From: an uncultured Fidelibacterota bacterium
GTDB lineage: Bacteria > Fidelibacterota > Marinisomatia > Marinisomatales > UBA1611
Direction: 5' to 3'
Length of the DNA stretch: 64,000 bases
NCBI GenBank assembly: GCA_913040915.1
Contig: CAJWHW010000006.1
Coordinates: forward strand, 1 to 64,000
Under the pieces are notes generated by a model. That model was given only the letters and a program-made list of their open reading frames with translations. It was not told the origin of the DNA and ran no database searches. Below, piece by piece: positions 1 to 64,000 of this stretch. Positions within the stretch are counted from its first letter, which is position 1, and each line of letters begins with the position of its first letter. Position numbers and translations under genes: made by a program.

Positions 1-17
1 TTTTATTAATATTTGAA

Positions 18-779
18 ATGTTTAGACCACGTGTAATACCTATTCTGCTTCTGAAAGGGTTGGGTTTGGTAAAATCCATCCAATTCAAAGACCATAGATA
101 TATTGGTGATCCGATAAATGCAGTAAAAATTTTCAATGATTTAAAAGCAGATGAATTGGTGTTTTTGGATATTCTGGCTAGCAAAGAAAAAAGAACAATT
201 TTATTAGATTTTGTTCGAAATGTTGGTGATGAAGCCAATATGCCTTTTGCTGTAGGTGGCGGAATCCGTACGATTCAACAGATAAAGGAGATTCTTAATG
301 CTGGTGCGGAAAAAGTAATTATCAATTCCTATGCAGTAGAAAATCCATATTTTGTTAAACAGGCCTCAGATGAGTTTGGCAGTTCCACCATTGTGATTTC
401 TATCGATGTAAAAAAGAAAATTTTAGGTAAAAAACAGGTTTATACACTGGGTGGACGTAAAGCTACCGGCCTCGATCCAAGGGCATTTTCTAAACTGATG
501 GAGGATAAGGGAGCCGGTGAAATTATTATAAACTCTATTGAAAAAGATGGATTGATGACAGGTTATGATTTTGATTTGGTGAAAAAAGTGTCTAAAGTTG
601 TAACAATTCCGGTTGTAGCTGCTGGCGGTGCAGGAACTTTTTTTGATTTTTCTCAAGCTGTTAATTACTCATACGCTTCTGCTGTAGCAGCTGGTTCTCT
701 GTTTATATACCATGGTCCAAGAAATGCCATCTTAATTAATTATCCAGATAATACTGAATTAAAAAATATTTTTAAATGA
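18..779 (+). CDS. HisF-paralog (HisF2/WbuZ/AglZ-type) of a polysaccharide acetamidino-modification module
   Basis: HisF TIM-barrel motifs (RVIPILLL, YIGDPINAVKIFN, ADELVFLDI, GGGIR, GAGEI, AGS). The IGDPINAV signature and glycan-locus context fit the paralog. Confidence 0.85.
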   Translation: MFRPRVIPILLLKGLGLVKSIQFKDHRYIGDPINAVKIFNDLKADELVFLDILASKEKRTILLDFVRNVGDEANMPFAVGGGIRTIQQIKEILNAGAEKVIINSYAVENPYFVKQASDEFGSSTIVISIDVKKKILGKKQVYTLGGRKATGLDPRAFSKLMEDKGAGEIIINSIEKDGLMTGYDFDLVKKVSKVVTIPVVAAGGAGTFFDFSQAVNYSYASAVAAGSLFIYHGPRNAILINYPDNTELKNIFK

Positions 780-1894
780 GATTATTATTTGCTCTCAATC
801 ATCCTGCACATTATTATTTATTTAAATATATTATTAAAGGTTTTCGTGACAATGGGCATGAAGTAGTATTAGTAATAAGACAAAAAGATATTCTAGAAAA
901 ACTACTAAAAAGTGAAGGCCAAGATTATATTAAAATAAATGAAAAGAAAAAAAGGGATTCTAATACTGTATCTATAATCCTCAATAGTATGTTTGAACTT
1001 GTCATCCAAAACCTAAACCTCTTAAAACAAGTTCGGAAATTCAAGCCCCAAATTTTATTAGGAACAGATATTTCTATTACTCATATAGCTAAGTTAATAA
1101 ATATACCTTCATTTGTTTATAATGAAGATGATTTTGAGATCAATAGATTATTTTGTTTTAGTTCATATCCTTTTACGGATTATATTATTGCACCTATTTA
1201 TACATCAGTTGGCCCATATAAAAAAAAGAAAATCTCTTATAATGGAATCCAAAAAATGTCTTACCTAAATCCAAAATATTTCTTACCTAATAATAATATT
1301 CTTAAAGAACTAAAAATAAAAGGAAAACAAAATTATTTTATTATTAGGTTAGTAAGTCTGACTTCGGTACATGATGTTGAGGGCAATCATAAAGGAATCA
1401 ATAATAATCTATTAAGAAAAATCATTAATAAATTAAATAAAATAGGTAAAGTTTTTATAAGTACCGAAGGCACTTTCCCAGTCGATTTAAAGCCTTATGA
1501 ATTAAAGATAGCTCCAAATAAAATGCATGATCTTATGTATTATGCAAGTTTATTTATTGGAGATAGTCAATCAATGTGTGCTGAATCAGGAATATTGGGA
1601 ACACCATTTATTAGATTTAATGATTTTGTTGGTAAAATAGAGTACTTAAATGATTTGGAAAATAATTATAAATTAGGTTGGGGGGTGAGAACTCGTGAAC
1701 CTGAAAAGATATTCTCAATTATTGATCAATTATTTAATAATCCAAACTACAAAAAAAAATGGGCAGAGAAAAAAGACCGCCTTTTCAAAGAAAAGATTGA
1801 TTTGACGTCTTTTTCAATTTGGTTGATTGAGAATTATCCATCATCTATAAAGGTTGTTCAAAAGAACCCCAATTATCAGTTTAATTTTAAATGA
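776..1894 (+). CDS. DUF354 family protein (GT-B-like, LpxB-related)
   Basis: N-terminal HPAHYYLFK, IGDSQSMCAESGILGTP and YLNDLE motifs; ATGA overlaps with both neighbours. Confidence 0.75.
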   Translation: MRLLFALNHPAHYYLFKYIIKGFRDNGHEVVLVIRQKDILEKLLKSEGQDYIKINEKKKRDSNTVSIILNSMFELVIQNLNLLKQVRKFKPQILLGTDISITHIAKLINIPSFVYNEDDFEINRLFCFSSYPFTDYIIAPIYTSVGPYKKKKISYNGIQKMSYLNPKYFLPNNNILKELKIKGKQNYFIIRLVSLTSVHDVEGNHKGINNNLLRKIINKLNKIGKVFISTEGTFPVDLKPYELKIAPNKMHDLMYYASLFIGDSQSMCAESGILGTPFIRFNDFVGKIEYLNDLENNYKLGWGVRTREPEKIFSIIDQLFNNPNYKKKWAEKKDRLFKEKIDLTSFSIWLIENYPSSIKVVQKNPNYQFNFK

Positions 1895-2991
1895 AATCAT
1901 TAATCAATATAGTCTCGGTAGTTGGAGCTAGACCTAATTTTATTAAAGTTGCTCCTTTGGATAAAGAATTTGATAAATATAAAGAAAAATTTTGCCATAA
2001 AATTTGTCATACTGGACAACATTTTGACGAAAATATGTCTAAAGTTTTTTTTGAAGACTTAGATTTGCCTGAACCCGATTATTATTTAGGTGTTGGAAGT
2101 GGATCACATGCTGTTCAAACAGCCAAAATTATGATAGAATTTGAAAAAGTTTTGAAGAAGGAAAATCCGGACTTAATTATAGTCTTTGGTGATATTAATT
2201 CTACTATGGCCTGTAGTATTGTCGCTTCAAAATTGAATATAAAAATAGCTCATGTTGAATCAGGTTTAAGAAGCTTTGATAGAGGAATGCCAGAGGAGAT
2301 AAATAGAATAATTACTGATAAATTATCTGATTTACTTTTTGTTTCAGAAGAAAGTGGTTTAAATAATCTAGCTAAGGAAGGGGTTAACGAATCAAAAATA
2401 TTTTTTGTTGGAAATATCATGATAGATAGTCTCGTGAAATATTGGGATAAAATTGAGAATTCAAAAATTGTAAAAAAGTATAAACTAAAGAAGAATGATT
2501 ATGTTTTAGCTACATTCCATAGACCCTCAAACGTTGATTCAGACTCTGATATTAAATCTCTAATTAGCCTTTTAAATGAAATATCTAATAGAAAAAAAGT
2601 CATTTTCCCTATTCATCCAAGAACGTTAAAAAAGATTGAGGAAATCAAAATTATTAATAGAATAAATTCTAATATAATTGTTACAGATCCTCTGGGCTAT
2701 TTTGATTTTCTTTGTTTAACAAAAAATGCGCTAATTGTTATTACTGATAGCGGTGGCATACAAGAGGAATCTACATTTATGAATGTCCAATGTATAACTA
2801 TGAGAAATAACACAGAACGTCCGGTTACAATTGATATTGGAACTAATCAATTGGCTGGGTCTAATACTCTTTCAGTTAAAAAAATTGCTAATAATATTTT
2901 TGATGGGAACATTAAAAATGGTCAAATTCCAAAGTTATGGGATGGCAAAACTGCTCAAAGAATTGTTGATGTTCTACTAAAGAAATTTTAA
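1891..2991 (+). CDS. wecB: UDP-N-acetylglucosamine 2-epimerase (non-hydrolysing)
   Basis: GARPNFIK, HTGQH, GDINST, HVESGLRS, MPEEINR, TDSGGIQEE, NTERP, WDGK motifs. Confidence 0.95.
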   Translation: MKSLINIVSVVGARPNFIKVAPLDKEFDKYKEKFCHKICHTGQHFDENMSKVFFEDLDLPEPDYYLGVGSGSHAVQTAKIMIEFEKVLKKENPDLIIVFGDINSTMACSIVASKLNIKIAHVESGLRSFDRGMPEEINRIITDKLSDLLFVSEESGLNNLAKEGVNESKIFFVGNIMIDSLVKYWDKIENSKIVKKYKLKKNDYVLATFHRPSNVDSDSDIKSLISLLNEISNRKKVIFPIHPRTLKKIEEIKIINRINSNIIVTDPLGYFDFLCLTKNALIVITDSGGIQEESTFMNVQCITMRNNTERPVTIDIGTNQLAGSNTLSVKKIANNIFDGNIKNGQIPKLWDGKTAQRIVDVLLKKF

Positions 2992-3147
2992 TTAAACTAT
3001 TTAAAAATGAATTAACTGAAGAAAATATTTAGGATTCTATCTACCTCTAAACCAGTTAATTTCAATTAAGGTTTTCAATATCATTCCATCCATATATTCA
3101 TTCACCATTATTAAATGCTATTTTTAACAAGTACAACTTCCATTTAG

Positions 3148-5043
3148 ATGCTTTATCATCTATTTAATATTTTCGTCTCTGCATTAGCTTATTTTGGAGT
3201 ATTTTACTTCCATAGTGGATATATATATCTCCACAATAGCTATTCTTTATTTTTCCCAATTTATTTAGCTGTTTCCTTTTTATTCTCTATTTACTTTACT
3301 CCCAAAAACTATGTATTAAAGGATAGAACCCAATCAACTATACTGCAATTTATTTTTACCATTTTCAGTCTGAGTCTGGTGGTATCTTTGAGTGATTATT
3401 TTAATATTCCCCGTTATTTTATTTTCCTTGTTGTAGTTGTTCCCGTAGCCATCCGCTGGCTGATGGGATTTTATCACCATGATCCAAATAAAATTGACCA
3501 AGGTCTTAATTCTGCCAGGTCCAACTTTCAGTTTAAAAGGCTAAGTACCAGTTTTATTTTATTGATACTGGCATTTATCATTGCACTTTATTTCAAGACA
3601 GGCCGTATTGGCTATTATATTTGGTTAGAGAAGATAGTATTATTATTGATCGGCCTCTGGTGGGTTTCCAGCCATGTTACCCGGAAATTTTACGCATTGA
3701 ATGATCAGAATATTTATTATAAAATTGCTCCAATAATCAAATCCCAGGCCCTATTTCTATTATTTTCGTCTGGTATCTATTATTTTTTTAAATTGGATTT
3801 TCTTAGTCGACAATTATTTTTTGGAACGATTGGCGTATTTTCGCTTTTTGAAACAACTGTATTTTTAATTTTATTTATGAATAGAAAATCAAAGTCAAAC
3901 TTATACACTTATGAACCCTATATAATGGATCAGAATATACCATTCATCCCTGACGCGAATGGAAAAGTTATTCAGTCATTTGCAAAAAGTTGCTTATCGA
4001 AGATGCATCATTTTATTAAAGATGAAAGATTAATACGTTTTATAGATAATACATATAAATGTACTCAAAAGGAATGCAATCTGGATTCTTTTTTATATTT
4101 AACAACTAAAAAATTGGAAAATTTCCAGGGTATAAAAGACGAATCGCAATGTATATTGGTTAATATAACCTCCATAAATAATATTCTATCTATCAATCCC
4201 TTTTTACTGACCATGCGTCAAAAGATACAATCCGACGGTGTTCTGGTCGGTTCTTTCTCTCCTATGGAAGAGGATTATAAAAGGCTTAGAGATAAAATGC
4301 CCCGATTTTTATACACGCTGATTATCCCACTCCATTTTTTATTATATCGCATCTTCCCAAAAATCCCCATTATCAGTATTGTCTATGACTTCATTACACA
4401 GGGCAGGGGCAGGTTCCTGTCCAAAGCGGAAGTGTATGGCCGGCTCAGTTATTGCGGGTTTAAATTAATGGATTCAATTATGATTGATCATAAATTGTTC
4501 TTTATTGCCCAGCGTAAAGAATCAATTTCTACTGAACCAAACCCTTCTTTTGGCCCACTGGTTAAGCTTAAACGTGTAGGTTACGAAAATGAGATCGTTA
4601 CCATTTACAAATTCAGGACTATGCATCCTTATAGTGAATTCATCCAAAAGGACCTTTTTGATAAAAATAGCTTAACCGTTACAGGGAAATTCAAGGATGA
4701 TTTTCGCATTACATCTTGGGGCAAGGTATTCAGAAAATTATGGATAGATGAACTACCACAAATTTATAATTGGCTACGAGGTGATATATCCTTAATAGGT
4801 GTAAGAGCATTGAGCCAACATTATTTCTCTTTATACCCTAAGGATCTACAAAAATTACGAGTTCAATTTAAACCAGGGCTAATACCGCCTTATTATGCCG
4901 ATATGCCAAAGAATTTTGATGAGATTATTTTAAGTGAAAAACGATACTTAAATAAAAAAATCCAGAGTGGATTTTTAACCGATCTAATTTATTTTCTAAA
5001 TGCTTTAAATAACATTGTTTTTAAAGGTGCCAGAAGTCAATAG
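3148..5043 (+). CDS. Polyprenyl-phosphate sugar (priming) transferase with extended membrane N-terminus
   Basis: C-terminal Bac_transf motifs YKFRTM, DFRIT, RKLWIDELPQ, GVR, KPGL; about eight hydrophobic segments at the N-terminus. Confidence 0.85.
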   Translation: MLYHLFNIFVSALAYFGVFYFHSGYIYLHNSYSLFFPIYLAVSFLFSIYFTPKNYVLKDRTQSTILQFIFTIFSLSLVVSLSDYFNIPRYFIFLVVVVPVAIRWLMGFYHHDPNKIDQGLNSARSNFQFKRLSTSFILLILAFIIALYFKTGRIGYYIWLEKIVLLLIGLWWVSSHVTRKFYALNDQNIYYKIAPIIKSQALFLLFSSGIYYFFKLDFLSRQLFFGTIGVFSLFETTVFLILFMNRKSKSNLYTYEPYIMDQNIPFIPDANGKVIQSFAKSCLSKMHHFIKDERLIRFIDNTYKCTQKECNLDSFLYLTTKKLENFQGIKDESQCILVNITSINNILSINPFLLTMRQKIQSDGVLVGSFSPMEEDYKRLRDKMPRFLYTLIIPLHFLLYRIFPKIPIISIVYDFITQGRGRFLSKAEVYGRLSYCGFKLMDSIMIDHKLFFIAQRKESISTEPNPSFGPLVKLKRVGYENEIVTIYKFRTMHPYSEFIQKDLFDKNSLTVTGKFKDDFRITSWGKVFRKLWIDELPQIYNWLRGDISLIGVRALSQHYFSLYPKDLQKLRVQFKPGLIPPYYADMPKNFDEIILSEKRYLNKKIQSGFLTDLIYFLNALNNIVFKGARSQ

Positions 5044-5102
5044 TAAAAACAATCTTAATATATTTCTAAAAATATATTTCTTATTAAAATAATGTTACTG
5101 AA

Positions 5103-6479
5103 ATGATGTATGTTTATATTTTAGTTTATATCATAATTAATCTAATCAATTATGTTAAATCGCAAGAGATACCAACAGAATTTATTGAGAATGAAGTATT
5201 AGAGTATTCTTTCAATCTAGGTAAAAATTGGGATAGGAATACCACTCTTGGTTTGAACCGGTATTCGTATACCGATAAATTTAACAATATCAATTTTTCG
5301 ATTATTAATTCAAGGATCGGTATTCATACAATAAATGGATCGATTGCAATTTTTGGATATGGTAATTTTCAATATAATAATTTTTATTGTTTTATTTATC
5401 CTCGTATTGTGAATGATGTAACTGCGTTTGCTCGCTACTCCGGTATCCAAAGAGAGATAGACCGGACCGGATTTATTTCAGGAGAGACTGATCTTTCTGG
5501 TATTGGCTATGAAAATGAGTGGCTTATGGTTCAGTGGGGACGAGGAAGGGAAGAATGGAGTAGTGGGGAAGGCATATCTCTAGCTTTGAGTAATAATTCA
5601 TCCGCATATGACTATGGGGCACTAAAATTGTCATTTAATTCAGTTAGAGTTAAATACCTTCATGGCTTTTTAGAAAGTTTAGAAAATGGAGTGAACCGAT
5701 ACATTACTGCTCGTGGAATAGAATACACAAATAAGGAGTCATTAATTTTTGGTTTTTCTGAAGTAGTTATTTATTCTGGTGAAAATAGACCATTTGATAT
5801 AGGATATATGAACCCTATTTCTACTCATTTAGAAATTGAATTAAATGACCGCTTAAATAAAATAGGGTACAATCATGCTAATGCTGTTTGGCAGGCTAGT
5901 CTTGACTGGATGGCAAATAATAAGGTTAGAGTTTCCGGTAATATTTTATTTGATGAATTTGTCATTGATGATATTCAAAAAAATGCAGGCAAAGAACATG
6001 GTCTAGCCTATTCTGCTCGGGTTTCATATAGTCCTGTACATTCAGAAAATGTTAGTATTTCTGCATATGTACAACATATTAAGGTTGGTACTTCTACCTT
6101 CAGGCACGGAAATGGCACAAATAATTTTGTGATTAGGGAAAAACCCCTGGGTTGGCATCATGGTAGTGATGGCTTGGAATCTATGATTGGCATAAAAGTA
6201 AATTATAAAGATTCAATGTTGGCAGATATCAACATGGGGCAAAGAGAGACAGGTGATGAATCCATTTTATCTAACCCTTATATTCCATATATCGATTATT
6301 TATCAGGTCCGTTCCCTAGTGGCAATGTTGAAAAAAATATTTTTTTATTTTCCACTTTTAAATGGCATTGGAAACCATGGGTAAGATTTGAAAGTAGAAC
6401 GGATTGGTCTAAAGACGATGGTCTTGAAATATCCGCAGGTGTATTTTTATTTTTACCTAAAATGTTTGTTATTAAATAA
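5103..6479 (+). CDS. Capsule assembly Wzi-family outer-membrane protein
   Basis: QWGRGREEW, ALS, FSEVVIYSG, YMNP, FDEFVID, PLGW motifs resemble Wzi; last gene of the glycan locus. Confidence 0.65.
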   Translation: MMYVYILVYIIINLINYVKSQEIPTEFIENEVLEYSFNLGKNWDRNTTLGLNRYSYTDKFNNINFSIINSRIGIHTINGSIAIFGYGNFQYNNFYCFIYPRIVNDVTAFARYSGIQREIDRTGFISGETDLSGIGYENEWLMVQWGRGREEWSSGEGISLALSNNSSAYDYGALKLSFNSVRVKYLHGFLESLENGVNRYITARGIEYTNKESLIFGFSEVVIYSGENRPFDIGYMNPISTHLEIELNDRLNKIGYNHANAVWQASLDWMANNKVRVSGNILFDEFVIDDIQKNAGKEHGLAYSARVSYSPVHSENVSISAYVQHIKVGTSTFRHGNGTNNFVIREKPLGWHHGSDGLESMIGIKVNYKDSMLADINMGQRETGDESILSNPYIPYIDYLSGPFPSGNVEKNIFLFSTFKWHWKPWVRFESRTDWSKDDGLEISAGVFLFLPKMFVIK

Positions 6480-6485
6480 TTGGAC

Positions 6486-6518
6486 AAAAAAAGCGACTGA
6501 TTCCAGTCGCTTTTTTTT
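6486..6518. terminator. Bidirectional intrinsic terminator
   Basis: A7-GCGACTG-ATTC-CAGTCGC-T8 between convergent genes. Confidence 0.9.
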
Positions 6519-6542
6519 AGGTAATTTTTTACTTTAGTGAAA

Positions 6543-7451
6543 TTAAAGATTATAATCTAATCTAATTGCGACTCCTCCCCAATAGGTGGCACTACCATAT
6601 TTCAAATCAGAGCTCATGAATCCTTCTCCACCTATAAGAATATTAAAAGGAAGATTTAGACCTTTTTTCATCATATTTTCAAGTGAAATACCAGCGAAGC
6701 CTCTAAGTCCTGTAGCATCACCAACTAGACCAACATGACCTTCAGAAAATACAAGTCTAGCTAAGGTTAGATTTCCGCCTACACCTATTGCAAGGGGTGT
6801 GAATTCTTCACCTGTATTATGTTTCGCGGGGTAGGCACCAACTGTAGCACTTAACCCAAACCTGAGACTACCAAGATCAAAGCCCCACGGTGTAGTTATT
6901 ACTAAACTTCCACCCACTGGTATTTTATCAAAAAAGCTTCCTTGAACCAGTCCTGCGCTTCCAGAAATACCAATATTAAAACCAGGACCTTTATTTACAT
7001 AATGTTCTTCTTCAGAATTTGTTGTATCAGCAACAACGGCAGTTGCATCTCCAGCAGGAGTAGTATCAGCATCGACTGTACTTTCACCACCTTCTGAATC
7101 TAATTCTAATCCTAGCTCTGCAGCCATCTTTCTTTTTGCTTCATCAGCTGCAGCTTGTGCAGCAGCGTCAAGTTCAGCTTCTTCTGCTGCCTGCTTTTCA
7201 GCAAGTTTCCTAGCTTCTTCTTCTTCTTTTTTCCGTTTTGCTGCTTGCCGTGCTTCCTTAGCCGCTTTTTGAGCGGCGGCTTCGACTGCCGCTTCCTTAA
7301 GGGCTTCAGCTTCAGCGGCAGCTTTGTCAGCTGCTTCCTTTGCTTGCCGAGCTTTTTCTATTGGATCCACTTCTGTTTCAGATTGGGCAAAAGTGATGCC
7401 TAAAATTATTGTGCCTGCTAGCATATATTTAAATATTGACTTTATGATCAT
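6543..7451 (-). CDS. Hypothetical exported protein: Ala/Glu/Lys coiled coil plus predicted C-terminal beta-barrel
   Basis: Signal peptide (…ITFA|Q), about 90-aa A/E/K-rich stretch, acidic Thr linker, Gly-rich amphipathic strands ending RLDYNL. Confidence 0.6.
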   Translation of the reverse strand: MIIKSIFKYMLAGTIILGITFAQSETEVDPIEKARQAKEAADKAAAEAEALKEAAVEAAAQKAAKEARQAAKRKKEEEEARKLAEKQAAEEAELDAAAQAAADEAKRKMAAELGLELDSEGGESTVDADTTPAGDATAVVADTTNSEEEHYVNKGPGFNIGISGSAGLVQGSFFDKIPVGGSLVITTPWGFDLGSLRFGLSATVGAYPAKHNTGEEFTPLAIGVGGNLTLARLVFSEGHVGLVGDATGLRGFAGISLENMMKKGLNLPFNILIGGEGFMSSDLKYGSATYWGGVAIRLDYNL

Positions 7452-7566
7452 TATAGTACCTTATTTTATGTTACGTATAAACCCGTATAGGTAAAAAACT
7501 TAGAAGAAAAATACTATTCTTACAAGTATTTAAATTCTTTATCTATAATTAAATTTATGTTAATAA

Positions 7567-8112
7567 ATGATGTCTAATTTAAAAGAAATTAAACTGTACT
7601 CTCAATCTATATTTAAAGGTTGTTTATTAGATGTTCGAAAAGATTCTATCCAACTTCCAAATGGGAAAAAATCTACTCGTGAATGGATTAACCATCCCGG
7701 GGCTGTTTGTTGTATTCCAATACTACCAGATGGAAAATTAGCTCTTATTAAACAGTATCGGTATCCGGTACAATCTGAAATGATTGAATTTCCTGCCGGT
7801 AAACTAGACCCCAATGAAAACCCGGAAGATTGTGCTCTAAGAGAATTACAGGAAGAAATTGGATATCATACAAATAAACTAACTTTTCTAACAATCATTC
7901 ATCCTGCCATTGGGTTTGCCAATGAGAAAATGTGGCTTTATCTTGCAGAAGAACTGGTAGAGTCTCAAAAAAAATTAGATTCGGATGAATTTGTTGAATT
8001 AATACCAACAGAAATGGATAAAGCCTTGAATATGGTTTGGGATGGTAAAATTACCGATGTGAAAACAATTATCGGACTTTTATGGTTAGAAAAACTTAAA
8101 TTTCGAAAATAG
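7567..8112 (+). CDS. NUDIX hydrolase (ADP-ribose pyrophosphatase-like)
   Basis: Nudix box GKLDPNENPEDCALRELQEEIGY; QYRYP; DVKT. Confidence 0.9.
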   Translation: MMSNLKEIKLYSQSIFKGCLLDVRKDSIQLPNGKKSTREWINHPGAVCCIPILPDGKLALIKQYRYPVQSEMIEFPAGKLDPNENPEDCALRELQEEIGYHTNKLTFLTIIHPAIGFANEKMWLYLAEELVESQKKLDSDEFVELIPTEMDKALNMVWDGKITDVKTIIGLLWLEKLKFRK

Positions 8113-8121
8113 AATTTTTGA

Positions 8122-10551
8122 ATGAAAGGCTTCTCTCTTTTTTTTCTATTATCCTTTCTGGTTGGGAAAAATCATTCATCAATAAGTGGTTTTGTTCGTG
8201 AGAAGGCATCCGGTGAACCAATTTCCTATGCAAATGTTTTTATTTCAAATTCTAATTTAGGCGCTGCTACAAACCAAGATGGATATTTTGTTATCCCAAA
8301 AATTCCAGTTGGAGACATTGAATTAAATGTTTCCATGATTGGTTATAGTATTTATCAAGAGCAATTAATGCTCTTCGAAAGTGAGCCTATACGTCTTGAG
8401 ATTCAATTGATAGAAGAAGTAATCCAGACTGATGAAATTTTAGTTACGGCAGAAAGACAGAAATTTGAAAAATCCATAGAAAGTAGTCAAATTTCATTGA
8501 ATTTGAGAGAGATCAATTCAGCACCAGCATTTGTAGAGCCTGATGTTTTTCGCACTTTGCAGATGCTCCCTGGTGTACAGACTACTAGTGATTTTTCAAG
8601 CGCTCTATATGTGCGAGGTAGTACACCTGATCAAAACTTAATAATGTTAGATGGTATTGCTGTTTACAACCCGTATCACCTTGGTGGAATTTTTTCTACC
8701 TTTAATACTGATGCCATTAAAGAAGCTGATTTTCATGCAGGTGGTTTTCCAGCCCGGTATGGCGGAAGGATGGGGGCAATACTAAATGTTATAAATAGGG
8801 AAGGTAATTCACAAAAAATTACCGGCTCAGCAAATTTATCTCTGATTTCTAGTAAAGGGCTTTTAGAAGGGCCAATCCCCAAATGGAAAGGTGTTAAAGG
8901 TTCTTGGATGATCTCTGGTAGGCGCACATATTTTGATACTGTAATTAATGCTTTACAAATTCCTACCGGTGAACAAAAAAGTGATGGTTCGGATGTCTAC
9001 TTTGAATTTCCCTATTATTTTTATGATTATCAGGTCAAGACTAATTTAGATCTAAATCAGAATCATCGGTTAACCTATTCAAGGTTTTATGGTGATGATG
9101 TATTAGATTTTTCCTGGAATGACAATGAGCAGACCAGTAATGAAAATGTAAATATACAATCTGAATATAAAACGAGTATTAATTGGCCGTGGGGGAATCA
9201 TACCAACGGCCTTACCTGGCGCTGGATTATATCTCCGGCAGTAGTTGCAAAAACATTTTATTCAAACAGTTTTTACCGCTTTGATTTTGATTTGTCATTT
9301 GAAGACAAAAATACCTACAACTATGCTGATTCAACTGTTGTTTATTTTACCAATTTTAATTTTGATATATATGATATTATAAATGACCATACACTAGAAA
9401 CTGAGATTGCTTGGAAAATTAGTGATAAACAGGAAGTCACAGGGGGGTTACAATACAAAAAAGTTAAATTTAATTTAGGCATTGATTTTAAATTGATAGA
9501 TCAAGATACTGCATTTACATACAGCCCCTTGTCCATTCAAGATACAACTAGAGAATTTTCATTTTTTTTCCAGAATAAATGGCACTTTACAGAAAAATTA
9601 AAATTCCAGGGCGGCATGCGTTTAACAGATTATCTATTGCATGACGGACTCTATGTGGATCCCAGACTAGGAGCTAAATTCCATTATTCTGATAATATTG
9701 CTTTAAAGCTGAATTGGGGTTACTACCATCAGTTTTTAACAACAGCAAATAATCAGGATGAAAACCTAAGACTAGTAGAACTTTGGTTAGGTATTCCTGA
9801 AGATAAACCTGCCAGTATCTCTGAACATTTAATAGCTGGTTTGGAATACATGTCACCAAAAAACATTTTCTATCGTTTTGAATTATATCGAAAGAATTTT
9901 GAAAATTTATTAACATTGAAACAGGATGCCTTAAATACAATTGAAGGTGAATCTGATTCATCTTCTACTAATGAATTTTGGGATACAAAAGGCAATAGCT
10001 GGGGTGCAGAATTTCTATTGAAGAAATCCTCTGGAAGATTGAATGGATGGATAGGCTACACCTACGCACAAGCAAAATATTACACGGAGCCCAGTGGCTG
10101 GCATTTTCCAAATTTTGATCGAACTCATACTCTGAATATTGTAACAAGTTTTGAATTAACGCAGGACTTGGAAATAAATACTTCTCTCACTAATTCCAGT
10201 GGTAATCCATATACAAAAATTCTGGGACGAGCATATGACTGGCGCCAGAATTTGAACAGTAACACATTCTGGTATCCTATGGATAGTTATATTGTTGGTG
10301 AAAAAAATACTCAGCGTTATGAAGATTACTTCAGAGTTGATATTGGTATGATTCGAAAGGGCGGTAACCTATTTGGTCTAGAATATGATACTTACTGGCA
10401 AATTATGAATCTGACCCGCCATTTAAATATTTTAAGTTATAATTACAGGACAAAGACGGATCCGTTTACTGGAGACCAGCTGGGTGTAGAGCGAAGAGCA
10501 ACCCCAATGTTTCCTCTCATATTCACATTTGGAGTTAAGTTTGAATTTTAG
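8122..10551 (+). CDS. TonB-dependent receptor with N-terminal CarboxypepD_reg-like domain
   Basis: Plug motifs LPGV, YVRGS, QNLIMLDG, YNPYH, GFPARYGGR; C-terminal GVKFEF. Confidence 0.9.
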   Translation: MKGFSLFFLLSFLVGKNHSSISGFVREKASGEPISYANVFISNSNLGAATNQDGYFVIPKIPVGDIELNVSMIGYSIYQEQLMLFESEPIRLEIQLIEEVIQTDEILVTAERQKFEKSIESSQISLNLREINSAPAFVEPDVFRTLQMLPGVQTTSDFSSALYVRGSTPDQNLIMLDGIAVYNPYHLGGIFSTFNTDAIKEADFHAGGFPARYGGRMGAILNVINREGNSQKITGSANLSLISSKGLLEGPIPKWKGVKGSWMISGRRTYFDTVINALQIPTGEQKSDGSDVYFEFPYYFYDYQVKTNLDLNQNHRLTYSRFYGDDVLDFSWNDNEQTSNENVNIQSEYKTSINWPWGNHTNGLTWRWIISPAVVAKTFYSNSFYRFDFDLSFEDKNTYNYADSTVVYFTNFNFDIYDIINDHTLETEIAWKISDKQEVTGGLQYKKVKFNLGIDFKLIDQDTAFTYSPLSIQDTTREFSFFFQNKWHFTEKLKFQGGMRLTDYLLHDGLYVDPRLGAKFHYSDNIALKLNWGYYHQFLTTANNQDENLRLVELWLGIPEDKPASISEHLIAGLEYMSPKNIFYRFELYRKNFENLLTLKQDALNTIEGESDSSSTNEFWDTKGNSWGAEFLLKKSSGRLNGWIGYTYAQAKYYTEPSGWHFPNFDRTHTLNIVTSFELTQDLEINTSLTNSSGNPYTKILGRAYDWRQNLNSNTFWYPMDSYIVGEKNTQRYEDYFRVDIGMIRKGGNLFGLEYDTYWQIMNLTRHLNILSYNYRTKTDPFTGDQLGVERRATPMFPLIFTFGVKFEF

Positions 10552-11611
10552 ATACTTACTGCATACTTTTTTTATTGGTATTTTTGTAACTACACTAGGA
10601 TGTTTAACGATTGAGTCTGAATGGGAAGCACTTGAATCAGATTTTGACCATGTATTAAATGTATTAGGAATCATCAACCTAGATTCGAACCAACCCAGTT
10701 TTATCGGACTGTATAGGACAACTGATTTAGATGAAGTTTCCCAAATTCTTGTAGATATTGATACTTTGGGTTACTATGAATATGGAGATGAAGAAAAGGG
10801 AGATCCTGATAACGAAGGAGAAAACGGATTTTGGATCATTGATTCTATTTATGAACCTGCAGCTATGATAAAGGATGCATCTATTATCATCACAGATGAT
10901 GATGGTGTCAAATATGAATTTTCTTTTGTGGATAAAGTTACCTTTATAGATACAATTTATATTGATACTACCTTCAATTTTTATGGATATACCATCAACT
11001 GGGATACAACTTTCTATGACACAAATGATTATCGAATTAATTTTTATTTGGATACTACGGGTACCTTCATGCCCCAGCCGGGTGTAGGTTACCAATTAAA
11101 TATAACTGCTCCGGGGTTTGATTCTGTTACTGGATCTCTAATTACTCCAATAACACCGAAAATAGATTCTCTTGTACAAAATGGGGTACTTGCAGATACG
11201 ATAATTTCAAGCGAGCCATTTAATATTTATTGGAATTTTCAAAATGATGGGCAGGGATTTTTAAGCGGAGAAATTATTTTTGAAGATGAAAACGGATTTG
11301 ACTCTACTAGATATGACTGGTGCGGAGGATTTTTTGAAGGTGCAGTTGATCTATCTGATAGCTCGTATACTGTTTATGGTGATTGGTGTGAAGATTCTCC
11401 TAATGTTATTGAACCAAAAGATTATTATATACGTCTTACAGCTATGGATGAAAATTATTATGAATATTTTATCGAGGGTGAAATTGGAGAATATTCGAAT
11501 ATGTTATTGAATTATCCCACCACAAAAGGGAGATCTGTAGGTATTGAAGGGGGTTTTGGATTTTTTGGCGCAATTGCTTCCGATGGTATTTATCGATTAA
11601 TTGTTCCCTGA
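10541..11611 (+). CDS. DUF4249-like acidic lipoprotein (TonB receptor partner)
   Basis: Start moved to TTG 10541, which has GGAG 6 nt upstream; lipobox TLGC; C-terminal IEGGFGFFGA; directly follows the receptor. Confidence 0.7.
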   Translation: MNFRYLLHTFFIGIFVTTLGCLTIESEWEALESDFDHVLNVLGIINLDSNQPSFIGLYRTTDLDEVSQILVDIDTLGYYEYGDEEKGDPDNEGENGFWIIDSIYEPAAMIKDASIIITDDDGVKYEFSFVDKVTFIDTIYIDTTFNFYGYTINWDTTFYDTNDYRINFYLDTTGTFMPQPGVGYQLNITAPGFDSVTGSLITPITPKIDSLVQNGVLADTIISSEPFNIYWNFQNDGQGFLSGEIIFEDENGFDSTRYDWCGGFFEGAVDLSDSSYTVYGDWCEDSPNVIEPKDYYIRLTAMDENYYEYFIEGEIGEYSNMLLNYPTTKGRSVGIEGGFGFFGAIASDGIYRLIVP

Positions 11612-11622
11612 CTTCTAGATTA

Positions 11623-13722
11623 ATGAACCACCATATTAAACAATTCATTGTAATAAGTGGGTTAATGATTTTACCCTGTTTTGGGGCCCTTCAAAAACCA
11701 AGTGACGGGCAATTTATCAATTACATAAATGTATTATTTGAATGGACTCAGGAACCAAATACATCTCATTATGAACTCCAATTATCAGAGTCAGAGTCTT
11801 TTGACTCCATATTATTTTCAACTCAAACAAATATTCCACTTTATATTTTAAATCAGGACATTGATTGGGAGAAAATTTATCATTGGCGTGTTCGACCATT
11901 TTATCAAATTCAAAATCCGGGTTCTTGGATTGACACTTTTATGTTTCGAACAATGGCATCAAAATTCCCAAGTACTAATGTGGATATTATTCAGGATGAA
12001 TATATCCAAAATGGTTTTACCATTTTTGGCGGTGCATTTCCATCACTTCAATCAGGAATAATTGATAAGTTTGGTAATGAAATCTGGAATGATGGAAGTG
12101 GTCAATTTATGCTGGTTCATGTAAATAAATATGGTAATCTTTACGGATTAAGTTCTATTGATTCTCCGAATAATAACGGCATTAGAACTAATGCCAATTT
12201 GGAATTTCTTTGGAGCGCTATAGATGAGAATGTTGATTTTCACGAATTTAAACAGATGCCAAATGGCAATTATATGGGATTTATTGATGTGGATACATTG
12301 GGACCAATTCCACCAAACCATGAAATGACGGAACAATTTCAAAATTTGGGTTTTGTTGCTGATGGGATGACGAATGAATTTCCATGGGTTGGACAAAAAG
12401 TTGTGGAGTGGAATGAAAATCATGAAATTGTTTGGAGTTGGAATCCATTTGATCATTTTTCAATGTCAGATTATGACATTCATGGATTTACCTGGATCCA
12501 AGCGTATCAAGAATTAGTATATGATTGGACCCATGCTAATTCATTTTTTTTTGATAAAAATGAAAATATGCTTTATATCTCATTCCGGCATTTATCACGT
12601 ATTTCAAAAATTGATTATGAAACCGGAAATGTTATTTGGAATATGGGGCTCCCGGAACCATATATGGCTACTGGTGATGAACAAATTTGCACTGAGTTAT
12701 TATTTAGTTTCCAGCATCACATTCAAAAATTAGAAAATGGGAATCTCTTATTTTTAGACAATGGAAATATCAGCGACCAATTATTTGGTTACGATGATCC
12801 TATCTCGCGTATTTTGGAAGTAAACGTTATTGGTGATAGTGTTTGTAATATTATTTGGGAATACACTATGCCACCTAATTTATTTGGTACAGGTTCCGGA
12901 AGCGTACAAAGATTGGATAATGGTAATACATTAATTTATACGGCAGGAAATGGATTGGGAGAAGCAGAATGTACTATTTTTGAAGTAACATCTGATCAAA
13001 ACATAATTTGGAAATACGTTTCAGAACCAAACGAAAGTTGGTATCGTTCCTTTCGAATTCCATCGATACATTCATCAGCATTTAGCGTGATCATTGATAA
13101 TTTTAAAACAATTGAAAATGATGGAAACCAAATCGAAGGAGTCTTATTTTCAGATTCTGTCAATTTTATTTCATTTCAAGTTCACAATCAGAGTGGATAT
13201 GATCAAAATTTCCACTATAATTTGACTGATAGTTTGGGTTGGTTTGATTTATCTGCTAATGATACGGTTTTTATTGAAAAAGGTGGGACATTTGAATTTT
13301 TCCAAATAATAGATGCGATTAATTTTTCAACATTTAATAAACTCCAATTAATTGTTTCGCCTATTCACCACACTGAAGATAAAAAGGTGCTTCAATACAT
13401 GGTTTACAAAACAGACAATCTGCTATCAACTTTCAATACTCCACTTAAATATAAGTTTAATGATCCTTATCCAAATCCATTTAACCCGGAAATAACTTTT
13501 TCATTTGAATTGTTGAATAAGGCAACAATTGATATAAATATTTATAATATTATGGGACGTAAAGTTAAGTCATTTAATCAAGTCCCCTTTGGACCAGGAT
13601 ACTGTAAGTTGAATTGGCCAGCCATGGATGAAACTGGAAAAATAGTTTCAACAGGGATTTATTTTTATGAAATTAAGATTGGTCGTGAAATAAAAACTGG
13701 TAAAATAATTTATTTAAAATAA
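11623..13722 (+). CDS. Aryl-sulfate sulfotransferase (ASST family) with C-terminal secretion-type (CTD/FlgD-Ig) domain
   Basis: FHEF, DWTHANS, ISFRH, FQHH, LDNG, GSVQRLDNGNTLI and YR motifs; C-terminus YPNPFNP…IYNIMGRKV…GIYFY…KIIYLK. Confidence 0.8.
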   Translation: MNHHIKQFIVISGLMILPCFGALQKPSDGQFINYINVLFEWTQEPNTSHYELQLSESESFDSILFSTQTNIPLYILNQDIDWEKIYHWRVRPFYQIQNPGSWIDTFMFRTMASKFPSTNVDIIQDEYIQNGFTIFGGAFPSLQSGIIDKFGNEIWNDGSGQFMLVHVNKYGNLYGLSSIDSPNNNGIRTNANLEFLWSAIDENVDFHEFKQMPNGNYMGFIDVDTLGPIPPNHEMTEQFQNLGFVADGMTNEFPWVGQKVVEWNENHEIVWSWNPFDHFSMSDYDIHGFTWIQAYQELVYDWTHANSFFFDKNENMLYISFRHLSRISKIDYETGNVIWNMGLPEPYMATGDEQICTELLFSFQHHIQKLENGNLLFLDNGNISDQLFGYDDPISRILEVNVIGDSVCNIIWEYTMPPNLFGTGSGSVQRLDNGNTLIYTAGNGLGEAECTIFEVTSDQNIIWKYVSEPNESWYRSFRIPSIHSSAFSVIIDNFKTIENDGNQIEGVLFSDSVNFISFQVHNQSGYDQNFHYNLTDSLGWFDLSANDTVFIEKGGTFEFFQIIDAINFSTFNKLQLIVSPIHHTEDKKVLQYMVYKTDNLLSTFNTPLKYKFNDPYPNPFNPEITFSFELLNKATIDINIYNIMGRKVKSFNQVPFGPGYCKLNWPAMDETGKIVSTGIYFYEIKIGREIKTGKIIYLK

Positions 13723-13732
13723 AAGTGATTGT

Positions 13733-14401
13733 ATGAAGCAACTTATTTTTTGGATCGGATTTATCTCATTTATTTTTTGTCAAAATCCTAATCAGTATTT
13801 AATGCCAACAAAAAAGTTTGGCACCAATGGAGCTATATATTTCAATGCAGGTACAAATCAATTAGATCTGGAAGGGTTTTTTGAAATTCAATCATACTTC
13901 GGTCTTTTTGGTGATGTATGGTTTGCACAATTGGATATGGATGAAAAAACTGATTTAGTAATCAATACCTCTGTTGGTTGGATGAAGGAGATCTCACCCA
14001 ATTTGATTTTTGGTGGTGGTATTTCCAATAATACCGATGATAATTTAAATGAATTATTTTGTGGAGCGAATATAGGCATTGTTTCCTTGATAGGATTTTA
14101 TGGTCTAAAGGCAACACCAGTAAATTTTATTGGGATGCTTGATTTGAATTTTGGCCCGCTGAAAAATATTCCAATTGACATTTCTATGATGAGTGTCTTT
14201 GAATCTTCCGATTCGGAACATATGCTTAGATTAATAAAAAAATATGATAACAGGATTCAATTGGGCTATATATTTTCCAGAGAAAAGTTTGAATCAGAAG
14301 AAACCAGAACTTTTGTAAAGAAAGGGTTTACAAAAACTTATAAAGTCCCTATTCAGGAAGACGGATTTTTCCATACAGTTTATATTGGGTTTACATTTTA
14401 G
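13733..14401 (+). CDS. Hypothetical exported, probably outer-membrane beta-strand protein
   Basis: Short signal peptide, alternating hydrophobic pattern, terminal YIGFTF. Confidence 0.55.
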   Translation: MKQLIFWIGFISFIFCQNPNQYLMPTKKFGTNGAIYFNAGTNQLDLEGFFEIQSYFGLFGDVWFAQLDMDEKTDLVINTSVGWMKEISPNLIFGGGISNNTDDNLNELFCGANIGIVSLIGFYGLKATPVNFIGMLDLNFGPLKNIPIDISMMSVFESSDSEHMLRLIKKYDNRIQLGYIFSREKFESEETRTFVKKGFTKTYKVPIQEDGFFHTVYIGFTF

Positions 14402-14433
14402 TTTTTCAGATTCCTTGATTAATGTCAATTAAA

Positions 14434-15081
14434 TTAATTAATTATTTGTCCATCATCATCTAATTCAGGATATCGCTCTCCTCTAGATTCAAAGACCCTG
14501 GCTACTTCAGGATAACAAAATTCAAATAATAATTTTTCAAATAACCTAGGATCCAGACTAGGTTCTTGATAAAGCCCTGATTCAATTCGCTGCCTTTGTG
14601 CTTCCAATAGAATAACTGCATTAGCCACAGAAACGTTCAAACTTTGTACCATTCCTAGCATATTAACATGAATTTCATCACAAACAAGTTTTCTTGTCTT
14701 TGGTGAAATTCCATCTAATTCAGCTCCTAGAACAACAGCACTAGGCTGGGTGTAATCAATAGTAAGATAATCCAAAGATGACTTACTGTGATTCGCAGCA
14801 TAAATATTAAAGCCCTGCTTCTTTAATGCTAGAATGGCACTTTGAATTGAATCATGAACTTGAAGTTTTACCCAATGATTTGATCCGCTAGCTGCTTTCA
14901 GATTCAGACCAATCTTTTTATTCTTAGAAATAGCGTGAATTTGGCCAATCCCAACTGCATCACAAGAGCGTATAATTGCAGCTAAGTTATGGGGTTTATG
15001 AACATTGTCCAGCACAACTGTCAGATCTGATTGCCGCTTTTTTAGAACGTCTTTGATTTTTTGGAACCGTTTAGGGGTCAT
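14434..15081 (-). CDS. trmH: tRNA (guanosine(18)-2'-O)-methyltransferase
   Basis: SPOUT motifs HKPHNLAAIIRSCDAVG, GAELDG, MLGMVQSLNVSVA, EAQRQR. Confidence 0.93.
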   Translation of the reverse strand: MTPKRFQKIKDVLKKRQSDLTVVLDNVHKPHNLAAIIRSCDAVGIGQIHAISKNKKIGLNLKAASGSNHWVKLQVHDSIQSAILALKKQGFNIYAANHSKSSLDYLTIDYTQPSAVVLGAELDGISPKTRKLVCDEIHVNMLGMVQSLNVSVANAVILLEAQRQRIESGLYQEPSLDPRLFEKLLFEFCYPEVARVFESRGERYPELDDDGQIIN

Positions 15082-15136
15082 TTAGAATTTTCCTCTGACC
15101 TTGTAGAAGTAATAAGGATTGAATTGATTAAATTCA

Positions 15137-16057
15137 ATGATTATGATTTCATCTGAATCTATAAAAAATAAAGCAAAAGAACTGGGATTCCAAAAAGTAG
15201 GAATTGCCAAGGCTGAACCAACACCTAAAGAAAAAGCTGATTTGGAATCATGGTTAAATAGGGGAAACCATGCCAGCATGATTTGGATGGAGAAAAGGAA
15301 GGAAGAGAGGGGTGATATACATACCTATTATCCCGAAGCAAAATCAATTATTTCTGTTGGGCTGAATTATAAAATAGGGATAGAACAAGCAGATCTTAAT
15401 TCAGATTTTAAATTTAGTAATTATGCCTGGGGTGATGACTACCACGATGTTTTAAATAAAAAATTATATGCCTTATTTGCGTTTATCAAAAATTCCTACC
15501 AAGATGTAAAAGGTATAGTTTGTGTGGATACATCTCCGGTTATGGATAAAGTCTGGGCGCAACGGGCAGGTCTGGGCTGGCTGGGGAAACATACCAACCT
15601 CATTACGAGAGATTTTGGCAGTTGGCTTTTTTTAGGCGAGCTTATTCTGGATATTGAGTTAGAACCAGATACTCCTTTCACTGAAGATTTATGTGGGAGT
15701 TGTACAGCATGTATTGATCAATGTCCTACTCAAGCTCTGAGCGAGTACGAAATAAATGCTGAAAAATGTATTTCCTATCAAAGCATTGAGCATAGAGGTG
15801 ATTTCTCTAACGACGATGAAAAACTCCATGGATGGATCTACGGCTGTGACATTTGTCAGGACGTATGTCCCTGGAATGAAAAATTCTCTGAGATATCAGA
15901 TATTTCAGCATTTCAACCCAGAAAAGAAATTTTGGAATGGACGAATGAAGATTGGCAAAAGTTAGATAGCGAGGGATTCCGTAAATTATTTAAAGGATCT
16001 GCTGTTAAGCGAACCAAGTTTGTAGGATTAAAACGAAATATCAATCAAAATACTTAA
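15137..16057 (+). CDS. queG: Epoxyqueuosine reductase
   Basis: YAWGDDYH, VDTSP, GWLGK, CGSCTACIDQCPT, GCDICQDVCPWN. Confidence 0.95.
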   Translation: MIMISSESIKNKAKELGFQKVGIAKAEPTPKEKADLESWLNRGNHASMIWMEKRKEERGDIHTYYPEAKSIISVGLNYKIGIEQADLNSDFKFSNYAWGDDYHDVLNKKLYALFAFIKNSYQDVKGIVCVDTSPVMDKVWAQRAGLGWLGKHTNLITRDFGSWLFLGELILDIELEPDTPFTEDLCGSCTACIDQCPTQALSEYEINAEKCISYQSIEHRGDFSNDDEKLHGWIYGCDICQDVCPWNEKFSEISDISAFQPRKEILEWTNEDWQKLDSEGFRKLFKGSAVKRTKFVGLKRNINQNT

Positions 16058-16120
16058 GCCTGAGATAGTGAAAACACTAAGTTATTGCATTAGTCAATTT
16101 TTATTGATCGAGGAGAAAAA

Positions 16121-16783
16121 ATGTCAAAAATAGGTGTAGTTTTATCAGGATGTGGTGCCCAGGATGGCTCTGAAATCCATGAATCAGTGATTACCTTACT
16201 AGCACTGGATCGGGCTGGTGCAAATGTCACCATTATGGCCCCAGATATGAACCAGTTTCATGTGATCAACCATCTGGATGGTGAAATCATGAATACATCG
16301 CGAAATGTTTTAATTGAAGCAGCGCGAATCGCCCGGGGAAATATCGTAGATGTTGCCACAAAAACCGGGAATGAATTTGACGCAGTAATCTTTCCAGGTG
16401 GAACAGGCATGGCAAAAAATATCTTTGATTATGCCATGACAGGACCGAAATGTACTGTTATTAGAGATGTCCAAAGACTAGTAATGGAAATACTTGATGC
16501 TGGCAAACCATTGGGTGCTATTTGTATTGCACCCGTCATGGTAGCAAAAGTATTACAGAAAATGGGCCGTAGTGGTATCGTTACCGGGGGGTATAATGAA
16601 CAGATTACAGCAGATATTCAGGCAATGGGTATCAAGACAGAACCTGCGAAAGCATATGACATTATTGTAGATGAACAAAATAAAATTGTGACAACACCGG
16701 CTTATGTTGAAGCTCAATCTATTCATCAAGTTGCGGAAGGTATCGAAAAGCTGATCAAAAAAGTTTTAGAATTGATTGATTAA
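16121..16783 (+). CDS. elbB: DJ-1/PfpI family glyoxalase ElbB
   Basis: LSGCGAQDGSEIHE, EAARIARG, PGGTG, ICIAP, TTPAY; GAGGAG RBS. Confidence 0.9.
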   Translation: MSKIGVVLSGCGAQDGSEIHESVITLLALDRAGANVTIMAPDMNQFHVINHLDGEIMNTSRNVLIEAARIARGNIVDVATKTGNEFDAVIFPGGTGMAKNIFDYAMTGPKCTVIRDVQRLVMEILDAGKPLGAICIAPVMVAKVLQKMGRSGIVTGGYNEQITADIQAMGIKTEPAKAYDIIVDEQNKIVTTPAYVEAQSIHQVAEGIEKLIKKVLELID

Positions 16784-16800
16784 ACTCGGTGTAGCCTGAA

Positions 16801-17673
16801 TCAATCAATTTCAATATCTACTGAGCCAATACCCACTGAAATTTCTGCTGTTATAGTGGGGCGTTTATCATCCCAGGTTTCACTAATGTAGTTATTATCA
16901 TTTTCTACTTTTAATCCATCGACATCTACAGAGCTCAAGAAAGAATAATCCACTACCAACAAAATATTTACATTCCGAGGAATAATTAAATCCAGTGCTC
17001 CCAGACCTACATCCACAGATATATCCATATCTTCTTCAAATTTTCCACGTAGATCGATTGTAGCAGCACCAAGCCCAATGTCCAGTTTAAATTTCTGTAC
17101 ATTAAGATTTCCTAACCCGTAACCGTTAAAATCTCCTAATCCAGTGTTAATACTCACATCTTTGCATGATACTTTGTTAGGCAGGTCAATGGACATTTTC
17201 ACATCACTCAAACCGCAGTCCAGTTCTAATTTAGTCAGTGAAATATTTGTGATGTCAATATTTGCTTCGCCAAGTCCAAAATCCATTTCCAGTTCAGTTA
17301 TTATATTCGTAGCAAGTTCAAAATACATATGATTAAAAAATTTATTTCCAAAGTTAAAATCATCAAAATTAAACCCATTTTCACAGCATTCGAATTTGTT
17401 TTTGGATTTGCCTTCAATAGATAAAAAAGCTTTATTAGTAACAGATGAAAAATCTACATCTGTTTCTATACGATCTGGATTGTATTCAATTGTTCCATAT
17501 ATAGTTTTTGATGACGAAGATGATCCGATTTTCAACTCACCCAACCCAAAATTTAATTCAACTTTTATTGATTCATATTTTCCAAGGTTAAAATTATAAT
17601 TATCTAGAACAAGTGTTGTATCATTTTGTGAAAATAAATGTGAGATCAAGACAATCAGAAATAATTGTTTCAT
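16801..17673 (-). CDS. Exported 'toast-rack'/LiaF-like beta-solenoid protein
   Basis: Likely start ATG 17673 (MKQLFLIV signal peptide), downstream of the ORF-track start; repeated (D/N)xGLG turns (FGLGE, CGLSD, TGLGD, IGLGA, VGLGA, VGIGS). Confidence 0.65.
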   Translation of the reverse strand: MKQLFLIVLISHLFSQNDTTLVLDNYNFNLGKYESIKVELNFGLGELKIGSSSSSKTIYGTIEYNPDRIETDVDFSSVTNKAFLSIEGKSKNKFECCENGFNFDDFNFGNKFFNHMYFELATNIITELEMDFGLGEANIDITNISLTKLELDCGLSDVKMSIDLPNKVSCKDVSINTGLGDFNGYGLGNLNVQKFKLDIGLGAATIDLRGKFEEDMDISVDVGLGALDLIIPRNVNILLVVDYSFLSSVDVDGLKVENDNNYISETWDDKRPTITAEISVGIGSVDIEID

Positions 17674-17683
17674 ATAGTTTATC

Positions 17684-19171
17684 TTAAAAACTGTAATTGA
17701 TCCGTACTGTTGTTTCAATGGGATGATTGCCTTGGAGCTTCTTGGCAAAATTGAATCCAAAATTCAATTCTTCACTATTGCCCTTGCCAAATCCAATACC
17801 GGTGGACTGCAATAAGTCACCCCTATGATTCAATATGTAACCCATATCCATCAATTTATCAGAATGATAAGCCATTCCTGCATCATAAAAGAATTTGACA
17901 AAAAACCATTTTTTGGTGAATTCATCTGTAAAAATGATTTCGCTATTATATTGCCCCATGTGATTGCCGGTTTGATATTTATAATCAAATGCGCTTACTG
18001 AACCTAAACCGCCCACACCAAATTTCCTGAATTCTGACAATGTATATGAGGCGCTGCCCAAAATCAGACGATTTCTTAAAATAAGACCTGTCATCAATTT
18101 CATGTTACCGATTGTAATTGCAGATAATCGCATCGTGGGATTAGACAGTGTGATATCATTTTCTTTTACAACTAAATCAATTTTTGATAGAAAAGCGAAT
18201 CCTGTTGAAAGTGGTTGAAAAGATCTGGTACGAAAAGCAGCTAAGCCGGCAAAGTATTCGACATCTGTAGGTTTCATAATAGGATTGAGCCGTAGCTGTC
18301 TATTATCATTAAATAAACTCCATACATTATCATCCACGGGTATTTCTGATTGCGTAGCCCGAACAAATTCTCCCTTTAATTTTATGCTGGAAAGATCTAG
18401 TCCTATTCCCATTCTAAGTCCGGTTTCATCCCACCGGTCATAAAAGTCTTGACGGCCTAAAATATTTGCCCATGTATTTTCCTTTAACGGTAAACGATAT
18501 TCATCATCTGTGCGGGCTTCTTTGAATCCGCTTAAATAAATTGTAACGGATCGATTCATAAGCTGGGATGTTTCCAATTTCATTTTGCCAACAAATTCAT
18601 TTTTACTGAAACGATATCCTAAAGAGAAGCTTAGGTGAATTAAGGATTTATTTCCTTGATCCCAATTCCAGTTTAAAGGATAGAATAGCAATCCCTCGTT
18701 CCGATTAAAGACCAAAATTTCCGATCGAGGATGGAACCAGTCTTGTCGATGCATATCAGAAAATTCTGAAATATTCAAAGATTTGTCCTTTGATTTAAAA
18801 GTCGTATCGGAAAATGTTTCCCGATAAATCAACCCTTGATCCATGCTGGCTTCCACCACTTTCCCGGATATGGTTGCCCCTTTATCGGTAATAACATTAC
18901 CGCCAATGGCCACGATTTTTCCTTCAATAATGGCAGAAGGAAAGATTTGGACATCGCCACCAATTACTGTGATTTGATTTTTGACTGTACCATGGACATC
19001 TAATTTGCCACCCAAAATTCTAATATTATAGTTTATGATTTCAGTTGAATCAATTGTCACATCGGAATAAAGTCTAATTTCATTTGTTGTTTGGGAAGTG
19101 GAATCCGGAAGGGATGAATTCATGCCAAAGATGGCATAAATCACAAATGGTATAATAAATATTAATTTCAT
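17684..19171 (-). CDS. Hypothetical outer-membrane protein: short bactofilin-like repeat plus Omp85-like barrel
   Basis: Signal peptide; ILGG/VIGG/AIGG beta-helix repeats; FNRNEG; GVGGLGSVSAF; FYDAG; terminal RINYSF. Confidence 0.6.
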   Translation of the reverse strand: MKLIFIIPFVIYAIFGMNSSLPDSTSQTTNEIRLYSDVTIDSTEIINYNIRILGGKLDVHGTVKNQITVIGGDVQIFPSAIIEGKIVAIGGNVITDKGATISGKVVEASMDQGLIYRETFSDTTFKSKDKSLNISEFSDMHRQDWFHPRSEILVFNRNEGLLFYPLNWNWDQGNKSLIHLSFSLGYRFSKNEFVGKMKLETSQLMNRSVTIYLSGFKEARTDDEYRLPLKENTWANILGRQDFYDRWDETGLRMGIGLDLSSIKLKGEFVRATQSEIPVDDNVWSLFNDNRQLRLNPIMKPTDVEYFAGLAAFRTRSFQPLSTGFAFLSKIDLVVKENDITLSNPTMRLSAITIGNMKLMTGLILRNRLILGSASYTLSEFRKFGVGGLGSVSAFDYKYQTGNHMGQYNSEIIFTDEFTKKWFFVKFFYDAGMAYHSDKLMDMGYILNHRGDLLQSTGIGFGKGNSEELNFGFNFAKKLQGNHPIETTVRINYSF

Positions 19172-19174
19172 GAT

Positions 19175-20419
19175 TTAATCCTGTTCAATAGTTATAGTGC
19201 CAAAGGATGCTCGTAATTTCATAGGAATTATCCCAGCTAATAAAGAACCGGAACCGGTAACACGATTATTATTTACTTTAATATCTAAGGGTATGTCAGA
19301 GTTCAAATCCTGGACTAAATCAGTACCAGAAATTTCTGCATCCACATTTACTGGTAGATTGGTAGGAATCTGAATGAGAATATCTCCTGTATCTGTTTTG
19401 ATATTCATTCCATAATCTTTCATCTCTGTTAAGTATGATATTTCCAGCTTAATATCACCTGCTAATGTTGATGCATCAACCAAACCAAAAATATTATCAC
19501 CATCAATATTACCCCCTGATGTATAACAAACAATGCTGCCGGTCAATTCATCGATCTCAATATCACCGCCCGATGTGGACACATCCGCATTACCCTTAAT
19601 ATTTTCAAGAATAATTGCACCACGTAATGTTTTGCAATCAATATCTGCTATCACTTCTTTAACAAGAATATCTCCGCCGGCACTCCTGGCTGAAATGGTT
19701 GAACCTGAAATATTTTCAAGGAGAATATAACCACCGCTAGTTTGGGCTTCTATATTTCCTACGAGATTCTGAAATTCCATATCACCGCCGGCAGTAGATA
19801 CGTTAAATTGCCCTTCAGAATGCTTAACATCAATATCACCACCAGATGTGTGAACTCGGATCAATCCTTCTAGACTACTTATTTTGATATCTCCTCCAAA
19901 TGCTTTTGCATCAATCCTTCCAGATAAGTTTTTCAATTCTATATCACCACCACTTGTTTTTAGAACTAACTCACCCTGGATATGCTTAACATTTATATCT
20001 CCACCTGAAGTTTCAAGGTTAAGCTGAATGTTGATTGGCAAATTTATATTGAAGACTGTTGAAACATTATGTCTGTATCTTATTTTTTTATCTGCATTAA
20101 TTTGGATCAGATTATTATCCTCAATATGATATACATCAATTTTATTTTCTTCAACTAATTTTTTAGCTTGTTTTTCTGTTTTTGCACGAATTTTATGTTT
20201 AATAAATATCTCAATACCGCTTCTTTCTTGTCCATTAACAATGATATTGCCTTCCATATTTTTTACTGATAGTGTATATGAACCATTATCCGGAATCCAA
20301 TCAAATCGGTAGGTCTCTTTATAATGATATTTTTTATTTTGCCCTTTTTTGAATTCTTCAAAAATCTTTTGTCCTAATAAATTCGATATTAATAGACAAA
20401 TTAGCGAAAGTCGTATCAT
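19175..20419 (-). CDS. DUF4097-type beta-strand repeat exported protein
   Basis: About 12 tandem xTSGGDI-type repeats after a signal peptide. Confidence 0.8.
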   Translation of the reverse strand: MIRLSLICLLISNLLGQKIFEEFKKGQNKKYHYKETYRFDWIPDNGSYTLSVKNMEGNIIVNGQERSGIEIFIKHKIRAKTEKQAKKLVEENKIDVYHIEDNNLIQINADKKIRYRHNVSTVFNINLPINIQLNLETSGGDINVKHIQGELVLKTSGGDIELKNLSGRIDAKAFGGDIKISSLEGLIRVHTSGGDIDVKHSEGQFNVSTAGGDMEFQNLVGNIEAQTSGGYILLENISGSTISARSAGGDILVKEVIADIDCKTLRGAIILENIKGNADVSTSGGDIEIDELTGSIVCYTSGGNIDGDNIFGLVDASTLAGDIKLEISYLTEMKDYGMNIKTDTGDILIQIPTNLPVNVDAEISGTDLVQDLNSDIPLDIKVNNNRVTGSGSLLAGIIPMKLRASFGTITIEQD

Positions 20420-20777
20420 GATTTCTGCTTCATATTGACATCCAAAACTTCCTTTGAGATGGATGTAAATAGTTCTGTCCTCCGATAATGTTTAAAATCA
20501 TTTTTATCTATTATACTGATGTCTTTTAAAGCTGAAATCCTTGATTCATCCGGAGTTATTCCCATGATATTCATAGTTGAGAGTCGGACAGATTCATTGT
20601 CATCTTCCAAAAAAACTCTCATGTAAGCTTCTTTAATTGCTTTGTAGGCATTGAAAAAAACCTTCTTGTAGAAGATCTTCAGCATCCTGTTTCTCTTCTC
20701 TGAGTTGCAAGACTAATGTCATTATTATTTAAACATGTATTGCGATAAATTTGTGAAACATTTTTATATTTACTCAT
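20416..20777 (-). pseudogene. Fused remnant of an ECF sigma factor 5' end and a HEAT-repeat anti-sigma 3' end
   Basis: Across shifted frames it reads IMTLVLQL…KQDAEDLLQE/VFFNAYKAI (sigma70 region 2-like), joined to IKEAYMRVFLEDDNESVRL (HEAT-like); contains stops and frameshifts. Confidence 0.65.
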
Positions 20778-20847
20778 CTTGCTTCAAGGATTGATGTTCT
20801 AATATTACTTTTCAATCTTATACCTAATTATAATTATAAAGACACTC

Positions 20848-20890
20848 AAAAAAAAAGCCTCGTCCCTTGAATAAGCCAAAGGATAAGGCT
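20848..20890 (-). terminator. Intrinsic terminator downstream of mdh
   Basis: Minus strand AGCCTTATCCTTTG-loop-CAAGGGACGAGGCT followed by a T-run. Confidence 0.8.
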
Positions 20891-20933
20891 AATAAAAAAT
20901 TAAGGAGCTTGGTGCCCTCTGTGTTTGTTTTTT

Positions 20934-21869
20934 TTACAATCCTGTTTCAGCAACAGTCTTTTTTACAGCATCCAGAGTATTATTCAATTCAGCTTTTTCA
21001 CCATCGGTCAAATTGAATTCTAATACTTTTTCTACACCACCAGCACCAATTACTGTAGGCACACCGATGAAATATCCATCAATACCAAATTCACCTTCGC
21101 AAAGAGAAGCACATGGAATGACACGTTTTTTATCTCTAATGTAAGACTCCGCCATTTCAATTGCCGATTGGGCTGGGGCATAAAAAGCAGACCCATTTCC
21201 AAATAATTTAACAATTTCTCCGCCGGCGACACGAGTCCTATCTTCAATCTCAATCAATCGCTCAGGAGAAATTAAATCTGTTATAGGAACGCCGCCGATT
21301 GTCGCCAACCTAGAAACAGGTACCATAGTGTCACCATGCCCTCCCAAAACCATACATGTTACATCCTGTACAGAATATCCTGTTTCCATGGCAATAAAGG
21401 TTCTAAAACGAGAGCTGTCTAGCGCACCAGCCATTCCAACTACTTGATTTTTAGGAAATCCAGATACTTTATGGAATGCATAAACCATTGCATCTAATGG
21501 GTTTGAAATAACAATTACAAATGCGTTAGGAGCCTGATCTTTAATATTGGTGGCAACATCTTTCATAATCCCTAGATTGATTTCTAACAGGTCTTCACGA
21601 TCCATTCCGGGCTTTCTGGGGATTCCAGCAGTGATAATAAAAACATCTGAACTCTTTACATCATTCCAATCAGACGTTCCTTTGATATTTGCATCATGGC
21701 CGTCATGAGGACGAAGCTGCATAAGATCCAGCGCTTTTCCTTTTACCATACCTTCAGCTTTTGGAATGTCAAAGATGATCACATCGCCCAATTCTTTTTG
21801 AGCAGCGAGGAGGGCAAGGTTTCCACCAATTTGTCCTCCACCGATTAGCGTTATTTTTTTCCGTGACAT
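20934..21869 (-). CDS. mdh: Malate dehydrogenase (LDH-like type)
   Basis: GGGQIG, TAGIPRKPGMDREDL, SNPLD, LDSSRF, GGHGD, GSAFYAP. Confidence 0.95.
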   Translation of the reverse strand: MSRKKITLIGGGQIGGNLALLAAQKELGDVIIFDIPKAEGMVKGKALDLMQLRPHDGHDANIKGTSDWNDVKSSDVFIITAGIPRKPGMDREDLLEINLGIMKDVATNIKDQAPNAFVIVISNPLDAMVYAFHKVSGFPKNQVVGMAGALDSSRFRTFIAMETGYSVQDVTCMVLGGHGDTMVPVSRLATIGGVPITDLISPERLIEIEDRTRVAGGEIVKLFGNGSAFYAPAQSAIEMAESYIRDKKRVIPCASLCEGEFGIDGYFIGVPTVIGAGGVEKVLEFNLTDGEKAELNNTLDAVKKTVAETGL

Positions 21870-21886
21870 TATTAATCCTATTCTTT

Positions 21887-21918
21887 AAAACAAAAACCCC
21901 CCGAATTCCGGAGGGTTT
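21887..21918 (-). terminator. Intrinsic terminator after rpmA
   Basis: Minus strand AAACCCTCCGG-AAT-TCGGGGGGTTT followed by TTGTTTT. Confidence 0.75.
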
Positions 21919-21926
21919 AGATATTA

Positions 21927-22181
21927 TTATTCAGCGATCACCGTTACAATTTTTCGGTCTCGACCTTTTCGGCGAAACTTGACAATGCCATTTGCTGTGG
22001 CAAAAAGAGAATCATCATTGGCGCGCCTGACATTCATACCCGGATGAATTTTAGTTCCACGTTGTTTTAAAATAATTGTCCCAGCTAAAATAGACTGACC
22101 GTCCGCTACTTTTAATCCAAGATAACTTGGATTCGAATCACGACCGTTTCTGGAACTCCCTTGTCCTTTCTTATGGGCCAT
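21927..22181 (-). CDS. rpmA: 50S ribosomal protein L27
   Basis: [25 protein letters not shown]. Confidence 0.98.
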
Positions 22182-22184
22182 AAT

Positions 22185-22570
22185 TTATTCCTCTTCCTGT
22201 ACTGAATTCTCTACCGCAGATACTTCCTTTTTGGGAGTAGCTTTTTTTGTTTTTAAAGTAGATGCCTTAATTTTTTGAAATTCAACTTCAGTAAACCATT
22301 GCCTGTGGCCATTTTCCGCTGATACCCTTTACGTCGTTTTTTCTTGTAAATAAGAATCTTCCGTTCCCGACCATGATCGATCAAAGTCGCTGTTACGGAT
22401 GCACCAGAAACATTGGGAGTACCAATTTGAGTACTTGTTCCATTATGGACAAGTAAAACATTGTCAAAGGTTAATTTAGCGCCAGTATCGCCTTTTTGAT
22501 GTGGAACACGGACACGTGCCCCTTCAGTAACCTTAACTTGTTTTCCAGATATATTAACAATAGCATACAT
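22185..22570 (-). CDS. rplU: 50S ribosomal protein L21, with an apparent 1-nt frameshift at 22312-22315
   Basis: MYAIV…GKQ…KKKRRKGYQRK; one extra A restores NGHRQWFTEVEF and a 128-aa ORF ending at TAA 22185. Confidence 0.93.
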
Positions 22571-22599
22571 TTTTGTTCTCCAAAAAGCCGGCGAATTTA

Positions 22600-24147
22600 C
22601 TAGGTGGCTCCTTCCTTTTCAAGACTCATTTCATGTGTAACGTCTACACCATCTTTTGTTTTTAAAAAGCGAAATTCATCTCGGGCAAGTTCAATATTCT
22701 CTTCTATTCTTAAATGTACAAAATTTTGCCACATGAGTCCGCGAAGTATATGTTTTTTCTCTCCACTTAAATATTCTGCATTTTGCGGATGAAGTTGTAA
22801 TTTAAGACGAAGAGAGCGATGTTTACTTTTATATCTTCTTAGCCAATGGTCAATTCTAGTCACCAACGTTTCTTGAGAAATAATTCTTCCAGAACCATAA
22901 CAGGTTGGGCACTCTTCGCTCATAGAATCTAGTAAACTCAGGCGTATACGCTGCCTAGTCATTTCCAATAATCCGAATTCCGTGATTGGTGCTATGGCAA
23001 CTTTAGCACGATCTTTCCTTAATTCTTTTCTCAATTCATGATAAACTTTTTTCCTGTTCTCATCAAATTTCATATCGATAAAATCTATGACAATTAAGCC
23101 AGATAGATCTCTAAGACGAAGTTGGCGGGCGACTTCTCTCGCCGCTTCAACATTAATCTTAAGTGAATTTTCCTCATGAAGTTTTTTACCGATGAAACGT
23201 CCACTATTTACGTCCACTACAACCATGGCTTCTGTTTTTTCTATAATGAGATATGCTCCACTTTTGAGCCACACTTTAGGACGCATGAGCTTTTCAATTT
23301 CGGACTCAATTCCAAAACTTTCAAAAAGGGGCGCTTTCAATTTATAAAGATCTAACCGTTCCAGTAGACTTGGTGAAATATCTTCTAAGTAAAGCTGTGT
23401 TTTCCGGTACAATCGTTTCGAATCAATAATAATTTTTTCGACATCAGGTGTTAATAAATCTCTAACTACACTAGAAGCTGTTTCCAAATCTTCATAAACC
23501 AAAACTGGAGAATCGTCGCGGTCTGCTTTCTTTTCAATTCTGTACCAGGTATCCAATAATTGATTAAAATCATTTTCAATATGATCTTCAGATTTACCTT
23601 CAGCGACTGTTCTAATAATTACCCCAATATTTTCTTCACGTAATCTCTGGGCAATTTTTTTCAAACGCCGGCGTTCATATTTATCCCATATCTTTTTGGA
23701 AATACCAATATAACTGGCATTTGGTACTAATACCAATAATCTTCCTGGTAGAGCAACCTCCGTGGTAACTCTGGGGCCTTTTCCAGCAAATGGTTCTTTG
23801 ATTATCTGAACGTAAATTTCTTGATCTTTTTTGAGATCAACTTCTATATTATCATGTTTTTGATTATGATTTCTGGAGTTACGATTACGTTTATTTGATT
23901 GTTCTTCAATAATAAAATCAGAGTTTCCAATTTCTGAAAATGGGAGGAATGCATTTAAATCATAACCAACGTCCACAAAAGCAGCCTGCATACCTGGAAG
24001 TACATTTTCAACCTTCCCTTTATATATATTACCAACCATTCGGTGTTTATCCTGTTTTTCAACATATACTTCTACAAGTTGACTATCTTCCTGAATAGCA
24101 ATTCGAGTTTCCCCCATACTTTCATTGATAAAGATTTCCTTCTTCAT
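22600..24147 (-). CDS. Ribonuclease E/G family (catalytic domain only)
   Basis: Likely start ATG 24147 (MKKEIFINES); GNIYKGKV, AAFVD, DVNSG, LRLRDLSGLIVIDFIDM, CPTCYG. Confidence 0.93.
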   Translation of the reverse strand: MKKEIFINESMGETRIAIQEDSQLVEVYVEKQDKHRMVGNIYKGKVENVLPGMQAAFVDVGYDLNAFLPFSEIGNSDFIIEEQSNKRNRNSRNHNQKHDNIEVDLKKDQEIYVQIIKEPFAGKGPRVTTEVALPGRLLVLVPNASYIGISKKIWDKYERRRLKKIAQRLREENIGVIIRTVAEGKSEDHIENDFNQLLDTWYRIEKKADRDDSPVLVYEDLETASSVVRDLLTPDVEKIIIDSKRLYRKTQLYLEDISPSLLERLDLYKLKAPLFESFGIESEIEKLMRPKVWLKSGAYLIIEKTEAMVVVDVNSGRFIGKKLHEENSLKINVEAAREVARQLRLRDLSGLIVIDFIDMKFDENRKKVYHELRKELRKDRAKVAIAPITEFGLLEMTRQRIRLSLLDSMSEECPTCYGSGRIISQETLVTRIDHWLRRYKSKHRSLRLKLQLHPQNAEYLSGEKKHILRGLMWQNFVHLRIEENIELARDEFRFLKTKDGVDVTHEMSLEKEGAT

Positions 24148-24166
24148 ATAATACCTAATATAATAG

Positions 24167-24374
24167 ACGATCTTGGTATGTGTGTAGAACTGACCAACCG
24201 GGATAAGGGTCCCGGGTTTCATCTAACAAGATCGTACCGTTTTTTTGTTCTTTTCGAGGGGCTTAAGAAGGAAGGAAAATTTTGGCCCTTTCCAGGGTGA
24301 TATAAATCGTGTCAATTCCGTCAAAAAAAATAATAAAACTTTGTCATCCTTCGCGTCCCATACTCACAGTAAAA
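24167..24374 (-). promoter_or_regulatory. Long structured 5' leader of the RNase E/G gene
   Basis: 9-bp inverted repeat ACGATCTTG (24167-24175)/CAAGATCGT (24227-24235) enclosing a CCGGGA/TCCCGG hairpin; GC-enriched for an intergenic region. Confidence 0.5.
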
Positions 24375-24380
24375 TACGGA

Positions 24381-24409
24381 ATTATATTCACTCTAACAAA
24401 GAATATAAA
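24381..24409 (-). promoter_or_regulatory. Candidate sigma70 promoter for rne/rng-rplU-rpmA
   Basis: Minus strand TTTATA-17 nt-TATAAT; AT-rich background lowers specificity. Confidence 0.4.
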
Positions 24410-24466
24410 CCGTAATGATGTATTAAATTATGATCATATTCTTATTCAGAAATAATTGGTTTTAAT

Positions 24467-25087
24467 ATGAAAAATCTGGTAATCATTGGAATTTTTAGTG
24501 TAATTGTTTTAGGTCAGTCTAGAAAAGGGAATATCGGTATTTGTACCCAATCAATTGGTGATATAAAACGTAAAGGTGATTTTAGAAGTGGTCAAATCAG
24601 GAAGGGAGAATCTATTTATTACGGAGATAAAATAACAACAAGTTCGAATGCATTTATTTCAATTCTTATTTTAGAAGACAGAAGTCAAATAAAGTTATTT
24701 GAGAATTCTATTGTGAAAATATTCAGGAATGAAAGGGAAAAAACACCGAAAACTGCAATAGCAGTATTTGGCGGAAGATTAAGTGCAGAAATAAATAAAA
24801 AGGGGAATAGGGAGTTTATAGTTAATACGCCCAGTTCTATTGTTTCTGTCATAGGAACTAACTTTTTTGTAGAACATCGTCCGATTGGCCATGGTCAACT
24901 ATTTCAAAAAGGGGTGGCTGATTGTGTTTTTTCTGTAATTACGGGATCACTAAAGGTTGAAAATAAAACATCCGGGAAATTAGTATATGTGAATAATGGA
25001 AAAACGCTTATTTCCACTTCTATGGGTGGCTTCAAACTTTTTGAAACAACTAAAGATTTCTTAATCCATTTTAAGGAGCCAAATTGA
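24467..25087 (+). CDS. FecR-domain exported protein
   Basis: GDKITT, DRSQIKLFENS, GRL, FIVNTPSSIVSVIGTNF, VITGSLKV. Confidence 0.75.
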   Translation: MKNLVIIGIFSVIVLGQSRKGNIGICTQSIGDIKRKGDFRSGQIRKGESIYYGDKITTSSNAFISILILEDRSQIKLFENSIVKIFRNEREKTPKTAIAVFGGRLSAEINKKGNREFIVNTPSSIVSVIGTNFFVEHRPIGHGQLFQKGVADCVFSVITGSLKVENKTSGKLVYVNNGKTLISTSMGGFKLFETTKDFLIHFKEPN

Positions 25088-25090
25088 TAT

Positions 25091-25789
25091 ATGAATGAAA
25101 TAGGGCAGATCATAGCTATTGGGGGCGGTGGGTTTGGAAGGAATCCAAACCATCAAAAAATTGAAAAATACATTTTAAGTTTTACTAGAAAAGACAATCC
25201 TAATATTGTATTTATCCCTACAGCCAGCGCAGATGATAAGGGATACATTGTTAATTTTTATTCTTGTTTCTCAAAACTTAATTGTAATCCAAGCCATATC
25301 ACTTTTTTTCAGCGTACACCAAGATTAGATAGTATAGTGAACAAAGCCGATGTGATTTATGTGGGTGGCGGTAATACAAAAAGTATGTTAGCCGTTTGGC
25401 GGGAATGGAAACTTGATCAATTATTATTAAAAGCTTATCACAGAGGAAAAATTTTATGCGGTGTAAGTGCAGGGGCAATATGTTGGTTTGAGCAGGTAAT
25501 TACTGATTCTTGGGCAAGTAATTTAAACGTTATGGACGGTTTAGGTTTCTTACCTGATATGGCCTGCCCTCATTATCAGGAAGAGACTGATCGACGTCCC
25601 ACTCTACATAATATGTTAAAAAATGAGAAATGTAGATCTGGCTGGGCCATTGATGGTGGCGCTGCCGTTCATTTCAAAAAAGGAAATTATTTTCGTTCGA
25701 TCCAATTTTACCCTAATTCTTATGTTTACTATGTTTCAGTCCAAAACAAAAAAGTGGTTGAAGATCAAAAAGAGATGTTTATTATTTAA
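25091..25789 (+). CDS. Peptidase E (S51 family)
   Basis: IGGG, FIPTAS, YVGGGNT, GVSAGA (Ser nucleophile), CPHY. Confidence 0.88.
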   Translation: MNEIGQIIAIGGGGFGRNPNHQKIEKYILSFTRKDNPNIVFIPTASADDKGYIVNFYSCFSKLNCNPSHITFFQRTPRLDSIVNKADVIYVGGGNTKSMLAVWREWKLDQLLLKAYHRGKILCGVSAGAICWFEQVITDSWASNLNVMDGLGFLPDMACPHYQEETDRRPTLHNMLKNEKCRSGWAIDGGAAVHFKKGNYFRSIQFYPNSYVYYVSVQNKKVVEDQKEMFII

Positions 25790-26388
25790 TGAAGGATGTC
25801 AGTCATCCCGACTTTTGGGAAAATATATATCTGGAAGATGATGCAGGATGGGATTTAAAAGGTGTCACTCCTGTTTTTAAACATATTTCAAATGAATTAG
25901 AAAAAGGTTCTGTTTGTTTTATTGGTTGTGGTAGAGGGTATGATGCAGTTCATTTTGCTAAGAAGGGATTCCAGGTTACTGCTGTAGATTTTGCACCAAC
26001 TCCTGTTGCAGATTTATCAACCTTAGCAAAGAAAGAATCAGTCATTCTCACAATAGTTCAGGATGACATATTTTCTTTTCATCAAGCATTTAAATCATCT
26101 TTTGATTTTGTAATCGAGCAAACCTGCTTTTGTGCAATTCAACCAGAAAGAAGGCAGGAATATGAATCAATGGTAAAGTTGATTTTAAAACCACGTGGTT
26201 CATTAATTGGACTATGGTTTCCACTTGATAAAAAATTGGAAGAAGGCGGACCTCCTTGGGGAACAACTATTGAAGAAGTAAAATCAGTTTTTTCTGATGC
26301 CTGGTGCATAAAGAAAGAAGAATTTCCAGAACATTCTATTAACTCCAGAAAGGGTAGGGAAAAATTAATTATTTTTCAAAAATCTTAA
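25789..26388 (+). CDS. TPMT/thiol-halide family SAM methyltransferase
   Basis: FW…Y…GWD, GCGRGYDA, DFAP, EQTCFCAI, GGPPW. Confidence 0.8.
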   Translation: MKDVSHPDFWENIYLEDDAGWDLKGVTPVFKHISNELEKGSVCFIGCGRGYDAVHFAKKGFQVTAVDFAPTPVADLSTLAKKESVILTIVQDDIFSFHQAFKSSFDFVIEQTCFCAIQPERRQEYESMVKLILKPRGSLIGLWFPLDKKLEEGGPPWGTTIEEVKSVFSDAWCIKKEEFPEHSINSRKGREKLIIFQKS

Positions 26389-26531
26389 TATTAGGATTTT
26401 TATTTACTTTAATTATTAAAATTATTTTTAATCTTTTTTTTAATAAAAACATTCGAATATGATTGTTAAAGTGAATAAATAATCCATTGTGATTATCGTC
26501 ATAATGTAAATTATATCATAACTTTCACCCC

Positions 26532-27308
26532 ATGAATTCTGACCTAAAACTTGCAAAAGAAGCTGCGATTGAAGCCGGTGCTCTTATTTTAAATTATTAT
26601 AAATCTGAATATGAAATCCACGATAAAGGATATCATAATCCTGTTACAACAGCTGATTTTGCAGCAGATTCATGCCTCAAAGAAATTCTCAGTGAAGCAC
26701 GCCCTGAATACGGTTGGTTATCTGAAGAAACAGTAGACTCTTCCATACGATTACAGAGAGACCGTATATGGGTGGTGGACCCACTTGATGGTACCAAAGA
26801 ATTTGTAGAAGGTGTGCCTCATTTTGTGGTGAGCGTTGCCTGTGTGGAGAATGGAATACCCATTGTGGGTGTTTTATTCAATCCAGTGACAAAAGAAATA
26901 TTTTCTGCTGCCAAGGATGAAGGAGCTTTCTTAAATGATAAACCAATCCGATGTGTAGTAAAAGAACATTTAAACGAAATGGTAATTCTAAATAGTCGGT
27001 CTGAGACACGCCGGGGATTGTGGGAGCCATATGACACTGTATTTGGTGAATTAAGAGCTGTGGGCTCAGTGGCTTATAAATTAGGACTTACTGCAGCAGG
27101 ACAGGCAGATATCTTTGCATCGCTCTGTCCCAAAAATGAATGGGATATTTGTGCCGGGAATTGCATTATAAACGAAGCAGGGGGAAAACTTATCGATCTC
27201 TATGGCTACCCTCGAAAGTATAATTCTAAAAACCCATTAATAGAGTCGGGTCTAATTGCTGGAAGTGTGGAAGCAGTTGATAAAACATTTCAAGTGTTAA
27301 GAAAATGA
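26532..27308 (+). CDS. Inositol-monophosphatase family, CysQ-like 3'(2'),5'-bisphosphate nucleotidase
   Basis: PVTTAD, LSEE, VDPLDGTKEF, EWD. Confidence 0.8.
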   Translation: MNSDLKLAKEAAIEAGALILNYYKSEYEIHDKGYHNPVTTADFAADSCLKEILSEARPEYGWLSEETVDSSIRLQRDRIWVVDPLDGTKEFVEGVPHFVVSVACVENGIPIVGVLFNPVTKEIFSAAKDEGAFLNDKPIRCVVKEHLNEMVILNSRSETRRGLWEPYDTVFGELRAVGSVAYKLGLTAAGQADIFASLCPKNEWDICAGNCIINEAGGKLIDLYGYPRKYNSKNPLIESGLIAGSVEAVDKTFQVLRK

Positions 27309-27352
27309 AGTGTTTATTTGTCTTCAGTGCTATACTTTTTCTATGGTAAAAT

Positions 27353-27991
27353 ATGAACTTTACTACTGAAGATATTGAGCAATATTGTAAATCCTATTCA
27401 TTGGATGATTCGGATTTACTGAAAGAGCTTTCTCAAAAAACTTGGGAGACTGAGGATGTCCCTCAAATGCTTTGTGGTTCATTAGTAGGTGGGCTGCTTC
27501 AAATGTTGGTGAAAATTTCCGGTGCAAAACGAATTCTGGAAGTAGGGATGTTCACTGGTTATTCCACGTTGAAAATGGCTGAAGCATTACCTGATGATGG
27601 TGAGATCCATTCCTGTGAACTTATGAAAAAACATGTGCAAACTTCCAAGAGCTGGTTTGAAAAATCAGATGTTAAGCATAAAATTCAAATCCATCAAGGT
27701 CCTGCAGTGCAATCACTGGAAAATTTTAAAGTAGGCACCTTTGATATGATGTTTGTGGATGCGGATAAGGTTTCTTATCCGGAATATTACAAAAAGGGGA
27801 ATGCCTTACTTAAACCGGGAGGCGTAGCTGTATTAGATAATATGCTTTGGCATGGTTCGGTGTTACGTCCAAATGATGATGATGCTAGGGCCCTGAAAGA
27901 TACTGCCGAAATGATAAAAAACAATCATAGATTAGAACCCTTGCTTTTACCAGTTAGGGATGGAGTCATGATCTATCGTAAAGTGAATTAG
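27353..27991 (+). CDS. Cation-dependent O-methyltransferase (Methyltransf_3)
   Basis: LEVGMFTGYS, FVDADK, LDNMLW, RDG. Confidence 0.88.
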   Translation: MNFTTEDIEQYCKSYSLDDSDLLKELSQKTWETEDVPQMLCGSLVGGLLQMLVKISGAKRILEVGMFTGYSTLKMAEALPDDGEIHSCELMKKHVQTSKSWFEKSDVKHKIQIHQGPAVQSLENFKVGTFDMMFVDADKVSYPEYYKKGNALLKPGGVAVLDNMLWHGSVLRPNDDDARALKDTAEMIKNNHRLEPLLLPVRDGVMIYRKVN

Positions 27992-28000
27992 AAAATTGAA

Positions 28001-28963
28001 ATGACACAAATACCAGATGATGCAATCAAATGTCTAGATAAGGGGTTTGTACGGCTCGTGGATTCTATGGGTGGAGATAATGCCATTGTACAGGCAGCCC
28101 GGGTCAGTTATGGAAAAGGTACTAGTAAGTTATCTCAGGATCGTGGGCTTATCCGCTATCTTATGCGTCATCGACATACCACTCCTTTTGAAATGGTAGA
28201 ATTTAAATTTCATTGTAAAATGCCCATTTTTGTTGCTCGTCAGTGGGTGCGCCACCGTACCGCCAACATCAATGAATATTCCCTTCGCTATTCAGAAGCT
28301 AGGGATGAATTTTATTATCCTGATCCGAAGCATATTCAATTTCAATCTGGGTTAAATAAGCAAGGTCGTTTGGGTGAAGTTTCGGCGGAGTTGAAGCAAA
28401 AGGTTCAAGATTATTTCAAGGAGATCTCTGAAAAAAGTTTTGCCATGTATTCCGATTTAAATGATGCTGGTGTGGCTCGAGAACTTGCCCGTGCTATTCT
28501 TCCCGTTAATCTTTATACTGAATGGTATTGGAAGAATGATCTTCACAATCTGCTTCATTTTATAGGTCTTCGATCTGATAGCCATGCTCAATATGAGATT
28601 CAGGTATTTTCTGATGCGATGGCAGAATCGGTGAAATCTGTAGCGCCTTTCGCTTGGGAAGCCTATCAGGATTATGTAGTAAAAGGCATGCATTTTTCCC
28701 GCATTGAGCAGGGTCTCCTGGAACAATCTCTCCCAGATCGTATCATCGATGACATTAATGAAGATCTGACTTACCAGCTTATAGCAACTCTTCACCATAA
28801 TAAGCCACGGGAAGATGAAGAACTTTATAATCTTTACCAAAAACAGGGTGGTTCTGATTCAGAAAAGGATTTCCATTTAAAGTGGAACTCAGGTGAAATT
28901 AAGATTGGAAATGTAAGGGAATTGCGTGAATTCAAAGCCAAGCTGGAGAGTCTAAAAAACTAA
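28001..28963 (+). CDS. thyX: Flavin-dependent thymidylate synthase
   Basis: AARVSY, HTTPFE, RQWVRHRTANINEYSLRY, ELARAILP, HAQYEI. Confidence 0.95.
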   Translation: MTQIPDDAIKCLDKGFVRLVDSMGGDNAIVQAARVSYGKGTSKLSQDRGLIRYLMRHRHTTPFEMVEFKFHCKMPIFVARQWVRHRTANINEYSLRYSEARDEFYYPDPKHIQFQSGLNKQGRLGEVSAELKQKVQDYFKEISEKSFAMYSDLNDAGVARELARAILPVNLYTEWYWKNDLHNLLHFIGLRSDSHAQYEIQVFSDAMAESVKSVAPFAWEAYQDYVVKGMHFSRIEQGLLEQSLPDRIIDDINEDLTYQLIATLHHNKPREDEELYNLYQKQGGSDSEKDFHLKWNSGEIKIGNVRELREFKAKLESLKN

Positions 28964-29026
28964 TTTCGGTACCATAACATGGATAGGTGATGAATATTTG
29001 TCTAAATTTTAAGCTCTGTGGTATCT

Positions 29027-29386
29027 ATGACTAATAAAAACGAAGGCCATCCCCATCAGCTGTGGGAAAAGTTCTTAAAAAGTAGTCTAGATAGTTTCTA
29101 TAACTATGAAATTATTGAGTTTCTGTTTACCATTGGTACTCAAAAAAAGACCATAAGCAATTTGGACCAATAAAGACTGCCTTGGAAGCATCCCTTGCAG
29201 ATTTTTAAACATTCGACTCAATGGAGATAACATTTTATTTGGGTTTAAGATAAACCAAGTCAGGATGATATGGCTATAACTAAAAAATTGAAAGAAGGAA
29301 CTCAATCAATAGACATATCAATACATGGTTATTTAATCATTATAGGAAATGATGGTTATTCATTTGTAGAACACTGATTGATTTAG
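29027..29386 (+). pseudogene. radC: Degraded radC (JAB/MPN family) with internal deletion
   Basis: 5' fragment EGHPHQLWEKFLKSSLDSFYNYEIIEFLF; 3' fragment PSQDDMAITKKLKEG…IHGYLIII…YSF; stops, frameshifts and a missing core. Confidence 0.75.
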
Positions 29387-29450
29387 TTGCTGTAAAATTC
29401 ACAATAGTGTATAAATTTTTTAACTTTGATAATATCTTACGTTAATTAAA

Positions 29451-31664
29451 ATGTCCTTATTTAATAGAGCAGAAGTCGTTGATTTAAACTTTACTTCTCA
29501 TGTAAAGTCAGGCAACTTTCCTCCAGAAAAGACACATTTAAGTTTATCTCAGACTGATATAAGACCATCCCAATTAATTTCCATTTTTGAATCTCAGGTG
29601 TTAAGTCGCCACATGGATTTAAAAGCTCGGCTTTTAAAAGAAGAAGGGAAATGTTTTTATACAATCGGCTGTTCGGGGCATGAAGGGAATGCTGTATTTG
29701 GCCAAGTATTCCCCTATACAGATATGGCTTTTCTTCATTACCGTTCCGGTCCTTTATTCATTGAACGGTCTAAACAAATTAGCAGATCCACTCCAATTTA
29801 TGATATGGCTTTATCTTTCATGGCATCTTCTGAAGACCCTATCAGCGGAGGTCGTCACAAAGTCATTGGCAGCAAAGAGCTAAATATTCCACCACAGACC
29901 AGTACAATTTCTAGCCATTTACCGAAAGCTGTGGGAACTGCCTTTTCCATCGACCGTGCTAAAGATCTAGACATTCAGGAGAGAATCCTCAAAGAGAATA
30001 GTATTGTGATCTGTAGTTTTGGAGATGCCAGCGTTAACCATGCAACTGCTTTAAGTGCTTTTAACACTGTAAGTTGGGTTACTGCTCATGGTGGTCATGT
30101 GCCCATTATTTTTATCTGTGAAGATAACGGTACCGGTATTTCTGTTCCTACGGATAAAAAATGGGTCGAACAAAATTTTAAGAACTGCCAGGGGATCGCT
30201 TACATTCAAACTGACGGTCTTCACCTTATTGATCTAATTATGAAATCCCGACAAGCAGATCATGATTGCCGTATCAATCGATCGCCTATTTTTATCCATA
30301 TGAAAACCGTTCGGCTCATGGGGCATGCAGGATCTGATGTTGAATTAGGGTACCGATCTATTGCTGATATTGAAAGGGATGAATTTAATGACCCTTTGCT
30401 CCATTCATCACGCATTCTAATAGAAAATAAATGTTTATCTGGTGGTGAAATTTTATCTCTCTATGAGTCATCGAGAGAACAGGTAAACCATGTTTTTGAT
30501 TCAGTTACCCAAAGGCCCAAATTAGATAATGCTAAAAGTGTAATGGCCACTATCACTGCAAATAAATTCAGTCGATCTTTACCATTTCATTCCAGAAATA
30601 AGGAACGCAAAGCTCTTTTTGGGAAAGAGTTCAAAAGATTAGATCAGGCTCAGCATATGGCCAAGCTTATTAACTATGCACTGTCTGATATTATGTTGCG
30701 CTATAAGAATACCTTGGTATTCGGTGAAGATGTAGCCCAGAAAGGCGGTGTATATCATGTAACCGCTGATCTTTATAAACAGTTTGGAGTTCGTCGTGTA
30801 TTTAACAGTCCCTTGGATGAAACATCAATTATCGGTTTCGGTATCGGTTTCAGTCATAATGGGTTTATTCCGATACCGGAAATTCAATTTTTGGCCTATC
30901 TACATAATGCAGAAGATCAACTTCGGGGTGAAGCAGCTACATTACCCTTTTTCTCAGAAGGACGTTTTACAAATCCCATGGTATTACGTGTTCCGGGTCT
31001 TGCTTATCAAAAAGGTTTTGGTGGCCATTACCATAACGATAATTCTTTAACTATATTTCGTGATATTCCTGGAATCATTCTGGCTGTGCCATCCAATGGG
31101 GCCGATGCTGTAAAAATGCTTCGGACTGCCGTAAAGGAAGCCTACAAGAATGGACGTGTAGTTGTTTTTATAGAACCCATTGCACTCTATATGACCAAAG
31201 ACCTCTACAAACCAAAAGATAGGAGATGGAGTTTTCAATATCCGGATCTAAAAGATGAGATTCCTGTTGGAGAATTCGTCAGTTATGGAAATGGGAAAAT
31301 ACTCACCATTATCACATACGGAAATGGTTTATACCTATCGCTAAAAGCTCAAAAGGAGATTGAGAAACAATTAAACAAAAAGATCAAAGTAATCGATCTG
31401 AGATGGCTCTCAGATATTGATATTCCTAATTTGCTAAAAGCTATAGGCACTAGTGAAAATGTACTGATCGTAGATGAATGTCGTCGAACTGGCTGCCATG
31501 GAGAAGGCTTGGTAACTCAGTTGGTTACTGCAGCAAATAAACCACTAAATATTCAACTCCACGCAGCTGAAGATAGTTTTATTCCACTGGGTATTGCCGC
31601 AACTGCCACACTCCCCAGTAAACAGTCTATCATTGATAAGGCTCTGGAGTTAGTGAATGTTTAA
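29451..31664 (+). CDS. Fused E1 alpha/beta thiamine-diphosphate-dependent 2-oxoacid dehydrogenase
   Basis: LHYR, GGRH, ThDP motif GDAS…EDN, GHAGSD; beta part GEDVAQKGGV, PLDE, EIQFLAY, GGHYHN, IEP. Confidence 0.88.
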   Translation: MSLFNRAEVVDLNFTSHVKSGNFPPEKTHLSLSQTDIRPSQLISIFESQVLSRHMDLKARLLKEEGKCFYTIGCSGHEGNAVFGQVFPYTDMAFLHYRSGPLFIERSKQISRSTPIYDMALSFMASSEDPISGGRHKVIGSKELNIPPQTSTISSHLPKAVGTAFSIDRAKDLDIQERILKENSIVICSFGDASVNHATALSAFNTVSWVTAHGGHVPIIFICEDNGTGISVPTDKKWVEQNFKNCQGIAYIQTDGLHLIDLIMKSRQADHDCRINRSPIFIHMKTVRLMGHAGSDVELGYRSIADIERDEFNDPLLHSSRILIENKCLSGGEILSLYESSREQVNHVFDSVTQRPKLDNAKSVMATITANKFSRSLPFHSRNKERKALFGKEFKRLDQAQHMAKLINYALSDIMLRYKNTLVFGEDVAQKGGVYHVTADLYKQFGVRRVFNSPLDETSIIGFGIGFSHNGFIPIPEIQFLAYLHNAEDQLRGEAATLPFFSEGRFTNPMVLRVPGLAYQKGFGGHYHNDNSLTIFRDIPGIILAVPSNGADAVKMLRTAVKEAYKNGRVVVFIEPIALYMTKDLYKPKDRRWSFQYPDLKDEIPVGEFVSYGNGKILTIITYGNGLYLSLKAQKEIEKQLNKKIKVIDLRWLSDIDIPNLLKAIGTSENVLIVDECRRTGCHGEGLVTQLVTAANKPLNIQLHAAEDSFIPLGIAATATLPSKQSIIDKALELVNV

Positions 31665-32673
31665 ACAACGAATCGTTGTCGTTTGTCCGGGTAGGGGAAC
31701 CTATACTCGGGAAACAATCGGTTACCTTAAAACCTATGGGAAATCTGCAAAAGATCAGATTAACTGGATAGATGGGCAGCGAGAATCCACAGATCTCCTA
31801 ACACTTACCGATTTGGATAATCAACCATTCAAGACCAAGATTCATATGGCAGGAGAACATGCTTCTCCACTGATCTATGCGTGTAGTTTATCAGATTTTC
31901 TGTCTATTGATCAAAGCAAATTTGAAATTGTAGCCATAACAGGAAATTCCATGGGTTGGTATATTGCACTAGCTTTGTGCGGTGCTGTGTCTTACAAAAA
32001 TGCTTATCACCTTATTCAAACTATGGGTTCTATGATGATAGATGGTATTATTGGTGGACAAATCATTTATCCAATTATGGATGAACATTTTCATTTAGAT
32101 CCGGAAAAAAGTTCAATAGCAATGGCAGAAATAGAAAAAGCCGGTGCTTATGTATCTATTTATCTTGGTGGGTATCTGGTTATTGGGGGTGATCAAAAAG
32201 TATTGGATATACTATTGAAAAAACTTCCGCAGGAAGACAAATATCCTTTTCAACTTCCATACCATGGTGCTTTTCACACACCTTTAATGAAAAATATTTC
32301 GGCAAAGGGTCTCGCTACTCTTGAACCATCTTTATTTCAAAAACCGGTGATTCCAATGGTGGACGGGAGGGGATATATTTGGTCACCTTATTCTACGGAC
32401 ATATTTGAGTTACATCAATATACCCTTGGTCATCAAGTAACAAAATCTTATGATTTTTCTTCAGCTATCATGATAGCTATGAAAGAATTTTGTCCGGATA
32501 AACTGGTTTTATTGGGTCCTGGAAATACGTTGGGTGGTGTCGTGGCACAAATTATGATCCAAAATAAATGGCAGGATATAGATTCAAAATTTGTATTTAG
32601 GAAAAAACAAAAAAAAGATCCTTATCTCATATCTATGGGAATAGAAGAACAAAGAAAACTGATATGCACATAG
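31657..32673 (+). CDS. Divergent FabD-like acyltransferase
   Basis: CPGRG (for FPGQG), GNSMG nucleophile elbow (for GHSxG), GAFHTPLM, LGPG; overlaps the E1 stop. Confidence 0.8.
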   Translation: MFKQRIVVVCPGRGTYTRETIGYLKTYGKSAKDQINWIDGQRESTDLLTLTDLDNQPFKTKIHMAGEHASPLIYACSLSDFLSIDQSKFEIVAITGNSMGWYIALALCGAVSYKNAYHLIQTMGSMMIDGIIGGQIIYPIMDEHFHLDPEKSSIAMAEIEKAGAYVSIYLGGYLVIGGDQKVLDILLKKLPQEDKYPFQLPYHGAFHTPLMKNISAKGLATLEPSLFQKPVIPMVDGRGYIWSPYSTDIFELHQYTLGHQVTKSYDFSSAIMIAMKEFCPDKLVLLGPGNTLGGVVAQIMIQNKWQDIDSKFVFRKKQKKDPYLISMGIEEQRKLICT

Positions 32674-33791
32674 ATAGGAAAGTTGAGATTCTTGATTCAA
32701 CACTTCGAGAAGGAGAGCAGACACCTGGAGTATCCTTTTCCGTTGATCAAAAAATAGCATTGGCTAAACGATTGGATGCTTTCGGGGTAGATTTTATTGA
32801 GATGGGACACCCGGCTGTTTCTCCAGATGTTTATGAAAGTGTAGAAGCATTAAATGATCTGAGTCTCTGTGCTAATAAAGTTGCTCATGGTAGGGCGGCA
32901 AAATCAGATATCAACGATGCTTTGGCCATTGGAGTAGAATGGATAGGGATATTTTTTGGCACATCAGCCATCAGTTTGAAACATAAATTCAATGTGGATC
33001 GGCCAACGGCCCTACGGCGAATCAGAGAAGCAGTGACATACGGGAAAGATAAAGGATTAAAACTTCGTTTTACGGCAGAAGATGCCAGTCGTACTGACAT
33101 CGATTTTCTAATACAAGTGGCGCAGTTGGTCCAATCCTGCGGAGCAGACCGATTCAGTCTAGCAGATACAGTTGGCTGTCTAACTCCGACAAAAACATAT
33201 AAACTTGTGAAGAGTGTAAAATCGGAATTGGATATTCCCATTCACGTTCATTGCCATAATGATTTAGGATTAGCCACAGCAAATACCTTATCTGCTTTGG
33301 AAGCTGGAGCCCAATGTGTGGATGTGGCAGTAAATGGTCTGGGTGAGCGCTGCGGATTAGCGCCTTTGGCAGAAGTGGTGACAGTCTTAGTGAATATTTA
33401 TAAAGTGAATAGACAATGGGAATTATGTTTAATCCCTGAATTAACGGAACTGGTTACAGAATTTTCCCAATTGGATGCAGGAGATAATCAACCGGTTACA
33501 GGCAAGAATGCATTTTCCCATAAGGCCGGGCTCCATGTAAAAGCGGTGGTTAAAGACCCCAGATCCTATGAAGCTATTTCGCCCGAATCTATCAATCGCA
33601 CACGCAAGCTGGTTATAGACAAATACACAGGACGGGATGCCATCAAATATAAATTTGAATCTCTCAGTATAGTTCTAGATGAGAAGGATTTGGCTGCTGT
33701 TTTACAATGTATCAAAACCAAACCTGAAAAATTGAATTGGACGGATGTTGAACTTATTTCTCATGCTAAATCATTAGGGATTAAGGTGTAA
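32664..33791 (+). CDS. Homocitrate synthase-like DRE-TIM enzyme (no LeuA regulatory domain)
   Basis: DSTLREGEQ, RFTAEDASR, LADTVG, HCHNDLG, GLGERCG, HKAGLH, YE; 375 aa. Confidence 0.75.
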   Translation: MHIDRKVEILDSTLREGEQTPGVSFSVDQKIALAKRLDAFGVDFIEMGHPAVSPDVYESVEALNDLSLCANKVAHGRAAKSDINDALAIGVEWIGIFFGTSAISLKHKFNVDRPTALRRIREAVTYGKDKGLKLRFTAEDASRTDIDFLIQVAQLVQSCGADRFSLADTVGCLTPTKTYKLVKSVKSELDIPIHVHCHNDLGLATANTLSALEAGAQCVDVAVNGLGERCGLAPLAEVVTVLVNIYKVNRQWELCLIPELTELVTEFSQLDAGDNQPVTGKNAFSHKAGLHVKAVVKDPRSYEAISPESINRTRKLVIDKYTGRDAIKYKFESLSIVLDEKDLAAVLQCIKTKPEKLNWTDVELISHAKSLGIKV

Positions 33792-33819
33792 TTTCCAAAC
33801 CAATTTTTATAGGAAAACT

Positions 33820-34992
33820 ATGAAGAAATATGGCCCTGATTATTACGATATAACTGATCTTCTGAGTGAAGAAGAATTGCTCATACAGCAAACGGCCTAT
33901 GATTTCGTCCAGACGGAATTCATGCCGATCATAAGTAAACACTATGAAAAAGCCACTTTTCCCATGGAACTTGTACCTAAGTTAGGAGAACTTGGTTTTA
34001 TGGGATCATCTTTGCCTGAAGAATCCGGTGGTGCAGGTGTAAGCAGTGTTGCCTATGGATTGATTCTCCATGAGTTAGAACGAGGGGATTCGGGTCTTCG
34101 CTCATTTGCCAGTGTACAGGGAGCATTGGTTATGTATCCCATACATGCCTATGGTTCTGATGAACAAAAAGCTAAATGGCTTCCTGCATTGGGTTCTGGT
34201 GAAAAGATCGGCTGTTTCGGACTAACAGAACCGAACTTTGGATCTAACCCCGGGGGTATGGCTACCAAAGCTATAAGGGAAGGAGATGAATGGATTATTA
34301 GCGGAAATAAAATGTGGATCACGAATGGTTCATTAGCTGATGTTGCAGTGGTATGGGCCAAAGATGAAGAAGGTATTGTTCGGGGCTTTTTATTAGAAAA
34401 GGGAATAGACGGGTTTTCTGCACCGGTGCAGCATGGAAAATTGAGCCTTAGAGCTTCAGTTACATCGGAGCTTGTTATGGAAAATGTCCGGGTCCCTGAT
34501 TCATCACGACTACCCAATATAGAAGGGTTGAAGGGCCCCTTGAGTTGTCTGACCCAGGCACGTTATGGTATCTCCTGGGGAATGGTGGGTGCTGCTACAG
34601 ACTGCTATAATACAGCATTGGATTATTCTAAAGATAGGAAACAATTTTCCAAGCCCATTGCAGGATATCAGCTTACACAAGCAAAGCTTGCGGATATGGT
34701 TACCTTAATCACTGAAGCACAGTTATTGGTTTATCGTTTAGGAAGACTCAAAGATGAAGGTACTATGACTTTTCAGCAGGTATCTATGGCAAAGCGGAAT
34801 AACTGTTCCATGGCCCGTGATATTGCAAAAACGTCTAGGGAAATTTTAGGCGCAAATGGTATTACAGAAGACTATTCACCTATTAGGCACATGGCCAATA
34901 TTGAATCAGTGTTCACTTATGAAGGAACACATGAGATGCACACTCTGATCTTAGGACAGGATGTAACTGGCTTTGCCGCTTATGATTCATAG
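33820..34992 (+). CDS. gcdH: Glutaryl-CoA dehydrogenase
   Basis: ELERGDSGLRS, FGLTEP, KMWITN, LSLRASVT, CLTQARYGISWG, MAKRNN, TYEGT. Confidence 0.85.
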   Translation: MKKYGPDYYDITDLLSEEELLIQQTAYDFVQTEFMPIISKHYEKATFPMELVPKLGELGFMGSSLPEESGGAGVSSVAYGLILHELERGDSGLRSFASVQGALVMYPIHAYGSDEQKAKWLPALGSGEKIGCFGLTEPNFGSNPGGMATKAIREGDEWIISGNKMWITNGSLADVAVVWAKDEEGIVRGFLLEKGIDGFSAPVQHGKLSLRASVTSELVMENVRVPDSSRLPNIEGLKGPLSCLTQARYGISWGMVGAATDCYNTALDYSKDRKQFSKPIAGYQLTQAKLADMVTLITEAQLLVYRLGRLKDEGTMTFQQVSMAKRNNCSMARDIAKTSREILGANGITEDYSPIRHMANIESVFTYEGTHEMHTLILGQDVTGFAAYDS

Positions 34993-35026
34993 AATATTAT
35001 AAAAAGCTGAATTTATAATATAAAAA

Positions 35027-36196
35027 ATGTTTTTTATCATTGCTCTATTAATATTGTGGACTATACATGGCTATGTTGCATACAAGGTAATACCAACAAT
35101 TGGTTTATCTTATTATCAATCCATATTTGCTTACATTTTAACATTTTTTCTTAGTTTATTACCCATAGTTCCAATTATACTAAGAATTAGCGGTAATGAA
35201 GCAAAATTGATAGATAAATTATCTCTTGTGGGTTATACAAGCTTAGGTTTCTTTACATTATCATTTTTGACATTTTTAGTTAAAGATATATTCGTTCAAT
35301 TACTCTCTTTCTCCAGTGGATTATTTTACGATGATGAAATTATTGATGATAATAAAAGGGATTTTCTAAAGAAATCCTTATCTATTGGCTTACTTGGGAT
35401 CACGGGTTCAGCAACAGCTTATGGATTTTCAAACGCAAGGATTGGACCCAGCATTATCAAACAGGATATTTATATAGAATCGTTACCAATGGAATTTGAA
35501 GACTTCAAGATAGCACAAATTTCAGATCTCCATATTGGACCGACAATAAAGAGACCATATGTTGAAAATGTATTGGATAAGATCAGTCAAGTTAATCCAG
35601 ATCTTATTGCCGTGACAGGTGATCTGGTTGATGGTTCAGTTAAATATCTTCATTCAGATGTGCAACCCCTAAAGGATATGATCGCAGATTATGGAACTTA
35701 TTTTGTGACAGGGAATCATGAGTATTACAGTGGCGTTGATCAGTGGTTAGATGAAACTGACAAAATAGGTATGATAAATCTTGTAAATGAAAATAAAATA
35801 ATTACAAAGAATAAAATGAAAATTGTCATCGCAGGAATCACGGATTACAAGGCACATCAGATCAAACCGGAACACAAATCAAACCCAAAAAAAGCTCTTG
35901 GAAATGCACCTAAAAATCTGACTAGGATTATGCTGGCTCATCAGCCCAACAGTATCCATGCTGTTCATGAGCTAGGTGTAGATCTTCAGTTATCGGGTCA
36001 TACTCACGGAGGCCAGTTCTGGCCGTTTACTTATCCTACAAAGCTAGCGAATGCTTACCTTGCAGGGCACTATAACCATTTTGGGACACAGATTTATGTA
36101 AATCGTGGTACAGGTTATTGGGGACCACCCTTACGGTTAGGTGTTTCAGCCGAGATTAGTCTTTTTCGATTAAAGAAAAAAATAATTTTAACATAG
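35027..36196 (+). CDS. Membrane-anchored metallophosphoesterase (YkuE-like)
   Basis: SDLH, GDLVD, GNHE, LAHQP, GHTHGGQ; N-terminal transmembrane helices. Confidence 0.88.
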   Translation: MFFIIALLILWTIHGYVAYKVIPTIGLSYYQSIFAYILTFFLSLLPIVPIILRISGNEAKLIDKLSLVGYTSLGFFTLSFLTFLVKDIFVQLLSFSSGLFYDDEIIDDNKRDFLKKSLSIGLLGITGSATAYGFSNARIGPSIIKQDIYIESLPMEFEDFKIAQISDLHIGPTIKRPYVENVLDKISQVNPDLIAVTGDLVDGSVKYLHSDVQPLKDMIADYGTYFVTGNHEYYSGVDQWLDETDKIGMINLVNENKIITKNKMKIVIAGITDYKAHQIKPEHKSNPKKALGNAPKNLTRIMLAHQPNSIHAVHELGVDLQLSGHTHGGQFWPFTYPTKLANAYLAGHYNHFGTQIYVNRGTGYWGPPLRLGVSAEISLFRLKKKIILT

Positions 36197-36319
36197 GTTG
36201 TATAATAAAAGAACATGGGCCGTAATAAACGATAATAATTTATTTATTCTGATATGAAACCTAGAGAGTTTTTAAAACATTAACTCTTGGTATAATCGGA
36301 CCTTCCATACTTATAAAAA

Positions 36320-37201
36320 GTGAGAAAAAAATCCAATATGAATAATTTAATTGTTCTTTCAACATGGGAACATGGCTTAACTGTTAATAATGCTGCATGG
36401 GAAGTCCTTTTTAAAGGAGGATCTTCGATGGATGCAGTGGAGGCCGGAGCCAGAGTTTCTGAAGCAGATTTAAAAAATACATCAGTAGGATTTGGCGGTT
36501 TGCCTGATGAGCAGGGTTACGTAACATTGGATGCATGTGTTATGGATTCGAATGGGAATGCTGGTTCAGTAGCATTTTTGCAAAATATCAATCATCCTGT
36601 TTCTGTTGCACGAAAAGTCATGGAAGAGACCAAACATGTTATGCTGGTGGGCGAAGGTGCTCGGCAGTTTGCGGTATCAAGTGGTTTCGAAGAATTAGAC
36701 TTATTAACTCCAGAATCAAAAAAAGCTTGGAAACAATGGAAAAAGCATCGAAGGGAGATGACACCCCATGAAACTCACGATACTATTTCTATTTTAGCTC
36801 AGGATAGACAGGGCGATCTTGCAGGTGCTTGTACTACCAGCGGCTGGGCCTACAAACTCCATGGAAGGGTAGGGGATAGTCCAATTATTGGAGCCGGTCT
36901 CTTTGTAGATAATGATATTGGCTGTGCTGCTGCCACAGGGCTGGGTGAAGAAGTAATTAAAACAACCGGCAGTTTTTTGGTTGTGGAACTTATGAGGCAG
37001 GGTTATGATCCAACTGCTGCATGTGAAGGAGCTCTTAACCGTGTGATTAAAGCCCATAATGGGAATCCCAATTTTCAGATCGCTTATATAGCGATTCGTA
37101 AAGATGGTAAAACTGGTTCAGCCTGTATTAAAGGTACTTTCGATTATGCCTTGGCCAAAGGTAAAATAAATAAGCTCTACAAGATCAGTGGGATAATCTA
37201 A
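36320..37201 (+). CDS. N4-(beta-N-acetylglucosaminyl)-L-asparaginase (Ntn hydrolase)
   Basis: STW, SVGFGGLPD, LDACVMD, HD|TI autocleavage site, GRVGDSPIIGAG, ATGLGE. Start uncertain because of a decayed upstream signal sequence. Confidence 0.88.
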   Translation: MRKKSNMNNLIVLSTWEHGLTVNNAAWEVLFKGGSSMDAVEAGARVSEADLKNTSVGFGGLPDEQGYVTLDACVMDSNGNAGSVAFLQNINHPVSVARKVMEETKHVMLVGEGARQFAVSSGFEELDLLTPESKKAWKQWKKHRREMTPHETHDTISILAQDRQGDLAGACTTSGWAYKLHGRVGDSPIIGAGLFVDNDIGCAAATGLGEEVIKTTGSFLVVELMRQGYDPTAACEGALNRVIKAHNGNPNFQIAYIAIRKDGKTGSACIKGTFDYALAKGKINKLYKISGII

Positions 37202-37410
37202 TTATCTAATATAATATTGGAGATGATAAGCGTAAAGTAAATATCTAGAAAAAGATCTGTATACACATCAAGGGTGTAATATTGTTTATCTTTAAGTTTA
37301 TTAATCTTCAAAATATGCTAAATAATATCAAGTTATTTAGATAATGTAAGTTCAGTTATATTATAGATGAGCCGTTTATAGAGGTGGAAATGAAATTAAT
37401 ATTGAATATT

Positions 37411-39273
37411 TCAAGGGACATAGTCCTCTAAATACTTTAGCATTTTTGTCTGTTTTTTTAGCCATCCCAACCGAGTCTCCAATAATATGTAACGTATATC
37501 ATGGCGAAGGGCTGCCCATGATAGAGAGCCATCATCTATTGGTTTCCATTTTTCCTGAAGCACAACATTATATGGTGACTTTGCCAGTATTTTGAAATCA
37601 TTCGCGTTAGTGCAAAGGAAAAAATCTCTGGGGTTTTGATCTTCCTTAATTGATATAGAATCACTATTATCAATTTCTTTATGTACGTTGTAACCTCTAA
37701 AATTATTATGTATGGCCACAATCACACCTCCATTTTGAGGAAAAATCTCTTCTAAAAATTCATTCCTTTCCTGATTGATATTAGTCAAAATTTCCTTTTT
37801 TTTAGTATTGGACCAATGGATGTTATATTTATTAATGTTGTCCAATGTTCCATCTGATGAAAATATACGATTAGGATCAATAAGACCGCCATGATAACTT
37901 ATTTCTCGATCATCATTTTGGATGAAATAAGCTGTCCCAGAACTATTTTTCATATGTGCATCTAGTGCCATATAAGCTGTTTTTTCATCACCATGGAACC
38001 AAATATATTTTCTGTCTCTATTGCCATTCTTCACTATATCAAACTTTATTCCTCCAATTTCAACTATCTTTTTTATTTGTTTTTCTATTTCTAGCATTTC
38101 ATCTATATGCTGGATTACTTCACGTAATGTAATTTTTGTTGCTTTGTTTGCAACATCCCAATCCACAAGTCCGCCGATATGAATATGCCCGGCAGCAACA
38201 CAATCCATCCCGAGTGAATCCAAAAATGTTTTATACCACACACCTTGATACCCAAGAATTTCAGATAAGTAGCCCATTGAGCTTTCATGATAATCCACAT
38301 ATGAATTGAGACCTAGTTCTGCCTCATTAATGGATTTTACGATACGGCCTGTTGGTAGAGAAGAATAAAGTATTTTCTCATCATATAAATAGTTTTCTGA
38401 TATATTTCCAATTGTATCATCTATCCAAAGAAAACGATTTGAATTATGCCATTCAAGCTCCCAACTGTAGTCTATATATCCTCTACTAAATGTAATAATT
38501 GCTACTGGATTCAGTAACTCTACACTGTCCCAAAAATTTTCAAAAGTCTTTTCAATATCTATTTCAAAAGCTCCTTTTCCTTTTCCACAATTTCCACAAT
38601 CCTTTGGATCAAACTCTGGAAAATAGGAATAAATATCATAACCTCGATTTTCCCAATTTTCTCCAATCCAACCATCTGGATTAGTTAAGAGGCTTTTACT
38701 GAATGGACGTATTGCTTCATTAGAAGGAGGCCAATAACCACATAACAAAATATTTTTACTATGAATAGATTTTTCAAGGTCGTTTTTTGGTTTATCTAAT
38801 ACCATAGTTGAAGGGTATACAGAAGAGATTAGCTCTTTAAAGGGAAAAATTGGTTTGGTGCCAGACGGTACAGAAATTTCTATGAGAATTGATTGACTCT
38901 TTATTTGTCCAGTTACATTTGAATGATGATGTTGCATAATATTTTTTGTATAAGGTCCAACCCACCCACCTGTATTTAAATTAACTATATAGATAGAAGT
39001 ACTATCGGTTAGGGCTGAATCAATAATCTTAAAATGAATGGACTTTTCATCATCTAATGATATTATTAAATGATAGATTTCTTTATTATTGTGTTCTGTT
39101 GGTTCTAAAAACTGAATCAAATCACTTGGGAAAGAGGAAGGCACATCCATTTTAAGTTGATGAATTTCATCACTTAATTTCATTTTCAAATAAATTGGTT
39201 CACCATATGGTATTTCTTGTCCCCAAATTTTTAAGCTAAATATCAAAAAAAGTATCAATTCGCGTTTCAGCAT
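37411..39273 (-). CDS. Exported multidomain hypothetical peptidase (pyroglutamyl-peptidase-like plus Zn-carboxypeptidase-like)
   Basis: ILLCGYWPP, ELE, SSLP, GYLSE and GHIH (C15-like); HGDE, DPNRIF, AIHNN and DDGSLS (M14-like). Confidence 0.55.
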   Translation of the reverse strand: MLKRELILFLIFSLKIWGQEIPYGEPIYLKMKLSDEIHQLKMDVPSSFPSDLIQFLEPTEHNNKEIYHLIISLDDEKSIHFKIIDSALTDSTSIYIVNLNTGGWVGPYTKNIMQHHHSNVTGQIKSQSILIEISVPSGTKPIFPFKELISSVYPSTMVLDKPKNDLEKSIHSKNILLCGYWPPSNEAIRPFSKSLLTNPDGWIGENWENRGYDIYSYFPEFDPKDCGNCGKGKGAFEIDIEKTFENFWDSVELLNPVAIITFSRGYIDYSWELEWHNSNRFLWIDDTIGNISENYLYDEKILYSSLPTGRIVKSINEAELGLNSYVDYHESSMGYLSEILGYQGVWYKTFLDSLGMDCVAAGHIHIGGLVDWDVANKATKITLREVIQHIDEMLEIEKQIKKIVEIGGIKFDIVKNGNRDRKYIWFHGDEKTAYMALDAHMKNSSGTAYFIQNDDREISYHGGLIDPNRIFSSDGTLDNINKYNIHWSNTKKKEILTNINQERNEFLEEIFPQNGGVIVAIHNNFRGYNVHKEIDNSDSISIKEDQNPRDFFLCTNANDFKILAKSPYNVVLQEKWKPIDDGSLSWAALRHDIRYILLETRLGWLKKQTKMLKYLEDYVP

Positions 39274-39278
39274 AAATT

Positions 39279-40049
39279 CTAATCTAGAATAATGTTAGGG
39301 AAAAATTGATCATTTCCATCAAGTTCAATACAGGCATGCCCTTTAAGATTTACTTTTTTAAACTGCCCTTTTAGTGAATTCCCATTATGCATAAAAGAGA
39401 CAGTTTGATTAAGGTGCCCACAATAGTTTATCCAATTTTCTATAATTTCATTAGAATTTTGCAGTATTTTTTCCCAGCACTGTTCAAAAAAAGTTGTATA
39501 AATTGCGCATACTAATTCACGTTGGTGCACATTTCCTGTGACAATATTAAGAGATGTTGCTGTATTAACTAATTCACTAGGGAAATCTGTTTTAATTTCA
39601 TTGATATTTAACCCGAGACCTATAACTATAGCTTGGACTTGTTGTCCCGAAAGTCTAGTCTCACATAGAATACCGCCTACTTTTTTTTGTTGAAATAAAA
39701 TATCATTGGGCCATTTCAGATTCGGAGAAGAACCGCGGTTTTCCAATGTTCTTGCAACAGCCACTCCCGCAGCCAGAGGCACAAGACTCGCATTTTCAAT
39801 TGTGATTGAATCCATAAGAATAAGGGACATGGCCAATCCTTTACTTGGACTCATAAACCATGAATTTGTGCCACGACCCTTGCCTTTAAATTGATGATCT
39901 GTTATAACCATCATCCCATGTGTAGCTTCGCCAGAATCAATTAATTTCCAGGCTTCGTCATTTGTAGACCCCAGTCGATTATAATACTCAATCTGTTTTC
40001 CAAAGAGGTGTGTACGTAAGTTGGTTTGAATCAGGTTTGTAAAGATCAT
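39279..40049 (-). CDS. birA: Biotin--protein ligase (no HTH)
   Basis: STN, QFKGKGR, KWPND, KVGGILCE, GLGLN. Confidence 0.92.
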   Translation of the reverse strand: MIFTNLIQTNLRTHLFGKQIEYYNRLGSTNDEAWKLIDSGEATHGMMVITDHQFKGKGRGTNSWFMSPSKGLAMSLILMDSITIENASLVPLAAGVAVARTLENRGSSPNLKWPNDILFQQKKVGGILCETRLSGQQVQAIVIGLGLNINEIKTDFPSELVNTATSLNIVTGNVHQRELVCAIYTTFFEQCWEKILQNSNEIIENWINYCGHLNQTVSFMHNGNSLKGQFKKVNLKGHACIELDGNDQFFPNIILD

Positions 40050-40630
40050 GTCTCTAAAAATAGGTAGGTTAATTCAGTATAGGCTAATCCAATAGACAAA
40101 ACTATGCCTGTTATCACTTGGGTAGGCGTGTGAGCTTTTAATATTATGCGAGAAATACAAACCAATATCATGGATACGCTCATTATGACTGGTTCTTGAA
40201 TTCCAAAAATCCATAGAGCAACAAGAGGCCCACCAAGTCCAATAGCATGAATTGAAATTTTCCAATACCGAGTAATAAGCCATACAATTGCAGTATTTAA
40301 TGCATAACAGAACATAAGTCCTTGAACCAAAATCGGTGCCTGAAGATATTTTAATAGAAAAAATCCAAAACTATAATAAATGGTACCATATACTAATGGT
40401 TGAACCCGTTGCTCACGGATAGATGCATCAAAATCTGAAATTTCCCCTTCTTTTTTTAAAAATAATACTGTAGCAATAGTTAGAAGTGTAGTGAATAGGA
40501 AAGAAATAAAAAAGATTAGATGTGGATTCGAATTATTATCGCTGCCGTAAACTAATACTCCAAATGTAAATGTTGCTACTACCATTGGATGAAAAAGAAT
40601 TGAAAAAAAATTAGCTAGTTTTAACAGCAT
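40046..40630 (-). CDS. PAP2-like integral membrane protein
   Basis: Several transmembrane helices with KISIH and SRIILKAHTPTQV. Confidence 0.65.
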   Translation of the reverse strand: MLLKLANFFSILFHPMVVATFTFGVLVYGSDNNSNPHLIFFISFLFTTLLTIATVLFLKKEGEISDFDASIREQRVQPLVYGTIYYSFGFFLLKYLQAPILVQGLMFCYALNTAIVWLITRYWKISIHAIGLGGPLVALWIFGIQEPVIMSVSMILVCISRIILKAHTPTQVITGIVLSIGLAYTELTYLFLET

Positions 40631-40633
40631 GAA

Positions 40634-42127
40634 TCATATATTCCCATATTCACCAAACACTTCACGAAAAGTATCCGCTATCTCACCCAATGTACAATCA
40701 TTTTTAACACAATTAATTATAACTGGTATTACATTTTGATCTGTTTCAGCAGCGGATTTTAAATTCGCTATTTGTTTCTTAACCTGATCATTATTTCGCG
40801 TCTGCTTTAATTTCTTTATCGATGCAATTTGTTCATTAACTTTTTCTGTATCAATTTTTAAGAGCTCCGGTTCAATCTCTTCCTGATTTTCATATTTATT
40901 TACTCCAACAATGATCTTTTCTTTTGTATCAATTTTTTTCTGATAATTATAAGCACTGCTTGTAATTTCATTCTGAGTCCAACCCATCTCTATGGCTGGG
41001 ACAGCTCCACCTATTCGGTCTATTTCTTCAATAATTCTGAAGGATTCCTTTACGAAATTTTCAGTCATTTTTTCTATCACAAAACTCCCACCAAATGGAT
41101 CAGGATATTGAGGAACACCGCTTTCTTCAGCAATGATTTGCTGTGTTCTTAATGCTAATTTAACAGCTTCATCAGTCGGCAATGCCAAAGCTTCGTCCCG
41201 ACTATTTGTGTGTAGAGATTGAGTACCACCTAAGACTGCTGATAAGGCTTGAATGGTTGTCCTAACCACATTATTATTAATTTGTGTAGCAGTGAGAGTT
41301 GATCCACCTGTTTGAGTATGGAACCGACATAAAAGAGCTTTATGATTTTTAACTCCAAATCGTTTTGTCAAAATCGTAGCCCATAATTTCCTTGCAGCAC
41401 GAAACTTTGCGATCTCTTCTAGAAAACCATTGTGAGCATTAAAGAAAAAAGATAATCTTGAAGCAAACTTATTAGGGTCTAATCCTTTTTCAATTGCGGC
41501 TTGAACGTATGCAATTGCATTAGCAAATGTAAAGGCTAATTCCTGTACAGCAGTACTACCAGCTTCTCGAATATGATATCCAGAAATAGAAATTGTATTC
41601 CATTGAGGAATATATTCTGAACAAAATTCAAAAATATCTGTAGTTAGTCGCATAGAAGCAGCTGGAGGATAAATATAGGTTCCGCGAGCAATATATTCCT
41701 TTAAGATATCATTTTGAATTGTCCCTTTGATCTTGGTAGGAGTAACACCTTGTTTTTCTGCAGTAGCTATATAGAGTGCCAATAATATAGGTGCAGTTGC
41801 ATTGATTGTCATGGAAGTAGAAACTTGGTCCAACGGAATGTTTTTAAAAAGTATTTCCATATTTTGCAGGCTGGAAATAGGTACTCCTACTTTACCAACC
41901 TCGCCTGTGGCTAAAGGATGATCAGAATCGTAACCGATCTGTGTTGGAAGATCAAATGCAACTGATAAGCCCATTACACCATTTTCTAATAAGTATTTGT
42001 AGCGGTTATTTGATTCTTCTGCAGAAGTAAAGCCGGCATATTGACGTATTGTCCACAGCCTTTCTTTGTACATATCTTGATATATGCCCCGGGTGAAAGG
42101 AAATTGGCCTGGCTTTAACTTATTCAT
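40634..42127 (-). CDS. Methylmalonyl-CoA mutase, substrate-binding subunit (no B12-binding domain)
   Basis: [43 protein letters not shown]. Confidence 0.9.
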
Positions 42128-42861
42128 GTCATTCCTCGTTCTTTTTTAATTTGCTGGTATGCATCATTTACAGCCTTGAATTTTTCTTCTGCTAATTTTT
42201 GCATTTCTTCACCAAGATGAGCTACTTTGTCTGGATGGTATTTATTGGCCATTTTTCTATAGGCTTTTTTTACATCACTATCAGAAGCAGACTTCTTAAT
42301 CTCCAAAATTTTATAATTCGAAGACTCATCCTTCAAAAACATGGCTTTCAAGGATTCAACATCATTTTTATTAATATTAAGATAGTTTGCAATAGTATAA
42401 ATAACTCGAACTTCATCAGGGTGTACGTGACCATCAGCTGCTGAAAGTCCAAAAAGCACATGGATCAATTCCAATCTACTAGGATGATCCATGGAGCGCT
42501 GTATCTGGTTGCATACATCCTTCAATGGGTAATCTTGCTCAAGAATATCCTTAAAGAGTGTCATCAGTTCCCTAGTTTGGTGTAGACCAAACTGCTGTTT
42601 AAGAAAGTTTTTCACATAGTCTAATTCTGATTTTAATAGTTTGCCATCCGCTTTCATTACTTTTGCAAATAAAACCAGAATTGTAACAACAAAATCAGCA
42701 GGCCTGGTTTGGGTGTATTGCCGTCTGCTCCTAGTGGATCCAGTCCACTGAGAAGATTGTTCATCGGTCATTGAAGCAAAGGTATACCCTAAAATAGCAC
42801 CTATGGGTCCACCCATGACCCAGCCTAAGCCACCCCATAACCATTTTTTATTTATAGGCAT
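42124..42861 (-). CDS. djlA: DjlA-like co-chaperone (TM-TerB-J domain)
   Basis: [17 protein letters not shown]-domain HPD. Confidence 0.8.
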
Positions 42862-42979
42862 AAAAACCCTTTAAATGGAATAAAGTAAATATGATTGAAA
42901 ACTAATCCTAAATTTATCCGTTAAACTATAATAGTTCACAGGAGTTTTAAGATCAAGCAACATAGGGTATATTCCACCC

Positions 42980-43522
42980 ATGGAAATCCCACTGCGAATT
43001 AGAATTCTTCTCTGGTGGAAGATTATCTTTAGAAGAAAAAATAATCAATCAGAATTGGTAAAAATTGGAGAAGATGGACAGGGTGTAGCCACAATATTAT
43101 TTTTGTTACCTGCAGAAAAAGAATATGCCCAAATCGCAGGATATTTTGTTAAAGAAGATTTTGATAATCAATTGCGACAAATTCATTATGTAGTTCATGA
43201 AAATGGGTTGAGATTTTATCCAGATCAGTTAAAACCAAATATTATTACATTTAATGATAAAGATTTAAATTTTCTCGGAGAATTGGTATCAAAATCAATT
43301 TTAGACCGTATCCGATCCATTGAATATGATGCACTGGTGGATCTTAATCAATCATTAGATCAGACATTGTCTCTATTATCTTTGGAGTTGGATATACCGG
43401 TTAAAATTGGTTTTCAATCACCCATTTCAGATAAACTTTATTCCCTTGAAATTCAAAAATCAACAAAAGGATTTTTAGAACAGACTTATGAAACTATTGA
43501 ACGTTTGTTGGGTTTAGTATGA
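42980..43522 (+). CDS. Conserved hypothetical protein
   Basis: 180-aa ORF with YDALVDLN…KIGF; ATGA-coupled to the next gene. Confidence 0.6.
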   Translation: MEIPLRIRILLWWKIIFRRKNNQSELVKIGEDGQGVATILFLLPAEKEYAQIAGYFVKEDFDNQLRQIHYVVHENGLRFYPDQLKPNIITFNDKDLNFLGELVSKSILDRIRSIEYDALVDLNQSLDQTLSLLSLELDIPVKIGFQSPISDKLYSLEIQKSTKGFLEQTYETIERLLGLV

Positions 43523-44652
43523 GAATGATATTATTTGAAGATCAGTATACACCTAATTTGGAACCGATTATAATGACGCGACCCGTTTTTGATCTCCGAT
43601 TTGGGTCAAATACGCTTTTAAATCGTGTTGCGAAAATATGTTCAGAGGATATAATTAGTTTTTGGGTCAGGGACGAGCTTTTAGAACGAACTGCTGAAAT
43701 ATATCCAGACACAATAATCAATAAAGTCCCCAACGAAGAAACTCTTTGGCTGAATGCTCGAGTTTTATGGACGCAGAAATTGATATCAGATTTAAAAAAT
43801 TCTTCAGCAGGTATTTTCATGAATAGCAATAATTTAATTGGTGCAAAATTATCAAAGTCTGTCGCTGAAGAATGGCTTAAATCTGGTGGGCCATTATCTT
43901 TTTTCCCACCGGAGGGGGAAGTTCACCACATTGATGATACAATTTTAATTAATTATTTATGGGATTTATTAGCATTAATTCCTAAGGCTGTAGAAGAATC
44001 AAAGATATCTAATTATATCTCACCAAAATTGAAATATGTCATTATTGATGAAAGTGAGGCTGATGTTTTTATAGATGAAGATGTAATCGTTGAACCATTC
44101 TCTTACCTCAAAGGGCCTCTTTACATCGGGGAAAAAAGTATTATTTCATCGCATTCTAAAATCAGTAATTCAGTAATCGGATCCGGATGTAAAATTGGAG
44201 GTGAGGTTAGTGGCACGATCATTCAAGGTAATACGAATAAAGTACATGATGGGTTTCTCGGAGACAGTTATTTAGGTGAATGGGTTAATCTTGGCGCTGG
44301 GACAACCAACAGTAATTTAAAAAATAATTACCAGCCTGTAGTTATGCAAGTAAATAAAGAGCTAGTCCGATCAGAACGCCAATTTTTGGGATCAATGATT
44401 GGAGATCATTCCAAAACAGCTATCGGTACTCAACTAAATACAGGTACAAATATTGGTGTTGGCTGTAATATTATGGCACAGACTTTTTCGGATCGCCATA
44501 TTCCTTCGTTTACATTTTTCGATCAAGGGAAATATCAAGAAATAAATTTTAATAAATTTATTCAAACGGCAGAAATAGTGAAAAACCGTCGAAATAAATC
44601 CTTAAAACCCTGTGAAAAAAAGTTATTAGAAACCTTATTTTTATCTCGGTAA
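43519..44652 (+). CDS. GlmU-like putative sugar nucleotidyltransferase/hexapeptide acyltransferase
   Basis: RPVFDLRFG, KVHDGFLGDSYLGEWVNLGAGTTNSNLKN, GDHSKTAI. Confidence 0.8.
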   Translation: MRMILFEDQYTPNLEPIIMTRPVFDLRFGSNTLLNRVAKICSEDIISFWVRDELLERTAEIYPDTIINKVPNEETLWLNARVLWTQKLISDLKNSSAGIFMNSNNLIGAKLSKSVAEEWLKSGGPLSFFPPEGEVHHIDDTILINYLWDLLALIPKAVEESKISNYISPKLKYVIIDESEADVFIDEDVIVEPFSYLKGPLYIGEKSIISSHSKISNSVIGSGCKIGGEVSGTIIQGNTNKVHDGFLGDSYLGEWVNLGAGTTNSNLKNNYQPVVMQVNKELVRSERQFLGSMIGDHSKTAIGTQLNTGTNIGVGCNIMAQTFSDRHIPSFTFFDQGKYQEINFNKFIQTAEIVKNRRNKSLKPCEKKLLETLFLSR

Positions 44653-44701
44653 AAGCCAACTCATCAATTATATTATCCGCCGATTTTAGAGGAAAAAACA
44701 A

Positions 44702-45103
44702 ATGCTTGAAGGCTTAATCTGCCCTGTTTGCGAAAATACAATTGAAGAGATAGATCTTAAAGAATCACTGAAATGTCCTCATTGTGCAGTTGATTTGAAA
44801 AACAGAAAATTCTTAGATTTTCTTGAGTTTCTCATGGCTAACGGTATTGTGGAAAATTTAGATTTTTTTGATCAGGAAGTTTACAGTGATGATGTAGATG
44901 ATCTGGATCAAACAAAAGAAGAAGAGGGAGACCCCAGTGAATTTGAAAAAAAGAAAGATCTTTTTAATATATATGAGAATGAACTCCATCCTAAAAATGT
45001 TGAGGAAGATGAGGGAATCAAAGATTATACTCAATTTGAAGGTATTAATGATGATTGGGAGGAGTTTAATGAACGGGATTTTTCAAAGTCCAGTGACAAA
45101 TAG
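44702..45103 (+). CDS. Hypothetical Zn-ribbon protein with very acidic C-terminus
   Basis: CPVC…CPHC; D/E-rich tail; GAGG RBS. Confidence 0.7.
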   Translation: MLEGLICPVCENTIEEIDLKESLKCPHCAVDLKNRKFLDFLEFLMANGIVENLDFFDQEVYSDDVDDLDQTKEEEGDPSEFEKKKDLFNIYENELHPKNVEEDEGIKDYTQFEGINDDWEEFNERDFSKSSDK

Positions 45104-45111
45104 GACGTAAT

Positions 45112-45438
45112 ATGGAAGAAAAAAAGAAAAATGTTCAACAAATAAATATTGAGTTGGATGAAAAAATCAGTTCCGGTGAATATGCGAATTTTGTAGTGGT
45201 TACGCATTCACCTGCAGAATTTGTATTAGACTTTACCAGGATTTTGCCTGGAGTACCTAAAGCAAAAGTTCATTCTAGAATTGTCATGGCTCCTCAGCAT
45301 GCTAAAGCATTTTTGGGAGCTTTAAATGATAATATTCAAAAATTTGAAGCGAAAAATGGGGAAATCAAAATGCCTAGCCGTGATGAAGGCTTTTCATCAT
45401 TTGGTGTAAAACCACCAAATGACGTTCTTCCAAACTAA
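45112..45438 (+). CDS. DUF3467 family protein
   Basis: GEYAN, HSPAEFVLDF, SRIVMAPQHAK. Confidence 0.85.
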   Translation: MEEKKKNVQQINIELDEKISSGEYANFVVVTHSPAEFVLDFTRILPGVPKAKVHSRIVMAPQHAKAFLGALNDNIQKFEAKNGEIKMPSRDEGFSSFGVKPPNDVLPN

Positions 45439-46037
45439 ACATATTTTTCAGGTAAATCACTTTCATACCATACCCAGGTATGGCCGCGCTTTAATTCTCT
45501 CATTTTTAAGATTACCCAAAAGGTAAGAACAATCCAAGCCACCGCGTAACCAAATAATGCACCTACTATAACATCTGCAGGGTAGTGTACCCCAACGTAG
45601 ACTCTTGAAAAAGCAATAGTTATAGCTAAGATAAGAATCGGATATTTCATTTTGCTATAGAAGTAGGATAAAATAACAAATGAGGCAAACATATTGGCTG
45701 CGTGATTGGATGGCATACTCCATTTTCCTCCTTTTCCAACCAATAGATTCAAGTATTCTGTTAGTTCATGAGAAGGGCGAATTCGACTAAAATATGGTTT
45801 TAAGAGTTGTGCGGAAACAGCATCTGTGAGTCCCAAAGAAATGATTAAAATTATAAGGGTAATCCTACCTCTTTTCCCATTATAAAATAAAAGATAAAGA
45901 ATCAGTGCTATGATAGGTACTATCCAATTATCTTTATTGGTAATCAGAGGCATGAAAAGATCAAAAATTGGATTGGATAGAGATTGATTTATCCAAAACA
46001 GGATTATCACATCAATCGATTCTAAAATTTGGTACAT
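45435..46037 (-). CDS. PAP2 family phosphatase
   Basis: K…RIRP, SMPSNHA, SRVYVGVHYPAD. Confidence 0.9.
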   Translation of the reverse strand: MYQILESIDVIILFWINQSLSNPIFDLFMPLITNKDNWIVPIIALILYLLFYNGKRGRITLIILIISLGLTDAVSAQLLKPYFSRIRPSHELTEYLNLLVGKGGKWSMPSNHAANMFASFVILSYFYSKMKYPILILAITIAFSRVYVGVHYPADVIVGALFGYAVAWIVLTFWVILKMRELKRGHTWVWYESDLPEKYV

Positions 46038-46121
46038 TTGATAAATTTAAACCTAATAGTGAAAATTTGAATTTTCTTTTCAGCTCAAATAATGGAAGTC
46101 AAAAAATGAATGAGGCTTTAT

Positions 46122-49100
46122 TTAAAATCTTGTCTGAAGCCTAAGAAGGAGTACTCTGCCTAATGATGGACCGCCAATAATTTCTGTATGTTGATGATTT
46201 AAAACATTAGAGACAGTAAAATTTCCTTTTAAGTATTGATTAAATTCGTAACCCAGATGTAGGTCAAAAATTGTATAGGGTTTAATATTGCCAAAATAAA
46301 TTCCTGATGACCACTTAAATCCATCTACATACCGAGCATTTAATGATGCTGTAAATGGTGTCCGCCTCGGATTGAATTGTAGTTTCATCCCTGCTTTATG
46401 TCGAGGTGCATTGATTGGGTCTTTTGCCTTAGTGATAGGATTATAAAATTCTGTCATTCCTAAATGGGAATAAGTGAGATCCAATGACCATTCTAAATTT
46501 AAAATAGCTGTGATGCTAGCATCTAGTCCCCACATATCCACTTCGCCATAATTGATATAACCAACTACTACAGGAGGTGTATAACCAGGAATGGTATCCA
46601 TAGCTGTGACTCCCTGGATACTTCCGCGCCAATGGTTAAATGCCTCATCATAATCATCTCTATCTATGATATTATCATTTTCAAGATCTTTGATCGTATT
46701 TATTAAACTATCGCCATCATAATCCGTTTCCAATACAGATTTTTCAATAACGATTGGTGTTATGAATGTAACAGGGCTAACAAAACTACTATAATGACTA
46801 GTATATAAATCAAGCGTACCAAAAACTCTAGAGTTCAAGCGTCCCTTCCAGCCAAATTCCCAAGATTTAACTGTTTCTGCTTTGATTTCAGGTAAATCTG
46901 TAACTGTTTGTCCAAAAAACCCTGGAATTTTTGGATCTGTGGATGGATAAAAGAAAATACTTTCACTGGTGTCAACCGGTTGATAATTGAATTCTTTGGT
47001 ACTATAGTAATAAGGATTTCCCACTGAATCTTTTGGAAAAACATACCCGCCATCTGCACCACGAGCATACACTTTAAAGATTGAAACCCTAGTAACAAAA
47101 ATGTCTAAAAATAAAGCCTGATTGGAAGGAGTATTAAAAGCTGTAGCCCAGGTCAGACGGAAATTCTGGTTTTCTTTAGGTCGGTATACTAAACCTATTT
47201 TAGGTGAAATTTGAATACCATCAGTTTGATCAAAATCAAAATTCCAATCAAAAGGACTATAGCCCATTCCATAGCCCTGATTATTAAATTCGATTAAATT
47301 AGTTAAGCGGTCATGGATATCAAACCGCGTAGCTTGAATAAATTCCCATTTTGGATTCAGTTTCCAATTGACCTGGTAATACGCGCCTAATTCATTCACC
47401 GTATAACGGTTGTCTTCGGCTGCTTCATCTATACCTTCATCTATATTTTCATCAATCTTTCCATCACCATCATTATCTTTACCATCAGCATAGACTAAGA
47501 ATCGTTGTCCGCCAAGCCATTGAACACCTGGTTCAACAGTTTCTCCAAGTTCAAATTTTCCACTACCGTCTGCATCTACATAGTCAGGAATACCATTGCC
47601 ATTCAAATCTTTAAAATCATCACTGTCCTGATCATTATCAAATCCATCTGCGATTGCTCCCAGGACTGAATCAGTCGAATCAGTTGGTGTACCGGTTGCT
47701 GTTCCATTTTCTGTTGCCCATCTTGTAAAGTTTTCTCCAGTGTCATACCAAGTATTATCATTTTTATCATAAAAAATATAAGGTGATCCAGATTCGCCAG
47801 TATTATTGTTATCCCTTTTATCAGAAAAATTTTTATCAGATAAAATAGTACCACGGGTATCCGGTAGAGTTAAAAAATAGTCTATACCCCAGACAAATCG
47901 TAAATCACCATTTTTCCATTCATTTATATGCTGTAGTTGTGCACTGAATTTTTTTGATCTATCATAAATTATACTTCCTGTCGCAAGGTTACGCGTTGGT
48001 CGTTCTGGATCACCAGAATAACTAGTATTTAAATAACTTTGTAAAAAGAAATTCTTATATCTTGCTTTGGCTTGATAATAGCGGTAGACCCAACCATCCG
48101 CAAGATAACGTGCGATTCCAGTAATATTAATATTGCGTGCCCATGCATATCCATGTGATAAACTCATAGTGAGATCTGAGTTGGGTTCCCAGTCTAAGCG
48201 AAGATCATATCTATAATTTCTTACTTTGAATTCTGGGAAGTCATCTATCCCATCATCGTTTGCATCTGGATAAATATGTGGTAGCCCTCCGTAATCAATC
48301 GAAAAATCCTTTTCATCTTTTTCATCTACACCTATTTCCCCTATACTTGGTTTTCCATTCTCATCTAAATCGTTGAATTCAAATTGATCCCATTGACCAT
48401 TCCCGTTTAAATCTGTGTAAGATTCACCATCCCAAGTACCATTACCTTCACCATAATCATTTGTATTGCGTGTTAAATCTAAACCAAAATCTGCAAATAG
48501 CTCAGCATTGGTATAAGAGCCATCACCATTTAAATCAGTAAATGGCTCTCCAGAATCATATGATCCATTTTCATTTGAATCTATAAAAGGTTCAGCATCG
48601 TCCCAAATACCATTTTCATTGGTATCAAAAAAAATTTCTGAAGAAGGAAAGCCATTTCCATCAAAATCTTCAAAATCTTCTTCTGGAACATCCCAGGGCT
48701 TATTGTTTGCATCAATATATAGACCCCAATCCCCGTCATCATCTAATCCATTTGATCCCCAGTCATCATCATAAATTCCATTTTGATTTGTATCAAATAC
48801 AATATTTCCTTCTGAATCATATTTATAATCTCCAAATCCAGACTTATGGGAGGAATCCATCACAGACCAGACTGAATCAGGACTGGAAAAAACTGTAAGA
48901 TATGGATCACCTGTAATTGAACTTCCAAATCTGTCCAACCATGCACTCCCTATTTCATCTGATTCATCAACCAATCCATCTCTATCATTATCAACACCAT
49001 CATACCATGCTTCAGGTTCATCATCAATCCCAAGATCAATCCCTTCATCTATTGCACCGTCCCCATCATTGTCAATCCCATCTGCATAAACATTTCCAAT

Positions 49101-50288
49101 CTGTTCTTCTGTAACAAACCAAAGAACCATACCATTTTCTAATGTATATCGATTAAACTCATCATTAAGTGCTTCATCTACCATTTCCTGTGTAATTAAT
49201 GGTGATCCATCTTCTCCACCAGAAGTTGCGATATAGTCACCCCAGTAACTTCCAATCCAATTTTCATTTGCTCCTTCAACAGCACTTATCATCTCCTGGG
49301 TAAATTTTGGAGAACCTGATTCACCTAATTGGCCACCACGATCAATACGGTCATGTTTCAGATTTGGTCGTCCAATAAATACAGGATCGTGACCTTCATA
49401 CTCATCTTCATTATAATGTGTCCAATCCTGTCCTGCCAGTGCGACTCCAGAAATTTTAAATCCAAAATCACCAAATTTATGTGCTGTACGAAATGTGAGT
49501 TTTTTCAATAAATCAGTATCTGTCTGACTTAATAAACCACCTTGAATATTGATACTCGTTCCTTGAGTGCGAATAGGGGATGATGTGACTATATTTAATA
49601 CGCCGCTATGGGCATTTGGTCCGTAGAGTGCTGATGCAGGCCCCAATACAACCTCAATTTGTTCCACATCTTCAAAAGAGACAGGAATGACGTTGTATGC
49701 GGTAAGTCTGAGAGAAGGTACATTTGCCATTCGTCCATCCGTCAAAGTTAAAAGACGGGAACTGAAGGATGAATTAAACCCACGAGCAGTCATATTATAA
49801 CTGTCAATCCCGGATTGAGTGAAATCTATACCTTTCGTCCCTTTTAAATAATCCCCCAGATTGGTATTGCTTTCTCTTCTAATTTCTTTTTTTGAAATAA
49901 CCGAAATAGCAGCAGGTGCATCTTCCACTCTTTCTCTTCGTCTCGATGCAGTTACTACATAAGTCTCCATTTGAATTGTTTCTGGTATTAATTCCAGATC
50001 TTGAGTAAGGGTTTTACCCACTTCAACAACCAAATCAATTTTGAGATTTTCATACCCAATATAAGTAACCATGAGAGTGTATTCACCCGGATCTACTTGA
50101 AAAATAGTATATTGACCATCGGTACTCGAAGCAGCTCCCTGTGCTGTGCCTTCCAGTACGACATTGGCACCCATGAGTGGTGAACCGTTAGTTTTATCTA
50201 AAACTTTTCCTGTAATGGTACCGTTTTGGGCAAAACTAGACCCACTAATTATGAACAGAGTTATTATTATTTTTCTTAATGGATTCAT
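46122..50288 (-). CDS. Giant TonB-dependent receptor with acidic repeat insertions
   Basis: Signal peptide, CarboxypepD_reg-like domain, VVTASR, ARGF, LTDGR, QIEVVLGPASALYG plug; C-terminal GRVLLLRLQTRF; about 390- and 140-aa acidic inserts. Confidence 0.88.
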   Translation of the reverse strand: MNPLRKIIITLFIISGSSFAQNGTITGKVLDKTNGSPLMGANVVLEGTAQGAASSTDGQYTIFQVDPGEYTLMVTYIGYENLKIDLVVEVGKTLTQDLELIPETIQMETYVVTASRRRERVEDAPAAISVISKKEIRRESNTNLGDYLKGTKGIDFTQSGIDSYNMTARGFNSSFSSRLLTLTDGRMANVPSLRLTAYNVIPVSFEDVEQIEVVLGPASALYGPNAHSGVLNIVTSSPIRTQGTSINIQGGLLSQTDTDLLKKLTFRTAHKFGDFGFKISGVALAGQDWTHYNEDEYEGHDPVFIGRPNLKHDRIDRGGQLGESGSPKFTQEMISAVEGANENWIGSYWGDYIATSGGEDGSPLITQEMVDEALNDEFNRYTLENGMVLWFVTEEQIGNVYADGIDNDGDGAIDEGIDLGIDDEPEAWYDGVDNDRDGLVDESDEIGSAWLDRFGSSITGDPYLTVFSSPDSVWSVMDSSHKSGFGDYKYDSEGNIVFDTNQNGIYDDDWGSNGLDDDGDWGLYIDANNKPWDVPEEDFEDFDGNGFPSSEIFFDTNENGIWDDAEPFIDSNENGSYDSGEPFTDLNGDGSYTNAELFADFGLDLTRNTNDYGEGNGTWDGESYTDLNGNGQWDQFEFNDLDENGKPSIGEIGVDEKDEKDFSIDYGGLPHIYPDANDDGIDDFPEFKVRNYRYDLRLDWEPNSDLTMSLSHGYAWARNINITGIARYLADGWVYRYYQAKARYKNFFLQSYLNTSYSGDPERPTRNLATGSIIYDRSKKFSAQLQHINEWKNGDLRFVWGIDYFLTLPDTRGTILSDKNFSDKRDNNNTGESGSPYIFYDKNDNTWYDTGENFTRWATENGTATGTPTDSTDSVLGAIADGFDNDQDSDDFKDLNGNGIPDYVDADGSGKFELGETVEPGVQWLGGQRFLVYADGKDNDGDGKIDENIDEGIDEAAEDNRYTVNELGAYYQVNWKLNPKWEFIQATRFDIHDRLTNLIEFNNQGYGMGYSPFDWNFDFDQTDGIQISPKIGLVYRPKENQNFRLTWATAFNTPSNQALFLDIFVTRVSIFKVYARGADGGYVFPKDSVGNPYYYSTKEFNYQPVDTSESIFFYPSTDPKIPGFFGQTVTDLPEIKAETVKSWEFGWKGRLNSRVFGTLDLYTSHYSSFVSPVTFITPIVIEKSVLETDYDGDSLINTIKDLENDNIIDRDDYDEAFNHWRGSIQGVTAMDTIPGYTPPVVVGYINYGEVDMWGLDASITAILNLEWSLDLTYSHLGMTEFYNPITKAKDPINAPRHKAGMKLQFNPRRTPFTASLNARYVDGFKWSSGIYFGNIKPYTIFDLHLGYEFNQYLKGNFTVSNVLNHQHTEIIGGPSLGRVLLLRLQTRF
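48300..49090 (-). repeat. Coding repeats: DGxDNDxDGxxDE and about 15-aa E-x-F-x-D-x-N-x-N/DG-x-Y/W-D units
   Basis: DGIDNDGDGAIDE, DGVDNDRDGLVDE, EIFFDTNENGIWDDA, EPFIDSNENGSYDSG, EPFTDLNGDGSYTNA, ESYTDLNGNGQWD. Confidence 0.85.
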
Positions 50289-50296
50289 ATTAGATA

Positions 50297-50329
50297 CTGA
50301 ACAGCCCCGTAAAAAACGAGGCTGTTCAG
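50297..50329 (-). promoter_or_regulatory. 14-bp intergenic stem-loop without a U-tract
   Basis: Minus strand CTGAACAGCCTCGT-TTTTT-ACGGGGCTGTTCAG, ending 8 nt before the receptor ATG. Confidence 0.7.
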
Positions 50330-50360
50330 ATTATTTTTTAGACTTCAATAAGGGAAAGCA

Positions 50361-52151
50361 TTATTTCAATAACAGCATTTTTCCTTTTTGAATTCGATTA
50401 TCGGAACGTACTTCATAGAAGTATACACCGCTCGGGACTTTATTCCCAAAATGATCAGTTCCAAACCAAGAGATATTATAGGTGCCGGCATCCAAACCTC
50501 CATTATGAAGTTTGGTCACTTCCTGACCTAAGATTGAATAAATCGTGATTTGTACATCAGAAAATTTCTCCGTAGCAAACTTAATTTGCGTTGAAGGGTT
50601 GAATGGATTCGGATAGTTGCCATAGACTTCAAATTTTTGAGCTATTGGTGCATCTTGGTCCATTGCTAATTGAGTATTTCCCCAAAATGTATTTACACGT
50701 TGAGTAGTATTATCTGGAATACAATTGTTATCAACTTCCATTACTAATCTACCCGTTTCATCATAGTCATTGTAATCCCAACCGGAATCATCTACTCCAC
50801 ATCCATCTTCATCTGGACAAGCATTCTCAACACCTATTAGCGTGAGAGTTGGTCCAGCTTCCATTACGTCTAAACAGGCCATTGGATCACCATAGTAGGC
50901 GAAACATTCATTAAACCAAGCAGTTAGTGTATCTCCAACACCTGCGGCAACAGCATCTGCATAAGGATCATCAAGATAAATCTCAGCAACTGAATCTGCA
51001 GCTGCAGTCGCAGAAAGATTTACGTCATTAGTTGCAGTAAACCATTCTTCAAATACACCTGAGAACCAACCAGCAGCTTCCATAAAGTTATAGGTAAAGA
51101 AATAACCTGTAGGAGCTAAAGGCTCATCTCCATTAAATGGTACACCATCATCACCAACTGGGTCGAACAAATAACCATGATTAACTTCAACTAAACCTGC
51201 AGGAATTGTGTCTCCAAAGATTGGATCAATTTCATAACTATCTGGGTTTTCGGGATCAATTGGATGCCCTTGGCCACCTATCATTGGAGCAGAAAGAGTA
51301 GTATCACCAGTCCATCCTAGTTCATACCAAAGGCTGGTATCAGGATGCAACCAGGCAAGGTAATCATCCATATTCCCAATTGTAACTGTATCGCCTGGTG
51401 AAACAGGAACTCCAGTCCAACCATTTAATTGACCATCTTCATTTACCCCAAGTCCACTTGCTGTGCCATCATGGGCTTCCCAATAAATTTCAAGTGCTGC
51501 CGGTGTTGTATGTTCAGCATCTGTATAATCAATAGTAACCATACCCCAGTTTTCCATATCTGTACCTACACCATAATCTTGACCATACTGTCCATTCACA
51601 AGATCTGGTGCACCGAATTGAGCAAAAACTGAGGACAAAGAAATACCCCAGCCCATTGAATGCGCATATGGATGTTCTGGATCATCAGTGTGATCAAATC
51701 CAGGTGTGCTTGTCCATGTTCCTGCTTCAGCAACTTCTGGTACTGTCGCAAATGTAGAGCAATCTATTGTTTCGGTTGTTGGATACGTACTCCCATCATT
51801 GATTGTAAATGTTCCACCATCATTAAGATCCACATTCATCGCAACGCCCTGCCAGGCCAGAAGAGCCTCATTTATCAATGGTACGAGTACAACTGCGATG
51901 GTATCACCAACGTCATACTCTACCAATGTATGGGTATAACCCAAGCCAGCAGCAGCTGCTGCTGAACTAGGCCATGATGCAGTCACTTCATAGCCTGCTT
52001 CTGCTGAATCTTCAGGACTGTCAAATTCACGTACTTCATACGTGTATTCAACAATAGCCGCACCCAATTGCCAATTGGCTTGAATACTTTGGGAAAACAA
52101 AAGTCCCATAAAAAGCATTGTTGGAAGGAAATATTTGAGCATTTTATTCAT
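50361..52151 (-). CDS. Acidic secreted protein with C-terminal secretion-type (CTD/FlgD-Ig) domain
   Basis: Signal peptide; D/E/G/aromatic-rich body with six Cys; NYPNPFNP…IYSILGQEV…SGVYFY…KMLLLK; AAGGAG RBS. Confidence 0.75.
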   Translation of the reverse strand: MNKMLKYFLPTMLFMGLLFSQSIQANWQLGAAIVEYTYEVREFDSPEDSAEAGYEVTASWPSSAAAAAGLGYTHTLVEYDVGDTIAVVLVPLINEALLAWQGVAMNVDLNDGGTFTINDGSTYPTTETIDCSTFATVPEVAEAGTWTSTPGFDHTDDPEHPYAHSMGWGISLSSVFAQFGAPDLVNGQYGQDYGVGTDMENWGMVTIDYTDAEHTTPAALEIYWEAHDGTASGLGVNEDGQLNGWTGVPVSPGDTVTIGNMDDYLAWLHPDTSLWYELGWTGDTTLSAPMIGGQGHPIDPENPDSYEIDPIFGDTIPAGLVEVNHGYLFDPVGDDGVPFNGDEPLAPTGYFFTYNFMEAAGWFSGVFEEWFTATNDVNLSATAAADSVAEIYLDDPYADAVAAGVGDTLTAWFNECFAYYGDPMACLDVMEAGPTLTLIGVENACPDEDGCGVDDSGWDYNDYDETGRLVMEVDNNCIPDNTTQRVNTFWGNTQLAMDQDAPIAQKFEVYGNYPNPFNPSTQIKFATEKFSDVQITIYSILGQEVTKLHNGGLDAGTYNISWFGTDHFGNKVPSGVYFYEVRSDNRIQKGKMLLLK

Positions 52152-52267
52152 ATTGCTTCTCCTTATTATGTTAGATTAATGAGAGAGAGTCTCTCGTTCT
52201 TTTATATAGAACGTACGCGGGAAACTATATATACCATTGATAGAATTCAAAGACTTTTCCAAACAGA

Positions 52268-52393
52268 TTATTTAGGTCTTTTACTTTTTTCATAGCTATG
52301 TTTTCCCCACCATATCCATAAAGAATAAAGAAAGATAATACTGCCGAGAACAAACATAATTTCTCGGATAATCCAAATAACTACATCATTCAT
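52268..52393 (-). CDS. Putative 41-aa single-pass membrane protein (below the ORF-track cutoff)
   Basis: Manual translation MNDVVIWIIREIMFVLGSIIFLYSLWIWWGKHSYEKSKRPK: one TM helix and a basic tail. Confidence 0.55.
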   Translation of the reverse strand: MNDVVIWIIREIMFVLGSIIFLYSLWIWWGKHSYEKSKRPK

Positions 52394-52480
52394 GATGGTT
52401 GGCGACTTTTGCTTATTGCCTTTAAATTCATCACTTAAATTAACCTCATTATCTTATTTTATCTCCACTGGAAATTATAA

Positions 52481-53251
52481 ATGAAAATTGCTGTATTAGT
52501 AAAGCAAGTTCCAAGCTCAGAATCTGCTTTAACCATTTCTGATGATCAAAGCTGGATTGATGAAAATCAAGTTACCTATGCTATGAATCATCCAGATAAC
52601 TTTGCTATTGAAGAAGCGTTATTGATCAAAGAAAGAATCGGTGATGGAGAAGTAGTAGTCGTCAGTCTTGGGCCAGATCGAACCCGAAAGGTAATCCGTG
52701 AAGGACTCGCAAAAGGAGCTGATAGGGGAATTCATTTGCAGGAACATAGTCCTATTGAAACAGACCCTTTATCCATTGCGAAAAGCTTTGCATCTGTACT
52801 GGATGATGAAAATTTTGATCTTATTTTGACAGGTTTACAATCTGATGATACTGGGATGGGGCAAACAGGTGTTTTATTAGGGGAAATGCTTGGAATGTCA
52901 ACCGCAACTTTAGCAATTGAAACTGATATTCAAAAGGGATCAATCCGTATTAAAAGAGAATTAGAGTCCGGGTGGTTTCAGTGGATTAAATTGCTTCTGC
53001 CTGCATCAATCAGTATTCAGTCTGGTTTAAATACTCCGCGTTATCCTTCTTTGAAAGGCATTATGGGTGCAAAAAAGAAAGAATTAAAAATTGTAGCTCC
53101 AGAAGATCACCAAGTTGACTCCAAAACTCAAACGATTGACAAAATATTTGTTCCGAAAACGACCAAGAAGACCGTAGTGATAGAAGGGGATGCAGATACT
53201 TCTGTCACACGTATTGTTGAAATTTTAAAATCAGATTTAAAGGTTTTGTAA
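52481..53251 (+). CDS. etfB: Electron transfer flavoprotein beta subunit
   Basis: VKQVP, AIEEAL, GADRG, GLQSDD, PRYPSLKGIMGAKKK. Confidence 0.93.
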   Translation: MKIAVLVKQVPSSESALTISDDQSWIDENQVTYAMNHPDNFAIEEALLIKERIGDGEVVVVSLGPDRTRKVIREGLAKGADRGIHLQEHSPIETDPLSIAKSFASVLDDENFDLILTGLQSDDTGMGQTGVLLGEMLGMSTATLAIETDIQKGSIRIKRELESGWFQWIKLLLPASISIQSGLNTPRYPSLKGIMGAKKKELKIVAPEDHQVDSKTQTIDKIFVPKTTKKTVVIEGDADTSVTRIVEILKSDLKVL

Positions 53252-53254
53252 AGA

Positions 53255-54193
53255 ATGGATATTTTAGTTGTACTTGAAGATAACCATGGCTCACTACATC
53301 GAATGAGTAAAGAGGCAGTCTCAGGCGCTCAGCAAATGGATGGTACAGTAACGGCTCTTGCCATCGGGGCCAATGCAGAATCTTTAGCAAATGAACTAAA
53401 TCATATAGGTTTTTCAGAAATAATTATTATCAATCATGATCTGGTCTCATCTTATAATGCGGATGGTTATGCGGAAGTTGTAAAGCAGGTAGTTGAAGCT
53501 GAAGAACCAAGATTTATTGTTGCAGGACATACTTACCAAACTCGTGATTTTATGCCTCGTGTCAGTGCAAAATTAGACATACCATTTATTCCTGATGTTA
53601 TTTCCATCAATGATGGTTATGTAAAACAAGTTTTGAATGCAAAATTTAATGCAGTCTGCTTTTTTTCTGCTCAACAAGCGATTATAAGTTTTCAATCTGC
53701 TGCATTTAACGAAGATGATATTTTTTCTGGGGCTGGCGCATCACGGATTTTTAATGTTAATTTAGATTCATCTGTTATTCAAGTAGAATCAGAAGAGCCA
53801 TTTCAAGAAGCGGCAGGAGATGTAGACATCGATGCCGCAGAATGGCTTGTTTCCATTGGTCGTGGAATTGAGGATGAAGAGAATGTACAAATGGCCTTTG
53901 ATTTGGCGTTAGCTCTTGGGGCTGAAGTTGTTGCAAGCCGTCCAGTAGTAGATTCCGGGTGGGTTGATGGATTTAGGCAAGTTGGAAGCTCAGGACTCAA
54001 TGTAGCACCAAAACTTTATTTTTCCCTTGGTGTTTCCGGTGCAATACAGCATGTTGTGGGGATGAAAGGTTCAAAAAGTATCATTGCAATTAACAAGGAT
54101 CCGGAAGCACCTATTTTTGAAATAGCGGATTATGCCGTTGTTGGTGATCTTTTGGAAATTGTACCTAAACTGATTGAGGTATTAAAAGGATAA
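53255..54193 (+). CDS. etfA: Electron transfer flavoprotein alpha subunit
   Basis: [37 protein letters not shown]. Confidence 0.93.
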
Positions 54194-54205
54194 TCAAAAA
54201 TCTTG

Positions 54206-56050
54206 ATGGATAACATTACCTTTTCTGTTCCCGAAAAATTAATTCTTGCAGCATTAACCCTTGGAGCACTGAGTTCATTTTGCTATGAGGTGAACCGCCG
54301 AATTATTATCATTCGAAAAGGGATTGGCTCTCTACCATTTGATCGAATTCCTGAAAGGCTTTTTCGTGTTTTTAAAGAAGTTTTTCTCCATGAAAAAGTA
54401 ATACGTGAACGGCCTTTTCCCGGATTCATGCATGCTCTGGTTTTTTGGGGATTTCTTGTATTTGGTCTGGTTACTTTAGATCATTTCGCTATTGGTTTTC
54501 ATAAACCTATTCTATCTGAGTCCGCACACCATAATTACTCATTGATTGTTATACCATTTTCCATATTAGTGATTTTTGGGATTATTTCGTTGGCTTACCG
54601 ACGTTTTATAACACGACCAAAATCATTAGGAGATTTATCTCCAACTTCAGGTTTGGTGACAGTATTTATTGTGATCTTAATGTTAACCTATTTATTGGGT
54701 GAAATGGGAATTTCTTCTACTCTATGGAAAATAAATTGGTGGATTCACAGTGTTGTGATTCTTGCTTTTTTGATATTAATTCCTCGAAGTAAACACCTAC
54801 ACCTGGTTTTAGCGCCATTCAATATTTTCTTCAGGCCATTTACGCAGCCGGAGCACACGCCAGTGCATATCGATTTAGAGGGAGATGAAGATGAATTAGA
54901 TTCTATGCTCACGAGCCTAAACAAATTAACTCAAAATCAGGCATTAGATATTTTTTCCTGTGTGGAGTGTGGACGTTGTACAGATGTTTGTCCTGCGAAT
55001 AGAGGTGGGGGTATTTTGGATCCAAAACATCATTTTATAATGGATCTTCGTGCGCCTCTTCTTGAAGAAAAGGATGTGACTGTTTTGGATCGTGTAAACA
55101 TTGAAGCAGGATGGGAGTGCACAACCTGCCAAGCATGTACGGAAGTTTGTCCTGTTGGTAACCATGTTGAAAAATCTGATGAGATCAGGCGCTTAGAAGT
55201 TTTAGTAGAAGGACGAGTCCCACAAGAATATCAAAAATTATTTACCAATCTTCAGGAAACAGGCAATACGGAAGGTGCGTCTTCCAGCGCATTTGCAGAT
55301 TCATTTCCCACTTATACATCAGATAAAGATTATGTATTATGGCTTGGATGTTTTGCCCGTCATGGATTGGATCCAAATTTTAATGAATCGGTAGAAAATT
55401 TCACAAAAATTCTTGATGTTGCAGGTGTGACTTATGGTGTTCTGGCCGAGGAACATTGTAGCGGTGATCCTGCTAACCGGTTAGGGGATAAACTTACCTA
55501 CACGATGCTTCGAGAACATAATCTAGAACAACTTTCAGAAACGAAAAAAGTAGTAACTCTCTGTCCACATTGTGCAGTTAATCTTGGTAAAGAATATTCA
55601 AATTATGGAGAAGTAAATTACACAGTTGAACATCACACCCAAGTGATTGGTAGATTAATTGATGAAGGGAAGATCAAAGTCCAAATGGGTGAAAACGGAA
55701 AGGTTACTTATCATGATCCCTGTAACCTTTCAAGAATGTTAGATATTGTTGATGAACCACGAACTGCTATTCAGGCTGTATCATCAGATTATCAGGAAAT
55801 GGAGGAATATGGCCGCAATACATTATGCTGCGGTGCAGGTGGTGCTTTATGGTGGAAAAAAGAAACTCAAGGTCGTACACATCTTGTAAGAGCAGAGCAG
55901 GTGATAGAATCAAAAGCTGATACTGTTGTTACCGGCTGCAATTTTTGTTATGGTATGATGAAACAGGGCTTAGGACCCATGATGCCTGAAGGTCGCGATG
56001 AAGTCCAGGTAAAAGATGTAGCTGATATTGTAGCAGACAATCTAATATAG
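54206..56050 (+). CDS. Membrane Fe-S oxidoreductase (FadF/EtfD/EMO-like, HdrD family)
   Basis: TM domain with His residues (MHALVFWGF, WIHS, SKHLH); CVECGRCTDVCP and CTTCQACTEVCP; CSG and CCG domains, HDPC. Confidence 0.88.
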   Translation: MDNITFSVPEKLILAALTLGALSSFCYEVNRRIIIIRKGIGSLPFDRIPERLFRVFKEVFLHEKVIRERPFPGFMHALVFWGFLVFGLVTLDHFAIGFHKPILSESAHHNYSLIVIPFSILVIFGIISLAYRRFITRPKSLGDLSPTSGLVTVFIVILMLTYLLGEMGISSTLWKINWWIHSVVILAFLILIPRSKHLHLVLAPFNIFFRPFTQPEHTPVHIDLEGDEDELDSMLTSLNKLTQNQALDIFSCVECGRCTDVCPANRGGGILDPKHHFIMDLRAPLLEEKDVTVLDRVNIEAGWECTTCQACTEVCPVGNHVEKSDEIRRLEVLVEGRVPQEYQKLFTNLQETGNTEGASSSAFADSFPTYTSDKDYVLWLGCFARHGLDPNFNESVENFTKILDVAGVTYGVLAEEHCSGDPANRLGDKLTYTMLREHNLEQLSETKKVVTLCPHCAVNLGKEYSNYGEVNYTVEHHTQVIGRLIDEGKIKVQMGENGKVTYHDPCNLSRMLDIVDEPRTAIQAVSSDYQEMEEYGRNTLCCGAGGALWWKKETQGRTHLVRAEQVIESKADTVVTGCNFCYGMMKQGLGPMMPEGRDEVQVKDVADIVADNLI

Positions 56051-56149
56051 GCCTTCACAAAGATAATATTTATATATTAATTATAAAAAAACTGAATCCA
56101 AAATTCACCTAAGTCTAGGACAAGGTTCAACTAAACTAAAAAATAGATT

Positions 56150-56962
56150 TCACTTTTGATTTGAAAGAAAACTTTGAATTGCATGCCAGTACTTGGATGT
56201 GAAGCTGATTGTATTATGACCTGTATTATTAATAATCAAATATTCACTTGGTCCTCTCCATGCTTCAACCAAATTTAATGAAAGATCATTAGAAATAATT
56301 TGATCTTCCGACCCTATAAGGGTAAGCATAGGAGAGGTAATATTGGGTGCAATTTCATCCGAGAGAAAAGGGTGTCTGAGTAACAACTTAATGGGAAAAA
56401 TAGGATAGTGCTTTTTTGCGACATTCACAAGATTATCAAAAGGTGTTACCAAAATCATTCCTTTTACTGATCTCTTGCTTCCAACATGCACTGCAACTGC
56501 AGACCCAAGACTACGGCCGATTAAGAATATATTTGATGGTTCAATATTGTAATTATTTGTAATGTGATCAAAAATAAATAATGCATCTGAAAAAAGAACA
56601 TCTTGTCCTGGCCAGCCTTCACTTTTACCATAACCACGGTAATTCACAAATAACATTGAATAATCACCGAATTTTTTTAAATCATGCAGATTTTGTGAAA
56701 CTTCCTCTGCGTTTCCACCATAATAAATAATTAATGGTTTAATAGGCTGAAGTTCCTTTTGAATAAACCAGCCGTGGAGAGACAGACCATCATGCATGAA
56801 GGTGATTTCATGCGTCTCAAATTGTTTTAAAAAAGAAATCTGGTGTTCTGCAATTTTCCGGGGGAAAAAAATAAAAGAGGATTGAGCAAAATATAAAACA
56901 CCACAAATGATGATATAAAAAGAAGTTATTAAAATTAGAAAAGAACCCAAGGACAATTTCAT
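56150..56962 (-). CDS. Alpha/beta hydrolase (ABHD13/BEM46-like)
   Basis: YGGNAE, YRGYG, GRSLG, D…H triad; N-terminal anchor. Confidence 0.85.
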   Translation of the reverse strand: MKLSLGSFLILITSFYIIICGVLYFAQSSFIFFPRKIAEHQISFLKQFETHEITFMHDGLSLHGWFIQKELQPIKPLIIYYGGNAEEVSQNLHDLKKFGDYSMLFVNYRGYGKSEGWPGQDVLFSDALFIFDHITNNYNIEPSNIFLIGRSLGSAVAVHVGSKRSVKGMILVTPFDNLVNVAKKHYPIFPIKLLLRHPFLSDEIAPNITSPMLTLIGSEDQIISNDLSLNLVEAWRGPSEYLIINNTGHNTISFTSKYWHAIQSFLSNQK

Positions 56963-58725
56963 GATTTTATTTGTTCTGATATTTCCAATGATCTTAACCG
57001 ATTAATAGCAGCAGCAATTTCAAATTTACGAGGTCTTGAAAAATTGCCGGGGTGTTTTTCCTTTTTATAAAATGGATCTAAAGAATCCAGACCATTATTA
57101 TTGAAATATTCATCCAAAGCATCAACAATTTCCCTGAGCGTTACTTTATTTCTTACCATTTTTTCTGATGCAAAATAAATTGCATAAGCAATTGCACGAG
57201 TTTGGCTTGTTTCCACCAATTGATCTACAAAGCGAAGGTCTATGGTCTCAGTGCCAAAAATAATTTTATCTTGCTCTTGTACTCTGATTTTTACTTTTTT
57301 TCTTCCATGGGATGCATCAAAACTTGACGCTGCCGGTATTCTGCCAGAAATTACAAACATAGCCTTTAAACTTTCTGCTTGTCGTTGAGTTGGGTGATCT
57401 TGCACAATAGTTAATGTCTCTTTGGTGACATTATGAGGTAAATAATCCTGCATTTTAATGACTGTATCGGCTACGTCAAAATAATCACCGGATCCTCCCA
57501 TGACCAAGACTGTAGACACGCCGTTGTATTCATACAATTCACGAACACGGTCAATAAAGGGTGTGATGGGTTCCTTAGTTTTATGAATCAGTTTTTGCAT
57601 CCGTGCATCCCTGACCATAAAGTTTGTTGCAGAAGTATCTTCATCTAATAAAAGAAGATTACACCCTATTTCCATTGCTTCCATAATATTGGTTGCCTGG
57701 CTTGTGCTACCGCTTGCATCTTTGCTACAAAAAGATTCGGTGCTGATATCCTGTGGTAGGTTCGTAATAAAAGGGTCAATATTGACATTTTTTATTTGAC
57801 GACCATCTTCTGATCTAATTTTTACGCATTTAGGATCTGTGATCACGTATTCACGCCCATCGCCGAGGATGTGCGGATAAATACAACGTTCCAATGCCTT
57901 TAATAAGGTGGACTTACCATGATAACCGCCTCCAACGATTAAAGTGACGCCATTCGGAATGCCCATGCCAGAAATATATTTTTGGCCATCCGATAGTGGG
58001 TTCTTTAATTCATATGTCGTTTCAAGAGATTTAGGTGATTGAAATTTCACAACTTTACTTTCAGATAAAGGTTTATCGCTTATGCCGGAAGCTCTTGGTA
58101 AAATAGATCCATTGGCTACAAAAGCAGACAAATTTTTATCATTAAGTTGACGGCGAATTGATTCCTGGTTTTCTATACACTCCACAAATTGGGTACAGGT
58201 TGATTGATCTATATTTTTCCACCTAAGAGATTGTTCAACAATTTTTGGAATTTCATAGCATAGAATTTTAATCGCTTCATGTCCCAAAATCCTTCTTCCG
58301 GAAGCAGGAAAGCCAATTTGTAATCGGGCATCGATCCAATTTTCTGTGATAAAAATTGCTGTTCTTTCTAAAACTTCCTGTCCACCTACGTCTATAAAAA
58401 TTAATCCGCTTTTTCCGGTACCTTTTTTTGGTGTTGTTGTTTTTTTAATTTTATCTTTTACGACTCGCGCGACAAAATCTTCTAAGGCTATTTTACGGAT
58501 AGGATTTTTCCAAAGGTGTGATGGGAATTCTGAAATTTTACTCATAACCCGTAGACGTATTTTGGAGGGCTCGGCAAAAGGATCTCCCTGAACATGATCA
58601 ATAAATAATTTAAATTCCCGGAAAGCAAATTGGCCTTGAATTTTTTTATAGGCCTTGTAACCGAGACCGTCTATTTTAGTAAGAGTATTTCTTAATTGGT
58701 GGTTGTTTAACATAATGTCAAACAA
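56959..58725 (-). CDS. Stand-alone ABC-class ATPase domain protein (ABC_ATPase/MRB1590-like)
   Basis: DHVQGDPFA, GSILPR, Walker A GGGYHGKST, ASGSTSQA, Walker B LLLLDED, EIAAAINRLR. Confidence 0.82.
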   Translation of the reverse strand: MFDIMLNNHQLRNTLTKIDGLGYKAYKKIQGQFAFREFKLFIDHVQGDPFAEPSKIRLRVMSKISEFPSHLWKNPIRKIALEDFVARVVKDKIKKTTTPKKGTGKSGLIFIDVGGQEVLERTAIFITENWIDARLQIGFPASGRRILGHEAIKILCYEIPKIVEQSLRWKNIDQSTCTQFVECIENQESIRRQLNDKNLSAFVANGSILPRASGISDKPLSESKVVKFQSPKSLETTYELKNPLSDGQKYISGMGIPNGVTLIVGGGYHGKSTLLKALERCIYPHILGDGREYVITDPKCVKIRSEDGRQIKNVNIDPFITNLPQDISTESFCSKDASGSTSQATNIMEAMEIGCNLLLLDEDTSATNFMVRDARMQKLIHKTKEPITPFIDRVRELYEYNGVSTVLVMGGSGDYFDVADTVIKMQDYLPHNVTKETLTIVQDHPTQRQAESLKAMFVISGRIPAASSFDASHGRKKVKIRVQEQDKIIFGTETIDLRFVDQLVETSQTRAIAYAIYFASEKMVRNKVTLREIVDALDEYFNNNGLDSLDPFYKKEKHPGNFSRPRKFEIAAAINRLRSLEISEQIKS

Positions 58726-58830
58726 TAAGGAAAAAAGTTTACTTTAGCAAAACTAATTTTTGTACAGATCGATTTTGTTTCGATAACAATTCAACGAAAT
58801 AAATACAGCTAGAGCATTTTGATCCACAAT

Positions 58831-59256
58831 TCAATCGAGGGGGATGAGCCGAATACCTGCTTCTTTTGCATGGTCGATGATACGGTCATCACGATAGAAT
58901 TCAGCATAATAGATAGTTTTAATTCCTGCATTTGCAATCAACTTAAAGCAGTTATAACAAGGGGAAGCTGTAACAAAAATTTCTGAACTATTTATTTCTA
59001 CTCCATTTTTGGCAGCTTGCACAATGGCATTTGCTTCAGCATGAGTTGTTCGTACGCAATGGCCGTCAACCATTTCATGACCTACTTCATCACAGTGTGC
59101 AAGACCTTTAATGCTGCCGTTATACCCAGTAGATAAAATTGTCTTTTCTCTGACGATAACTGCTCCAACATGCTTCCGATCACAGGTAGAGCGGGTTGCG
59201 ACTTCAATAGCAATATTCATGAAATATTTTTCCCAACTGACTCGTTCATTTTTCAT
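58831..59256 (-). CDS. dCMP deaminase (ComEB-like)
   Basis: RSTC, TGYNG, HAEANA, PCYNC. Confidence 0.9.
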   Translation of the reverse strand: MKNERVSWEKYFMNIAIEVATRSTCDRKHVGAVIVREKTILSTGYNGSIKGLAHCDEVGHEMVDGHCVRTTHAEANAIVQAAKNGVEINSSEIFVTASPCYNCFKLIANAGIKTIYYAEFYRDDRIIDHAKEAGIRLIPLD

Positions 59257-59510
59257 TATTCAATATCTTTTTTATTAAAGATTTTAACAGCATACTTTGG
59301 TTCACCATAATAAATTTTATCCGCTGCCTGTGCAAGACGAGCAGTTAATATTAAATAGGCCCAGGTAGGCACCATCACACTTGCACAACCCTTAATAATG
59401 ACTTTTTCATTATTGTACTGCTCAAAATCATGTTCACTTATCATATGGCGAAATGATTTTTCACGAATAATGCCATTATCTAAAAAGTCGTCTAACAGAA
59501 TTGTTTTCAT
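59256..59510 (-). CDS. Short DUF2480-like protein
   Basis: IIREKSFR…HDF…Y, KGCAS…VPTWAY, IYYG. Confidence 0.7.
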   Translation of the reverse strand: MKTILLDDFLDNGIIREKSFRHMISEHDFEQYNNEKVIIKGCASVMVPTWAYLILTARLAQAADKIYYGEPKYAVKIFNKKDIE

Positions 59511-59512
59511 TC

Positions 59513-60712
59513 CTAAAAATAACCTATAATAGTTTTAAGTGCCGTACAAAATTTGTCTATCTCTGATTCGTCATTATACATGTAAAAACTGACTCTTGCT
59601 GTAGCAGTTTCGCCTAGAGTTTCTAATAAAGGTTGAGCACAATGATGTCCGACACGAATCGCTATATTATCTTCATTTAAAAACTGGGCTAAATCATGTG
59701 GATGAATATTTTTAATGTTAAAACTAATTACACCGCCACGGTTTTTTGCATTACCATGAATTCTGAGACATTCAATTTCATTCAATTTAGTTAAGGCGTA
59801 TTGAGTTAACTGCTTTTCATGGGACTCAACAGCATCCATGCCGATTCCTTCTAAATAATCAATCGCTGCTCCGAGACCAACTGCCTGGGCAAAATTGGGT
59901 GTGCCAGCTTCAAACTTATATGGAATATCATTCCAGGTAGATTTTTCCATCGTAACGGTATTGATCATCTCACCGCCGCCCATGAATGGTTCCATTTCAT
60001 TTAATAAATCAGTTTTTCCCCATAAAACACCAACCCCCGTTGGCCCCAACATTTTATGACCGGAGAATGCATAATAGTCACATCCCAATTCATGAACATT
60101 TACAGGTATATGAGAAGCACCCTGTGCGCCGTCAACAATAAAAATTGCACCGACATTTTGAACCAATTTTGCAATTTTTTTTATTGGATTAATAGTGCCT
60201 AGTATATTAGACATATGGGTCAAGGAGACAATTTTTGTATTGTGTGTGAAATATTTGTTCGGTTCAGAAAGATCCAATTCGCCTGAATTATTTATGGGTA
60301 TAAAGTTTAGAGTCGCACCAGTTCGCATAGCAGCCAATTGCCAAGGTACAATATTGGAATGATGTTCCATTTCTGAGATCAGAATTTGATCACCAGGCCT
60401 TAGGGTATTCCCAATTGACCAAGCCAATAGATTGATTGACTCTGTTGTGCCACTTGTGAAAACAATTTCTCTATCTGATTGTGAATTTATAAAGTTGGCT
60501 ACTTTTTTTCTGGCTGTTTCATATCGATTTGTTGCTTCACTGCCAATATCATAAAGAGCGCGGTGCACATTAGCGTTCGCTTCTTTGTAGAGTGAATCAA
60601 CTGCATCCAGAACAGTTTGAGGTTTTTGCGATGTGGCTGCATTATCAAAATAGATTAATTCAGAGTTAGAAAAAATAGGGAAATCTTTTTTAATATCTTT
60701 TGGTGTAAACAT
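59513..60712 (-). CDS. sufS: Cysteine desulfurase
   Basis: DNAATSQKP, EHHSN, FSGHKM, EAGTP, RVGHHCA. Confidence 0.95.
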   Translation of the reverse strand: MFTPKDIKKDFPIFSNSELIYFDNAATSQKPQTVLDAVDSLYKEANANVHRALYDIGSEATNRYETARKKVANFINSQSDREIVFTSGTTESINLLAWSIGNTLRPGDQILISEMEHHSNIVPWQLAAMRTGATLNFIPINNSGELDLSEPNKYFTHNTKIVSLTHMSNILGTINPIKKIAKLVQNVGAIFIVDGAQGASHIPVNVHELGCDYYAFSGHKMLGPTGVGVLWGKTDLLNEMEPFMGGGEMINTVTMEKSTWNDIPYKFEAGTPNFAQAVGLGAAIDYLEGIGMDAVESHEKQLTQYALTKLNEIECLRIHGNAKNRGGVISFNIKNIHPHDLAQFLNEDNIAIRVGHHCAQPLLETLGETATARVSFYMYNDESEIDKFCTALKTIIGYF

Positions 60713-60779
60713 AATTATCCAGTTTATTCCTTATAATCTACTTTTCGCACCCTTAGGTTTTTTATACTTTACAATGATT

Positions 60780-61322
60780 TTACAACATGCCTAATTCAAG
60801 CTGTGCTGCTTCACTCATCATATCTCTATTCCACTGAGGCTCCCAGACCAATTCAACTGACACGTCTTCGACGCCATCCAGTCCTTTCACTTTACGATCC
60901 ACTTCTCCAGCGATTACAGGGCCCATGCCGCATCCCGGTGCAGTAAGAGTCATTTTGATTTTGACTATTCTACCTTCATTCAGATCAGAAATGTCCATGC
61001 CGTAGATAAGTCCCAGTTCCACAATATTTACAGGAATTTCAGGGTCGTAACATGTTCGAAGTTGGTCCCAGATTTGGCTTTCCAAGTCGCCTCTTGTTTT
61101 GGATGTTTCATCTATTTTCGGGATTTCAAATCCCAATGCATCTGCATTTTCTTCTGTGATTTGAACCATATTCCCATTGATAAGAATTGTATAATTCCCA
61201 CCTAAAGCTTGGGTGATTCGGACTAAATTTCCAGCCAATAACTTAACTTCATCGCCTGATGGAACCATGTAAGCATCTACATCTCTTAGTAATCTAATCG
61301 CTTCGTTCGGCACTTGGTTCAT
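60780..61322 (-). CDS. sufT: Fe-S assembly protein SufT (DUF59)
   Basis: ITQALGG, YDPEIPVNIVELGL, TLTAPGCGMG. Confidence 0.9.
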   Translation of the reverse strand: MNQVPNEAIRLLRDVDAYMVPSGDEVKLLAGNLVRITQALGGNYTILINGNMVQITEENADALGFEIPKIDETSKTRGDLESQIWDQLRTCYDPEIPVNIVELGLIYGMDISDLNEGRIVKIKMTLTAPGCGMGPVIAGEVDRKVKGLDGVEDVSVELVWEPQWNRDMMSEAAQLELGML

Positions 61323-61726
61323 TTTACAATTTCCTGAATTTTCTGGATAGCACTGGAAAATCCATTCGTCCGTTGACTTGTGACAGCACCACCCAGACCA
61401 ACGGAGCTCAAAATGTCATTACAGTTTACGGATAAAATATCTTTTGGTATTTGATTATTAAATATTCTCTCTAATAAGGAAAGTAACCCCTTTACAATCA
61501 TTGCGTCAGAGTCGGTTCTAAAGACATAGGTGTTATTCTCATTTCTGGAACCAACTACCCAAGCTTGGGATGTACAGCCGTAGATCTTATTTTTTTCAAC
61601 CTTTTCTAACTCATTCAAACCTTCTGATTCTATTGCCATATCCATAAGTTGAACAAATTTGTCTTTCGTATTATCAAATATTGAAAACAGGTCGTTCAAT
61701 TCCTTTAAATTTTCCTGGATAGTCAT
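61319..61726 (-). CDS. sufE: Sulfur acceptor SufE
   Basis: GCTSQAW, DSDAMIVKG, RTNG. Confidence 0.9.
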   Translation of the reverse strand: MTIQENLKELNDLFSIFDNTKDKFVQLMDMAIESEGLNELEKVEKNKIYGCTSQAWVVGSRNENNTYVFRTDSDAMIVKGLLSLLERIFNNQIPKDILSVNCNDILSSVGLGGAVTSQRTNGFSSAIQKIQEIVK

Positions 61727-62991
61727 CCGGTTGTATTCTTTCTAAGCCAATTTTCAAACTGATTTGTGATAAATGCCCGCACTGATTCTTGCTTTATTTT
61801 ATCCAGTAATTCATTGGCAAACCCATTGACCAATAATGCCTTTGATTCCATGAGATCTAATCCTCGGGATCGTAAATAAAATAGGGCATTATCATCTAAA
61901 GCACCTGTAGTAGAACCGTGTACACATTTTACATCATCGGCATAAATCTCTAATTGTGGATTAGAATTCATTAGAGTATTATTAGATAACAATAAATTTT
62001 TATTATTTTGGGTAGAATCTGTCTTTTGAGCATTTTCCCTTACGATAGTTTTTCCAACAAAAACACCTTTAGATGAATCTTGGAGAACCGATTTAAAATT
62101 TTGAGAACTGGTGCAATGAGCTACTTTGTGATCTGTAATGATATGGTGATCTAAATGTTGTGAATTGGTAGAAAGAGCTAACCCTGATAAATTGCAATTT
62201 GCACCTTCACCTTTTAAATCCGCTCGAATATTGAGTCTACTCAATTTTCCACCCTCAGCAAATTGAAAAAATGAATATTGGCTGTCAACCCCTTGTTCAA
62301 TATTGAGATTCGCCATATTGATGAATTCTTGTGAATTTGATTGAATACGGATGTGATCCAAATGAGCATTTTGGCTTAGAGCAATGTGTGTGGAACTATT
62401 TTGAAAAAAGGCCTGGGCATCTCCCAAATGATGTTCAATAAAAGTAGCAGATGCGGATTTACCTAAATCAAAATAGACAATGGGGGAGACCATCAAATTT
62501 TCTTTACCTGAAGAAATAAAAAGGATTCTGATGGGTTTTTCAATGACGGTATTTGGTGAAATAACTAGAGACAAACCGCTATCCATAAACGCAGTATTCA
62601 AAAGATCAAATGGAGAATTTGCAGGATGATTAAACTGCCAATTTTTCGTTTCCAAATATTCCAGACCTGTCAAGAGTTGAATGCCTTTAGGTATAGTTGA
62701 AATATTTCGTTGAAAATGGCCATTATAAAAAATTATATCAGCAACATCGTCCATCTCAAATTCTGATAAATCCAACTTTTCTTTTGGTGCATCTTGAACA
62801 TCTGAAATTTTAAAATTCTTTTTCGTAATCGCTGATAAATTAGTGAAACGCCAATCTTCCCATTTTTGTGTTGGAAATCCTGTGTCAAGGAATTTTGAAA
62901 AAGCATCCTTTCTAATGGGATGAACTTCTTTCGAGAAATATTCCCGATTCATTATTTTTTCAAATTCAGTTTGATAGTGTGTGAGATTCAT
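61723..62991 (-). CDS. sufD: Fe-S assembly protein SufD
   Basis: GFPT…EDWRFT, PQLEIYADDVKCVHG, FYLRSRG; likely ATG 62991 overlapping the sufC stop. Confidence 0.92.
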   Translation of the reverse strand: MNLTHYQTEFEKIMNREYFSKEVHPIRKDAFSKFLDTGFPTQKWEDWRFTNLSAITKKNFKISDVQDAPKEKLDLSEFEMDDVADIIFYNGHFQRNISTIPKGIQLLTGLEYLETKNWQFNHPANSPFDLLNTAFMDSGLSLVISPNTVIEKPIRILFISSGKENLMVSPIVYFDLGKSASATFIEHHLGDAQAFFQNSSTHIALSQNAHLDHIRIQSNSQEFINMANLNIEQGVDSQYSFFQFAEGGKLSRLNIRADLKGEGANCNLSGLALSTNSQHLDHHIITDHKVAHCTSSQNFKSVLQDSSKGVFVGKTIVRENAQKTDSTQNNKNLLLSNNTLMNSNPQLEIYADDVKCVHGSTTGALDDNALFYLRSRGLDLMESKALLVNGFANELLDKIKQESVRAFITNQFENWLRKNTTG

Positions 62992-63728
62992 GACGCTAAC
63001 CAACTATATCCTTTATCTTCTAACTCCAAAGCTAAATCTTTACCACCGGAACGAACAATTTGTCCATCAATTAAAACATGAACGTGATCAGGCTCAATGT
63101 ATTTTAATAATCGCTGATAATGAGTAATGACAAGAAATGACCGATCTTCATTTCGATATTGATTCAGACCATTGGAAACAATTTTTAGAGCGTCAATGTC
63201 CAATCCGGAATCAGTCTCATCCAGAATGGCCAGAGTAGGTTCGAGCGTCAGCATTTGTAATATTTCATTCCGCTTTTTTTCTCCGCCCGAAAAACCTTCA
63301 TTCACAGCACGCTGGAGGTAATTTGTATCTATATCCACTTGATTCAGTTTTTCTTTAACCAGCTTTAAAAATCCTGCAGCATCTAATTCTTTTTCACCCT
63401 GATATTTACGCTTCGCATTCAGGGCCGCTTTAAGAAAATAAGTATTATTTACGCCTGGAATCACAACCGGATATTGAAATGACATGAAAATACCAGCCAG
63501 GGATCTGTCTTCTGGTGACCAATCTAAAATAGATTCACCAAAATAAAGAATATCGCCTTTTGTAATATTGTAACCATCACGACCTGTAATGACATTTGAA
63601 AGTGTACTTTTACCGGATCCATTTCGCCCCATAATGGCGTGCATTTCACCGGGGTTTATAAACAGGTTGATCCCTTTTATTATTTCTTTATCATCGACCC
63701 TAATGTGGAGATTCTTTATTTCCAGCAT
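62988..63728 (-). CDS. sufC: Fe-S assembly ATPase SufC
   Basis: GRNGSGKST, FQYP, FSGGEKKRNE, LDETDSGLDID. Confidence 0.96.
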   Translation of the reverse strand: MLEIKNLHIRVDDKEIIKGINLFINPGEMHAIMGRNGSGKSTLSNVITGRDGYNITKGDILYFGESILDWSPEDRSLAGIFMSFQYPVVIPGVNNTYFLKAALNAKRKYQGEKELDAAGFLKLVKEKLNQVDIDTNYLQRAVNEGFSGGEKKRNEILQMLTLEPTLAILDETDSGLDIDALKIVSNGLNQYRNEDRSFLVITHYQRLLKYIEPDHVHVLIDGQIVRSGGKDLALELEDKGYSWLAS

Positions 63729-63732
63729 TTAA

Positions 63733-64000
63733 CTACCCAACACTTCCTTCTAGACTCACTTCCATCAATTTTGTTGCTTCTACAGCGAATTCCATGGGTA
63801 ATTCATTAAAGACTTCTTTACAAAATCCATTCACAATCATAGATACGGCATCTTCAGTTGAAATTCCTCGCTGATTGCAGTAAAAAAGCTGATCTTCGCC
63901 AATATTAGATGTAGTTGCTTCATGCTCCATTTGGGCTGACGGATTTCTCACATCAATGTAGGGGAATGTATGCGCACCGCATTGATCGCCAATCAAGATG
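63733..64000 (-). CDS. sufB: Fe-S assembly protein SufB, 3' end (truncated by the window edge)
   Basis: [29 protein letters not shown]. Confidence 0.95.

Follow-up and report, generated by a model that had tools for sequence, protein, structure and literature searches.

The window analysed here, a stretch of 64,000 nucleotides, belongs to a metagenome-assembled genome of the marine SAR406/Marinimicrobia lineage (G000, 85% complete). According to the ORF listing, four co-oriented genes follow one another at positions 29451-34992, encoding a fused E1 alpha-beta protein, a FabD-like acyltransferase (AT), homocitrate synthase (HCS) and glutaryl-CoA dehydrogenase (GCDH) (Table 1). Gene identities were derived from Pfam, NCBIfam and PDB sequence searches, and the domain and PDB searches upheld the names given to all four genes in the original prediction. 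The ORF coordinates likewise bear out its two overlapping junctions (8 nt between E1 and AT, 10 nt between AT and HCS) and the 28-nt gap between HCS and GCDH. The four genes form a putative operon, and no terminator-like site was detected by a consensus scan in the three intergenic junctions. The consensus scans gave results at chance level (28 promoter-like sites versus 31.7+/-4.5 in shuffled sequence, and 7 terminator-like sites versus 5.6+/-2.2), and Rfam yielded no match across 28700-35200. The operon promoter is presumably located in the spacer upstream of E1, which appears to be a decayed radC remnant; in the related locus L121, thyX and a ferredoxin oxidoreductase (OFOR) are separated by a gene of the RadC family (224 aa). 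RNA contigs matching the cluster cover GCDH only.

Table 1. Features of the E1-AT-HCS-GCDH locus and of the ETF genes in the window
Feature	Coordinates	Strand	Description
Spacer 5' of E1	28964..29450	.	487 nt; patchy alignment to L010 thyX-E1 spacer
Fused E1 alpha-beta	29451..31664	+	737 aa; PF00676+PF02779+PF02780
FabD-like acyltransferase (AT)	31657..32673	+	338 aa; weak TIGR00128 match
Homocitrate synthase (HCS)	32664..33791	+	375 aa; HMGL-like+HCS_D2; TIGR02146
Glutaryl-CoA dehydrogenase (GCDH)	33820..34992	+	390 aa; three ACAD domains
ETF beta, ETF alpha, Fe-S/CCG oxidoreductase	52481..56050	+	PF01012; PF00766+PF01012; PF02754 plus Fer4

The closest solved relatives of E1 are the beta and alpha chains of PDH/BCKDH E1, not OGDH-type E1, and its residues 191-226 hold a GDA...N motif of the thiamine-diphosphate type. 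The AT has no Pfam match, and a profile search of the PDB with this protein returned FabD/AT chains exclusively (best E-value 1.5e-12); the motifs GNSMGW and AFHT are conserved. That the AT is the FabD of this genome was rejected, since it scores 47.9 bits with TIGR00128, far below the cut-off of 260.9, and a canonical fabD is encoded at C9:46004. The dN/dS values are 0.086-0.114 for E1 and 0.098-0.148 for AT. E1, AT and GCDH represent a unit conserved across phyla: in 80 loci retrieved with the AT as query, from Marinimicrobia, Bdellovibrionota, Shewanella, Colwellia, Pseudoalteromonas and others, E1 adjoins AT in 79, and 62 contain a GCDH-type ACAD. The predicted substrate of E1 is 2-oxoadipate, and the AT would be private to E1, with a probable role in glutaryl transfer to CoA.

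By sequence similarity, GCDH is placed in the decarboxylating GCDH subfamily (400-475 bits with solved GCDHs, at most 258 bits with the next ACAD subfamilies). It carries R94-S95 and Y367-E368-G369, putative functional residues. The ETF system expected at 52.5-56 kb is indeed encoded there, with the ETF genes at 52481-54193 and the Fe-S/CCG protein at 54203-56050; these proteins would probably take up the electrons from GCDH.

The synthase passes the TIGR02146 cut-off narrowly (417.2 versus 413.55), and its four best solved relatives are all HCSs. The solved-structure scores are 329 bits for 6ktq, 222 for 3ivs and 221 for 2ztj, compared with 191 for the top isopropylmalate synthase (IPMS). Its columns E16, H75, R135, T137, H196 and H198 agree with solved HCSs and are identical in 12 aligned Marinimicrobia HCSs, whereas the two LeuA paralogs of this genome differ. 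The name homocitrate synthase was thus retained, and an IPMS or CimA identity was rejected by the TIGR02146 match, the solved relatives and the HCS-specific active-site columns. HCS is under purifying selection (dN/dS 0.065-0.124), and the unchanged 2-oxoglutarate-site columns together with the low dN/dS predict a catalytically intact enzyme. It is devoid of the C-terminal RAM regulatory domain, an extension of ~95 aa present in 7/7 HCSs from aminoadipate operons; all other HCSs are 364-384 aa long. A change of function, either to Re-citrate synthase (acetyl-CoA plus oxaloacetate), to an AksA-like enzyme acting on 2-oxoadipate or to the use of another acyl-CoA of the pathway, would agree with the RAM loss, the narrow TIGR02146 score and the 45-60% identity to aminoadipate-operon HCSs. 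However, we regard such a change as improbable, as all checked substrate and metal columns equal those of aminoadipate-operon HCSs and match the solved enzymes, and Re-citrate synthase is not needed because a canonical citrate synthase occurs in 6/6 genomes.

The E1-AT-GCDH set is consistent with the lower half of lysine catabolism, given that the enzymes of the upper half are encoded elsewhere in the genome, outside the cluster. These are lysine 6-transaminase (LAT; TIGR03251, 621.5 versus a cut-off of 520.8), piperideine-6-carboxylate (P6C) dehydrogenase (NF050084, 792.4 versus 730) and, on contig C19, a LysN-like aminotransferase 49% identical to that of the aminoadipate operon in the same-order genome G059. 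LAT was found in 6/6 and in 14/14 genomes searched. With LAT in every HCS-containing genome, lysine by itself might account for the catabolic leg.

Homoaconitase and homoisocitrate dehydrogenase (HICDH) are absent from the window, as the original prediction stated, and neither was found in G000, where the aconitase family is represented solely by LeuC and one aconitase, and Iso_dh solely by LeuB. No LysW, LysK, LysZ or LysY ortholog was found in G000 either, and its single LysX-like match is a RimK-type protein. Among five genomes including a complete chromosome, homoaconitase and LysX orthologs occur in G059 alone, which possesses a complete LysW-LysX-LysY-LysZ-LysJ-LysK-HCS-homoaconitase-HICDH-aminotransferase operon. 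Of the 14 good HCS-containing genomes (each at least 90% complete), 11 carry lysA, including G286 from the genus of the window genome; it was not found in G000 or in the remaining three, among them the complete G215. These lysA gaps, and the position of the G059 ortholog (56% identical) inside an aminoadipate operon, could suggest that HCS is an aminoadipate-route biosynthetic gene merely located beside catabolic genes. Yet this is very unlikely in view of the missing Lys genes, the restriction of homoaconitase and LysX to G059, the prevalence of lysA and the loss of the lysine-sensing RAM domain. HCS is dispensable for lysine synthesis in these genomes, since lysA is found in most of them, LysX and homoaconitase only in G059, and RAM is lost. 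Thus, the earlier suggestion of lysine catabolism with a co-located biosynthetic gene is supported for E1-AT-GCDH in its catabolic half, whereas its biosynthetic half is not.

The order E1-AT-HCS-GCDH recurs in 10/80 loci from named genomes and in 20/32 loci of an order-wide genome sample; the synthase is therefore syntenic in relatives, and the four genes are not neighbours by chance. HCS directly precedes GCDH in about 30 related genomes. In the 32 loci, GCDH lies directly 3' of HCS in 27, and four of the other five stop at a contig or locus edge. Where both genes are seen, their spacing is 31-39 nt in 22/27 loci. The upstream partner of HCS is E1-AT in 20 loci and an OFOR of a divergent KorA-like plus a KorB-gamma subunit in 10 (unassigned in two), both using the identical slot between thyX/radC and HCS. 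The HCS tree mixes the two types, the HCSs of L101 and L106 being 92% identical. What stays constant in these loci is the HCS-GCDH pair, and the predicted glutaryl-CoA supplier has repeatedly switched between E1-AT and the KorAB-type enzyme. Since non-homologous enzymes converting 2-oxoacids to acyl-CoA were exchanged beside the same pair, the swapped partners point to one pathway. In the HCS-lacking G047, an OFOR and GCDH are paired directly. The alpha subunit of the OFOR (POR_N+PFOR_II) scores 355.9, below the NCBIfam cut-off of 411, and its beta-gamma subunit combines TPP_enzyme_C and POR; its substrate is predicted to be 2-oxoadipate. A separate fused-type OFOR exists in 6/6 genomes checked, besides any KorAB-like one. 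In L078, a riboflavin operon on the opposite strand is situated between AT and GCDH; L127 contains a matching four-ORF insert, also on the opposite strand, between HCS and GCDH, and L128 has a gap of the same size.

The swap bears on another early proposal, in which the cluster supplies a glutaryl- or pimeloyl-ACP primer for biotin or lipid synthesis via the AT. The AT does belong to the FabD superfamily, and BioZ-type biotin synthesis begins from a glutaryl thioester (PMC8024396, excerpt). Nevertheless, bioB was found in 0/6 genomes including the complete chromosome, which largely refutes the biotin version. The AT was found in 0/11 genomes lacking adjacent E1-AT (eight checked genomes of the OFOR type plus G233, G212 and G214), while the same search detected it in 3/3 controls. 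It is thus not a required downstream step, and its absence where OFOR replaces E1 argues that it serves E1 chemistry rather than ACP loading. GCDH, which destroys glutaryl-CoA, is moreover the most conserved partner, and the primer role is extremely unlikely.

Homocitrate synthase normally opens lysine synthesis. For the operon as a whole, we tentatively propose that here it feeds 2-oxoglutarate into the 2-oxoadipate-to-crotonyl-CoA leg of lysine catabolism. Lysine would be converted to 2-oxoadipate by LAT, P6C dehydrogenase and the LysN-like aminotransferase. The fused E1 would decarboxylate 2-oxoadipate, E1 and AT probably working with the lipoyl-E2/E3 of contig C29, the AT would hand the glutaryl group to CoA, and GCDH would convert glutaryl-CoA to crotonyl-CoA, passing electrons to the ETF system. 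HCS would provide a second entry to the same leg by condensing 2-oxoglutarate with acetyl-CoA; homocitrate would then reach 2-oxoadipate via the housekeeping aconitase, followed by a candidate hydratase and a decarboxylating dehydrogenase (LeuCD/LeuB where present). With crotonyl-CoA yielding two acetyl-CoA, the net reaction would be 2-oxoglutarate to acetyl-CoA plus 3 CO2. This conversion of homocitrate to 2-oxoadipate is inferred, as are the direction and the magnitude of the flux.

LeuC and LeuB occur in 5/14 of the HCS-containing genomes. In the other nine, which include a complete 2.14-Mb chromosome (G146 = G215), no homoaconitase, LeuCD, HICDH or LeuB was found, and the complement is limited to an aconitase of the mitochondrial type (TIGR01340) plus an NADP isocitrate dehydrogenase (TIGR00183); genes for the conversion of homoaconitate via homoisocitrate to 2-oxoadipate are thus missing, which counts against the route. 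Ordinary aconitases turn homocitrate into homoaconitate but, as stated in an excerpt of the source, perform the first half of the isomerisation only (PMC3556520). The bypass is not obviously needed, given the fused-type OFOR and citrate synthase in 6/6 genomes, and the junction 5' of GCDH tolerates unrelated DNA (L078, L127, L128). In addition, RAM-less HCSs stand alone beside Na+:solute symporters in other Marinimicrobia (L086, L136, L138, L140, L141, L145), with neither an aminoadipate-pathway gene nor GCDH nearby, so the role of this HCS type may be independent of GCDH.

HCS could accordingly have a role of its own, independent of homoaconitase and GCDH, with homocitrate as the product or as a 2-oxoglutarate/acetyl-CoA valve, and ride in the operon through a common signal (lysine or 2-oxoglutarate) or a permissive insertion site. 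The nine genomes without any known enzyme for the two post-homoaconitate steps, the lone copies beside symporters and the unrelated rib operon at the same junction in another lineage speak for this possibility. We nonetheless find it doubtful, as HCS shares 10 nt with the 3' end of AT, keeps its narrow spacing to GCDH and stays paired with it while the upstream partner changes; free homocitrate, moreover, is not known to serve any purpose other than nitrogenase cofactor synthesis. Tentatively, the 2-oxoglutarate bypass of the original prediction is the best reading of HCS, although an incomplete one, dedicated isomerase and dehydrogenase genes being missing. An HCS held before a lysine-breakdown gene hints at an undescribed 2-oxoglutarate-burning route in which two steps have no assigned enzyme; the HCS-GCDH pairing, the RAM loss, the E1-AT/OFOR switching and the absence of other aminoadipate genes are new.

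Several known systems share parts of this chemistry. In the upper alpha-aminoadipate pathway of Thermus, Sulfolobus, fungi and G059, HCS is orthologous and has identical metal and 2-oxoglutarate columns, and the Sulfolobus enzyme 6ktq is the best solved match. In contrast, the window genome lacks the RAM domain, homoaconitase, HICDH and LysW-pathway genes, and its HCS adjoins an enzyme destroying the product line of that pathway. An engineered "+1 carbon chain extension" to glutarate in E. coli (Wang et al. 2017, as excerpted from the review PMC12861294) also leads from 2-oxoglutarate and HCS via 2-oxoadipate to a decarboxylated C5 dicarboxylate unit. It is synthetic, employs yeast homoaconitase and HICDH, non-oxidative KivD and an aldehyde dehydrogenase, and ends at free glutarate, whereas the natural cluster would form glutaryl-CoA oxidatively and proceed to crotonyl-CoA. 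KorAB-type OFORs share their domains with the alternative HCS-GCDH partner, a single enzyme for the net reaction proposed for E1 plus AT; that partner, however, falls below NCBIfam cut-offs and accompanies the fused type as a second OFOR, and our literature search returned no report of an OFOR specific for 2-oxoadipate.

The animal 2-oxoadipate dehydrogenase complex, in which the DHTKD1 E1a acts with shared E2o and E3 and is followed by GCDH, performs the same conversion of 2-oxoadipate through glutaryl-CoA to crotonyl-CoA with an E1 that borrows the E2/E3 of another complex (PMC9367764 and PMC10003691, excerpts). The cluster differs in its fused alpha-beta E1 of the PDH/BCKDH type instead of the OGDH type, its private FabD-like AT, its built-in HCS, the lack of E2 in the operon and the replacement of E1 by a ferredoxin oxidoreductase in sister genomes. 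The mitochondrial thioesterase ABHD11 clears glutaryl from lipoate on the shared E2 by means of a serine nucleophile (PMC12643935, excerpt). ABHD11 is a hydrolase of the alpha/beta-hydrolase fold, whereas the cluster AT is FabD-like with CoA or water as candidate acceptor; by analogy with this precedent, an E1 loading glutaryl groups onto the lipoyl arm of a borrowed E2 might require a dedicated enzyme to take the acyl group off.

The four co-oriented genes of the cluster encode a fused E1 alpha-beta chain, a FabD-like acyltransferase (AT), homocitrate synthase (HCS) and glutaryl-CoA dehydrogenase (GCDH), and the ORF list reproduces their predicted packing, with overlaps of 8 nt and 10 nt followed by a 28-nt gap. 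The window corresponds to positions 1-64000 of contig C6 in a 1.86-Mb MAG (71 contigs, 85% complete), whose close relatives carry the names Marinimicrobia, Neomarinimicrobiota or Fidelibacterota (SAR406). Consensus scans detected no terminator-like site in the cluster junctions, the promoter and terminator counts being at chance level, and no Rfam family matched 28700-35200 at E<=1. Of the 22 runs listed for 29000-35100, 4 are RNA runs; their contigs were short pieces located mainly inside GCDH (33854-34525), none of which spanned a junction. The spacer 5' of E1 is most plausibly a scar of gene loss and looks like a radC remnant with a large internal deletion: it aligns patchily with the thyX-E1 spacer of a related locus (L010), while in another (L121) the corresponding position, between thyX and a 2-oxoacid:ferredoxin oxidoreductase (OFOR), is taken by a RadC-family gene. 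The thyX-E1 spacer is down to about 75-80 nt in loci L004 and L005. Elsewhere in the window, a BPL/LplA/LipB-family ligase is encoded with the methylmalonyl-CoA mutase large subunit, and a protein with 4Fe-4S dicluster and CCG domains directly follows etfB and etfA. The latter occupies the place expected for ETF:quinone oxidoreductase and probably links ETF to the membrane.

Locations of the cluster genes and of other features discussed in the text (C, contigs of the genome under study; L, loci of related genomes unless a contig is given)
Feature	Location	Strand	Details
Fused E1 alpha-beta	window 29451-31664	+	737 aa
FabD-like AT	window 31657-32673	+	338 aa
HCS	window 32664-33791	+	375 aa
GCDH	window 33820-34992	+	390 aa
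Spacer 5' of E1	window 28964-29450		487 nt
BPL/LplA/LipB-family ligase, methylmalonyl-CoA mutase large subunit	window 39279-42127	opposite	4-7 kb 3' of cluster
ETF beta, ETF alpha, Fe-S/CCG protein	window 52481-56050
Fe-S/CCG protein	window 54203-56050		615 aa
Fused OFOR	C6:70481		just beyond the window
True fabD	C9:46004		347 bits
Lysine 6-transaminase (LAT)	C19		TIGR03251 621.5 vs 520.8
Piperideine-6-carboxylate dehydrogenase	C19		NF050084 792.4 vs 730
Aminotransferase	C19, 12 kb away		49% identical to aminoadipate-operon one
Second E1 cluster (L088)	C29:883-7938		Lpd, LipB, fused E1 alpha-beta (667 aa), E2 (428 aa), methyltransferase, radical-SAM protein
Riboflavin operon, between AT and GCDH	L078 8020-11228	opposite	ribH, ribBA, ribE, ribD
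Four-ORF insert, between HCS and GCDH	L127 8082-11299	as in L078	ORF sizes as in L078
HCS frame of genome G313	L127 6941-8089
Aminoadipate operon of genome G136	L133 887-9554
E1-AT interval of the G146 chromosome	L008 6270-7000		about 730 nt

The homocitrate synthase identity given to the third gene in the original prediction was upheld, narrowly, by TIGR02146 (LysS_fung_arch; 417.2 bits, equivalog cut-off 413.55), and an isopropylmalate or citramalate synthase was excluded by scores below the cut-offs of the LeuA-type isopropylmalate synthase (IPMS), CimA and NifV models. The four solved structures that match it best are HCS without exception (329 bits for Sulfolobus 6ktq, 222 for S. pombe 3ivs, 221 for Thermus 3a9i and 2ztj), compared with 191 bits for the best IPMS structure. 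Residues E16, H75, R135, T137, E139, T169 and H196/H198 align with the solved S. pombe, Thermus and Sulfolobus enzymes and include the metal ligands (Glu instead of the IPMS Asp, plus HxH) and the residues holding the distal carboxylate of 2-oxoglutarate, their roles presumably being those described in HCS structure papers. At the discriminating columns, the two long LeuA paralogs of the same genome (contig C2) carry D, L/F, E/I and S/D. For Arg43, the role in HCS is described in PMC8276798. The dN/dS values of HCS (0.065-0.124 in four pairs) are similar to those of E1 and AT. The GCDH assignment, which likewise stands, is based on solved relatives and residues, as the subfamily has no NCBIfam equivalog: the protein scores 475 bits with 2eba and 400 with human 1sir, versus no more than 258 with any other ACAD subfamily (ACX4 258, SCAD about 220). 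It holds Y367-E368-G369 and R94-S95, which we take to match the catalytic Glu370 and carboxylate-binding Arg94 of the human enzyme, exactly only within 1-2 positions.

The E1 protein combines E1_dh, Transket_pyr and Transketolase_C on a single chain, and the solved structures related to it are all PDH/BCKDH E1 alpha or beta chains of the heterotetramer type, not OGDH-type enzymes; it is thus not a DHTKD1-type E1a, which is a homodimeric OGDH-like chain. No SucA-type E1 was found in the genome. The operon lacks E2 and E3, so that the E1 is not encoded as part of a 2-oxoacid dehydrogenase complex; the sole E2 of the genome (PF00198) and an adjoining E3 are located on contig C29 beside a second fused E1. 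No PDH or OGDH model scores this E2 above its cut-off, and the radical-SAM protein of the same cluster is probably LipA. The AT has no match in Pfam and, at 47.9 bits on TIGR00128 (cut-off 260.9), is not a FabD, the true fabD being found elsewhere. In the PDB, a profile of 18 AT orthologs matched FabD/AT chains only, at E 1.5e-12 for the best. AT retains the AFHT motif as well as GNSMGW, the nucleophile elbow, and the FabD Gln11 and Arg117 positions are presumably occupied by Arg and Thr-Met.

HCS orthologs (E<=1e-90) are present in 57 of the 233 genomes of the order, and in 25/100 among those of high quality. We examined 32 loci, namely the 29 best matches other than the genome under study plus those of G313, G311 and G238. 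Synteny was confirmed, since GCDH follows HCS in 27 of them; of the other five, four are cut short by the edge of the contig or locus and one (L117) truly lacks GCDH. By comparison, the gene pair upstream varies: it is E1-AT in 20/32 loci and, in 10/32, a divergently transcribed OFOR made of a KorA-like protein (POR_N+PFOR_II, 365-392 aa) and a KorB-gamma fusion (TPP_enzyme_C+POR, 443 aa). Both occupy one slot, between thyX/radC and HCS. A search for AT anywhere in 11 genomes (73-97% complete) without E1-AT beside HCS-GCDH gave none (eight checked OFOR-type genomes; G233, with OFOR and no adjacent GCDH; G212 and G214, with the upstream side cut off), and the same search recovered AT in 3/3 control genomes. 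Since G047, an HCS-lacking member of the family of the genome under study, carries an OFOR/GCDH pair, the exchange yields four architectures: E1-AT-GCDH, E1-AT-HCS-GCDH, OFOR/GCDH and OFOR/HCS-GCDH.

In an HCS tree built by quick search from 64 rows, 55 of them distinct, the HCS linked to GCDH fall into a single group (40 rows; SH-aLRT 82, unstarred), within which the E1-AT and OFOR types are interleaved; the HCS of L101 and L106 are 92% identical. A single origin of the in-cluster HCS was not borne out, as the E1+AT tree (26 rows, 5 outgroup loci; L009 and L012, with E1 cut, were omitted) requires at least three changes. The exchange of two non-homologous enzymes, each forming an acyl-CoA from a 2-oxoacid, next to one GCDH argues that 2-oxoadipate may be turned into glutaryl-CoA by either. 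That AT is lost together with E1 further argues that it is a likely part of the E1 mechanism rather than a downstream ACP-loading step. As to the biotin primer proposed originally as a product of AT, it found no support, with bioB in 0/6 genomes.

Unrelated DNA can be accommodated at the cluster junction. In one Marinimicrobia lineage, L078 carries an inserted riboflavin operon, whose rib gene names were assigned by NCBIfam, and L127 a four-ORF insert; the HCS-GCDH gap of L128 (3319 nt) has the length of the L127 insert. The HCS of L127 is an open full-length frame, but none of ATG, GTG and TTG occurs close to where it should start, and about 60 codons pass before one of them appears; either it uses a rare start codon or it has recently been disabled. 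E1 and AT overlap in loci other than L008, where the interval between them has no plus-strand ORF of >=70 aa.

The E1-AT-GCDH trio recurs in several phyla. Among 80 loci from named genomes that were retrieved with the AT ortholog alignment and counted by tblastn with the window proteins, E1 adjoins AT in 79 (the remaining locus begins at AT), a GCDH-type ACAD lies inside the locus in 62, and HCS is present in 10. These loci span Marinimicrobia, Bdellovibrionota, Oligoflexus, Shewanella, Colwellia, Thalassotalea, Pseudoalteromonas and others; the Shewanella aquimarina locus has a divergent LysR-type regulator upstream. An upper lysine pathway was located on contig C19, where LAT, piperideine-6-carboxylate dehydrogenase and an aminotransferase are together predicted to convert lysine via 2-aminoadipate to 2-oxoadipate. 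LAT was found in 6/6 and 14/14 related genomes, and the idea that some HCS-carrying genomes lack lysine catabolism, which would have forced HCS as their source of 2-oxoadipate, was rejected. The earlier suggestion of lysine catabolism with a co-located biosynthetic gene was thus borne out in its catabolic half only.

In a phylum sample of 121 genomes, HCS orthologs above 50% identity were limited to four members of a single order: the genome under study, G063, G059 and G107. The G059 ortholog is 56% identical, has a C-terminal AsnC/RAM (lysine-sensing regulatory) domain and belongs to a complete operon of LysW, LysX, LysY, LysZ, LysJ, LysK, HCS, homoaconitase (TIGR00139, 660.9 vs 529.9), homoisocitrate dehydrogenase (HICDH) and an aminotransferase. 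Using the G059 operon proteins in tblastn and a lysW search, we found no LysW, LysK, LysZ, LysY, homoaconitase or HICDH in the genome under study, whose HCS is thus unlikely to be part of a LysW-type aminoadipate lysine pathway; LysX matched nothing there but a RimK-type protein on C19. This genome has no extra Iso_dh gene either. Among five genomes, two of which are G063 (96% complete) and G146 (a complete chromosome), only G059 has homoaconitase and LysX orthologs. The lysA gene is present in G063, in G059 and in 11/14 good HCS-carrying genomes, one of them from the genus under study; it was not found in the genome under study, G274, G269 or G215. Because the aminoadipate partners were not found and lysA occurs in most HCS-carrying genomes, HCS is predicted to be dispensable for lysine synthesis in most of them, and lysine synthesis by the aminoadipate route was set aside. 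The seven aminoadipate-operon HCS fall in a separate starred clade of the HCS tree, and the roughly 95-aa RAM extension is confined to them (460-470 aa vs 364-384 aa). In G107, a LysN-like aminotransferase directly follows HCS, as if an operon like that of G059 had lost homoaconitase and HICDH; the L133 operon, with two tandem LysX-like genes, shows the same order with neither gene in between.

The only known chemistry that joins HCS to the GCDH leg is the chain extension of 2-oxoglutarate to 2-oxoadipate, the first of the options proposed originally. It is possible, if short of probable, that HCS feeds 2-oxoglutarate into the leg from 2-oxoadipate to crotonyl-CoA. HCS, housekeeping aconitase and isocitrate dehydrogenase (or other enzymes) would lengthen 2-oxoglutarate to 2-oxoadipate, which would be burnt via glutaryl-CoA and crotonyl-CoA to acetyl-CoA, so that glutamate or 2-oxoglutarate would be oxidised through the lysine-catabolic leg without 2-oxoglutarate dehydrogenase. 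The oxidative decarboxylase would be a swappable cassette that strains may exchange according to oxygen niche: in one version an E1 of the lipoyl/NAD type served by its own FabD-like transacylase, in the other an OFOR of the ferredoxin type. That the whole constitutes a natural "homocitrate shunt" of these Marinimicrobia, with its swappable decarboxylase cassette, is rather doubtful.

The intermediate steps weigh against the feed-in. LeuC and LeuB occur in only 5/14 HCS-carrying genomes (>=90% complete); each of the other nine carries a single gene of the aconitase family and a single Iso_dh gene with a full score, and no homoaconitase-type or HICDH-type match was found in any of the 14. In the only genome typed (G146, the same as G215), these are a mitochondrial-type aconitase (TIGR01340, 1110 vs 825) and an NADP isocitrate dehydrogenase (TIGR00183, 639.6 vs 567.3). 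The third Iso_dh gene of G107 was rejected as a hidden HICDH, being of the tartrate dehydrogenase type (TIGR02089, 550.9 vs 470.4). According to PMC3556520, aconitases convert homocitrate to homoaconitate and the second half requires homoaconitases, the activity of yeast Aco1p on homoaconitate being about 4% of that on aconitate. A lack of 2-oxoglutarate oxidation is not supported as the reason for a bypass, as a fused OFOR is present in 6/6 genomes, and a Re-citrate synthase function was set aside since all six have canonical citrate synthase (gltA). In other Marinimicrobia, RAM-less HCS (364-373 aa) have genes of amino-acid metabolism and Na+:solute or Na+:alanine symporters as neighbours (L086, L136, L138, L140, L141, L145), without an aminoadipate-pathway gene or GCDH nearby. 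These missing steps, the fused OFOR with citrate synthase, the inserts or equal-sized gap at the junction and the related HCS standing alone favour a role of HCS independent of the leg. We regard such a role as somewhat unlikely, and for the same reasons the feed-in itself is held only tentatively.

SAR406/Marinimicrobia are abundant, uncultured dark-ocean consumers of protein-derived carbon. Literature searches on Marinimicrobia with HCS, on their lysine or glutaryl-CoA metabolism, and on LAT, 2-oxoadipate or GCDH in marine bacteria returned nothing on this arrangement, and no description was found of HCS in a GCDH operon, of the E1+AT pair or of a 2-oxoadipate-specific OFOR. The cluster joins a synthase of known type to an already known catabolic leg in a new, conserved combination, in which the decarboxylase cassette is swappable. 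Whatever the role of HCS, the repeated exchange of E1+AT and KorAB-type enzymes beside the same GCDH is a new type of comparative evidence, indicating that the pair of E1 and FabD-like AT would make acyl-CoA from a 2-oxoacid, with AT acting within the E1 mechanism, and the KorAB-type partner is pointed to as a candidate 2-oxoadipate:ferredoxin oxidoreductase. If the feed-in holds, a biosynthetic entry enzyme would have been recruited to a catabolic operon as a new way of oxidising 2-oxoglutarate or glutamate. For the AT, ABHD11 offers, by analogy only, a precedent of a dedicated enzyme clearing glutaryl from a shared lipoyl arm (PMC12643935). The feed-in would also be a natural counterpart of the engineered glutarate pathway outlined in PMC12861294, the likeness lying in the logic of chain extension from 2-oxoglutarate to 2-oxoadipate.

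Follow-up and report, generated by a model that had tools for sequence, protein, structure and literature searches.

The question raised by this locus is what a FabD-like acyltransferase (AT) does directly behind a ThDP-dependent E1 in a gene cluster that encodes no E2. To our knowledge, all 2-oxoacid dehydrogenase systems use a chloramphenicol-acetyltransferase-type E2 core for transfer to CoA. A first-pass annotation of the window (the whole 64,000-nt stretch of DNA that was analysed, from a Marinimicrobia MAG) described an intact alpha/beta-fused E1 whose stop overlaps the start of a divergent AT, and this description was accurate: both ORFs lie on the + strand and overlap by 8 nt, and the AT motifs CPGRG (residues 10-14), GNSMG (96-100) and GAFH (204-207) are all present (Table 1). 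Our preferred reading, which we give about an even chance of being correct, is that E1 and AT form a two-subunit module that decarboxylates 2-oxoadipate oxidatively, yielding glutaryl-CoA, which is then converted to crotonyl-CoA by a glutaryl-CoA dehydrogenase (GCDH).

Table 1. Genes of the E1-AT locus and the basis of their assignment
Feature	Coordinates	Strand	Length	Basis or remarks
Fused alpha/beta ThDP-dependent E1	29451..31664	+	737 aa	Pfam domains, kept catalytic residues, fold model
FabD-fold serine acyltransferase (AT), constant partner of E1	31657..32673	+	338 aa	Motifs, fold, kept residues
Homocitrate-synthase-like (HCS-like) gene	32664..33791	+	375 aa	Overlaps AT stop by 10 nt; clade-specific insert
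Glutaryl-CoA dehydrogenase (GCDH)	33820..34992	+	390 aa	Nearest characterised relative is GCDH

On its domains, ThDP motif and active-site histidines, E1 is assigned to the alpha/beta 2-oxoacid dehydrogenase class in its fused form. Pfam matches to E1_dh, Transket_pyr and Transketolase_C (89.3, 71.8 and 45.2 bits) exceed the respective cut-offs of 22, 27 and 25.9. Residues D192, N226, E457, H292 and H528 are kept in 44/44 family members, and the invariant G191-D192...E224-D225-N226 is what we take to be the ThDP/Mg-binding motif, with E457 presumably the cofactor-activating Glu. In alignments, the counterpart of H292 is His291 of human E1b-alpha, and that of H528 is His128 of G. stearothermophilus E1-beta; the equivalents of these two residues presumably serve reductive acylation of lipoyl-lysine. 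In the E1 model (pLDDT 89.5), the beta half superimposes on T. thermophilus E1-beta with a TMt of 0.93, and on solved E1s with values of 0.90-0.93. The solved E1s most similar in sequence are of the PDH and BCKDH types, and E1 shares with these heterotetramers (1w85, 1dtw, 1um9) its domain composition, the ThDP site and the pair of active-site histidines. It differs from them in that alpha and beta are fused, in having no adjacent E2 or E3 gene and in carrying a family-specific insertion at residues 108-117, at the predicted AT interface; compared with the canonical E1 of the same genome and with human E1b-alpha, it adds 5 residues. Judged by sequence, E1 is a divergent paralogue of that canonical fused E1, encoded on contig C29 (28% identity). 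An Rfam scan at E≤1 returned no match for the 490-nt spacer upstream of E1, no conserved non-coding element was seen in it on alignment with six related loci, and it looks like a decayed coding remnant. A promoter and terminator scan returned 29 and 7 sites, compared with 29.3 and 5.7 in shuffled sequences, and did not indicate the operon limits.

The AT has no Pfam match at E≤0.001, and Acyl_transf_1 is absent even at E≤10. It matches the fabD family TIGR00128 only weakly (E 1.3e-12, 47.9 bits; cut-off 260.9). The AT model (pLDDT 96.6) nevertheless has a FabD fold, with TM scores of 0.74-0.79 to FabD structures at 15-21% identity, and PksD, a FabD-fold acyl hydrolase, is among the fold matches. 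With E. coli FabD (1mla) and its relatives, the AT shares the two-subdomain fold, the G-x-S-x-G nucleophile elbow and the catalytic His, and R13, S98, M123, H207 and Q260 are kept in 44/44 AT sequences. Arg117 of E. coli FabD binds the malonyl carboxylate; the AT residue aligned with it, Met123, is Met in 44/44 sequences. Further differences from FabD are an Arg in place of Gln11 of the PGQG loop (44/44), a 3-residue insertion (DGRG) within residues 238-245 and a C-terminus that is about 30 residues longer. The true fabD of the source genome (347 bits) sits beside the ACP gene on contig C9, apart from the AT. The first-pass annotation had recognized that its proposal would fail if the AT were a plain malonyl-CoA:ACP transacylase. 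By sequence it is not one, because its score lies below the family cut-off, Arg117 is replaced by Met throughout and a true fabD is encoded elsewhere. Public sources label AT relatives "ACP S-malonyltransferase", and in the ESM Atlas only clusters so named were found; this label is probably wrong for the AT family.

The pairing of E1 and AT, which had been expected to be constant, was found in nearly every related locus: in 79/80 the AT is immediately preceded by a fused E1 on the same strand, and the 80th ends at a contig end that cuts the pairing off. In 46 of these 79 loci, the two genes overlap by 4 or 8 nt. These loci span Marinimicrobia, Bdellovibrionota, Gammaproteobacteria and Alphaproteobacteria, and in those examined the AT is always behind E1 and never in a fab cluster. 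A pairing this regular goes well beyond chance. In a sample of 151 genomes from the phylum, E1 orthologues (62-100% identity) were identified in seven, six of which also have the AT; 44 other genomes matched E1 at E≤1e-60, with all matches merely 30-34% identical. In the seventh genome (G107), a 148-aa ORF lies between the E1 orthologue and the contig end; no AT was found there. Pairwise identities of E1 and AT correlate (r 0.86 over 946 pairs; maximum of 500 label shuffles 0.18), a correlation that we read as showing shared descent only. A library protein (P0244, a fragment) joins an E1 C-terminus, a linker and an AT in a single chain, and a search among proteins of 593-2000 aa found no fused long AT form at E≤1e-20 (weak evidence).

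Structure prediction of the E1-AT complex, which had also been proposed, gave an ipSAE of 0.77, with 0.00 for the best of three controls; the ipSAE mark is attained in 116 of 157 solved complexes, and also in 2 of 215 mismatched pairs. Separate runs share at least 94% of contacts, with partner pLDDT values of at least 91. The model contains a single, truncated E1 chain (residues 76-737), while such E1s act as dimers. The predicted interface, on the periphery of the E1 alpha part, takes in the E1 insertion at residues 108-117 and the AT insertion at 238-245, and interface residues T114 (42/44), G239 (43/44) and E277 (44/44) are kept. The model supports binding of AT to E1.

The genes downstream of the pair bear on the substrate. 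The HCS-like gene and GCDH were overlooked in the first-pass annotation. The HCS-like protein reaches 417.2 bits with the homocitrate synthase family TIGR02146 (cut-off 413.55), and its best solved relative is the homocitrate synthase 6ktq (329 bits). It has a His aligned to His72 of T. thermophilus HCS, a position that is His in three HCS structures and Leu in the IPMS 3rmj and that we take to separate HCS from IPMS. The gene lies between AT and GCDH in 9/80 loci, all from close Marinimicrobia, and three further HMGL-like paralogues are encoded elsewhere in the source genome. Searches of this genome (85% complete) found no lysW, and thus no aminoadipate lysine-pathway context for the HCS-like gene; lysA was not found either, nor was a saccharopine-dehydrogenase-like gene (Sacchrp_dh_C), so that no lysine route to 2-oxoadipate was detected in it. 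Bit scores of the ten best solved matches of GCDH run from 398 to 475; nine of these matches bear the name glutaryl-CoA dehydrogenase (one of them "putative") and the tenth that of acyl-CoA dehydrogenase. Against human GCDH (1sir) it scores 400 bits, and against the next class 258 bits. A GCDH gene adjoins the E1-AT pair in 60/80 loci across phyla, in three arrangements (downstream, or upstream in either the same or a divergent orientation), while 7/80 loci have long enough flanks and no GCDH nearby. In a Halomonas locus, HglS (PF07063, 2-oxoadipate dioxygenase/decarboxylase, 560 bits) is encoded directly upstream of E1, and in Hoeflea a saccharopine-dehydrogenase-like gene follows the AT. LysR regulators and catabolic genes are also among the neighbours of the pair. 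A biotin-protein ligase gene lies 4.3 kb downstream in the window, on the opposite strand. Taken together, the GCDH adjacency, the in-operon HCS-like gene and the Halomonas HglS point to the conversion of 2-oxoadipate to glutaryl-CoA. The first-pass annotation had left the choice between CoA and ACP as acceptor open; with an HCS-like gene and GCDH as neighbours, 2-oxoadipate is the likely substrate and CoA the likelier acceptor.

The same annotation had stated that no E2, E3 or ACP gene lies in the cluster. This holds for the window: the 19 ORFs scanned from 19 to 42 kb include no gene for an E2, E3, lipoyl or ACP protein, and whole-genome searches placed the only E2 and E3 on contig C29, ACP on C9 and GcvH on C13. 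Nor is an E2 or E3 gene conserved beside the pair in the 80 loci. The same survey revealed no conserved small carrier ORF (the best small-ORF cluster occurs in 5/80 loci and is unrelated), no ACP or ketosynthase gene, and no conserved oxidant-related gene (flavoprotein, ferredoxin) other than GCDH. The absence of E2 does not extend beyond the cluster, however. The source genome has a single canonical E3-E1-E2 operon plus GcvH, and at least one E2 is encoded elsewhere in 41/41 pair-bearing genomes checked (E2-less genomes, 0/41), which is consistent with lipoyl supplied in trans. Because of this operon, GcvH and the E2 of all 41 genomes, a lipoyl domain borrowed from E2 is no less likely a carrier than the free GcvH-like protein first proposed.

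To the observed gene order, pair conservation and kept catalytic residues, and to the computed folds and interface, the proposed mechanism adds a substrate, a lipoyl carrier, a direction of acyl transfer and an acceptor that we infer. E1, with ThDP, would decarboxylate 2-oxoadipate and reductively glutarylate a lipoyl-lysine provided in trans by the resident E2 or GcvH. Bound to the alpha part of E1, the AT would accept the glutaryl group of the dihydrolipoyl thiol at Ser98 of a Ser98-His207 dyad and hand it to CoA; the lipoyl group would be re-oxidised by the resident E3, and the glutaryl-CoA would be converted to crotonyl-CoA by the adjacent GCDH. In the Marinimicrobia clade, the in-operon HCS-like enzyme may feed the module from 2-oxoglutarate and acetyl-CoA. 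We read the AT as a putative private CoA-transferase that borrows lipoyl and E3 in trans, as in actinobacterial OdhA. A broader proposal, to which we attach only tentative confidence, is that the FabD-fold AT is a non-homologous replacement of the E2 catalytic core in a widespread bacterial 2-oxoadipate dehydrogenase, with acyl-serine transfer from a borrowed dihydrolipoyl arm to CoA, and that in the Marinimicrobia clade it is coupled to homocitrate synthase in a sequence from 2-oxoglutarate through 2-oxoadipate and glutaryl-CoA to crotonyl-CoA. Several points count against these proposals. A lipoyl carrier is never encoded with the pair, which makes any choice of carrier guesswork; both E1 histidines could serve another acceptor; and the resident E2 could itself perform CoA transfer, which would leave the AT another role. 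GCDH is also missing near the pair in the seven loci noted above, as is the AT in G107.

The closest architectural analogue of the proposed E1-AT system is OdhA. In the available part of its description, OdhA of actinobacteria has an acyltransferase domain of its own and relies on E2p for its lipoyl groups (PMC10415282). As far as that part goes, the likeness is that of an E1 with its own acyltransferase and without a lipoyl domain, which uses lipoyl from the E2 of another complex and a shared E3 (PMC10415282). OdhA differs in being a SucA-class enzyme that is joined covalently to an E2 catalytic domain of CAT-like type (PF00198) and in acting on 2-oxoglutarate. Here, E1 belongs to the alpha/beta class, 2-oxoadipate is the proposed substrate, the lipoyl supply in trans is putative and the AT is a separate FabD-fold serine enzyme, fused only in the P0244 fragment from elsewhere; such an enzyme implies a covalent acyl-Ser mechanism, unlike that of OdhA. 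The animal 2-oxoadipate dehydrogenase complex, in the portion of its literature available, combines the E1a DHTKD1 with borrowed E2o (DLST) and E3 (DLD). It would thus share with the proposed module both the reaction from 2-oxoadipate to glutaryl-CoA, followed by GCDH, and the reliance of E1 on parts of another complex. DHTKD1, in contrast, is a SucA-class homodimer without a dedicated acyltransferase, and it resembles the window E1 at the fold level only (13-14% identity). A third comparison is with ABHD11, described in the available part of PMC12643935 as a serine enzyme acting on the glutaryl thioester of protein-bound dihydrolipoyl; it differs from the AT in its alpha/beta-hydrolase fold, in hydrolysing rather than transferring the acyl group and in not binding E1.

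ABHD11 also suggests a different role for the AT. If the resident E2 supplied both the lipoyl arm and CoA transfer, the AT could be an ABHD11-like thioesterase or editing helper that clears glutaryl from borrowed lipoyl arms. The E2 of all 41 genomes would permit this, FabD-fold acyl hydrolases such as PksD exist, and the accessible portion of the ABHD11 report indicates that animals need a dedicated serine enzyme for glutaryl-lipoyl adducts (PMC12643935). We consider it unlikely, as hydrolysis to glutarate would bypass the adjacent GCDH, which requires a CoA ester, and as tight translational coupling, a predicted stoichiometric interface and the fused P0244 suit a partner in the main catalytic reaction better than an enzyme of repair. 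A lipoyl-independent reaction, in which some other acceptor oxidises the ThDP enamine and the AT (through Ser98 or bound CoA) takes the acyl group straight from acyl-ThDP at the docked E1 site, would explain why no lipoyl carrier is encoded with the pair and is compatible with the predicted docking of AT on E1 itself. It is quite unlikely given that both histidines presumed to serve lipoyl acylation are invariant, that lipoyl machinery is present in all genomes checked, that GCDH is the only flavoprotein or ferredoxin gene conserved nearby and that the predicted interface is at the periphery of the alpha part.

The substrate of E1 could instead be another 2-oxoacid (for example 2-oxoglutarate, 2-oxopimelate or a branched-chain acid), with a merely regulatory or syntenic link to GCDH. 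Our substrate is inferred from neighbouring genes only, seven long-flank loci are without GCDH, and the nearest solved E1s are of PDH and BCKDH types; even so, adjacency to GCDH in 60 loci, across phyla and in three arrangements, makes this improbable, as do the canonical complexes for other acids already in these genomes and the fact that the HglS, HCS-like and saccharopine-dehydrogenase-like neighbours all relate to 2-oxoadipate or lysine. ACP is what FabD-fold enzymes normally serve, and the AT might load an acyl group onto ACP for biosynthesis, such as glutaryl-ACP for the pimelate part of biotin. The biotin-protein ligase gene would suit this, as would the BioZ route, which draws glutaryl-CoA from lysine catabolism according to the available part of PMC7645780. 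The lack of ACP or ketosynthase genes near the pair in 80 loci, the catabolic GCDH as constant partner, and LysR regulators and catabolic neighbours that fit degradation render it highly improbable. That the AT is an ordinary malonyl-CoA:ACP transacylase next to E1 by chance, as the public name of its relatives would have it, is almost certainly wrong in view of the score far below the family cut-off, the missing Acyl_transf_1 match, the invariant replacements of Arg117 by Met and Gln11 by Arg, the true fabD beside ACP and the pairing with E1 in 79 loci.

A literature search that had most subscription journals outside its range turned up neither a paper describing the pairing of an E1 with a FabD-like enzyme nor a gene assigned to the bacterial step from 2-oxoadipate to glutaryl-CoA. 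If the E1-AT module operates as we propose, it would assign genes to this step in lysine and tryptophan breakdown, and the CoA-transfer step would have a second solution, unrelated to the first, in a FabD-fold enzyme that is bound to E1. Under the broader proposal, it would also provide the Marinimicrobia clade with a route from 2-oxoglutarate to crotonyl-CoA without need of the 2-oxoglutarate dehydrogenase complex. The AT family is large, with relatives on at least 598 stretches in a species-level (one-genome-per-species) collection, and includes culturable Shewanella, Colwellia, Thalassotalea and Halomonas, which makes the idea directly testable.

The source MAG (Marinimicrobia/Marinisomatota) is 1.86 Mb in size and 85% complete. 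The first-pass annotation had described an intact fused alpha/beta ThDP E1 overlapping a divergent acyltransferase (AT), and both ORFs are present as claimed: an E1 with three alpha/beta-class domains, followed after an 8 nt overlap by an AT with all three of the motifs reported. The accompanying claim that the cluster lacks E2, E3 and ACP genes was borne out, as a scan of 19 ORFs in the vicinity revealed no E2, E3, lipoyl or ACP protein. The AT protein has no Pfam match and matches the fabD profile only weakly (47.9 bits; cut-off 260.9). Its predicted structure (pLDDT 96.6) has the FabD fold (TM 0.74-0.79, identity 15-21%).

Features of the E1-AT operon, its surroundings and related loci
Feature	Sequence	Coordinates	Strand	Size	Remarks
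ThyX homologue	window	28001-28963	+	320 aa	Thy1 domain, residues 18-216
Spacer 5' of E1	window	28964-29450		~490 nt	
Decayed coding remnant	window	29240-29378	+		
E1 ORF	window	29451-31664	+	737 aa	E1_dh, Transket_pyr, Transketolase_C domains
AT ORF	window	31657-32673	+	338 aa	CPGRG, GNSMG, GAFH motifs
HCS-like gene	window	32664-33791	+	375 aa	overlaps AT stop by 10 nt; above homocitrate synthase equivalog cut-off
GCDH	window	33820-34992	+		28 nt beyond HCS-like gene; nine of its ten best solved matches named glutaryl-CoA dehydrogenase
ORF flanked by asparaginase-like and biotin-protein ligase genes	window	37411-39273	-	620 aa	no Pfam or NCBIfam match
HglS gene	Halomonas sp. M20 (L086)	4086-5477	+		PF07063, 560 bits
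E1-AT spacer	Fidelibacterota/Marinimicrobia chromosome (L014)	7270-8000		731 nt	no ORF >62 aa
ORF after E1 orthologue	relative's genome G107 (L101, C53)	91-537	-	148 aa	contig end 90 nt further

The operon extends 3' of the AT, with a homocitrate synthase-like (HCS-like) gene followed by a glutaryl-CoA dehydrogenase gene (GCDH). The HCS-like protein scores 417.2 bits against the homocitrate synthase equivalog cut-off of 413.55, and 329 bits to its best relative of solved structure, likewise a homocitrate synthase. One of its His residues aligns with a site that is also His in three homocitrate synthase structures and Leu in one isopropylmalate synthase. Because three HMGL-like genes lie elsewhere in the genome, this gene is a paralogue distinct from the other three. 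lysW, lysA and the saccharopine-dehydrogenase C-domain were not found in the 85% complete genome. Of the top ten solved matches to GCDH (398-475 bits), nine are glutaryl-CoA dehydrogenases and one is an acyl-CoA dehydrogenase by name; the next enzyme class among the solved matches scores 258 bits.

Both members of the pair retain their catalytic residues. In E1, D192, N226, E457, H292 and H528 are invariant in all 44 aligned sequences. H292 aligns to His291 of human E1b-alpha and H528 to His128 of Geobacillus stearothermophilus E1-beta, the histidines that serve these enzymes in reductively acylating lipoyl-lysine. Apart from two active-site loops, the E1 model (pLDDT 89.5) is confident, and its beta half superimposes on Thermus thermophilus E1-beta with a TMt of 0.93. 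In the AT, the FabD dyad (S98 and H207) is likewise conserved in 44/44 sequences, while Met123 replaces the malonyl-carboxylate-binding Arg of FabD and Arg13 replaces the Gln of the PGQG loop, each in 44/44. Because the dyad is kept and these two residues are replaced, the AT looks active, yet not shaped for malonyl; a longer diacid might place its distal carboxylate against Arg13. Another contig of the genome, C9, carries a true fabD (347 bits) plus ACP, and the window AT is thus not the housekeeping FabD. That the AT is a plain FabD was rejected based on its profile score, the invariant Met123 and Arg13 and the fabD gene on C9.

A neighbourhood survey upheld the proposed constancy of E1-AT pairing across several phyla. 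The AT family comprises 111 clusters (50% identity, E ≤ 1e-30), with relatives encoded in at least 598 stretches of a one-genome-per-species collection. In the best 80 loci of these, which span Marinimicrobia, Bdellovibrionota, Alteromonadales and other Gammaproteobacteria, and Alphaproteobacteria, a fused E1 lies immediately upstream of the AT on the same strand in 79, and the 80th is cut by a contig end. The two ORFs overlap by 4 or 8 nt in 46 of the 79; at one locus (L014), a 731-nt spacer parts them. A LysR regulator, found in 22/80 loci, is the sole further recurrent neighbour besides GCDH and the HCS-like gene. Within the phylum, the pair is an accessory unit: of the 151 genomes sampled, 7 carry an E1 orthologue (62-100% identity), six of which have the AT, and 44 other genomes are matched by E1 (E ≤ 1e-60) at only 30-34% identity. 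The AT was not found in G107 with the query used; next after its E1 orthologue comes a 148-aa ORF that, by eye, looks like a candidate IS200/REP-associated tyrosine transposase. Pairwise identities of E1 and AT are correlated (r 0.86 across 946 pairs; at most 0.18 after shuffling), which shows joint inheritance and nothing more. A natural E1-AT fusion, albeit a fragment, was also identified in a representative library: protein P0244 (595 aa) carries the C-terminal domain of an E1 (28% identity to residues 510-714 of the window E1), a Pro/Ser-rich linker of ~50 residues and an AT part (31% identical to AT residues 5-242) on one chain.

Structure prediction of the E1-AT complex, suggested in the first-pass annotation, favours binding. 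With one truncated E1 chain (residues 76-737), the AT and a 44-row alignment for each, the median ipSAE of three runs was 0.77, compared to 0.00 for the best of three controls. The ipSAE mark was reached by 116/157 solved complexes and 2/215 mismatched pairs, counts that are only roughly valid because the analysis used its own alignments. Contact agreement between runs was at least 94% and partner pLDDT at least 91, and we are aware of no solved complex of E1 with FabD for the model to have memorised. The modelled interface involves residues 108-117 and helix 329-352 of E1 and residues 5, 92, 238-245 and 266-279 of the AT. Specifically, E1 108-117 forms an insertion of 5 residues when compared with the canonical fused E1 and with human E1b-alpha, and AT 238-245 comes after a 3-residue insertion relative to FabD, such that the predicted interface appears to coincide with family-specific insertions of both proteins, a feature newly noted in this window. 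Interface residues T114 (42/44), G239 (43/44) and E277 (44/44) are conserved. The model supports the binding of E1 and AT to each other.

The GCDH neighbour points to glutaryl-CoA as the product of the module and therefore to 2-oxoadipate as its substrate. GCDH is adjacent to the pair (<1.4 kb) in 60/80 loci (upstream in the same orientation in 32, upstream and divergent in 7, downstream in 21). The HCS-like gene, found in only 9/80 related loci, all from close Marinimicrobia, suggests the same substrate from a biosynthetic angle; homocitrate is converted to 2-oxoadipate via homoaconitase and homoisocitrate dehydrogenase. Seven further loci were inspected for substrate context, four of which contain nothing relevant. 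In Halomonas sp. M20, which has no GCDH near the pair, the gene for HglS, a 2-oxoadipate dioxygenase/decarboxylase, lies directly upstream of E1 under a LysR gene, and HglS and the pair look like alternative fates of 2-oxoadipate. The gene order in Hoeflea is GCDH, E1, AT, a saccharopine-dehydrogenase-like gene and LysR, and in Nitrincola aldehyde dehydrogenase and class-III aminotransferase genes adjoin the pair. In the other 20 loci, GCDH is 3.3 kb away in one and absent in seven with long flanks, and the remaining 12 have too little flanking sequence for a call. A less likely reading is that E1 acts on another 2-oxoacid.

The best-supported reading is that E1, a docked AT, a lipoyl arm supplied in trans and E3 convert 2-oxoadipate to glutaryl-CoA for GCDH. 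E1 would decarboxylate 2-oxoadipate and glutarylate a lipoyl arm lent by the single E2 or GcvH; the AT would carry the glutaryl group via acyl-Ser98 to CoA, E3 would re-oxidise the lipoyl group and GCDH would take over the product. Lipoyl machinery is available in trans, as contig C29 carries a canonical operon of E3, fused E1 (28% identical to the window E1) and E2, the only E2 gene found in the 85% complete genome, and a GcvH gene lies on C13. An E2 is encoded elsewhere in the genome in 41/41 pair-bearing genomes checked, which is consistent with lipoyl borrowing but is no proof of it. Acyl transfer may be lipoyl-independent, a possibility to be set beside the invariant H292 and H528 of E1. 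Alternatively, the AT may load the acyl group onto ACP; because no small ORF is conserved beside the pair over the 80 loci, there is no private lipoyl carrier or ACP near it.

Two precedents exist for features of the mechanism proposed for the pair. Actinobacterial OdhA is described as having a private acyltransferase domain and depending on lipoyl groups from E2p (PMC10415282), and ABHD11 as a serine enzyme whose substrates are glutaryl-lipoyl thioesters (PMC12643935). The AT may itself be a deglutarylating helper, a role on which the ABHD11 precedent also bears. Literature searches in a library lacking most subscription journals turned up no report of an E1 partnered by a FabD-like enzyme. 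Under the glutaryl-CoA-forming reading, the pair would be a 2-oxoacid dehydrogenase system with an acyltransferase non-homologous to the known type.

Upstream of E1, the spacer contains a decayed coding remnant whose reading frame ends in PSQDDMAITKKLKEGTQSIDISIHGYLIIIGNDGYSFVEH before a stop codon. It resembles intact small ORFs of two related loci (L016 and L018) and, judged by eye, the C-terminus of a RadC/JAB-type protein. The ThyX homologue preceding this spacer has ~100 unassigned C-terminal residues beyond its Thy1 domain.

Follow-up and report, generated by a model that had tools for sequence, protein, structure and literature searches.

A gene of an uncultured Fidelibacterota (Marinimicrobia) bacterium, a member of a marine phylum, encodes, by its sequence and predicted structure, a complete outer-membrane TonB-dependent transporter for which energy-dependent import is predicted. 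In its structural model, the extracellular loops L2 and L5 together make up about 40% of the receptor (558 residues). These loops are strongly acidic, contain 12 candidate calcium motifs, and are built from modules that sequence comparison also finds in other secreted surface proteins. The receptor gene adjoins a gene for a conserved, secreted partner. We consider it probable, taking the explanation as a whole, that calcium rivets the loops into a crown which, together with the surface partner, feeds an intact TonB importer.

A TonB-dependent transporter with enlarged loops

The receptor gene is an open reading frame of 1388 codons (product P0001); its features are given in Table 1 by position in the window, the whole stretch of 64,000 nucleotides that was analysed. 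After the signal peptide, and overlapping the end of the CarboxypepD_reg-like domain, lies the stretch ETYVVTASR, which we take to be the TonB box from the known consensus; here the alignment with the Cir and BtuB chains sets in, at their N-terminal ends (query 107-108 onward against chain 5-7 onward). The Plug domain is 92-98% identical among same-family orthologues. The TonB barrel family PF00593 matches residues 800-1362 (81.6 bits, cut-off 27), and the protein ends in ...LQTRF, with a terminal Phe. An AlphaFold2 model of residues 246-1388 has a 22-strand barrel with confident strands (block-mean pLDDT about 72-91), and Foldseek matches the receptor model to Cir (E 1.0e-17) and to BtuB (1nqg, "BtuB with bound calcium", E 5.9e-17). 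A TonB_C domain is encoded in the same genome (76.4 bits, at G000:C1). Plug, TonB box, a 22-strand barrel with an aromatic end and a genomic TonB are thus all present, and the plug and terminal strand are intact, as the initial annotation had stated. No gene neighbouring the receptor points to a cargo.

Table 1. Features of the receptor locus, by position in the window
Feature	Position	Strand	Basis or remarks
TonB-dependent transporter gene	46122..50288	-	open ORF; Pfam Plug and TonB barrel above cut-offs; Foldseek
Signal peptide, residues 1-20	precedes CarboxypepD_reg-like domain	-	read from sequence
CarboxypepD_reg-like N-terminal domain, residues 24-112	49953..50219	-	PF13715 68.9 bits, PF13620 62 bits
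TonB-box-like stretch ETYVVTASR, residues 107-115	49944..49970	-	read from translation
Plug domain, residues 121-230	49599..49928	-	PF07715 72.3 bits, cut-off 23.9
Loop L2 (residues 288-687, joining strands 3 and 4), carrying insert 1	48228..49427	-	model strand parity; 10 Ca-type motifs; net charge -87
Insert 1 conserved core, residues 294-515	48744..49409	-	present in all 18 long-loop rows
Insert 1 variable repeat block, residues 516-655	48324..48743	-	tandem 14-15-aa units aromatic-x-D-x-N-x-N-G-x-aromatic-D
Ca-type motifs of insert 1, at residues 406, 433, 499, 541, 555, 570, 585, 626, 640, 675			
Loop L5 (residues 808-965, joining strands 9 and 10), carrying insert 2	47394..47867	-	model strand parity; motifs 894, 938
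Ca-type motifs of insert 2, at residues 894, 938			
Loop L8, residues 1167-1249, between strands 15 and 16	46542..46790	-	model; holds DYDGD
Hairpin, 14 bp, GC-rich, between partner stop and receptor ATG	50297..50329	-	ends 8 nt before ATG
Partner gene, 596-aa secreted protein	50361..52151	-	T9SS sorting domain; synteny; RNA-library contigs
Partner T9SS C-terminal sorting domain, residues 513-589	50385-50615	-	PF18962 31.7 bits (cut-off 27), PF13860 36.3 bits

In the model, short periplasmic turns of 2-4 residues follow strands 2, 4, 6, 8, 10, 12, 14 and 16, so that by strand parity insert 1 is L2 and insert 2 is L5, both extracellular. A smaller acidic stretch, DYDGD (residues 1189-1193, window about 46710-46724), falls within L8. 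Structure prediction thus agrees with the initial proposal that the inserts are extracellular loops, and leaves the 22-strand barrel unbroken. The accompanying figure of over 500 inserted residues holds for the total length of the two loops and is too high as a net gain, which is about 434 residues when the original insert boundaries (residues 294-687 and 820-960) are compared with the nearest short-loop relative. That relative, of 974 residues, has loops of 73 and 28 residues at the same positions, with 2 motifs; within the receptor's own family, insert 2 is 141-153 residues long. Insert 1 carries a net charge of -87 and insert 2 of -26. Histidines are few in the inserts, and there is no cysteine in the whole 1388-residue receptor. 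The inserts are modelled at pLDDT of only 25-45, so their fold, a crown or a contact surface is not visible in the model.

Assembly chimerism can be set aside, because relatives from many separate assemblies carry the inserts too, at 60-73% identity, and large inserts stand at both positions in 18 of the 20 other rows of relatives compared. The 120 relatives among the database matches listed are 1171-1447 residues long and come from ENA, JGI, NCBI and Tara. Across the inserts dN is 0.14-0.44 with dS saturated, which we read as purifying selection.

Repeat modules of the inserts

The initial annotation distinguished two repeat types, and both are recovered: DGxDNDxDGxxDE, which occurs in both inserts (residues 403, 430 and 935), and tandem units of 14-15 residues (541/555/570/585 and 626/640). 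The conserved core of insert 1 contains the "GSPxxTQEM..." module twice, first truncated (from residue 325) and then complete (from 361); the latter copy closes with the DGIDNDGDGxIDE motif at 403, and DGVDNDRDG follows at 430. The same module occurs three times in each of two proteins that are not TonB-dependent transporters (P0092 and P0116). Of the 18 long-loop rows, 4 lack the variable block, and the others have it at varying lengths, which bears out the expected variation in repeat copy number; the block is also the fastest-evolving and most length-variable part of the receptor (dN 0.20-0.44 vs 0.03-0.07 in the plug). It is 45% identical (E 5e-22) to tandem 15-residue units of another protein (P0007), and the 15-residue repeat has no match in Pfam, NCBIfam or PDB sequences. 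A phmmer search of 1.84 billion representatives with insert 1 gave 613 hits at E<=1e-3, and the 26 of these that were scanned against Pfam comprise 6 TonB receptors, 4 PF11617 repeat proteins, 5 other surface or signalling proteins and 11 with no family. At the level of sequence, these comparisons show that the loops are put together from modules which other secreted surface proteins use as well, namely a "GSPxxTQEM ... DGIDNDGDGxIDE" module of about 60 residues with a Cys-free MopE-type acidic end, and the tandem 14-15-residue units.

The closest described kin of the first module are the MopE-type PF11617 repeats, with which the core aligns at replaced Cys positions: Ala or Tyr, and Gly or Arg, stand in the receptor where PF11617 has cysteines. 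In most BLASTP segments the DGxDNDxDGxxDE core is 42-52% identical to repeats in P0005, which has 20 PF11617 stretches. The acidic double-disulfide repeat NF033662 of NCBIfam matches weakly at residues 430-444 (E 0.0031, 17.2 bits vs a cut-off of 41). We do not assign the receptor to PF11617, as only the acidic core aligns, cysteines are absent and the Pfam model has no match at E<=10. Indeed, at E<=10 residues 294-687 and 820-960 are without any Pfam match, and this covers the EF-hand, dockerin (PF00404), thrombospondin type-3 (PF02412) and MopE models; dockerin and thrombospondin type-3 repeats were rejected as identities for the inserts.

Candidate calcium motifs

The acidic DxDxDG-type motifs reported earlier are present in both large inserts: a search for D/N-x-D/N-x-D/N-G-x-x-polar finds 12 in the receptor, 10 in insert 1 and 2 in insert 2. 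Their number was compared with 5000 composition-preserving shuffles. For the whole receptor 0.28 sites are expected and none of the shuffles reaches 12; for insert 1 the shuffle mean is 0.33 and the maximum 4, and again none reaches the observed 10. Insert 2 taken alone is not significant, since its 2 motifs are equalled in 60 of the 5000. Genome-wide, the receptor ORF supplies 12 of the 112 hits found in 581,246 residues of frames of at least 150 aa. At all 12 sites Asp or Asn at positions 1, 3 and 5 is followed by Gly at 6, the linear pattern of an EF-hand-like loop, and position 12, read by eye in inserts modelled at pLDDT 25-45, is acidic (Asp/Glu) in 7. At sites 406, 433 and 675, between 89 and 94 of up to 94 homologues retain positions 1, 3, 5, 6 and 9 (90-94 for 406 and 433); site 499 is kept in 67-94 of 94, depending on position, and the motifs of the variable block in about 13-59 of 94.

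A conserved T9SS-sorted partner

The initial annotation suggested that the inserts do the job of a separate SusD-like lid, none being adjacent. This is not supported: the gene for an extremely acidic, T9SS-sorted 596-residue protein lies 72 bases upstream on the same strand, and this gene precedes the receptor at 18 of 21 related loci; the exceptions are the two short-loop relatives and a locus that the end of its contig truncates. In a sample of the phylum, 24 genomes match the insert core strongly; the partner occurs in 23 of these, and in 22 of the 23 it lies next to the receptor on the same contig. T9SS pairing is no general rule in this genome, where a T9SS-sorted gene lies just upstream at only 2 of 16 TonB-receptor loci. 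The genome also encodes the secretion machinery, SprA (TIGR04189, 305 + 248 bits) and a PorU-type sortase (NF033707, 563.5 bits, cut-off 420), and with its sorting domain the partner has the features of a T9SS type A cargo. Near-identical partner-gene contigs occur in 4 of 4 marine RNA libraries from 4 studies, an observation of presence in libraries that does not by itself show transcription and cannot rank genes.

The mature partner has a net charge of -79, with 1 Lys and 3 Arg. It matches only T9SS tail families in Pfam at E<=10, with no SusD match, and has no lipobox. Its model combines a small beta-barrel-like domain with a four-helix bundle, for which Foldseek gives no hit at E<=0.001; the best VIA match (Z 7.9) is rated as noise level by the tool. 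By Pfam and predicted fold, then, the partner is a conserved surface protein that is not SusD-like. The strong negative charge of both loops and partner speaks against their docking simply and directly, unless cations form a bridge.

The hairpin between the two genes has a fold energy of -29.8 kcal/mol in a 97-nt context, and 11 of its 13 pairs show compensatory changes among 15 aligned loci. It ends so close to the receptor start codon that no space is left behind it for a separate receptor promoter, which argues for co-transcription of partner and receptor, as judged from the sequence; the hairpin may set the ratio of the two products. In the short-loop relative, the receptor gene is preceded by that of a lipoprotein, with a visible lipobox, which is homologous to the partner (hhalign with the partner profile: probability 85.6%, E 5.6e-6, 193 columns). 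From this arrangement it seems that the pairing predates the expansion of the loops, and that the anchor of the partner was swapped.

Proposed function and alternatives

In the explanation that we prefer, each Dx[DN]x[DN]G site would bind one Ca2+. Seawater contains about 10 mM Ca2+, so the putative sites would be permanently filled, and calcium would act as a structural rivet, neither signal nor cargo. It would stiffen the Gly/Asp-rich, disulfide-free loops into a rigid acidic crown over the barrel mouth. The partner, tethered at the cell surface, would join the crown in capturing a substrate, probably organic, which barrel and plug would then take in, powered by TonB.

Other roles for the loops can be envisaged. 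They might form a crown with no part in uptake, either a surface shield against phages or grazers or an adhesin to Ca2+-bridged marine gels, with specificity residing in barrel and plug. The rapid evolution and variable length of the middle repeat block are the pattern expected under diversifying surface pressure, and large adhesin-like proteins with PKD, PA14 or Listeria-Bacteroides repeats contain the same repeat units. However, the insert core and its motifs are nearly invariant over about 94 homologues, and strict pairing with one partner gene is more in keeping with a dedicated two-part receptor than with a generic coat; we give this reading a small chance of being right. We think it unlikely, and slightly more so, that the polyanionic loops and acidic partner scavenge a scarce cation (Fe3+, Cu, lanthanides or similar) and hand it directly into the barrel. 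The net charges of both inserts and the partner would suit this role, the type-A motif resembles the Pfam repeats named "Cu-binding_MopE, putative metal-binding motif", and the metal and siderophore receptors Cir, PfeA and OprC are among the solved structures closest to the receptor in sequence and fold. But the solved siderophore-receptor matches and the best-scoring NCBIfam matches are limited to the plug region (residues 98-310), the PF11617 model itself finds no match, and the inserts are devoid of Cys and poor in His, the usual Cu ligands. Moreover, Ca2+ and Mg2+ at their seawater concentrations would swamp carboxylate sites, and the adjacent genes include none for siderophores or metal regulation.

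An assembly of the dockerin-cohesin kind, in which EF-hand-like units would, dependent on Ca2+, fasten the partner or further T9SS surface proteins to the receptor, appears to us the least probable. The loop units do fit positions 1, 3, 5, 6 and 9 of the EF-hand/dockerin calcium loop and are common to many T9SS and other surface proteins, and Cohesin occurs in 15-32% of the members of ESM Atlas clusters near the partner, a lead only, since what these share with the partner is mainly the sorting domain. Against this, neither inserts nor partner match Dockerin or Cohesin in Pfam at E<=10, and the partner model, with its beta-barrel-like domain and four-helix bundle, has no cohesin match. A dockerin segment spans roughly 22 residues; the units here repeat every 14-15 and, in the model, have no flanking helix.

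Returning to the calcium-riveted crown, a further-reaching idea is possible and is offered tentatively, as one we would not yet bet on: that Marinimicrobia evolved a two-part capture machine of their own from parts unrelated to SusC/SusD. A crown of portable repeat modules would hold, or cooperate with, a co-transcribed T9SS-anchored protein, the whole having arisen from a short-loop receptor and lipoprotein ancestor by loop expansion and anchor swap.

Comparison with known systems

The receptor-partner pair would resemble two-part receptors such as SusC/SusD (RagA/RagB of Bacteroidota) in logic, with unrelated parts. In both, the TonB receptor is extended at its N-terminus by a CarboxypepD_reg-like domain, and its gene has that of a cell-surface partner beside it. 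SusD is a lipoprotein, and so is the partner of the short-loop relative. The long-loop partner differs in that its gene lies upstream rather than downstream, its product is T9SS-sorted rather than lipidated, and its model has a beta domain and a four-helix bundle instead of a TPR-like helical lid. Assignment of the receptor to the SusC/RagA type was rejected (TIGR04057, 12.2 bits vs a cut-off of 46.2, E 0.12), as was that of the neighbour to the SusD-family lipoproteins, given its T9SS-tail matches and missing lipobox.

The closest parallel for the proposed use of calcium is BtuB, the E. coli cobalamin transporter, which has the same plug-in-barrel fold and is matched by the receptor plug in phmmer (E 7e-12). 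BtuB holds two Ca2+ in a cage of five aspartates; they restrain its loop L2, and the affinity for cobalamin rises 1000-fold with them (PMC7360065). Restraint of L2 by Ca2+ on loop aspartates is the logic that, by analogy, we propose for the present receptor, where L2 would again be the loop concerned. In BtuB, however, a protein of 594 residues, the two Ca2+ sites and their cage are formed by short loops, whereas the receptor has 558 residues in L2 and L5 with 12 linear putative sites from repeat modules, and has in addition a CarboxypepD_reg domain at its N-terminus and a partner gene of its own.

An importer with outward-facing acidic loops

The receptor gene is a single open frame of 1388 aa, and by every sequence-level feature tested its product is a member of the TonB-dependent transporter family. 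The Pfam domains and the features read directly in the protein are collected in the table below. The last residue of the translation is Phe; by the consensus for these transporters, ETYVVTASR is TonB-box-like and a terminal Phe is typical. Relatives among the database matches listed go by the name 'MAG: TonB-dependent receptor [Candidatus Marinimicrobia bacterium]' or are labeled 'Candidatus Neomarinimicrobiota', and the window's genome assembly (1.86 Mb in 71 contigs, 85% complete) encodes a TonB C-terminal domain. A SusC/RagA-type receptor was ruled out, the signature scoring 12.2 bits against a cut-off of 46.2.

Features of the receptor locus (all on the minus strand; residues are those of the receptor)
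Feature	Position	Basis
Receptor gene	window 46122-50288 (-)	open frame
Partner gene	window 50361-52151 (-)	open frame
Intergenic hairpin	window 50297-50329 (-)	
PAP2-family gene	window 45435-46037 (-)	Pfam PF01569, 88.8 bits
Signal peptide	receptor N-terminus	read in sequence
CarboxypepD_reg-like domain	residues 24-112	Pfam
TonB-box-like ETYVVTASR	residues 107-115	read in sequence
Plug	residues 121-230	Pfam, 72.3 bits vs cut-off 23.9
TonB-receptor barrel	residues 800-1362	Pfam, 81.6 bits vs cut-off 27
L2	residues 288-687	receptor model, strand parity
L5	residues 808-965	receptor model, strand parity
L7 (85 aa)		receptor model, strand parity
L8 (83 aa), containing DYDGD	DYDGD at residues 1189-1193	receptor model, strand parity

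A structural model of residues 246-1388, built on an alignment of 20 sequences, has a mean pLDDT of only 55.8, but its barrel strands, of which 22 were counted, are modeled with confidence (block means ~72-91). With Foldseek, the model matched Cir (E 1.0e-17) and BtuB with bound calcium (E 5.9e-17), as well as PfeA and OprC. Turns of 2-4 residues follow strands 2, 4, 6, 8, 10, 12, 14, and 16. In TonB-receptor topology, strand 1 emerges from the plug at the periplasmic face and short turns are periplasmic. The even-strand turns are thus the periplasmic ones, and the long connections L2, L5, L7, and L8 therefore face outside. The initial annotation had inferred that the acidic inserts are extracellular loops, and strand parity in the 22-strand model agrees: insert 1 (residues 294-687) is predicted to lie in L2, insert 2 (residues 820-960) in L5, and DYDGD in L8. 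The inserts themselves are modeled at pLDDT 25-45, except for residues ~326-405 (~60-80), values too low to claim a fold. Altogether, 40% of the receptor mass sits outside the barrel.

Acidic motifs in the inserts

The motif D/N-x-D/N-x-D/N-G-x-x-polar occurs 12 times in the receptor, 10 times in L2 and twice in L5. The 10 motifs of insert 1 compare with a shuffle mean of 0.33 and a maximum of 4, and none of 5000 composition-preserving shuffles reached 10; the 2 motifs of insert 2 were reached by 60 of 5000 shuffles and are not significant taken alone. Genome-wide (581,246 aa), the receptor frame accounts for 12 of 112 occurrences, tied with one other frame, an FG-GAP protein by Pfam. Insert 1 carries a net charge of -87 and insert 2 one of -26; the whole receptor lacks cysteine. 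By our own reading, many units fit positions 1, 3, 5, 6, and 9 of an EF-hand-type loop, and position 12 is Asp or Glu in 7 of 12. The Dx[DN]x[DN]G motif serves calcium in at least twelve families, according to an excerpt of PMC3123361. Neither insert matched any Pfam family at E<=10; since MopE, dockerin, TSP3, and EF-hand are among the models that fail, the receptor's acidic motifs are relatives of those families in motif only.

The inserts are built from modules

A phmmer search with insert 1 against 1.84 billion representative proteins returned 613 matches at E<=1e-3; tightening the threshold to 1e-10 left 139, and to 1e-30 left 10. Pfam was run on 26 of the 150 listed matches: six are TonB receptors, four are filled with PF11617 repeats ('Cu-binding_MopE putative metal-binding motif'), 11 have no family, and five are other surface or signaling proteins (PKD/PA14, Listeria-Bacteroides repeat, PD40, CHASE2 cyclase, and AI-2E transporter).

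Two kinds of repeat can be distinguished. Type A, a DGxDNDxDGxxDE pair, can be aligned to CDGxDNDCDGxxDE, the double repeat of MopE type, and most BLASTP segments show 42-52% identity; the MopE-type repeat has cysteines, whereas the receptor has Ala or Tyr and Gly or Arg in their place. The type-A motif forms the end of a ~60-aa module starting GSPxxTQEM, of which L2 holds two copies, one truncated (from residue 325) and one full (from residue 361). This GSPxxTQEM ... DNDGDG module also occurs in three database proteins matching insert 1, with three copies each in P0092 and P0116 and a further occurrence in P0123. These proteins are ~1230-1330 aa long and have no Pfam match at E<=0.001; in our own reading, uncalled by Pfam, the C-termini of P0092 and P0116 read like a T9SS sorting domain. 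Given its presence in all three, the receptor's loop core looks like a portable module. Type B consists of 14-15-aa units that align at 45% identity (E 5e-22) with P0007, a 1106-aa database protein made of many tandem type-B-like units.

The 15-aa acidic tandem repeat (E-P-F-x-D-x-N-x-N-G-x-W-D type) is widespread: a CHASE2 cyclase and an AI-2E transporter have it, as do proteins that carry PKD or PA14 domains. Insert 1 had no match to the sequences of PDB chains at E<=10, nor did P0007 match any PDB sequence, and the ESM Atlas returned nothing usable for residues 294-687. NCBIfam, run on the repeat block and four repeat-rich matches, gave no relevant family and one chance-looking sub-threshold match, in the database protein P0012. 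The 15-aa repeat family and the ~60-aa module, lying outside Pfam, NCBIfam, and PDB sequences, are candidates for curation.

Conservation and length variation of the inserts

A receptor match at E<=1e-30 was found in 35 of 41 genomes (40 related ones plus the window's own), including 21 of the 24 in the same family; the remaining three are 57-78% complete. This recurrence, with the insert core kept across relatives, argues that the inserts are not assembly chimeras, a concern raised in the initial annotation, which had also called for an alignment to reveal variation in repeat copy number. In such an alignment (21 rows: the window's protein and 20 relatives from their loci), the middle tandem block indeed differs in length among rows. 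The differences are confined to this block (residues ~516-655); residues 294-515, which form the core, are retained, as is the final motif at residue 675. Both short-loop rows retain two motifs. The resulting natural series, from short to giant loops, is likewise a candidate for curation and could help in asking how barrel loops gain domains.

Insert lengths among receptor relatives (identity is to the window's protein)
Rows	Insert 1	Insert 2
Same family	358-396 aa (locus L026: 270 aa), 59-73% identity	141-153 aa, 51-80% identity
Four shorter-loop rows, L023-L026 (L026 in same family)	257-270 aa	82-153 aa
Row L022	405 aa	80 aa
Two short-loop rows of one other lineage (974 and 936 aa)	73 aa	28 aa

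In a 95-sequence alignment, between 89 and 94 of up to 94 homologues preserve positions 1, 3, 5, 6, and 9 of the motifs at residues 406, 433, and 675. The figure for motif 499 is 67-94 of 94, and the middle motifs are present in just ~13-59 homologues. Values of dN are 0.03-0.07 for the plug, ~0.08-0.19 for the barrel, 0.14-0.26 for the insert core and insert 2, and 0.20-0.44 for the variable block. Since every segment except a single short one has saturated dS (>1.2, or undefined), only the dN ranking was used, and it indicates that the inserts are constrained, though less than the barrel.

Two further sets of receptor sequences were noted. The orthologue at G008:C103:3938-5555, in a relative's genome, is reported to be interrupted by TAA stops in frame, with open frames of just 278 and 287 aa, which may reflect gene decay or a fault in the assembly. 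In the window's own genome, G000:C49:18-932 and G000:C50:2785-3846 hold fragments of a related receptor, matching the N-terminus at 29-44% identity and the C-terminus at 30-40%. They lie at or near contig ends, contig C50 being just 3.8 kb, and may be one paralogue split by assembly.

A T9SS-sorted partner is encoded next to the receptor

At first inspection no SusD-like lid had been seen next to the receptor. There is nevertheless an adjacent partner gene on the same strand, 72 bases upstream, encoding a T9SS-sorted protein of 596 aa, though not a SusD-like one. The partner starts with a signal peptide, and a sorting domain for T9SS lies at its C-terminus (PF18962 with 31.7 bits, cut-off 27; FlgD_ig with 36.3 bits); SprA and a PorU-type sortase score above their cut-offs in the window's genome. 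Residues 22-510 make up the mature protein, whose net charge is -79 and which contains 1 Lys, 3 Arg, 16 Trp, and 24 Tyr. The relatives of the partner, 230 matches among 8000 candidates scored, are Marinimicrobia proteins with no annotation beyond 'hypothetical protein' or 'T9SS type A sorting domain-containing protein'.

Of 21 related receptor loci, 18 have the partner immediately upstream by tblastn; the other three are the two short-loop loci and one whose contig ends within the receptor. Across a phylum sample of 201 genomes, the insert core matches in 48 (E<=1e-10) and the partner in 27. Where the core match reaches E<=1e-25, the partner is present in 23 of 24 genomes, the exception being the genome with the contig end, and our own comparison of the place tables puts it beside the receptor on the same contig in 22 of those 23. 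As related genomes are not independent, these counts are a description rather than a test. The idea that T9SS-sorted genes generally precede TonB receptors in this genome was rejected: just 2 of 16 loci have this arrangement, so the pairing is specific to this receptor. The second such locus is at G000:C5:43311-44335, on contig C5 of the window's genome. Elsewhere in that genome (G000:C26:18250-23978), a 1174-aa receptor follows a 756-aa frame with four acidic motifs and no Pfam family. Downstream of the receptor, at 84 bases, is a gene for a PAP2-family membrane phosphatase; it is found in 8 of 21 receptor loci (tblastn), so its link is looser than that of the partner.

A model of the partner (residues 22-510, 62 aligned sequences; mean pLDDT 63.8) shows a beta-rich domain closed by a C-terminal hairpin, then a low-confidence middle, and a confident four-helix bundle at model residues 333-423 (pLDDT 77-91). 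Foldseek gave no match to it at E<=0.001, and the best hits of a wide VIA search were small lipocalin-like barrels at Z 7.9, the tool's typical noise level, from which no function was drawn. Neither Pfam nor the predicted fold makes the partner SusD-like.

In the other lineage, the protein encoded just before the short-loop receptor is 409 aa long, with a signal of the lipoprotein type (...VFSAC) and no Pfam family. The partner-family profile matches this protein over 193 columns (probability 85.6%, E 5.6e-6). Judged from this one lineage, with no rooted tree, the short-loop receptor and the lipoprotein may represent an older pair with a lipid-anchored partner.

The intergenic hairpin and RNA-library cover

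The gap between the partner stop codon and the receptor ATG holds a GC-rich hairpin of 14 bp, which stops 8 nt short of the ATG. The consensus hairpin of 15 aligned loci has 13 pairs, 11 of them maintained by covarying, two-sided changes; a T-run follows it in about half of these loci by our own reading and is absent in the window. Because 8 nt or less separates the hairpin from the start codon, the receptor would be transcribed from upstream, through the hairpin. From the sequence, the two genes are most simply read as co-transcribed, with read-through, and the hairpin may attenuate transcription or stabilize the upstream message. A sigma-70 promoter scan gave 16 sites against a shuffle mean of 29.5, fewer than chance, and was set aside.

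In Logan contigs from four marine RNA libraries of four studies, near-identical pieces cover the partner gene in all four. Receptor cover consists of one clean 156-nt contig (48090-48245, library X1) and ~40-nt pieces on a shared motif that run into unlike sequence; such contigs neither prove transcription nor rank genes, and the poor receptor cover says nothing about expression.

A proposed two-part receptor

The locus encodes a complete TonB-dependent importer whose conserved, module-built acidic loops face outward, together with a dedicated and very probably co-transcribed partner gene. We propose that receptor and partner work like a two-part receptor, in which the loop crown and the surface-tethered partner would jointly capture a substrate that the barrel then imports. 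The Dx[DN]x[DN]G sites would be predicted to bind Ca2+. At the calcium levels of seawater such sites would always be filled, so calcium would act as a structural rivet for the cysteine-free loops. No neighboring gene of the receptor locus hints at the cargo; the polyanionic, aromatic-rich receptor and partner would suit a cationic ligand or Ca2+-bridged anionic polymers.

Titles and opening lines of abstracts on Marinimicrobia TonB receptors, T9SS, and calcium-binding loop insertions yielded no description of the receptor or the partner. The ocean's abundant uncultured bacteria include Marinimicrobia (SAR406), and the pair is a concrete target for how these select and capture dissolved or particulate organic matter. 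Marinimicrobia TonB transporters have been detected in upper-ocean metaproteomes, in the general terms of a portion of PMC5776962. A precedent for the calcium-restrained loop L2 of the proposed mechanism is BtuB: according to an extract of PMC7360065, its loop L2 is restrained by two Ca2+ ions that sit in an aspartate cage and increase the affinity for cobalamin 1000-fold.
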